Source: a virus (Duplodnaviria; Caudoviricetes). Taken from it: 26,649 nucleotides of DNA. Below the pieces are notes generated by a model, which ran no database searches, was not told the DNA's origin, and saw only the letters and a list, made by a program, of their open reading frames with translations. How positions within the stretch are numbered: the first letter of the stretch is position 1; each line of letters opens with the position of its first letter. Shown piece after piece: positions 1-26,649 of this stretch. Made by a program: the position numbers and the translations under genes. The DNA lies in IMG/VR virus record IMGVR_UViG_3300049782_000019, positions 1-26,649 of that record; one strand, 5' to 3'.

Positions 1-2
1 AC

Positions 3-332
3 GCCCCGCCCGTTCCGCAGCCCGGCCGGCCGCCGATGAGCTCCAAGGCCGTCGATGACACCGCGCGCATGCTCGGCGCCAGCGTCCTCATCGCTGTCAG
101 TGGCGGATCCGCCACCGCCGTCCTGTGGGCCTCCGGCTACGCCAACCCGGCCGTCGTCGCCTGCGTGTTCGGCGCCCCGGCCGCGCTCGTGCTGGCCATC
201 GGCCGCCTCGCCAAGCGCGTCAAGGAAGCCACCCCCGACGTCCACCACCACCACTACACCGGCCACGTCGACCAGCGCACCGTCCACACGAAGACCGCTG
301 GCCTGTGGGCCCGGACCAACAACCAGCAGTAG
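3..332 (+). CDS. Hypothetical membrane protein, 5' partial (frame open to the window edge)
   Basis: Frame is open from nt 3 (APPVPQPGRPPMSSK...). Two hydrophobic segments followed by a His-rich motif VHHHHYTG; GC3-rich codons. Confidence 0.65.
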   Translation, partial: APPVPQPGRPPMSSKAVDDTARMLGASVLIAVSGGSATAVLWASGYANPAVVACVFGAPAALVLAIGRLAKRVKEATPDVHHHHYTGHVDQRTVHTKTAGLWARTNNQQ

Positions 333-344
333 GAGAATGGCTGC

Positions 345-596
345 ATGAAGCCGCGCAAGGGTAAGCCGATGGTCGCCCGCCCCTACGTGCCCGACAGCGT
401 CCGGGAGCCGACAGCGAGCCAGCACGCGATCGTGCGGCGCTTGGGCCCGGGAGGGCTATGGAACCCGGCGCTGCAGGAGATCCTGAAGGCCGCCGACGAA
501 GTGGCCGCCGAACTCGGCAAGAAGCCCGACGAGCTCACCGACGCGGAAGCCGACCGGGCCATCGAGCTCGGCAAGCGGCGGCACGACGGAATGTGA
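345..596 (+). CDS. Hypothetical protein (83 aa)
   Basis: AGGAG RBS at 331-335, ATG at 345, normal codon usage, predicted helical C-terminal half. Confidence 0.7.
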   Translation: MKPRKGKPMVARPYVPDSVREPTASQHAIVRRLGPGGLWNPALQEILKAADEVAAELGKKPDELTDAEADRAIELGKRRHDGM

Positions 597-597
597 C

Positions 598-652
598 TGC
601 GCCTCAACGCCACCCAACGTGCCCCATCGCAGCCCACCCCGACTCAACGGTC
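598..652 (+). repeat. Degenerate 10-bp-phased repeat (CYCAH every 10 nt)
   Basis: CTCAA 603, CCCAA 613, CCCAT 623, CCCAC 633, CTCAA 643. Confidence 0.5.
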
Positions 653-654
653 GC

Positions 655-684
655 TTGACCCGGCGATCACCCGTATGTCACAGT
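655..684 (+). promoter_or_regulatory. Putative sigma70/HrdB-type (late) promoter
   Basis: TTGACC (655-660), 18-nt spacer, extended -10 TG-n-CACAGT (676-684), in the intergenic gap upstream of the co-oriented late genes. Confidence 0.5.
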
Positions 685-720
685 GCCCCCAGGGCAGGAC
701 ACGTGTGCCCGCAAGCCTCT

Positions 721-749
721 AGGCCCCCAGCTACTGCCGGGGGCCTTTT
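721..749 (+). terminator. Rho-independent terminator in the leader
   Basis: AGGCCCCC (721-728) / GGGGGCCT (739-746) 8-bp stem followed by TTT. Confidence 0.65.
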
Positions 750-769
750 GCATGCCCCGGGGAGGCCAC

Positions 770-1012
770 ATGGACGTCACCGAGCTGTACCCGGACGACC
801 TCGTCTACGAGCACGAAGCGACCGAAGCGACCGGAGTCCCCGGCCCGGTCATCCGGCAGTGGGCGCGACGGAAGAAGATCCGGAAGTTCCCCGGCGACGG
901 CCGGCTCACCGGGCAGGGCCACGAGTACAAGACGATGTACGCCCTGCCCGAGATACGCGAACGCGCCCGCACTTACCGGCCCATGCCGCAGCGCGCCCGC
1001 CGCGCCGCCTGA
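770..1012 (+). CDS. Small helix-turn-helix DNA-binding protein (MerR/excisionase-like), 80 aa
   Basis: GGAGG at 761-765, ATG at 770. EATEATGVPGPVIRQWARRKKI matches the MerR-type HTH pattern, with a wing ending in YALPEI. Confidence 0.7.
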   Translation: MDVTELYPDDLVYEHEATEATGVPGPVIRQWARRKKIRKFPGDGRLTGQGHEYKTMYALPEIRERARTYRPMPQRARRAA

Positions 1013-1016
1013 TCGT

Positions 1017-1051
1017 CCCGCCGTCCGGCCACCCCCGTCACGGACGGCGGG
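1017..1051 (+). terminator. Intergenic stem-loop (terminator or processing/stability hairpin)
   Basis: Perfect 11-bp stem CCCGCCGTCCG (1017-1027) / CGGACGGCGGG (1041-1051); weak U tract. Confidence 0.5.
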
Positions 1052-1074
1052 GCTTCCACAAGGGGGTGAGTCCC

Positions 1075-1458
1075 ATCGCGGACAACCTGACGAATACCGC
1101 CGAAAATCGAGCGCTCGACTTTCTGCTCGGTCTGGCGGCGACAGCCCCCACCACCCCGCTGAAAGTCGCGCTGGTCACCGCGAACGGTGACGACGCGACC
1201 GCGGGCACGGAGGTGACGGGCGGTTCCTACGCGCGGCAGAACCTGTCCGTCGCCGCGGCCGTGAACGGGGCAACCAGCAACAGCGCAGACCTCGTGTGGA
1301 GCGGCATGCCGGCCGCGACCGTGGTCGGGGTGGAGATCTGGGACTCGTCCGGAACCCCGGTCCGGCTCTGGTACGGGCCGCTATCCGCCTCGCGGACCGT
1401 GGCCGCGGGGGATGAGCTGCGGCTGACCGCGGGGTCGCTCACCCTGTCCCTGGCGTAG
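1075..1458 (+). CDS. Phage virion structural protein (small beta-rich fibre-associated family); start uncertain (ATC 1075 or GTG 1066)
   Basis: ADNLTNTAENRALD...EVTGGSYARQ...NSADLVW...IWDS...G.L...TV..GD.L..AGSL pattern typical of small phage fibre/structural proteins; SD-like GGGGGTGA at 1062-1069. Confidence 0.7.
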   Translation: MADNLTNTAENRALDFLLGLAATAPTTPLKVALVTANGDDATAGTEVTGGSYARQNLSVAAAVNGATSNSADLVWSGMPAATVVGVEIWDSSGTPVRLWYGPLSASRTVAAGDELRLTAGSLTLSLA

Positions 1459-1468
1459 GGAGGCGCTC

Positions 1469-2584
1469 GTGCCGAGCCTCTCGACCCTCCAGGACAACTT
1501 CAACGACGGTGTTGTCGGCCCCGAGTGGGGCAACTCCTACGGCGGCGTCAGCGAGACTGGCGGCCGGGCCCGCGTGCCCTGCACGACCGGGTTTGCCGGT
1601 TACCAGACCGCCTACAGTTGGACCTTGGCCGGCGCAGCGCTGTTCGTGAAGGTCGCCAGCATTCCGAACCCCGCCGGCGCGACCGAGGCGTACTGCGGTG
1701 TCCTCGTCAACTCCGGCACGGACGGCACCCGCATTGGCTTCACGATCAAAGCGGTTGGTGGGCTGCTGCGGATGCAGTCCGACAGCGGCTACTTTGACCC
1801 GGACGCCGTCGAGATCACCTACGACCCGGTCGCGCACGCGTTCCTGCGGCTGCGCGAGGACGGCAGCAACGTCTACTGGGACACCAGCCCCGACGGCACG
1901 ACCTGGACAAACCGGCGCACCCTCGCCACCCCAGCGTGGGTCCCGGCCGCCATCGACACCTGTGCCCTCGACCTGTCCGCCCACCGCGACGCCGGCACCC
2001 CCGACGAGGCCACCTACGACCTGTTCAACACACTGAACAACGGGGCCGTCCACGAAGGCGCCGCAGACCTCACGGCCAGCAGCGGACTCACCGCGACGGC
2101 CGCCGTCTCCCTCCACGCCGCCGCCGACCTCACAGCCGACGCCAACCTCAACGGCGCCCTCAGCCTGTCCGCGCGTGCCGCCGCCAACCTGTCCGCCCTC
2201 GCAGGCCTCGCGGCCGATGCGGACAGCAGCCCCATCCCGGAGGTGGCCCAGGTGTCCGCGGGAACCCAGAACCTCCTCATCGAACAAGGCTCCACGTTCG
2301 TTCAGACGTACACCGTCATCGAACCGGCCAACTGGACGTGGGACGGGTGGACTGCGCGAGCACAGATCAGGTCCGCTGCAGCCACCGACAACGGCGACCT
2401 TCTCCTCGACCTCACCCCCTACCTGATGGTCATCGGGGCCGCGGTCCGTCTGGCCATCCCCGCCGACGTCACCCAGAACCTCACCCGCAACGGCGTGTGG
2501 GACCTGGAGATGGTCCTCGGCTCCACCGTCGTGCGGCTGCTGCAGGGCCGGGTCACTGTGTCGCTGGAGGTGACCCGCGCATGA
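1469..2584 (+). CDS. Putative virion appendage protein: N-terminal beta-sandwich/lectin-like domain, 3x20-aa repeats, C-terminal LtfC/BppU-like adaptor domain
   Basis: GGGAGG RBS and GTG start. Begins DNFNDG; C-terminal NLLIEQGSTF...WTARAQIR...GVWDLEM...RLLQGRVTVSLEVTR is a typical fibre-attachment beta-sandwich. Confidence 0.7.
   Translation: MPSLSTLQDNFNDGVVGPEWGNSYGGVSETGGRARVPCTTGFAGYQTAYSWTLAGAALFVKVASIPNPAGATEAYCGVLVNSGTDGTRIGFTIKAVGGLLRMQSDSGYFDPDAVEITYDPVAHAFLRLREDGSNVYWDTSPDGTTWTNRRTLATPAWVPAAIDTCALDLSAHRDAGTPDEATYDLFNTLNNGAVHEGAADLTASSGLTATAAVSLHAAADLTADANLNGALSLSARAAANLSALAGLAADADSSPIPEVAQVSAGTQNLLIEQGSTFVQTYTVIEPANWTWDGWTARAQIRSAAATDNGDLLLDLTPYLMVIGAAVRLAIPADVTQNLTRNGVWDLEMVLGSTVVRLLQGRVTVSLEVTRA
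2051..2230 (+). repeat. Three in-frame 60-nt (20-aa) degenerate repeats
   Basis: HEGAADLTASSGLTATAAVS / LHAAADLTADANLNGALSLS / ARAAANLSALAGLAADADSS. Confidence 0.7.
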
Positions 2585-3672
2585 GGATCGCGGTCACCGG
2601 CGAGACCGAGCCCGACGCGATCGACGTCAGCGGCGGCCAGCCCGTCACCGTCGTCGAAGTCGACACGACGATCACTGTGGGCGGGTCGGACAAGCTGCCG
2701 CTCACGGGCGGCACCATCTCCGGCGCCCTGGTCATCGACCGGCACGGCGCCCCAGCAGGCCACCCGATCGGGCAGGCCGGGGCCGTCGAGTCGCTGTCCA
2801 TCCTGTCGTCGTTTGCTGGCGGCCCGGACGACGGGCAGCCCGGGCGCTTCGACTCGACCGGCCGCGCGAATTTCTACGCCTACCAGAACGCTAGCGTCGG
2901 CTCCTACGGGGAGACGATCCGCCACTTCCTCATGCGGGCGGACGCCAAGGCCATGGAAGCCTGGTACTTCCCGAGCGGCGGTTACGACGCCAACCGGGAG
3001 CCGGTGGGCAACTTCAAGCCGGTGGTGTGGGCGGGCGCGCACTGGGAGGCCAACGATCACGGCTCGCTTCACAAGCACTGGTCCGTCGAGACACCCGACG
3101 TCAGCGGCGCGATCCAGACGCGCTTCGAGATCCGCTTCGGCAACCCGACGGTCAGCAACGCGATCGCCGGGCTTGACAAGACGCTGATCATGACGAACCT
3201 GGCAGACCTGGTAGTTCGGTGCTCGAACGGCCAAGAGCTACGTCTCTCCAGCCCCGACGGCCAGGAGAAGAAGCTGACCTTCTCTCGCGACGCCGAAGGC
3301 AACCCGCAGTTCCGGCGTTGGACGATCCGCTCCACCAGCGAACCCGAGACCGGCGCGAACGCGGGCTCCAACTGGCAGCTGGTCCGCTACGACGACAGCG
3401 GCAATCTGATCGACACCCCGATCGTCGTCTCCCGCTCCACGGGCAACGTAACCCTCACGCCTGGCCTGGTCGTGCGGCGCGCGTCGTCGACCGTGTCGAG
3501 CCTCAGCCTGAACACCACCAGCCTCGGCGGCGGTGTCGGCGTGCTGGCCATCGGCAACGCGGGCACGGTGCCCGCCTCGAACCCGACCGGCGGAGGCGTC
3601 CTGTACGCCGAAGGCGGCGCCCTGAAGTGGAGAGGCAGCAATGGAACCGTCACCCAGCTCGCCGCAGCCTGA
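2581..3672 (+). CDS. Tail fibre/spike-like protein (363 aa)
   Basis: ATGA overlap with the upstream gene. Fibre motif KLPLTGGTISG; C-terminus GGGVGVLAIGNA...PTGGGVLYAEGGALKWRGSNGTVT is typical of actinophage fibres. Confidence 0.7.
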   Translation: MRIAVTGETEPDAIDVSGGQPVTVVEVDTTITVGGSDKLPLTGGTISGALVIDRHGAPAGHPIGQAGAVESLSILSSFAGGPDDGQPGRFDSTGRANFYAYQNASVGSYGETIRHFLMRADAKAMEAWYFPSGGYDANREPVGNFKPVVWAGAHWEANDHGSLHKHWSVETPDVSGAIQTRFEIRFGNPTVSNAIAGLDKTLIMTNLADLVVRCSNGQELRLSSPDGQEKKLTFSRDAEGNPQFRRWTIRSTSEPETGANAGSNWQLVRYDDSGNLIDTPIVVSRSTGNVTLTPGLVVRRASSTVSSLSLNTTSLGGGVGVLAIGNAGTVPASNPTGGGVLYAEGGALKWRGSNGTVTQLAAA

Positions 3673-3832
3673 CGGGCCGGAGGACTCGCTTGCCGAGGCC
3701 CGGCGGCTACTCGCCGAGGACGCCGAAGCCCGGATGCGCGCCTGCGCCGCAGAGATCGAGCAGGTACTCGCCAAGCACGGCATGCGCCTCGACGTCACCC
3801 CGCCCGCCATCACCATCGTGCCCGCACAGTAG
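3641..3832 (+). CDS. Small helical protein, possible fibre assembly chaperone
   Basis: GGAGAGG upstream of ATG 3641; 63 aa amphipathic helix directly after the fibre gene. Function inferred from position only. Confidence 0.55.
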   Translation: MEPSPSSPQPDGPEDSLAEARRLLAEDAEARMRACAAEIEQVLAKHGMRLDVTPPAITIVPAQ

Positions 3833-3841
3833 GAGACGACC

Positions 3842-4387
3842 ATGCCCACCAGCATCGCCGAGGGCAAGGACTGGTCCCTCCGTCTGTTCGAGCAGGTGAG
3901 GCCGGACACCGTGTGCGACGTCGGCCCCGGTGAAGGCACCTACGCCAAGCTGTTCCGGCCGGCGCATCACGGCGTGTGGTGGACCGCGATCGAGATCCAC
4001 CGGCCGTACATCCGGCGCTACGGGCTGAAGAACACGGCCAAGCGCAAGGACATGTACGACGAGGTCCACAACCTCGACGCCCACGTCGCGCCCGATCACC
4101 TGTTCTACCGGGACCTCGTCATCTTCGGTGACGTCCTGGAACACATGCCCCGCGAAGACGCTGTTGCTCTGCTGCAGAAGGCTGAGGCGGCCGGCTGCTG
4201 GAACATCCTCGTCAGTCTGCCGATCGTCGAATCCCCCCAGGGCGAAGTCGACGGCAACCCACACGAGGAGCACGTCCACCACTGGGACGCCGACGACATG
4301 GACTCCGTCCTCACCGAACTGGGCGGACGGGTCGAGTCGATGCGCGGCGAGACGCTCGGCGTGTGGTGGTGGTCGCGCCGTGGCTGA
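3842..4387 (+). CDS. Class I SAM-dependent methyltransferase
   Basis: AGGAG RBS. Motif I VCDVGPGEGTY, acidic residue at the end of beta2 (AIEI), DLVIFGDVLEHM motif. No DNA-MTase DPPY/NPPY or PC motif. Confidence 0.85.
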   Translation: MPTSIAEGKDWSLRLFEQVRPDTVCDVGPGEGTYAKLFRPAHHGVWWTAIEIHRPYIRRYGLKNTAKRKDMYDEVHNLDAHVAPDHLFYRDLVIFGDVLEHMPREDAVALLQKAEAAGCWNILVSLPIVESPQGEVDGNPHEEHVHHWDADDMDSVLTELGGRVESMRGETLGVWWWSRRG

Positions 4388-4604
4388 ACTGCATGGGTCC
4401 GACATCGAGATCATCGAGCAGCGGAAGGGGCCGATTGACGGCACCGACGTAGTGCTGCCGAACCTGGTCCGCATCAACGGCACCCCGGTCGCAATTCCTG
4501 CCGACTCCGTCATCAAGATCGGCGACATTGCGGACGGAGAACTCGTCACCGTCACCATCACCGTCTTCGCCCGCAGCGTCAGCATCCGAGCCGAAGAGAC
4601 CTGA
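4380..4604 (+). CDS. Hypothetical protein (74 aa)
   Basis: GTGGCTGA overlap with the methyltransferase stop; beta-rich sequence VRINGTPV...VTVTITVFARSV. Confidence 0.65.
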   Translation: MAELHGSDIEIIEQRKGPIDGTDVVLPNLVRINGTPVAIPADSVIKIGDIADGELVTVTITVFARSVSIRAEET

Positions 4605-4623
4605 CCCACGGAGGCCCGCGCCC

Positions 4624-4809
4624 ATGACCACTCACCGCATCCGCTTCGACGACGGTTCGACCGAACTCATTGAGGCAGCGTCCGTTGAGTACGACTACGA
4701 CGAGTCGGTGTTCCGCTTCCGAGACGAGGAAGGCCAGACGATCACCTGGGTGCCGAGCCTCAATGTCCGCAGCGTGACGGGCGGCAAGGCCCCAGCCGCA
4801 GGACAGTGA
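4624..4809 (+). CDS. Hypothetical protein (61 aa)
   Basis: GGAGG at 4610-4614, ATG at 4624; GTGA overlap with the next gene. Confidence 0.65.
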   Translation: MTTHRIRFDDGSTELIEAASVEYDYDESVFRFRDEEGQTITWVPSLNVRSVTGGKAPAAGQ

Positions 4810-5099
4810 GCGGCGGGTGGCAGGGCTCGGACCGCAAGGCACGGCTGCCGTCCGGCTGGGCGAAGATCCGGGCCCGCATCCTGGCCCGCGACCCGGTGTG
4901 CAAGCTGTGTGGCGTGCGGCCCTCGACGCACTGCGATCACATCGTGGCCAAGGCCGACGACCACAGCGAGCAAGGGCTCCAAGGCGTCTGTGGACCCTGC
5001 CACGACCGCAAGTCCAGCGCCGAAGGGAACGCCGCCCAGCGCGCCAACCCCAGGCCCGGACGGAAGAGACCGCCCGAAGACCACCCCGGACTGAGGTGA
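4806..5099 (+). CDS. HNH endonuclease, packaging-associated (HK97 gp74-like)
   Basis: W..IRARILARDPVCKLC...CDHI...LQGVCGPCHDRKS; 97 aa, upstream of the terminase genes. Confidence 0.85.
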   Translation: MSGGWQGSDRKARLPSGWAKIRARILARDPVCKLCGVRPSTHCDHIVAKADDHSEQGLQGVCGPCHDRKSSAEGNAAQRANPRPGRKRPPEDHPGLR

Positions 5100-5103
5100 A
5101 ACC

Positions 5104-5304
5104 GTGCCGCGCTACCTGATCGTGCACCCCCGGGACCAGCGCAGGGACGACGTCCTCATCGAGGACCCCCACCTCATCCTCAGCTTCGAAGCCGGCTGGG
5201 CCATCCTCGCCGACGACCGGGGCGTATGCCTCGCCATCCCCAGTGGGCAGGGAGCGTCCATCCAGCGGGTAGACGAACAGGAGCCCGCGCCGCAAGAGGA
5301 GTGA
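5104..5304 (+). CDS. Hypothetical protein (66 aa)
   Basis: GAGGTGA RBS, GTG start, fills the gap in the operon. Confidence 0.65.
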   Translation: MPRYLIVHPRDQRRDDVLIEDPHLILSFEAGWAILADDRGVCLAIPSGQGASIQRVDEQEPAPQEE

Positions 5305-5310
5305 TCCACT

Positions 5311-5538
5311 GTGGCAAGCCGAGGACGAGGCGACGCATCCACCCTTCGCAGGTACTGGACCACCGGACCAGGCGCAGCCAAGATCCGATGGGGAACAGCC
5401 GGAGACTGGACCAGGTGCACACGCCAGCTGCACAAGTACATGGGAGCCAGGGCCAAGGGCTACTGCCAACTCCTCCACCGCAGGGCCACAGGCGTGTACA
5501 CGGGCAGCAGGGCCAACGTGGGCAGCCGCAGGCGGTAG
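5311..5538 (+). CDS. Small basic hypothetical phage protein (75 aa)
   Basis: GAGGAG RBS; motif LRRYW..GPGAAKIRWG..GDWTRC...GYC..LH.RATG. Confidence 0.7.
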   Translation: MASRGRGDASTLRRYWTTGPGAAKIRWGTAGDWTRCTRQLHKYMGARAKGYCQLLHRRATGVYTGSRANVGSRRR

Positions 5539-5574
5539 GCAGCCAGCTACCCGAGGGGCAGGAGGGAGGCAGGC

Positions 5575-5778
5575 ATGGACGTCTCCCAGGTGCGGCAGCG
5601 TGTGCAGGCCATCGCCGACGCTGCCGATGACCCCGAAGACGCACACATGCGCGAGGACGAACTGCTCGTCGACGTGCTCAAGGTCATCGCCGCTGGCTCA
5701 GCAGGCGACCATGCCGTAGCCCTGGCCGGCGCCGCGCTGGAGGCCCAGAAGATCAAGTTCGAGCGCTGGTGCGCATGA
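5575..5778 (+). CDS. Hypothetical helical protein (67 aa)
   Basis: Strong AGGAGGGAGG RBS; D.EDAH..ED.L motif. Confidence 0.7.
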   Translation: MDVSQVRQRVQAIADAADDPEDAHMREDELLVDVLKVIAAGSAGDHAVALAGAALEAQKIKFERWCA

Positions 5779-5860
5779 TCACCCTGGGGGAAGATCCCCT
5801 CCCCATGATCTTTCCGGATCGGGGCCGTATAGCACCTGAGATCCCGCCCGGGTTTCCTAG
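5779..5860. other. Candidate cos/packaging-initiation region
   Basis: Non-coding gap between the packaging HNH cluster and terS; G-run/C-run element, clustered GATC, and a switch in G/C strand bias nearby. Inferred only. Confidence 0.4.
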
Positions 5861-5880
5861 GCGCCTGCGAGACTTGGGAC

Positions 5881-6459
5881 ATGTCCGATTCCTTGATCAC
5901 CTGCGTGCAGTGTGGGGTCTCCTTCCCGCGACGATCCCGGGGCCCGGTGCCCCGGTACTGTTCCGCAGCCTGTCGAGCTAGGGCCTGCGATGCGCGAGCG
6001 CAGAGCGATGGTCGCTTCGGCGAGTGGAACGAGGCGGCGAGGAGTCGGAGGCTCAAGCCGCGGGTGAGTCTGGCCTGCCCCTACTGCAAGTCGTCGTTCG
6101 AGTCCGCGCGGCCCGATCGGCAGAACTGCGGCAAGCGAGAGTGCCGAGCCAAGTGGCACTCGAAGCGGATGCAGCCTTATGTGCATGCCCGGCGCGCAGC
6201 CAAGGCCGGCGTTGGGTCGGAGGCATTCGACTCCGATGAGATCTTCCAGCGCGATGGCTGGCTTTGCTGGCTGTGCGGCGATGAAGCGCTGGCTGACGTT
6301 CCGAAGGACCACCCGATGCGGGCGACCTTGGATCACGTCATCCCGCTGGCGCGGGGCGGCGCGCACGCCAGGCACAACGTCCGGTGCGCACACCTGCGCT
6401 GCAACTTGAAGAAGGGTGACCGCCTCATGGGTGAGGCGAGCCCAGCAGAAGCTCGCTGA
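5881..6459 (+). CDS. Zinc-finger HNH endonuclease (probable free-standing homing endonuclease)
   Basis: CVQC..YCSAAC and CPYC..NCGKREC zinc fingers, then IFQRDGWLCWLC...TLDHVIPLARGGAH...NVRCAHLRCNLKKG. Atypical codons (CGA, GAT, TGT, CTT). Confidence 0.85.
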   Translation: MSDSLITCVQCGVSFPRRSRGPVPRYCSAACRARACDARAQSDGRFGEWNEAARSRRLKPRVSLACPYCKSSFESARPDRQNCGKRECRAKWHSKRMQPYVHARRAAKAGVGSEAFDSDEIFQRDGWLCWLCGDEALADVPKDHPMRATLDHVIPLARGGAHARHNVRCAHLRCNLKKGDRLMGEASPAEAR

Positions 6460-6461
6460 GA

Positions 6462-6534
6462 ACCCTGGAGGTCTAGGCGGGCTGTCATCCGTGGCCCTGG
6501 AGGCTGCGCGTACCCGTCCCGGACCCTGGAGGTC
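6462..6534 (+). promoter_or_regulatory. Three CCCTGGAGG repeats forming CUGGA-loop hairpins in the terS leader
   Basis: CCCTGGAGG at 6463, 6495 and 6524, each closed by a stem; the third contains the terS SD. Confidence 0.55.
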
Positions 6535-6537
6535 GCC

Positions 6538-6975
6538 ATGGGCGCACGAGGCCCGATTCCCAAGCGCTCAGAGGAGCGCATGGGTCACCGCTCGAAGCAA
6601 GAGAAGAGTTCCCGGGTCCAGGCCCCGTCGGGCCCGCCGGTCGACCTGCCGGACCTGCCGGACCCGGATGAGCTGTGGCATCCGATCGCGCGCGACTGGT
6701 ACCTGTCCCTGCAGGAGTCGGGTCAAGCGCAGTTCTACGAGCCGTCGGACTGGGCGATGGCCCGGTACGCGGCCGAGTTGATGTCGCGAGGTCTGTCCTC
6801 GGACCGGCCGCCGAACGGCCAGTACATCTCGGCGCTCGACAGCGTCATGGCCCGCCTGCTGACCACCGAGGGGGACCGGCGCCGGGCGCGGATCGAGCTG
6901 GAGCGGAAGCCGGCCGGGCCACAGTTGGCGTCGGTGAAGCCGCTGGATGCGTACCGTGACCTCACGGGTGGCTGA
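6538..6975 (+). CDS. terS: Terminase small subunit
   Basis: MGARGPIPKRSEER...WHPIARDWYLSLQESGQAQFYEPSDW...LLTTEGDRRRARIEL, actinophage TerS type; immediately upstream of terL. Confidence 0.88.
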   Translation: MGARGPIPKRSEERMGHRSKQEKSSRVQAPSGPPVDLPDLPDPDELWHPIARDWYLSLQESGQAQFYEPSDWAMARYAAELMSRGLSSDRPPNGQYISALDSVMARLLTTEGDRRRARIELERKPAGPQLASVKPLDAYRDLTGG

Positions 6976-8695
6976 CGGGGAAGTCCCGGAGGTCGTCGAG
7001 CCGTTCACGATCGGGCCCACGTGGAAGCGCGGCCCGGACGGTCGGTTCATTCTGCCGGAGTACACGCTGGGCTGGCACTGCCTGGCCTGGACGGCCACGT
7101 ACCTGCAGCACTACGTCGGGGCGCCCTGGCGGTACACGGCCGAGCAGGCCCGGCTGACGCTGTGGTGGTACGCGATGGATCCAGCGACGAACCGGTTCCT
7201 GTGGCGGGACGGCGTGATCCAGCGGCTGAAGGGCTGGGGCAAGGATCCGCTGATCGCGACGTGGTCGGCGTTCGAGTTCGTCGGCCCGTGCCGGTTCGGT
7301 GAGATTGCGGACGAGGGCAACGAGTGGGGTGTCCCGGCTGGGCAGCCGCTCGGTGTGCAGCATCCAGCGGCCTGGGTGCAGATCGCGGCCGTGAGCCAGG
7401 ACCAGACGCGGAACACGATGACGCTGTTCCCGTCGATCCTGTCGAAGCGGGCGATCGAGGAGTACCGGATCGACCTCGGCAAGGAGATCATCTACGCCGA
7501 CAAGGGGCGGGCCCGGATCGAAGCGGTGACGTCGTCGCCGCGCGCGCTCGAAGGTGGCAGGCCGACGTTCGTGTCACTGGGGGAGACGCACCACTGGGTG
7601 GAGTCGAACCAGGGCCACGAGATGGCCGCGGTGATCGAGCGCAACGCCACCAAGAGCGCGGATGGTCAGGCTCGGACGCTGGCGAACACCAACGCCTATG
7701 AACCTGGCGAGGATTCCGTCGCGGAGCGCACCCGGGAGGCGTTCGAGTCGGCGGAGGCTGGCCGGTCGGTGGATACGGGCCTGTTCTACGACTCGCTGGA
7801 GGCCCCGGCCGAGGCGAAGCTCACCGAGGAGTGGATCGCGCCGACACTGCGGGCGGTCCGCGGGGACTCGGTGTGGCTGGACATCGACCGGTTGAAGGCG
7901 TCGATCCTCGACGTGCGGAACCCGCCGTCGCGGTCGCGCCGGTTCTGGTTCAACCAGATCGTGGCCGCGGAGGACGCGTTCCTCGCTCCCTATGAGTGGG
8001 ACGCGTGCCGCCGTGAGGGTGTCGGGCTGCAGCAGGGCGACGAGATCGTGTTGTTCTTCGACGGCTCGAAGAGCGACGACGCCACGGGCTTGGCCGCGTG
8101 CCGCATGTCGGACGGCTTCGTAACGGCCCTCGGGGTGTGGCAGCGGCCGGCGAACTGGCCGCAGGACGTGCCGTGGCGGGTGCCGCGCGAGGAGGTCGAC
8201 GGCACGGTGGATCAGGTGTTCGCGGACTACCGGCCGATCGCGTTCTTTGCTGACCCGGGCGCTGGCCACGACGACGCGGACGGCGAGCGTTACTGGGATG
8301 GCTACATCGACGCCTGGGCGCAGCGGTACGGCAAGAAGCTGAAGCTGAAGGCGGTGACGGGCGGTACGAACCGGCACGCGGTGCTGTGGGACATGCGTGA
8401 TCGGCGCCGTCAGCAGGCGTTCACGGAGGCTGTGGACCGCTTCTACCGGGATGTGCTGGAGCGGCAGTTGGCCCATGACGGGCACCGGGTGCTGCGGCAG
8501 CATGTCGCGAACGCGCGGCGCCGCACGAACCAGTGGGGCTACACGATCGGTAAGGAGCACCGCGAGTCCGCTCGGAAGATCGACCTGGCGGTGTGTGCGA
8601 TCGGGGCGCGGATGCTGCGCCGGATGATGCTGAACTCGACGGCGTGGGCGAAGCGCGGTCGGCCCGGCAAGGGAAGGGTGGTGGTCCTCCGATGA
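6968..8695 (+). CDS. terL: Terminase large subunit (575 aa)
   Basis: Walker A-like RLKGWGKDP, Walker B-like FVSLGETHHW, coupling motif TNA, nuclease motifs FFDGSKSDDATGL and KIDLAV. GTG start overlapping the terS stop. Confidence 0.95.
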   Translation: MADGEVPEVVEPFTIGPTWKRGPDGRFILPEYTLGWHCLAWTATYLQHYVGAPWRYTAEQARLTLWWYAMDPATNRFLWRDGVIQRLKGWGKDPLIATWSAFEFVGPCRFGEIADEGNEWGVPAGQPLGVQHPAAWVQIAAVSQDQTRNTMTLFPSILSKRAIEEYRIDLGKEIIYADKGRARIEAVTSSPRALEGGRPTFVSLGETHHWVESNQGHEMAAVIERNATKSADGQARTLANTNAYEPGEDSVAERTREAFESAEAGRSVDTGLFYDSLEAPAEAKLTEEWIAPTLRAVRGDSVWLDIDRLKASILDVRNPPSRSRRFWFNQIVAAEDAFLAPYEWDACRREGVGLQQGDEIVLFFDGSKSDDATGLAACRMSDGFVTALGVWQRPANWPQDVPWRVPREEVDGTVDQVFADYRPIAFFADPGAGHDDADGERYWDGYIDAWAQRYGKKLKLKAVTGGTNRHAVLWDMRDRRRQQAFTEAVDRFYRDVLERQLAHDGHRVLRQHVANARRRTNQWGYTIGKEHRESARKIDLAVCAIGARMLRRMMLNSTAWAKRGRPGKGRVVVLR

Positions 8696-10131
8696 GCATG
8701 ACCATCCCCGAGCTTCCTCTGCTGACGCTGTCGGACGACGAAGTGCAGCTGCTGACGGCGCTGCGGTCGGATCTGCTGGGCCAGCGGTTCAAGCTGGAGC
8801 TGCTGGACGCCTACTTCAACGGCGAGCAGGTCATCCGGGACCTGGGCATCAGTATCCCGCCGCAGCTGAAGACGCTGCACACGGTGATCGGCTGGCCGCG
8901 GATCGGTGTGGAGTCGCTGGAGCGCCGCCTGGATCTGGAGGCGTTCCGCTGGGCCGACGGATCGGACGCGGCGGATCTGGAGGAGATAGCCGAGTCGAAC
9001 GACCTGTACGACGAGGCGAGCCTGGCACACCTGGACGCGCTGACCTACGGCCGCGAGTACGTGTCGGTCGGCTCGGGCGAGGCGGGCGATCCTCCGCTCA
9101 TCACGTTCGAGTCCCCGCTGGACATGACCCTGTTCTGGGACGCGCGTCTGCGGCTGGCGACGGCCGCGCTTCGGGAGTCCGTCGAGGGCGGGGAGCGGAT
9201 CGTCACCCTGTACCTGCCGGACCAGACCGTGTATGCGGCCGAGGTCGATGGCGGGTGGGACGTCTTCGACCGGGACATCCACAATCTCGGCATCGTGCCG
9301 GTGCTGCGGATGGCGAACCGGCAGCGCACCGCGGACCGGGTCGGCAAGTCAGAGATCACGCCCGAGGTCATGTCGATCACGGATGCGGCGTGCCGGCGGC
9401 TCATGGGCATCGAGGTGGCAGCCGAGTTCTTCGGTGCGCCGCAGCGGTACATCCTCGGCGCGTCCGAGAGTGCCTTCCAGGATGCGGAGGGCAACGCGAA
9501 GTCCGCCTGGGAGACGTACATCGGCCGTGTGCTGGCGCTGGAGCGGGACGAGGACGGCAACGTGCCGACCGTGGGAGCGTTCACCGCGCACGATCCGTCC
9601 GGCCAGACGAAGATCATCGATCTGTATGCGCGGATCATGGCGTCTCAGCTCTCGGTGGCGCCTCACGTTCTCGGCTACAACAGCGACAACCCGGCGAGCG
9701 CGGACGCGATCCGCTACGCGGACAACGCGCAGGTGAAGAAGGCGGAGCGTTGCATCCGCCGTTTCTCGGCGACGCACCGCGACGCGATGCGGCTCGCGTT
9801 GTGGTTCCGGGACGGCGAGCCGCCGGACAAGACCCGGCGCATCGAAACGGTGTGGCGGAACCCGGCGACGCCGACGATCGCCGCCCAGACGGACGCCGCG
9901 GTGAAGCTGGTCCAGGCGGGCATCCTGCCGGCGGACGGTGACGTGGTGCTGGAGATGGCCGGGCTGAACGAGGACCAGCGGCGCCGGGTCGCAGCCGAGC
10001 GGCGCCGCAGCGCGGGCGCCGCGGCGGGCGGGCAGCTCATGGAGCGGCTGGCGCAGCTCGCCGACGGCGGCACGCCGCTTCCGTCGGCCGCGGAGGTGAC
10101 CGGTGGCGACGACGGTCTCGGACAGCAGTGA
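8692..10131 (+). CDS. Portal protein (SPP1 gp6-like, 479 aa)
   Basis: ATGA overlap with terL; motifs YFNGEQ, HNLGIVPV...NR...GKSEI, AEFFGAPQRYILG, NPASADAI, WRNPATPT. Confidence 0.93.
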   Translation: MSMTIPELPLLTLSDDEVQLLTALRSDLLGQRFKLELLDAYFNGEQVIRDLGISIPPQLKTLHTVIGWPRIGVESLERRLDLEAFRWADGSDAADLEEIAESNDLYDEASLAHLDALTYGREYVSVGSGEAGDPPLITFESPLDMTLFWDARLRLATAALRESVEGGERIVTLYLPDQTVYAAEVDGGWDVFDRDIHNLGIVPVLRMANRQRTADRVGKSEITPEVMSITDAACRRLMGIEVAAEFFGAPQRYILGASESAFQDAEGNAKSAWETYIGRVLALERDEDGNVPTVGAFTAHDPSGQTKIIDLYARIMASQLSVAPHVLGYNSDNPASADAIRYADNAQVKKAERCIRRFSATHRDAMRLALWFRDGEPPDKTRRIETVWRNPATPTIAAQTDAAVKLVQAGILPADGDVVLEMAGLNEDQRRRVAAERRRSAGAAAGGQLMERLAQLADGGTPLPSAAEVTGGDDGLGQQ

Positions 10132-10876
10132 CGGCGCGAACCGCTTCCGGGCCGCGCAGATCGGCCTCACCAGGCTGCTGGTGCGGGATGTGCGGGGCAT
10201 GCGGCGGCTGATCCTGCCGCAGCGGCTGCGCGAGTCGGTGCCGGACTGGCTGGCGGCGATGAACGCGGTGGTCGCCCAGTACGCGCGGGTGTCAGCGGCT
10301 TTGGCGGCGGACTTCTACGACGGACAGCGGGAGGCCGCCGGCGTGCCGGGGACGTTCACGGTGCCGCTCGCAGATCCGCCGCCCGAGCAGCAGACGGAGG
10401 AATCGCTGCGGTGGGCGGTCAAGGACTTGTGGCCACGCGAGCCGAAGGAGGCGACACCGGCCCAGCTGCAGCCGATGGATGTCCGCCTGATGCAGGCGGA
10501 GAAGAAGGCCGAGCTGGTGGCGCAGAAGCTGGTGGCGGACACGGGCCGTGGCACTGTCCGGGAGGCGGTGCGGCAGGACCGGCAGGCGACAGCGTGGGCA
10601 CGTTCGGCGGCCCGGGGGGCGTGCGCGTTCTGCAAGCTCCTCGCCTCCCGCGGCGCGGTGTTCAAAGAGGACACCGCCGATTTCCGGGCGCACGACGGCT
10701 GTCATTGCGGCGTGATCCCGGTGTTCCGCGGGCAGCGGTTCGAGCCGTCCCCGCAGGCCCGTGAGTGGGAGCGCATCTACCGCGAGTACGCCCAGGGCCA
10801 CTCCGGCGACCAGCTTCGTCTGTTCCGGCGGGCGCTCGCCGAGCACGACAGCAACCCGCTGCCTGCTGCTCACTGA
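10103..10876 (+). CDS. Head morphogenesis protein (L5 gp15-like capsid maturation protein / MuF-like minor capsid)
   Basis: Between portal and scaffold; WAR....ACAFCKLLASRG..F......HDGCHCGVIP zinc motif. Confidence 0.8.
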   Translation: MATTVSDSSDGANRFRAAQIGLTRLLVRDVRGMRRLILPQRLRESVPDWLAAMNAVVAQYARVSAALAADFYDGQREAAGVPGTFTVPLADPPPEQQTEESLRWAVKDLWPREPKEATPAQLQPMDVRLMQAEKKAELVAQKLVADTGRGTVREAVRQDRQATAWARSAARGACAFCKLLASRGAVFKEDTADFRAHDGCHCGVIPVFRGQRFEPSPQAREWERIYREYAQGHSGDQLRLFRRALAEHDSNPLPAAH

Positions 10877-10887
10877 CCAACCCCTAC

Positions 10888-10925
10888 GGCCGTCCTGGTG
10901 GCGGCCCTTTCTGCCCCTGGAGGGC
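10888..10925 (+). promoter_or_regulatory. Two CUGG(A/U)-loop hairpins in the scaffold leader
   Basis: GGCCGTC-CTGGT-GGCGGCC (10888-10906) and GCCC-CTGGA-GGGC (10913-10925, containing the SD). Confidence 0.55.
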
Positions 10926-10934
10926 GACTTCACC

Positions 10935-11528
10935 ATGCCTGAGAACGAGGAGACGACCGAGCAGGTCGCGACGGAACCGCAGCAGCCGGAGACCGCCCCG
11001 GAGGCGGAGCAGGCGAAGACGGATCCGTGGGCGGACCCGGAGGCGGCGCGCAGGGAGATCGAGAAGCTGCGCCGGGAGGCGGCCAAGTACCGCACGAAGG
11101 CCGGCGAGCTCGAGCCGCTCGCCAAGCGAGCGAAGGAACTGGAGGACGCGCAGAAGTCCGAGCAGGAGCGGCTCACGGAGCAGCTCCGTGCGGCGGAGGA
11201 CCGGGCCAAGGCGGTGCAGCAGCGCGCGGTGCGCGCGGAGGTGCGGGCCCTGGCCGCGGACGGGTTCGCCGACCCGGACGACGCGCACGCCTTCCTCAAC
11301 CTCGACGACTTCGTCGGGGACGACGGCGACATCGACACCGACGGTATCCGCAAGGAGCTCGGCGAGCTGCTGAAGCGCAAGCCGCACCTGGCGAAGCCGG
11401 TCGACAACTCGCCTCGTTCGCCTCGCCCGGACCGCACGCAGGGCTCCTCGGGCAACGGCAACCGTTCATCTTCCGATCCCGGCGTGATCTTCGCAGGGAT
11501 CATGGACCAGGCCCTGAAGGGCCGCTGA
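10935..11528 (+). CDS. Capsid scaffolding protein (197 aa)
   Basis: Acidic N-terminus, coiled coil (IEKLRREAAKYR...KSEQERL), LLKRKPHL, PDRTQG; directly upstream of the capsid gene. Confidence 0.88.
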   Translation: MPENEETTEQVATEPQQPETAPEAEQAKTDPWADPEAARREIEKLRREAAKYRTKAGELEPLAKRAKELEDAQKSEQERLTEQLRAAEDRAKAVQQRAVRAEVRALAADGFADPDDAHAFLNLDDFVGDDGDIDTDGIRKELGELLKRKPHLAKPVDNSPRSPRPDRTQGSSGNGNRSSSDPGVIFAGIMDQALKGR

Positions 11529-11541
11529 GAGGAAGCCCTCC

Positions 11542-12495
11542 ATGGCAACCAACCCGATCAAGCTGAGCGACGTCGACGCGACGTTCCTCCCCCCGACCCT
11601 CACGGGCCCCATCTTCGAGAAGTCCGTCGAACAGTCCGCGGTCATGTCGCTGGCCCGCCGGGTGCCGCTCTCCATGAGCGCCAACACGGCCGTGCCGGTG
11701 CCGCTGGACGTGCCGACCGCGGACTGGGTCGAGCAGGCCGGCCGGAAGCCGCTGGGAACGGGCGGCGTCGACATCAAGCAGATGACCGGCAAGAAGATCG
11801 CCGTCCTCATCCCGGTCGCGATGGAGGTCGTGCAGTCGAACGCGGCGGGCCTGTGGACGCAACTGCAGAACGACCTGCCGACGGCGTTCTCCCGCGCGTT
11901 CGACCGGGCGGCGATCCACGGACGCACGATGAAGGGCGCGGTCGGCCCCTTCCCGGACTACCTCACCCAGACCACGAAGTCCGTCGCGCTGGGCACGACC
12001 ACGCAGGCGAACGGCGGCATCTGGGGCGACTTCGTCTCCGGCATGGGCGAAATCGTCGACGACGACTGGGACTACACCGGCACCGTCGCCGACCACCGCC
12101 TGAAGACCCGCCTGCTGGGGGCGACGGACACGACCGGCCGGCCGATCCTCGTCGACACCACCCAGCCGGGCACCGGCGCCGCGCTGGCGGGAACCCTGGT
12201 CGGTGAGCCGATCGCCTACTCCCGCAGCGTTTCGGGCAAGCTGCGCCGCCAGTCGGGCACCGTGGACTCCGGCCTGCGGGCGATCGGCGGGGACTGGTCG
12301 CAGACCGCCTACGGCGTCGGCATGGACATCACCGTGCGGATCTCCCGCGAGGCGACGTACATCGACGAGGACGGCGGCGTCCACTCCGCGTTCCAGGAGA
12401 ACCTGGTGCTCCTCCTCGCGGAGGCGTACTACGGGTTCGTCCTGGGCGACCCGGAGGCGTTCGTCAAGTTCACTGGCACCCCGTCGGGGTCCTGA
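11542..12495 (+). CDS. Major capsid protein (HK97 fold, 317 aa)
   Basis: GAGAGGA RBS; A.WVEQAGRKP, KKIAVLIPV, AFDRAAIHG, FQENLV...AE...GF...DPEAF. Confidence 0.93.
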   Translation: MATNPIKLSDVDATFLPPTLTGPIFEKSVEQSAVMSLARRVPLSMSANTAVPVPLDVPTADWVEQAGRKPLGTGGVDIKQMTGKKIAVLIPVAMEVVQSNAAGLWTQLQNDLPTAFSRAFDRAAIHGRTMKGAVGPFPDYLTQTTKSVALGTTTQANGGIWGDFVSGMGEIVDDDWDYTGTVADHRLKTRLLGATDTTGRPILVDTTQPGTGAALAGTLVGEPIAYSRSVSGKLRRQSGTVDSGLRAIGGDWSQTAYGVGMDITVRISREATYIDEDGGVHSAFQENLVLLLAEAYYGFVLGDPEAFVKFTGTPSGS

Positions 12496-13517
12496 TGGGG
12501 GCGGTCCCGGCTTCCGCGCCGGGCGGGGCCGCGCTCCGTATCGTGGCCCGCGTCCATCTCATGCCGCCGCAGCACAACGCCGGAGCCGAGCACATGCTCG
12601 TCTCCATGCTGCGGCCTCTGGTGGAGCGCGGGCACGACGTACAGGTGTGGCTGTCCCGGTACGGCAGAGCCGTGGAGCCCTACGCCTACCGGGGCATCCA
12701 GGTGGTGCCGCTAGAGGCGCGGCTCGACTTCCCGACCGCGGTCCGCAAGGCGGACGTGCTCATCTCGCATCTGGAGTGCGTGCCGCATACGACGGCGCTG
12801 GCACGCGGTTACGGCAAGCCGGTGGTGGTGATCTGCCACAACACGCACCGGCCTACGTTCCGGGACATGGCCTCGGGCGGCACCGCGCTGGCGGTGTACA
12901 ACAGTCAGTGGATGGAGCGGGAGGCGGAGCTGTTCTTCGCCGAGTACCCGAAGGCAATCCGGCCCGCGGCCAGCCTGATCGTGCGCCCGCCGGTGTTCGC
13001 CAGCGAGTACGCCACCAGGCCCGGCAAGGCGGTCACGCTGATCAACTGCAACCCGGAGAAGGGCGGCCGGGTACTGGAGAAGCTGGCCCGTCGCATGCCG
13101 GACCAGCAGTTCCTAGCGGTGAAAGGCGCCTACGGCGAGCAGATCCTCCCCGACCTGCCGAACGTCGAGATCGTCGAGCACGTCGACGGCGCTGAGATGC
13201 GGGAGGCGGTGTACGGCCGCACGCGGGTGCTGCTGATGCCGTCGTCCTACGAGTCGTGGGGCCGGGCCGGCGTCGAGGCACTCGCCTCGGGTATCCCCGT
13301 GGTTGCGCACCCGACGCCGGGCCTGTGCGAATCGCTCGGCGAGGCCGGCGTGTTCGTGGACCGCACCGACATTGACGGCTACGAGGCGGTGCTGCGGAAG
13401 CTGCTGCAGCCCGCGGAGTACCGGCTGGCGTCAAAGCGGGCCCGGGCCCGAAGTGCCGAACTGAATCCGACTGCCGAGCTGGCCGCCTGGTGCGATGCCG
13501 TGGAGGCCCTGGCATAG
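12495..13517 (+). CDS. Glycosyltransferase, GT-B fold, family 4
   Basis: N-terminal AGAE...L...LVERGHDVQV, EKGG, and C-terminal LMPSSYESWGRAGVEALASGIPVVA..TPGLCESLG (EX7E motif). TGATG overlap with the capsid stop. Confidence 0.9.
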   Translation: MGAVPASAPGGAALRIVARVHLMPPQHNAGAEHMLVSMLRPLVERGHDVQVWLSRYGRAVEPYAYRGIQVVPLEARLDFPTAVRKADVLISHLECVPHTTALARGYGKPVVVICHNTHRPTFRDMASGGTALAVYNSQWMEREAELFFAEYPKAIRPAASLIVRPPVFASEYATRPGKAVTLINCNPEKGGRVLEKLARRMPDQQFLAVKGAYGEQILPDLPNVEIVEHVDGAEMREAVYGRTRVLLMPSSYESWGRAGVEALASGIPVVAHPTPGLCESLGEAGVFVDRTDIDGYEAVLRKLLQPAEYRLASKRARARSAELNPTAELAAWCDAVEALA

Positions 13518-13526
13518 GAGGTGGCT

Positions 13527-13943
13527 GTGGCGTTCGTGACCCCGACAGCCGAGCAACTCGCCCTCTACTTGGACTTGTCGGAGATCCGCGCGGACCGGGC
13601 GGAGCTGCTGCTTCAGCAGGCCGTCGCGCTGGCCGAGACGGTGGTGAAGCCGCTGCCGGACCAGGCCACTGCGGTGGTCCTGTCGGTGGCGGGCCGCGCT
13701 TACGTCAACCCGCAACAGGTTTCCTACGAGACCATCGGCCCCATGTCGGTGCAGCGCCCCCAGGGCTCTGGCGGCCTGTACCTGACCAAAGCCGACAAGA
13801 CCGCTCTCAAAGCGCTGGCGGGCCGCGGGGGAGCGTTCACCGTGGACCCGACCCCCGCCACCGCCGATCCGTCGCCGACCTACCCGGCCGACGACGACTA
13901 CGGGCCGCCGCTGGAGTGGGAACCCGGCTGGGGGTGGGTGTAG
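13527..13943 (+). CDS. Head-to-tail adaptor
   Basis: AGGAGG then GTG at 13527; V..RAYVNP....ETIGP.S......GGLYLT..D motif. Confidence 0.8.
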   Translation: MAFVTPTAEQLALYLDLSEIRADRAELLLQQAVALAETVVKPLPDQATAVVLSVAGRAYVNPQQVSYETIGPMSVQRPQGSGGLYLTKADKTALKALAGRGGAFTVDPTPATADPSPTYPADDDYGPPLEWEPGWGWV

Positions 13944-14306
13944 GTGCCCGCCCCGTACCCGTTCGGGGAGACGGTGCGGATCCTGCGCACCGGCCCCTCA
14001 CCCGGCCGGGACCCGCGCGGCCAGCCGCTGCCCGGCCCGGACGAGTCCTTCGATGTACCCGGCTGCGTGGTCACCCCGCGTGAGCAGGCGCCGTCGGTGG
14101 GCGGGGCAGAGCAGCAGGGCCGCGACACGGTCATCGTGGGGTGGACGGTGTACGCCCCAGCCGGGACCGTCATCCGCACCACCGACAAGGTCCGCATCCG
14201 CGGGACCGTCTGCGACATCACCGGCGATCCCGGCGACTGGGGCCGCAACCCGTTCACCGGCTTGCGCGGGCCGGTGCAGTTCGCAGCGGACCGGGTCACC
14301 GGCTAG
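13944..14306 (+). CDS. Head-to-tail stopper
   Basis: ETVRILR..RDPRG...VYAPAGT.I..TDKVRIRG....I.G.P..W; gene order. Confidence 0.8.
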   Translation: MPAPYPFGETVRILRTGPSPGRDPRGQPLPGPDESFDVPGCVVTPREQAPSVGGAEQQGRDTVIVGWTVYAPAGTVIRTTDKVRIRGTVCDITGDPGDWGRNPFTGLRGPVQFAADRVTG

Positions 14307-14318
14307 GAGGGAGAGGTC

Positions 14319-14645
14319 ATGGCAGCTCGTTTCAAGCTGAAGAAGAAGGGCGTGGGCCAGTTGCTGCGATCAGAGATGATCCGCGGTGATCTGGTGCGCC
14401 GCGCAGAAGGCATCAAGGAAACGGCTGTCGCGATCTCCCCGGTCGGCGGCTCTGGCGACCCGCATCCGGGCCAGTACAAGGGCTCCTGGGAGGTGTCGAG
14501 TACGAGGCGCGGTGGCCGCCGCCGTGACCGCGCCGTCGCCTACGTTCGGAACGGCACGTACTACGCCCGCTGGGTGGAGTACGGCACCGAGCGCGTCCCC
14601 GCGCACCACGTGCTGCTGCGGGCTGCGGCGTCGGGTGGCGACTGA
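14319..14645 (+). CDS. HK97 gp10-like neck/tail completion protein
   Basis: AGGAGG RBS; SPV...GQYKGSW...YARWVEYGT...HHVLLRAA. Confidence 0.8.
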   Translation: MAARFKLKKKGVGQLLRSEMIRGDLVRRAEGIKETAVAISPVGGSGDPHPGQYKGSWEVSSTRRGGRRRDRAVAYVRNGTYYARWVEYGTERVPAHHVLLRAAASGGD

Positions 14646-15046
14646 TGGCCGCCGTTGGTTCCGTCGACGTCGAGCTGGAGGTCATGGTGTGGCTCCGCGC
14701 CCGCCTCGACCCCGACGTCGTGGTCCGTGACGAACTGGACAACAACCTGCTCAACGAGCTGCCGACCGTGCAGGTACAGCGTCTCCCGGCCGGAGGCGAC
14801 GACGGAATCCGCCTGGATCGGGCGCTCGTCGACGTTGACGTGTATGCCGGGAGGCGGGCGGACGCGATCGCGTTGTCGGCGACGATCCGGGGCCTGCTGC
14901 TGGGGGAGTTGCGCGGCAGCTCGACGAACGCCGCCGTATTCGGCCGGGTGGGCACGGTCAGTGCGCCCGGGATCCGCCCCTACGAGAACACGTTGCTCCG
15001 CCGCGTCGGGGCGACCTACGAGATCTTCTGTCACCCGGTCTCCTGA
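14645..15046 (+). CDS. Tail terminator protein
   Basis: TGATG overlap; DVE..V..WL, LP.VQVQR..GG.D...LDRALVDVDVYA; precedes the major tail gene. Confidence 0.8.
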   Translation: MAAVGSVDVELEVMVWLRARLDPDVVVRDELDNNLLNELPTVQVQRLPAGGDDGIRLDRALVDVDVYAGRRADAIALSATIRGLLLGELRGSSTNAAVFGRVGTVSAPGIRPYENTLLRRVGATYEIFCHPVS

Positions 15047-15078
15047 CCGGTCGGGCCCGCGCCGGACCCTGTAACCCT

Positions 15079-15099
15079 GACCCCGCCAGCCGCGGGGTC
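15079..15099 (+). other. Stem-loop upstream of the major tail gene
   Basis: GACCCCGC (15079-15086) / GCGGGGTC (15092-15099), 5-nt loop. Confidence 0.55.
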
Positions 15100-15121
15100 T
15101 TCGCATGTCTGGAGACCCTTC

Positions 15122-15709
15122 ATGGTTTCGATCACCCGCGCGGCGGACCTTCTGGAAGTCGGAGCGAACGGCGCCGGCTGGGTGGCCCCCCTCGGCACGA
15201 CCTCGCCCGGCGATCCGGCCGTTCAGCCGCCGTCGCCGTGGCTGCCGCTCGGCGCCATCAGCGACGACGGACTCGTCCAGGGCTTCGAGGAGGACTCCCA
15301 GTCCTTCACCCCGTGGGGCCTGACCGCCCCGATTCGCACCGCGATCACGTCCAGCCTGCGCACGTTCGGTCTGACGGCGTGGGAGACGGGCCGCACTACC
15401 GTGCAGTCCCTGCAGTACCGCGTCGATGTCGCCGACCTCACCCCGACCGCCGGGCTCACCACGTTCGCGGAGACGGCGTCGCCGTCCCCGGACCGGCGCG
15501 CTTTCTGGTTCATCGTCCTCGACGGCGACAACTTCCAGCGCGGGTTCTACGTCCCCGAGGGCGAGATCACCGAGCGGTCCGACGTCACTCACAAGCAGGA
15601 CGAGGTCGCGGGCTTCGAGTGGACGATCACCGCCTACCCGGACTCGGCCGGCAACACCGTCTACCACTTCGACCGTGTCCCGGAGACCGAGGCGTACACC
15701 GGGTCCTGA
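15122..15709 (+). CDS. Major tail (tube) protein
   Basis: WVAPLGT..P, LGAISDDG, PWG...IR, GEITERSDV, EWTITAYPD; GGAG RBS. Confidence 0.92.
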   Translation: MVSITRAADLLEVGANGAGWVAPLGTTSPGDPAVQPPSPWLPLGAISDDGLVQGFEEDSQSFTPWGLTAPIRTAITSSLRTFGLTAWETGRTTVQSLQYRVDVADLTPTAGLTTFAETASPSPDRRAFWFIVLDGDNFQRGFYVPEGEITERSDVTHKQDEVAGFEWTITAYPDSAGNTVYHFDRVPETEAYTGS

Positions 15710-15712
15710 GCC

Positions 15713-15800
15713 GGTGGACGGGCCGCCACCCTGGCGCGGGCCCGGCCCGTCCACCTCCCTTTCCCTGCCCGCGCCAACTAAGAGAAGGAGGCCCGCGCCA
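15713..15800 (+). promoter_or_regulatory. Structured RNA element (hairpin plus pseudoknot) between the tail tube and chaperone genes
   Basis: Perfect 13-bp stem 15713-15725 / 15743-15755; loop TGGCGCGGGCC is complementary to 15767-15776 and 15790-15800. Confidence 0.65.
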
Positions 15801-16219
15801 TGGCCGCGAACCAGCGCACCACCACCAGCAGGAAGCCCCGCACCGCCGCCCGAGCCGCTTCCCGGCCGTCTCGTACCGCGCCGGAACCGGAGGCGCAGGA
15901 CGTCGACGAGCAGCAGCCGACCGCGGCTGAGACGGAAGCGGAAGGCCTCTATGTCACCGCCGTTCTGTGCGGAGAGGAACTGCAGATCATCCCGCCCGGG
16001 TCGTGGCGGGCCTCGTGGCAGGCCCTCCTCAACCAGGGGCAGATCGCCGCCTTCGTCGAACAGGTCGTGCACCCGGACGACATCGACACCTTCTGGGAGA
16101 TCGATCCCGTCAACACGGAGTTCTACGACTTCATCGAGGACGCGGCCCAGCAGTCCGGTGAGAGCCTGGGGAAATCGCGTGGACCCGGCAGGTCGTCGCA
16201 GCGCACGAGGAGGCGGTAG
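15800..16219 (+). CDS. Tail assembly chaperone (lambda gpG equivalent)
   Basis: AAGGAGG RBS; lies between the major tail and tape measure genes; ends just past the slippery CTG GGG AAA. Confidence 0.85.
   Translation: MAANQRTTTSRKPRTAARAASRPSRTAPEPEAQDVDEQQPTAAETEAEGLYVTAVLCGEELQIIPPGSWRASWQALLNQGQIAAFVEQVVHPDDIDTFWEIDPVNTEFYDFIEDAAQQSGESLGKSRGPGRSSQRTRRR
16168..16174 (+). other. Programmed -1 frameshift site GGGGAAA
   Basis: G GGG AAA lies in the short overlap window (16162-16219) of the G and T frames. Confidence 0.78.
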
Positions 16220-16635
16220 AGGGCGACCTCGCCCTCTACTACCCGCGCAGCGAGGACCAGCTCGCCGCCTTCTACCGCGGCGAGATGTCCGCACGACGAC
16301 TCAGGGTCCTCATCCAACGCCTTCCTCCCGAGTCCGCTACCTGGACGGCACTCCGCAACGCGATGAGCCCGGAGGAGATCGCCGCGCAGGCCGACAAGGG
16401 CGACCCGGAGAAGGGCCAGTGGTCCCAGCAGGAGCAGCTGCTGGCGCTGGTAGCGGACCGGTTGGCCCGCCTGGAATGGGTCCTCTGGTGCGTGAACATC
16501 GACAAGAAGTCAAAGCGGCCCGACCCGCCTGAGCCGATCCCGCGGCCCGGGGCCAAGCCCCGCAAGGCCAGGGCCACGTTGACCGAGAACAGCGCGACCC
16601 GCCTGTTCCAGCTCATACAGGGGGGCGCCGAGTAG
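16171..16635 (+). CDS. Tail assembly chaperone -1 frame extension (gpT part of a ~278-aa gpGT fusion starting at 15800)
   Basis: The -1 frame is open from 16162 and reads EIAWTRQV...AVEGDLALYY...FYRGEMSARRLRVLIQRLPPESA...PEPIPRPG. Confidence 0.82.
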   Translation, partial: EIAWTRQVVAAHEEAVEGDLALYYPRSEDQLAAFYRGEMSARRLRVLIQRLPPESATWTALRNAMSPEEIAAQADKGDPEKGQWSQQEQLLALVADRLARLEWVLWCVNIDKKSKRPDPPEPIPRPGAKPRKARATLTENSATRLFQLIQGGAE

Positions 16636-16654
16636 CGCCACGGAGGGAGGCTTC

Positions 16655-19600
16655 GTGGCCGCCATCAGCGTCGGATCCGTCGAGGTCGACGTCGTCCCCA
16701 ACACGCGTGGCATCCGGTCCCGCCTGCAGGCCGATCTCGTCCCCGCTGGCAACCAGATTGGTGACGAGCTCGGCCGCATCCTCGGCCGGCACATCTCCAC
16801 CCAGGTCGCGCAGGCCATCCGCAACGGCGTCACCACGGGGGGCCGCACGGCGACCCCGGCTGCGGCGCGGTCCGGGGAGCAGGCGGGCGGCGCCTTCGGG
16901 CGCACATTCCGCACCCGAGTGCAGGCGGCCATGCGGAACCTGCCGCGCGTGGAGGTCCGGATCGACGAGACCGGCTTCAACGCGGACATGGCACGTCTGC
17001 GGGCCCGCTTGGAAACCCTGTCGAACAAGCGGATCGGCGTCGACGTCGATGCCGCGACGGCGCTGGCGGAGATCGAACGCCTGCAGGCCGACCTGCGCAG
17101 GCTCGGCGCCAACCACCCCGACGTCAACGTCCGCGTCGACACTGGGCAGGCCATCGCCGAACTGGTAGCCCTGCGGGCCGAGGTCCGCCGTCTGGACGGG
17201 CAGACCGCCCGCATCGACATCGACGTCAACTCGGCAGCGGCCAACTTCCGGCTGCTGACCATGGCGGCCGTCGCCTTCGGGCCTGCCATCATCCCCGTTC
17301 TGCCGGTGGTGGCGGCGGGTCTCGGCGCGGTCGCCGCGGCGGCCTCGGCGGCTGCGGTCGGCTTCGGCGCGGTCGCCCTGGTGGCGGCCCCGGCGTTCAT
17401 GCAGATCGGGAAGACGCTGCAGGCCCAGAAGGCTGCGCAGGACGCGGCGACGGATGCGACGCTGCGGGGTGGCCAGGCCGCGGCGCAGGCGTCGTCGAGA
17501 GCGCTGCAGTTGGCGTCGGCGCAGGCCGCGGTCGCTTCGGCCGAGCGGAATGGCGCCCGGCAGATAGCGCAGGCCCAGCAGCAGGTGACGCAGGCCCGCC
17601 GCAACGCGGCCCAGGTGGCCGCTCAGGCGTCACTCAGGACGCAGCAGGCCGCCCGTGCCGTCGAGGATGCCGAGGAGGCTCTGGCGGACGCCCAGCGGGA
17701 CGCGCGACGCGCCCAGGAAGACCTGACGGTCGCCCGCCGCACGGCCGCGCAGGAGCTGGAGGACCTGAACAATCGTCTTGCCGGCTCGGTGCTGTCGCAG
17801 CGTGAGGCCGAGATCGCGCTCGCGGAGGCGACCGCGGAGCGGGACGCGGTACTTAACAACGCCAACGCTTCCGACCTGGATCGCCAGAAGGCGCTTCTCG
17901 CCTACGACCAGGCGGTGCAGCGGCTGAAGGAGCAGACGACCGAGACGCAGCGGCTGAAGCAGGAGACCGCAGCGGCGAACCGGGCCGGCGTGGACGGCTC
18001 CGAGACGGTCCGCACGGCGCAGGAGCGGCTGGCTGAGGCGCAGGAGCAGGTTGCGGACCGCACTCAGGGCCTGCGGGACGCGCAGGCGGAGCAGGCGCGC
18101 ACGGCGACGGAGAACGCCCAGCAGCTGGCGGAGGCGCAGGAGCGGATCGCGGACGCCCAGCGGGGTGTGGCGGAGGCTCAAGTGCAGGCCGCCGAGCAGG
18201 CCGCGGCGGCGCAGCGGCAGCTGGAGCAGGCGCAGAACGCGGCGACCGGCGCCGTCGATCAAGCGGCTATCGCTGAGGCGAAGTATCAGCAGGAGCTGGC
18301 GAAGCTGACCCCGGCTGCACGCGAGACGATGAACGCCTACACCGGGCTGAAGGACGCCTTCGGGGAGTGGTCGAAGTCCCTCCAGCCTGCGGTCATGCCG
18401 ATTTTCACGCGGGCGCTGGAGGGCTTGACGAGGGCGCTTCCCGGCCTCACGCCCTTCGTGCTTGAGGCAGCGTCGGCGATCCAGACGCTGATGGACAAGG
18501 CATCGGCAGAGCTCAAGACGCCGTTCTGGCGGGACTTCAAGTCCGATCTGGAGACGGCGGTGAAACCGGCCATCATCGGGCTGGGCGTGGCCTTCGGGAA
18601 TGTGTTCAAGGGCATGGCCGGCATCATCGGGGCCTTCCTGCCGCACATGGACTCGATCTCCCAGAAGATGCAGGACGTCACGGGCCGCTTCGCCGATTGG
18701 GGCGCCAGCCTCAAGGGCTCGCCGGATTTCGAGCGGTTCCTCGCATACTCGGCGGAGATGGCGCCGAAGATCTGGCAGGCGCTGAAGGACATCGGCGGCG
18801 CATTGGTCTCGATCGCTGTGGCCATGGAGCCGATCACCACCGTCGTCCTCGGCACGATCAGCGCCCTCGCTCGGGGCATCCAGTGGGTCGCCGACAACGC
18901 TCCATGGGTGATCCAGGGCATCTACGGCATCGTCGTGGCCGTAACTGCTTGGCGGCTCGCCATGCTTGCGTGGCGAGGAGCGATGCTGCTGGCCAGCGTC
19001 GCCATGGCGGCGTTCAATCTGATCTCCATGGCTGGGCCGTGGGGTTGGATCGGGCTGGCCATACTCGGCGTGGTCGCGCTCGTTGTGTTCCTGTACACGA
19101 AGTTCGAGTGGTTCCGGGACGGAGTCCAAGCGGTCTGGACGGAGATCAAGACTGCGGTGGCCGATGCCTGGGAGGGTCATCTCAAGCCGCGCTTCCAGTA
19201 CCTGTGGGGCGGCATTGAGACGCTTGGCGGCTGGTTCAGCTGGCTCTGGACAGAGATCATTAGACCGGTCATCGGCTGGATCGTCGAGAAGTTCGAGTGG
19301 CTGTACGACGTGCTCATCGGGCACAGCATCCTGCCCGATATCGCCAACTACATCACCGGACCGTTCGCCGGCGTCTTCAAGTGGCTCTACGACCATGTGA
19401 TCAAGCCGGTGTGGGACGGCATCAAGGGCGCCATCAAGGGTGTGTGGGAGAAGGGTATTCGCCCGATCTTCAACACGCTGAAGGGTGCCGTGAAAACGGT
19501 CGGCGAGTCCTTCGACGCAGCCCGGAAGGCGATCAAGACGGCCTGGGACAAGCTGGAGGGCATCGCCAAGGCCCCGGTGCAGTTCATCGTCGACGTCGTC

Positions 19601-20884
19601 TACAACAACGGCATCCGCGGCGTCTGGAACAAGATCGCCACCGCGTTCGGTGCCCCGAAGCTGGCCAGGTTCTCGTTCGCCAGCGGCGGCATCATGCCGG
19701 GCTACACGCCCGGACGGGACGTGCACCGGTTCGTCTCGCCGACCGGTGGAGCGCTGGAGCTCAGCGGCGGCGAGGCCATCATGCGGCCCGAGTTCACCCG
19801 CGCGGTCGGCTCGGGATTCGTCAACACCATGAACGCGATCGCCCGGTCCCGGGGAGCGCAGGGCATCAAGGCGGCCCTGGCCCCGGTGTTCGCCGGCAAC
19901 CCTCCCACGGCGACGGACCGCTCCCTGCGGTACGCGAAGGGCGGCACCTACCCGGTGCAGCGGTTCGCCGATGGCGGCATCTTCGGCTGGGTCAAGTCCG
20001 CCGGCTCGGCCGTCGCCGGGGCAGGGTCGGCAGCCTGGAACAAGATCAAGGAAGGGGCGAGCTGGATCGGTGACACCCTCGAAGCGTCCGCGCGGGCGGG
20101 CGTGGAGAAGATCGTCAACCCGCTGCTGAAGCGGTTCCCCGGCATGGACACCGGCTTCGGCGCGATGCTCCGAAGGATCCCCACCAGGATCATCGACGCC
20201 CTGTTCGGCTACTCCAAGGAGGCCGACAAGCGGGGCGCCGGCGGCATCGGCGGGCCCCGCATTCAGAAGGCCCTGAACTGGGCCAAGACCCAGCATGGCA
20301 AGCCGTACCAGTGGGGCGGCAACGGAGACCCCAGCTGGGACTGCTCCGGATTCATGTCGGCGATCGAGTCCGTCATCCGCGGGCAGAAGCCGCACCGGCG
20401 CTGGTCGACGCACGCCTTCAAGGGCGGGACCCCGCCCGGCTGGGTGAAGAACGGAAAGTCCGCATTCCGGGTCGGTATCACCCACGCTGGCGTCGGCCAC
20501 ACCGCAGGCACCCTCGGCAAGACCAACGTCGAGAGCCGGGGCGGGGACGGCGTCGTCGTCGGAAGGCGGGCCCGCGGCTACAACGACCGCCTGTTCACGT
20601 CGTGGTACGGCTTCATGCCGGGCAAGTACGACTCCGGCGGATACCTCCCACCGGGGATGAACCTCGTCTACAACGGCACCGGCCGGCCCGAGCCGGTCTA
20701 CACGACGGCTCAGTCCAACGCGCTCACGTCCCTCGCGGCGCGCGGGGCCGCTGGAACCCTGGCGAAGTTTGAAGGCGACCTCTACCTCGACAGCGGCGAG
20801 TTGCTCGGCCGCGTCCGAGGCGAGGCGAGGCAGGTCATGCGGGAAGGTCAGCAGGAACTCATGGCCGTGATCAACGCGATGTGA
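16655..20884 (+). CDS. Tape measure protein with C-terminal NlpC/P60 peptidoglycan hydrolase domain
   Basis: 1409 aa; VGSVEVDVVP start, Ala/Gln coiled coil, hydrophobic segments, Trp-periodic repeats, GKPYQWGG....WDCSGF...GHTAG. Confidence 0.95.
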   Translation: MAAISVGSVEVDVVPNTRGIRSRLQADLVPAGNQIGDELGRILGRHISTQVAQAIRNGVTTGGRTATPAAARSGEQAGGAFGRTFRTRVQAAMRNLPRVEVRIDETGFNADMARLRARLETLSNKRIGVDVDAATALAEIERLQADLRRLGANHPDVNVRVDTGQAIAELVALRAEVRRLDGQTARIDIDVNSAAANFRLLTMAAVAFGPAIIPVLPVVAAGLGAVAAAASAAAVGFGAVALVAAPAFMQIGKTLQAQKAAQDAATDATLRGGQAAAQASSRALQLASAQAAVASAERNGARQIAQAQQQVTQARRNAAQVAAQASLRTQQAARAVEDAEEALADAQRDARRAQEDLTVARRTAAQELEDLNNRLAGSVLSQREAEIALAEATAERDAVLNNANASDLDRQKALLAYDQAVQRLKEQTTETQRLKQETAAANRAGVDGSETVRTAQERLAEAQEQVADRTQGLRDAQAEQARTATENAQQLAEAQERIADAQRGVAEAQVQAAEQAAAAQRQLEQAQNAATGAVDQAAIAEAKYQQELAKLTPAARETMNAYTGLKDAFGEWSKSLQPAVMPIFTRALEGLTRALPGLTPFVLEAASAIQTLMDKASAELKTPFWRDFKSDLETAVKPAIIGLGVAFGNVFKGMAGIIGAFLPHMDSISQKMQDVTGRFADWGASLKGSPDFERFLAYSAEMAPKIWQALKDIGGALVSIAVAMEPITTVVLGTISALARGIQWVADNAPWVIQGIYGIVVAVTAWRLAMLAWRGAMLLASVAMAAFNLISMAGPWGWIGLAILGVVALVVFLYTKFEWFRDGVQAVWTEIKTAVADAWEGHLKPRFQYLWGGIETLGGWFSWLWTEIIRPVIGWIVEKFEWLYDVLIGHSILPDIANYITGPFAGVFKWLYDHVIKPVWDGIKGAIKGVWEKGIRPIFNTLKGAVKTVGESFDAARKAIKTAWDKLEGIAKAPVQFIVDVVYNNGIRGVWNKIATAFGAPKLARFSFASGGIMPGYTPGRDVHRFVSPTGGALELSGGEAIMRPEFTRAVGSGFVNTMNAIARSRGAQGIKAALAPVFAGNPPTATDRSLRYAKGGTYPVQRFADGGIFGWVKSAGSAVAGAGSAAWNKIKEGASWIGDTLEASARAGVEKIVNPLLKRFPGMDTGFGAMLRRIPTRIIDALFGYSKEADKRGAGGIGGPRIQKALNWAKTQHGKPYQWGGNGDPSWDCSGFMSAIESVIRGQKPHRRWSTHAFKGGTPPGWVKNGKSAFRVGITHAGVGHTAGTLGKTNVESRGGDGVVVGRRARGYNDRLFTSWYGFMPGKYDSGGYLPPGMNLVYNGTGRPEPVYTTAQSNALTSLAARGAAGTLAKFEGDLYLDSGELLGRVRGEARQVMREGQQELMAVINAM

Positions 20885-20894
20885 GGAGGCGACT

Positions 20895-23120
20895 GTGGCG
20901 ATCCCCGGGAACCTCCTCTCCGCGGCCACCGAGTCGATGGACCCGTCCATCAGCGGCTGGACCCCCAAGGCCAACTGCACCTTGTCGAGGGGCAGCGGGG
21001 GCCGGAACGGGGACGGCTGTCTCGTCGTCAAGAGCTCGGCGGCCGGGGAGGTGCAGGCGCGGACCGTCTCCAGCTACCGGATTGTCCCCGGCACTACCTA
21101 CTACGTGTTCGCGGACGCGTCCGGGTCGGTGGGGGAGCGGATCGGGATCCGCTGGCTGACCGCTACCGGCACGGAGGTCGGCATCTCGTGGTCGCTGACG
21201 ACGACCGGCTCCTCTGCGAGCTGGCACCGGGTCAGCGTGGCTGCGGTTGCCCCGTCGACCGCGCGCGGCGCCCAGGTGCTGCTGTCGTCCACGCCGGCCG
21301 CCGGGAACGTCAACCACTTCTGGGAGAACGTCTACCTCGGTATGCCGAAGACGACCCTCGGTAACCTGCTGCCCTTCAACGTGGAGAGCACCGAGGTCGA
21401 CGCGTCCGGGTGGACGGCCCTCGTCAACGCGACGATCAGCCGCCAAGTGCCGGTCATGTCGTGGTCCGTGACGAACTACCTGGCGGGCGGGCACACCCTG
21501 GCGATGACCGCGGTGGCCGCGGGCAACGCGGCCGTCCAGTGCGTGGACCGGCCCGCGGTCACACCCGGGCAGGAGTACCTCGCCTATGCCTACCTTCAGC
21601 CGCCCGTCCTGTCGGCGCAGGCCTGGATCGAGCTGCGGTTCCACGACGCCAACGGCAACCAGGTCGGCGCCGCCAGGTCGATGCTTGCCCCGCCGGGGAC
21701 GGGCATGTACCGGCAGCGGGTGTCTATGGTCGCCCCCGCTAACGCGGCCACCGCCTCGATCGCCGCTGGCCTCGACGGCGCGGCTGCCGGGCAGGTGCTG
21801 CGCCTGGAGACCGTGGTTATCACGGCGGCGCCGCAGCTTCAGGCCGGCACGGTGGTGCCGTATGCGGACGGCAGCTTTGAGCAGGGGGTCGCTGGGTGGA
21901 CGGTGACCGCGGGGCTGGCCACGATTGCCCGGTCCACGCCGTGGGGGGACGCCGCATACGACGGCTCCTACTCCCTGGCCGTCACGTCCTCGACGGCGTC
22001 CACGTCCACGCTGCGGTCGGCGCGGTTCCCGGTGACGGGCGGCGTGAACTGGCGGGCCAGGCTCACCGCGCGCCCGGCGGCCGGCTCCTGGTCGGGGGTG
22101 CTGGTCCGGATCCGCTGGTACGACGCCAGCAACGCCGATCTGGGCGCGTCGACCGGCACCGCCTACTCGCTGCCCGGCACGGCCTGGTACGGCATGCCCA
22201 GCGACGGCGAGGCCCCGGCAGCAGCCACCCAGGCGGCTGTCGAGGTGCTGGTCAACGCCACCGCGACGAACAGCGTCATCAACATCGACTCGGTCGCTCT
22301 CTGGCAGGTGCTGCCCCTGACCGACGTCGACGTCCATCCCGACGACGGTTACGCAACGCTGACGCTGCGGGAGCTGCCGCTCGACCGCTTGCTGACCGTG
22401 TACCGGATCACGCAGGACGGGGCCCGCACCCTGGTCCGCGGCGCGTCCGGCCTCTTTGACCGCGTGCTGATCACCTCGGACCTTCTGATCATCGAGGATC
22501 ACGAGGCGCCGCTCAACACCCCGTTCAGCTACCGGATGGAGATCCACCTGGACTCGGGCGCGCTGGAGTCCACACGCTCATCGGAGGCTGCCACGCTTGC
22601 GCTGGCGAACATCCAGGAGGCGTGGCTGAAGGACCCCGGCAACCCGCAGCGCAACGTCAAGGTGCTGGTGCAGCGGGCGCCGGACTGGCAGCGGCCGATC
22701 GAGCAGAGCAGCTTCGTCGTCCGCGGTCGGCGCAACAAGGTCATCTTGTCCGGCCGGCGCCAAGGGCTCGAAGGCGACCTGGCCATCTGGACGCGCTCAG
22801 ACGCCGAGCGGGAGGCCCTGCACCTGCTGCTCGATTCCGGCAACGTCCTGCTGTGGCAGGCCGCGCCCGGCATGGGCGTCAGCGACATGTACGTCAACGT
22901 AGCCACCATCACCGAGGCCCGCGTCGGCGGGCTCGCCCAGGAGCAGTGGCGGGCCTGGACGCTGCCCCTCACCGAGGTCGACATGCCCACCGCCGTCGGT
23001 GTCAACGGCGCCGCGGGCCGCACCTGGCAGGACATCCTCACCGAATTCGCCACCTGGCAGGACGTGCTCGACACGTATGCCACGTGGGAAGACGTGCTAC
23101 TCGACCGCCGGATGGGGTGA
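20895..23120 (+). CDS. Distal tail (Dit-like) protein with three N-terminal carbohydrate-binding-like modules
   Basis: Follows the tape measure gene. Three ~155-aa repeats starting GNLL...SGWT / GNLL...SGWT / GTVV...FE..AGWT; C-terminal DHEAPLN...WLKDP...P domain. Confidence 0.78.
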   Translation: MAIPGNLLSAATESMDPSISGWTPKANCTLSRGSGGRNGDGCLVVKSSAAGEVQARTVSSYRIVPGTTYYVFADASGSVGERIGIRWLTATGTEVGISWSLTTTGSSASWHRVSVAAVAPSTARGAQVLLSSTPAAGNVNHFWENVYLGMPKTTLGNLLPFNVESTEVDASGWTALVNATISRQVPVMSWSVTNYLAGGHTLAMTAVAAGNAAVQCVDRPAVTPGQEYLAYAYLQPPVLSAQAWIELRFHDANGNQVGAARSMLAPPGTGMYRQRVSMVAPANAATASIAAGLDGAAAGQVLRLETVVITAAPQLQAGTVVPYADGSFEQGVAGWTVTAGLATIARSTPWGDAAYDGSYSLAVTSSTASTSTLRSARFPVTGGVNWRARLTARPAAGSWSGVLVRIRWYDASNADLGASTGTAYSLPGTAWYGMPSDGEAPAAATQAAVEVLVNATATNSVINIDSVALWQVLPLTDVDVHPDDGYATLTLRELPLDRLLTVYRITQDGARTLVRGASGLFDRVLITSDLLIIEDHEAPLNTPFSYRMEIHLDSGALESTRSSEAATLALANIQEAWLKDPGNPQRNVKVLVQRAPDWQRPIEQSSFVVRGRRNKVILSGRRQGLEGDLAIWTRSDAEREALHLLLDSGNVLLWQAAPGMGVSDMYVNVATITEARVGGLAQEQWRAWTLPLTEVDMPTAVGVNGAAGRTWQDILTEFATWQDVLDTYATWEDVLLDRRMG
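23021..23099 (+). repeat. Three 30-nt (10-aa) TW(Q/E)D repeats at the Dit C-terminus
   Basis: TWQDILTEFA / TWQDVLDTYA / TWEDVL. Confidence 0.75.
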
Positions 23121-23124
23121 TGCG

Positions 23125-24216
23125 GTGTATCCCGTCTCGGACCGCTTCCTCGCCCAGCTTGCCGAGCCGCACCGTGTGGCCACCCGCGTCGAGCTGTTCC
23201 TGACCGACGGCCGCGTCCTCAAGCTGGATCACATCGGCGGATCGGTGCCGGTAGACCGCGGGCAGGCCATCCGCCGCACCTGCACCGTCACCATCGCCGA
23301 TCCGACGCTGATCCCGCGGACACCGGCCGACCAGCTCGCCACCTACGGCGCGCGACTGCGGATCTCCCGCGGCGTCGAGTACGGCGACGGCACGCAAGAG
23401 CTGGTGCCGCTCGGTGCGTTCCGGCTGGACTCTGTCGACGGCGACGTCTCAGAAGGGCCCGTCACCCTGCAAGGTAAGGGCCTTGAGGTGGTCGTCGCCG
23501 ACGACAAGTTCACCTCCCCGTACACGGCGACCGGGACGGTCGTCGGCGCGGTCACCGCACTCATCCAGCGCAGCATCCCCGACGCCACCGTCCTCAGCCA
23601 GATCACCGACCAGCCCATCGGGAAACGCACGTTCGACGTCGAGGCGGACCCGTGGGCGGGCTGCCAGGAGATCGCCGCTGCCGCGGGCGCGGAGGTGTAC
23701 GCCAACGCGGACGGCGCCTTCGTAATCGCCACCCTGCCCGACCTGCTCACCGCCACCCCAGTGTGGGCGGTGGAGGCCACCGAGGGCGGTGTCTACATCT
23801 CCGGCAACCGGGCCATGTCCAGCGACGGCGTCTACAACGGGGTCCTGGCCCGCGGAGAGAACACCTCGGAGAACGCGCCACCGGTCTCCGCTCTGGCCGT
23901 CGACAACGACCCGACTAGCCCGACGTACTGGGGTGGCCCTTTCGGTCGCCGGCCCATGTTCTACAGCTCATCGACGCTGACAACGGTCAACGCCTGCGCG
24001 CAGGCCGCCAACCTCAAGCTGGCCGCCGCGCGGGCCCCGAACGCGTCCGGCGACATCAGCTCCCTGCCCAACCCGGCGCTCGAACCCGGGGACGTGCTGC
24101 GGGTGATGCACGAGGACGGCACCCGCGAACTCCACCAGGTGGCCAGCTTCAGCGTGCCGCTGGACCAGGGCGGCAGCTTCCCGATCTCGACGATCAGCGC
24201 CAAGGAGGACGCGTGA
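23125..24216 (+). CDS. Minor tail protein (baseplate hub/Tal-like, DUF5047-type, 363 aa)
   Basis: GTG start MYPVSDRF; GGSV.VD....IRRTC, LVPLG.FR, VYNGV...GE, PNPALEPGDV. Confidence 0.78.
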   Translation: MYPVSDRFLAQLAEPHRVATRVELFLTDGRVLKLDHIGGSVPVDRGQAIRRTCTVTIADPTLIPRTPADQLATYGARLRISRGVEYGDGTQELVPLGAFRLDSVDGDVSEGPVTLQGKGLEVVVADDKFTSPYTATGTVVGAVTALIQRSIPDATVLSQITDQPIGKRTFDVEADPWAGCQEIAAAAGAEVYANADGAFVIATLPDLLTATPVWAVEATEGGVYISGNRAMSSDGVYNGVLARGENTSENAPPVSALAVDNDPTSPTYWGGPFGRRPMFYSSSTLTTVNACAQAANLKLAAARAPNASGDISSLPNPALEPGDVLRVMHEDGTRELHQVASFSVPLDQGGSFPISTISAKEDA

Positions 24217-24809
24217 AGTCCTCGCATGCCAGCAACCGCGACTTGGCGTGGGCCCTCCAGCAGCAAGCCCGGCGCGCGGGAGAGCGGGCCCCGTCCGTGC
24301 GCGGCTCCGACTGGCGGCTCGCCACCGTCACCGCCGTCAACGCAGACGGCACCATCGACGCCGACGGCATCGAGGACATCCGCTGCATCGAGACCTACAG
24401 CCTCCCCGCGGTCGGCGACGTCGTCGTCCTCGACCAGAACAGCATGGGCAACTGGCTCTGTCGGGGCCGCACCGCCACGACCAGCGACTGGACCACACTC
24501 ACCCTGGCCGCCGGCTACCAGAATCCCGGCCACGGCTGGACCGCCAGCTACCTGCGCCAAGGCCGCCGGGTCTGGCTGCGCGGTCGCATCGGACCCGCGT
24601 CCGGGACGATCGCCGACGGCGCCACCCTGGCCACTCTGCCCACCGCGATTCGCCCCAGCGCCTCAGCGGCGTGGGCCGTCACCCGCGACGCCACCGTCGT
24701 CCCCGCGGTAGTGCGCCTGGAGATCAACACCTCTGGGGTGGTCCGCACTTTCCAGTCCAGCAACTTTCCGTCGTGGGTGGCCCTCGACGGGATCAGCTAC
24801 ACGATCTAG
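24213..24809 (+). CDS. Minor tail protein (spike/tip)
   Basis: GTGA overlap; OB-fold-like ATVTAV...Y..PAVGDVV N-terminus, C-terminal beta domain with ATLPTAIRP. Confidence 0.75.
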   Translation: MKSSHASNRDLAWALQQQARRAGERAPSVRGSDWRLATVTAVNADGTIDADGIEDIRCIETYSLPAVGDVVVLDQNSMGNWLCRGRTATTSDWTTLTLAAGYQNPGHGWTASYLRQGRRVWLRGRIGPASGTIADGATLATLPTAIRPSASAAWAVTRDATVVPAVVRLEINTSGVVRTFQSSNFPSWVALDGISYTI

Positions 24810-24818
24810 GAGGCCCTG

Positions 24819-25430
24819 GTGCCGGGTACCGACGACTACGGGCAGGGCATCAGCATCGCCTCGCTCACCGACGCCCCCGACGCGCAGAAGCTCGCCGACG
24901 AACTGGCGAACGCTCTGGCTCAGCGCGGTGTCCTGCGCTTCGCATCCGCGTCCGCGCGCGGCGCTACCCTCGCCTCGCCGGTCGAGGGCATGCTGACGTG
25001 GCTGCAGGACATCAACCGGCTCGACCTGTGGGACGGCACCGCCTGGACCGCGGTGTCGGTCGGCCAGTCCACCTGGAAGACGATCACTCCCGAGTCACCG
25101 TGGACGCAGAACGGCAACAGCAACGGCACCTTCCAGTACCGGATCCTCAATATCAGCGGCGAGGAGAGTCTGCAGTTCCGCGGCGCGCTGGGCCGGTCCT
25201 CGTATCCGTCGTCGCCGTCGTCGAGCTACGTCGTCAACAACACCGCCCTCCCGTCGAGCGCGAGACCGTCGACGCTGCGCACCGTCCTCATCCCCTGCTC
25301 CGACATCAACTCGGACCGCATCGCCCTCAAGCTGGACATCAAGACGGACGGCTACCTCGAGGTCCACGGCTTCGGCAGCAGCGTCAAGCCGCCGTGGATC
25401 GGCTTCAACGGCGTCACCGTCAGCCTCTAA
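24819..25430 (+). CDS. Minor tail / receptor-binding protein
   Basis: AGGAGG RBS; RFASASAR....PVEGM..W.......WDGTAW motif, then a beta head domain with LPSSARP. Confidence 0.75.
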   Translation: MPGTDDYGQGISIASLTDAPDAQKLADELANALAQRGVLRFASASARGATLASPVEGMLTWLQDINRLDLWDGTAWTAVSVGQSTWKTITPESPWTQNGNSNGTFQYRILNISGEESLQFRGALGRSSYPSSPSSSYVVNNTALPSSARPSTLRTVLIPCSDINSDRIALKLDIKTDGYLEVHGFGSSVKPPWIGFNGVTVSL

Positions 25431-25441
25431 CCCGCCCGCCC

Positions 25442-25457
25442 GCGCCCCGCCGGGCGC
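25442..25457 (+). other. Small hairpin between the tail and lysis modules
   Basis: GCGCCC-CGCC-GGGCGC; no U tract. Confidence 0.3.
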
Positions 25458-25484
25458 ATCACCACGCTCAGAAAGGGGGCCGCC

Positions 25485-26261
25485 TTGAAGCTGGTTCCTC
25501 GATCCCAGTGGGGCGCCCGCCCGTACCGCACACCCAACGGGGCCACCCCGTACAGCCGTCCCCGCCGCGGCGTGAAGCTCCACTACCTCGGCACCGCCTA
25601 CTCGGACCGGCCGCACGACAAGTGCGACGACTACGTCCGCCAGATCCAGGCCCAGCACATGGACGGCAACGGCTGGAGCGACATCGGCTACTCGTTCGTG
25701 GTCTGCACCCACGGCTACGTGTACGAGGGCCGCGGGCTGAAGCGCCGCAACAGCGCCAACGGCAACACCACCCTGAACGAGCAGGACTACGCGGTGCTGC
25801 TGATGGTCGGCTCGTCCGGGCTGACCAAGCCCACCGACGCACAGCTGCACGGCGCCCGCGACGCCATCGACTACTGCCGCCGCGAGGGCCCGGCCGGCAC
25901 GTGGCTCGGCGGGCACCGCGACGGCTACGCCACCGCCTGCCCCGGCGACACCGTCTACGCCTGGGCCAAGGCCGGGGCACCCCGCCCGACGGCTCCGGCA
26001 CCGGCGAAGCCGGCCACACCCCCGACCGCGGAGACCAGCATGAACCTGCAGAGCACGGTCCTCCTCGGCGACTGGGTCCCCCAGACCTGGCCCGACGACA
26101 AGGGCCTCGCCGACAAGAAGATCAGCGTCAACACGGCGATCGGCTCCGGCTACGCGCACGCCCGCCGCGCTGCCGAAGCCACCGACGAGATCCTCCGGCA
26201 GCTCGAAGCGCTGCGTACCGAAGTCGCGCAGCTCCGCGCGGCCATCACCAAGGAGTCCTGA
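25485..26261 (+). CDS. Endolysin, N-acetylmuramoyl-L-alanine amidase (amidase_2/PGRP-like)
   Basis: TTG start after AAAGGGGG; RSQWGAR, LHY, IQ..HM..NGWSDIGYSF, YEGRG, GHRD..ATACPG; Pro/Ala linker and C-terminal coiled coil. Confidence 0.92.
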   Translation: MKLVPRSQWGARPYRTPNGATPYSRPRRGVKLHYLGTAYSDRPHDKCDDYVRQIQAQHMDGNGWSDIGYSFVVCTHGYVYEGRGLKRRNSANGNTTLNEQDYAVLLMVGSSGLTKPTDAQLHGARDAIDYCRREGPAGTWLGGHRDGYATACPGDTVYAWAKAGAPRPTAPAPAKPATPPTAETSMNLQSTVLLGDWVPQTWPDDKGLADKKISVNTAIGSGYAHARRAAEATDEILRQLEALRTEVAQLRAAITKES

Positions 26262-26264
26262 CCC

Positions 26265-26612
26265 ATGAAGCCCTTCGGTCGTGAGCCCGCGCTCATCATC
26301 GCCGCTGTCTCCGCAGGCCTCAGCCTGCTCGTCACGTTCCAGTTCGGCCTGTCCGCCGAGCAGGCCGGCGCGATCGTCGCCGTCATCAGCGCCGTGTTCG
26401 CCGCGGCAACGGCCGCCGTGACCCGGCCCATCGCGCCGTCCGCGTTCACCGGGCTCGTCGCCGCAGTCGCCGCACTCCTCGCCGCCTACGGGCTGGAGCT
26501 GTCGGCGGAGAAGGTCGGCGCCCTGAACGCGGTCGTCCTCGCCGTCCTCGGTCTCCTCACCCGGGGACAGGTCTCACCCACGAACCCGCCTGCCGGTCCG
26601 CGGGGCGTCTGA
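26265..26612 (+). CDS. Holin
   Basis: AAGGAG RBS; FGREPA start, about four hydrophobic segments, ends RGQVSP; follows the endolysin. Confidence 0.8.
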   Translation: MKPFGREPALIIAAVSAGLSLLVTFQFGLSAEQAGAIVAVISAVFAAATAAVTRPIAPSAFTGLVAAVAALLAAYGLELSAEKVGALNAVVLAVLGLLTRGQVSPTNPPAGPRGV

Positions 26613-26624
26613 TCGGAGTAGCAC

Positions 26625-26649
26625 GTGCCCGACGAGCTGAGCGTCGGCG
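26625..26649 (+). CDS. 5' end of the next gene (MPDELSVG...), truncated by the window
   Basis: GGAG at 26615-26618 and GTG at 26625; only 8 codons visible. Confidence 0.45.

Follow-up and report, generated by a model that had tools for sequence, protein, structure and literature searches.

How a phage sets the output of tail assembly chaperone against that of tube protein from one late transcript is a question for which no mechanism was found in the searchable literature. Chaperone dose matters in lambda tail assembly, and the available text of PMC5009743 describes the G:GT ratio as crucial. The question is raised here by a hairpin, P1, which lies between the tube gene and the gene for chaperone G in the window, the whole stretch of DNA analysed (26,649 nucleotides). 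The window is a late-gene region of a Streptomyces-type siphophage, and the virus record is 43% complete. Features of the locus are collected in Table 1. In the reading-frame check, the -1 frame was open from 16168 to 16635 and overlapped the end of the chaperone G gene, which suggests a G-T fusion made by frameshifting. GGGGAAA at 16168-16174, close to the end of this gene, is presumably the usual G-T frameshift site. Other observations on gene content were a glycosyltransferase-like match (phrog_2170) for the gene at 12495-13517, next after the capsid gene, and a head-protein-like ORF (phrog_240) with its neighbours at 619-3672, far upstream of the terminase and separate from the main head genes. 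The tube protein had the C-terminus Gly-Ser (15701-15709).

Table 1. Features of the tube-chaperone locus, in coordinates of the window.
Feature	Position	Strand	Basis or remark
Tail terminator gene	14645-15046		PHROGs
U, upstream loop partner just past the tail-terminator stop	15049-15065	+	Complementarity
Leader hairpin between U and the tube Shine-Dalgarno sequence (SD)	15079-15099	+	Predicted fold; similar hairpins seen by eye in printed relatives
Major tail (tube) protein gene	15122-15709	+	phrog_117, E 4.6e-37; PF25681 in homologues
P1, 13-bp stem (15713-15725 / 15743-15755) with 17-nt loop (15726-15742)	15713-15755	+	Positioned after the tube stop
Guide segment, 3' side of the P1 loop, touching the 3' arm	15732-15742	+	Predicted pairing with each of U, D1 and D2
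Linker of pyrimidines with a weak U-tract, loop 3 of the D1 pseudoknot	15756-15766	+	Sequence
D1, the nearer target, 10-bp helix of pseudoknot 1, with the SD predicted to stay free	15767-15776	+	Complementarity
SD of the chaperone gene, AAGGAGG	15785-15791	+	Sequence
D2, giving pseudoknot 2 (11 bp), predicted initiation block	15790-15800	+	Complementarity
Gene for tail assembly chaperone G, the putative target of regulation	15800-16219	+	PHROGs match weak, E 1.4e-4
Second tail assembly chaperone PHROGs match	16285-16635		PHROGs
Tape measure gene	from 16655		PHROGs

The initial annotation had described a switch in which the loop of P1 pairs either with a decoy, D1, or with the chaperone start, D2. 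Both arms of its perfect 13-bp stem around a 17-nt loop were reproduced exactly. The same held for the two targets, with loop positions 15732-15741 exactly complementary to 15767-15776 and 15732-15742 exactly complementary to 15790-15800. As had been claimed, D2 reaches from the final GG of the SD across the spacer to the first base of the chaperone ATG, the A at 15800. The two pairings are also mutually exclusive, because the D1 and D2 helices need identical loop bases. When the 47 nt downstream of an unaltered stem were shuffled with dinucleotides preserved, one loop match of at least 10 bp arose in 13/5000 shuffles and two arose in 0/5000. P1 alone had a folding z of -3.4, with 2/200 shuffles equally good. 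The 141-nt region as a nested fold was unremarkable (z = -0.87) in a program without pseudoknot modelling. The structural half of the proposed switch, the two predicted loop pairings, is strongly supported by the comparisons below. A tuning of the tube:chaperone ratio by a decoy-paired ON state and a start-occluding OFF state is plausible.

Tube-protein searches yielded 31 genome loci, all Streptomyces by title, and two sets of 80 viral loci. Duplicates and six too-short loci were dropped, and the resulting close-relative set comprised 150 distinct sequences including the window. The detector was not supplied with the motif, used a target threshold of at least 7 bp and allowed G-U pairs. The conserved complementarity expected by the initial annotation was found, with two loop targets in 148/150 sequences, a detector count that misses L127, where both copies are visible, and includes L086, where D1 has decayed. 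In 142 of the 148 two-target relatives, the end of D2 fell between -1 and +1 relative to the start codon. Loop length was 12-45 nt, often with an inserted hairpin, and the linker to D1 was 6-27 nt, mostly 8-14 nt. Two relatives, L023 (2086-2560) and L086 (2083-2300), carried insertions before the chaperone gene that were flanked by two copies of SD, D2 and ATG. The insertion in L023 was a separate 118-aa ORF, and that in L086 was an in-frame Cys/His-rich extension of 39 aa, with D1 lost. A perfect D2 was kept at the second start, about 370 nt further on in L023 and about 120 nt further on in L086.

Covariation was assessed in 25 divergent, hand-picked rows, with a shuffle control that ignores relatedness. 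Both pairings changed with the loop. P1 showed changes on both sides in 8 of its 13 pairs. One G-C pair was replaced by U-A in both pseudoknot helices in 7/25 rows, with scores reached by 0/500 shuffles; these seven rows belong to one subclade and represent one inherited event, and U was altered there too. In L140, the guide and D1 had changed together, with D2 and U unchanged. L026 had an A-U pair at the D2 end only. Losses were seen for D1 in L086 and for D2 in L348, and largely for D2 in L140. Most internal departures in the targets (14 cases) replaced C by T across from a G of the loop. Core positions 2-8 held four mismatches, of which the decayed D1 of L086 accounted for two, and one more arose from the loop change in L140. 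Across the comparisons, P1, loop:D1 and loop:D2 are conserved as predicted pairings that share loop bases.

The cultured Streptomyces phage Samy, with a tube protein 34% identical, had the same design in other letters, and two loop targets were present in 35 of 36 distinct Samy-group sequences. A panel of 23 cultured phages was chosen before the intergenic DNA was viewed, comprising eight from best-match lists, 12 from an evenly spread list and the models L5, phiC31 and TM4. Together with Samy, 24 phages were analysed. The intergenic gap was below 45 nt in four of them (Kromp, Keiki, LF1 and phiC31). Among the 20 with a gap of at least 45 nt, 14 had two loop targets, with 0/400 shuffles each: Samy, phiHau3, TinaLin, phi674, CallinAllBarbz, Spartoi, Sapo, Phistory, SarahRose, Kepler, CarolAnn, Demsculpinboyz, L5 and TM4. 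Without Samy, which had prompted the panel, the count was 13/19. Gsput1 was weak (5/400 shuffles), Arti had one target, and Gambol was missed by the detector and passed with a hand-set stem (1/1000 shuffles). No loop targets were found in SamW, phiLC3 and Fryberger. Bxb1 and D29, which were fetched after the panel, passed with 0/1000 shuffles. Since some positives are close kin (L5/D29 and phiHau3/SarahRose), the cultured positives are not all independent. Hosts of phages with the design were Streptomyces, Mycobacterium, Gordonia, Corynebacterium, Arthrobacter and Rothia. Corndog, a single case, had leftward genes and no chaperone after the tube gene, and a plain 7-nt loop without a target.

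The geometry among the 14 positives fitted an H-type pseudoknot, with the guide 0-3 nt from the 3' arm in 13/14 and helices of 7-12 bp. Predicted pairing of the loop with a 3' strand is supported by the covariation, and this pairing covers or adjoins the SD or start. D2 ended -13 to +1 from the start, always at or near the ribosome-binding site (RBS). At -13 (TinaLin) and, outside the 14, -11 (Gambol), the end lies upstream of most of the SD, and the D2 pairing of these two phages might not block initiation. Guide letters varied between phage groups while the pairings held. Differences between D1 and D2 in cultured phages were often at G-U-tolerant positions, a point that is partly circular because the detector permits G-U. 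In 32 long loci, two targets on one loop segment were found for 31/32 focal hairpins versus 6/227 other strong hairpins, with controls that were not intergenic-matched and an energy cut-off fixed after the panel had been seen. A blastn search of the element region against cultured phages gave no matches. A degenerate pattern scan of viral contigs returned 119 stretches, which were excluded from all counts; 104 of them adjoined a tube gene and the other 15 were chance-like by eye. Tube families of about 35-65% identity lie outside the sample. In L5 (L374), D29 (L379) and Bxb1 (L377), a third downstream target copy was located 1-4 nt past P1, too near to form a pseudoknot in cis, and P1 was preceded by an additional small hairpin.

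A further partner of the loop, U, is located upstream of the tube gene. The 9-mer shared by D1 and D2 is also present at 15055, after the tail-terminator stop, and U could pair over 12 bp with the loop alone (15054-15065). With invasion of 5 nt in the 3' arm of P1, the helix would lengthen to 17 bp, two of which are G-U. A U match of at least 9 bp was conserved in 148/150 close relatives and reached at least 13 bp in 121/150, which makes U usually the strongest loop partner in the clade. It extended at least 3 nt into the 3' arm in 94/150, and its letters shifted together with the loop in the GACC subclade. Four of 17 cultured phages tested had U with lineage-specific letters (Sapo, Phistory, CarolAnn and Demsculpinboyz; 11-13 bp, 0/500 shuffles each), and there it invaded just 0-2 nt of the 3' arm. 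No exact U copy was found among 36 Samy-group sequences. In Phistory (L365, 490-553) and Demsculpinboyz (L372, 676-738), U overlapped the 5' strand and loop of a hairpin sequestering the tube SD. By eye, pairing of the loop with U could open the tube RBS in these two phages; computed opening energies disagreed between them. Blocking U changed the tube-RBS opening energy by a median of -0.7 kcal/mol in 143 relatives, and by -2.7 to +3.4 kcal/mol in five single cases. The leader hairpin downstream of U is a possible 5' boundary or processing signal. In the relative L071, the tube leader was replaced by unrelated sequence, a possible insertion, with a near copy of U still there.

RNA depth was available for a relative of the window, L312, which is identical to Samy over the element region, from three raw-read runs of one study at low depth. 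Nearly all reads had one orientation, sense under the usual library convention, and almost no opposite-strand reads covered the element. Depth dropped about 2-4-fold across the element, at P1, in 3/3 runs: from about 20 to 5-9, from 24-35 to 7-16, and from 65-100 to 12, the last returning to 60-70 about 300 nt on. Run X22 showed a slow downstream recovery that resembles a break in the message; the contig of run X1 attested presence only. No RNA 3' end at P1 was listed for the three runs. The step may reflect termination, 3' protection, cleavage or a reverse-transcription artefact. At L312 position 1990, inside the tube gene, G>A was seen in 18/96 reads of run X22 and was nearly absent in the other two, as a variant or an artefact. 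For Samy in the inducing HT condition, supplement 18 of PMC11302927 gives counts per base of 30.8 for gene 16 (upstream), 101.8 for the tube gene, 14.2 for G, 47.8 for the T part and 20.1 for the tape measure gene; the tube RNA is therefore in excess. Of the features of an intrinsic terminator, P1 has the GC stem and a weak U-tract, and the depth step came without a listed 3' end. At least five U in the 8 nt after P1 occurred in 24/150 close relatives and in 1/36 Samy-group sequences. The terminator scan could not flag P1 because it allows loops of 3-8 nt only.

Several other accounts were rejected. Read-through or frameshifting at the tube stop does not agree with an in-frame TAA at 15779-15781, and no open frame is conserved beyond the tube gene, the stop-to-start distances of relatives falling in all three frames. 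A general trigger by a ribosome terminating at the end of the tube gene was not supported, because the gap from stop to P1 spans 1 to more than 60 nt (1-21 nt in close relatives, 4-21 nt in the Samy group, 33 nt in L5 and more than 60 nt in TinaLin). YUNR U-turns were not enriched in the loops (11/16 against 9.3 expected; 490/2000 shuffles equally high). A genome-wide repeat of the stoperator or SAS type was dismissed, with seven copies in the window against 3.4 expected (8/100 shuffles equally high), and 48 forward and 57 reverse copies outside the tube locus against 47 and 46 for a control 9-mer (59 loci, 1.02 Mb). At 4600-4627 of the window, an SD, a D2-like 9-mer and an ATG precede a small ORF, the sole such start among the 48 extra copies; it may be chance or a trans target. 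On the comparative pattern, the element acts as an RNA pairing and not as a DNA repeat.

The preferred reading, to which we give about an even chance, is that competing cis pseudoknots limit translation of the tail chaperone. Pseudoknot 1 would form first because D1 leaves the polymerase first, and with it both the SD and the start codon would stay accessible. Once the loop had moved over to D2, the spacer between SD and AUG would be covered and 30S loading would stop. How much chaperone each message yields would depend on the balance of D1 and D2 and on the time elapsed after transcription. P1 may additionally maintain the excess of tube RNA, by acting as a leaky stop or by stabilising the 3' end, and U would be a lineage-specific extra competitor for the loop. 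Modelled helix energies were mostly near balance. D2 minus D1 had a median of -2.5 kcal/mol raw and -1.3 kcal/mol with a loop term in close relatives, and of 0.0 and +1.0 kcal/mol in the Samy group. D2 was better in 106/148 close relatives raw and in 90 with the loop term, and in 14 and 9 of 35 in the Samy group. Cultured phages ranged from -7.3 to +8.6 kcal/mol, and CallinAllBarbz (D1 better by 8.6 kcal/mol) and Phistory (D2 better by 7.3 kcal/mol) were far from balance. Of the switch as initially annotated, the two loop pairings stand, since they covary and recur across genera; the picture was incomplete in that it omitted U and in that the helices are sometimes unbalanced. The maintenance of three or four sites suggests an unseen input, as a weaker SD could give a fixed reduction. 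Some observations count against the cis switch. It handles U, usually the strongest partner, as a mere add-on, and the extra copy in L5, D29 and Bxb1 cannot pair in cis with an intact P1. Targets have been lost in L086, L348 and L140, and among the cultured phages Arti has one target, three have none and four have no gap. The chaperone RBS was not predicted to be fully open in the D1 state, with a median of 8.9 kcal/mol to open 22 nt, a value without control.

Action of the loop in trans is an admissible alternative to a cis-only picture. Tube-only RNAs that end past P1 could pair their loop with D2 on read-through messages; the loop would be free on them because RNAs ending just after P1 lack D1 and D2. 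D1 would neutralise each message's own loop, and chaperone synthesis would fall as tube RNA accumulates. Such feedback, which we consider unlikely, explains the keeping of both D1 and D2 and tolerates a D1 far stronger than D2, as in CallinAllBarbz and Spartoi. It also agrees with the excess of tube RNA in the Samy counts of supplement 18 and the drop at P1 in all three runs, and with the perfect D2 retained at the second start of L023 and L086. However, these duplicated copies may be merely recent, and no RNA 3' end was seen at P1 at the low depth available. Trimming halted at pseudoknot 1 would retain D1, which blocks the loop, and U would take the loop in cis in the window's clade. Further start codons are not targeted, with one of the 48 extra forward copies at a start, and in the stretches of L5, TM4 and L312 no other late-gene start was among the top 10 matches. 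A broader version, which is doubtful, places one loop at the 3' end of the tube message as a guide hub in actinophages. The loop would select one of three partners, namely the decoy in cis, the start of the chaperone gene or the site upstream of the tube gene, and surplus tube-only RNA would serve as an mRNA-borne antisense in trans that shuts chaperone synthesis. If true, it would represent a protein-free feedback circuit timing and balancing tail assembly that has been overlooked in L5, D29, Bxb1 and TM4.

In an improbable reading, long-range pairing of U with the loop would be the main job, the tube gene would be closed into a loop, and D1 and D2 would be competitors. This pairing would protect the tube 5' end, aid re-initiation, or prevent P1 by invading its 3' arm. 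Its retention in nearly all close relatives, its covariation in the GACC subclade, its recurrence with other letters in four cultured phages and the frequent reach into the 3' arm are in favour. Yet U was absent in 13/17 cultured phages tested and had no exact copy in the Samy group, invasion was minimal where cultured phages had U, the loop change in L140 was not matched by one in U, and blocking U had no consistent effect on tube-RBS opening. The depth step, the slow recovery in run X22 and the weak U-tracts would also agree with a role in stability or processing only, where P1 and pseudoknot 1 are nuclease barriers and D2 protects or positions a downstream RNA end with ribosomes unblocked. 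We regard this as quite improbable, since it leaves the tie of D2 to the start codon unexplained while linkers vary freely, and reverse transcription through a strong hairpin may by itself have produced the dip. Least probable is that the repeats are protein-binding sites of a stoperator- or SAS-like kind, in DNA or RNA, beside an ordinary terminator. In its favour, the GACC subclade has altered all four copies in concert, which a change in the specificity of a binding protein would also produce, a further copy stands ahead of a start codon at 4614, and the available text of PMC4351075 calls the Corndog hairpin downstream of the tube gene a terminator. This reading is largely refuted: the motif is not genome-wide, the inverted copy is always in the loop beside the stem, internal departures are mostly C to T opposite G, L140 alters loop and D1 only, and guide letters differ between groups with pairing maintained. 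Stability alone and protein sites fit worst.

The element is a real and widespread RNA architecture with a probable cis-regulatory role, and it is apparently undescribed. The initial annotation had named no RNA family for it, and Rfam 15 likewise gave 0 hits in the window at the gathering threshold, with just two chance-level matches (E 5.3 and 8.3) inside the tube gene, and 0 hits in 10 cultured-phage loci. A full-text literature search, with most subscription papers outside its scope, found no description; its nearest statement was the terminator assigned to the Corndog hairpin (PMC4351075). The tube-chaperone junction is not mentioned in the available D29/L5 transcriptome text (PMC5712189). 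PMC10690425 reports over 10,000 candidate viral RNAs; a term search of six of its supplementary files gave no tail terms, and the element could be among those candidates without a name. As a sequence-variable, structure-conserved candidate for setting chaperone against tube output, it is present in model phages with good genetics (L5, D29, Bxb1, TM4 and Samy), and is therefore testable by few point changes. It would recast hairpins now read as plain terminators as regulatory RNAs, and is relevant to recoding or swapping tail modules.

Among known systems, OppZ and CarZ are autoregulatory sRNAs derived from 3' ends, and the MS2 maturation gene is controlled through a folding window. They provide models for feedback in trans and for a kinetic window, respectively; unlike in these systems, neither a small RNA of its own nor an RNA chaperone nor a delay in folding is evident here. 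The rpsO and alpha-operon pseudoknots exert translational control upstream of the RBS. T4 gene 32 has an autoregulatory pseudoknot, according to the available text of PMC10690425. The position upstream of the RBS is shared with all three, whereas these are protein-binding operators with one pairing and the loop described here has two to three alternative targets. A terminator-type hairpin after the major tail gene is reported for Corndog gene 49 in the available text of PMC4351075. The strong GC stem right after the tube gene, the pyrimidine tail and the RNA step-down resemble such a terminator or stabiliser; the large guide-conserved loop and the U-tract, weak in general and absent in L5, D29 and Bxb1, do not. 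The SAS of cluster K mycobacteriophages are 13-bp sequences, 11-19 per genome, in non-structural genes (PMC3203893, available text). Like SAS and the L5 stoperators (PMC5712189, available text), the element has short asymmetric repeats at intergenic or start positions, and D2 with the SD resembles the 13-bp SAS in some relatives. Unlike them, the motif is found at the tube locus only, where an inverted copy in the loop provides a pairing partner. The pseudoknot of repZ/repA in IncI-alpha and IncB plasmids activates translation, needs leader-peptide termination and is blocked by a separate antisense RNA, as given in the available text of PMC4705826. A trigger by termination of an upstream ORF at a fixed place was not found here, as the gap from tube stop to P1 varies. 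Shared with the plasmid system are a hairpin loop that pairs beside the RBS, competing pairings that are predicted here to decide translation, and, in the window's clade, a GGCG/CGCC seed. The differences are that RBS pairing is predicted to repress and that the competitor is a cis copy (D1 or U). By analogy, and without being a member of that family, the element would work most like repZ/repA, with the sign reversed and a cis competitor replacing the antisense RNA.
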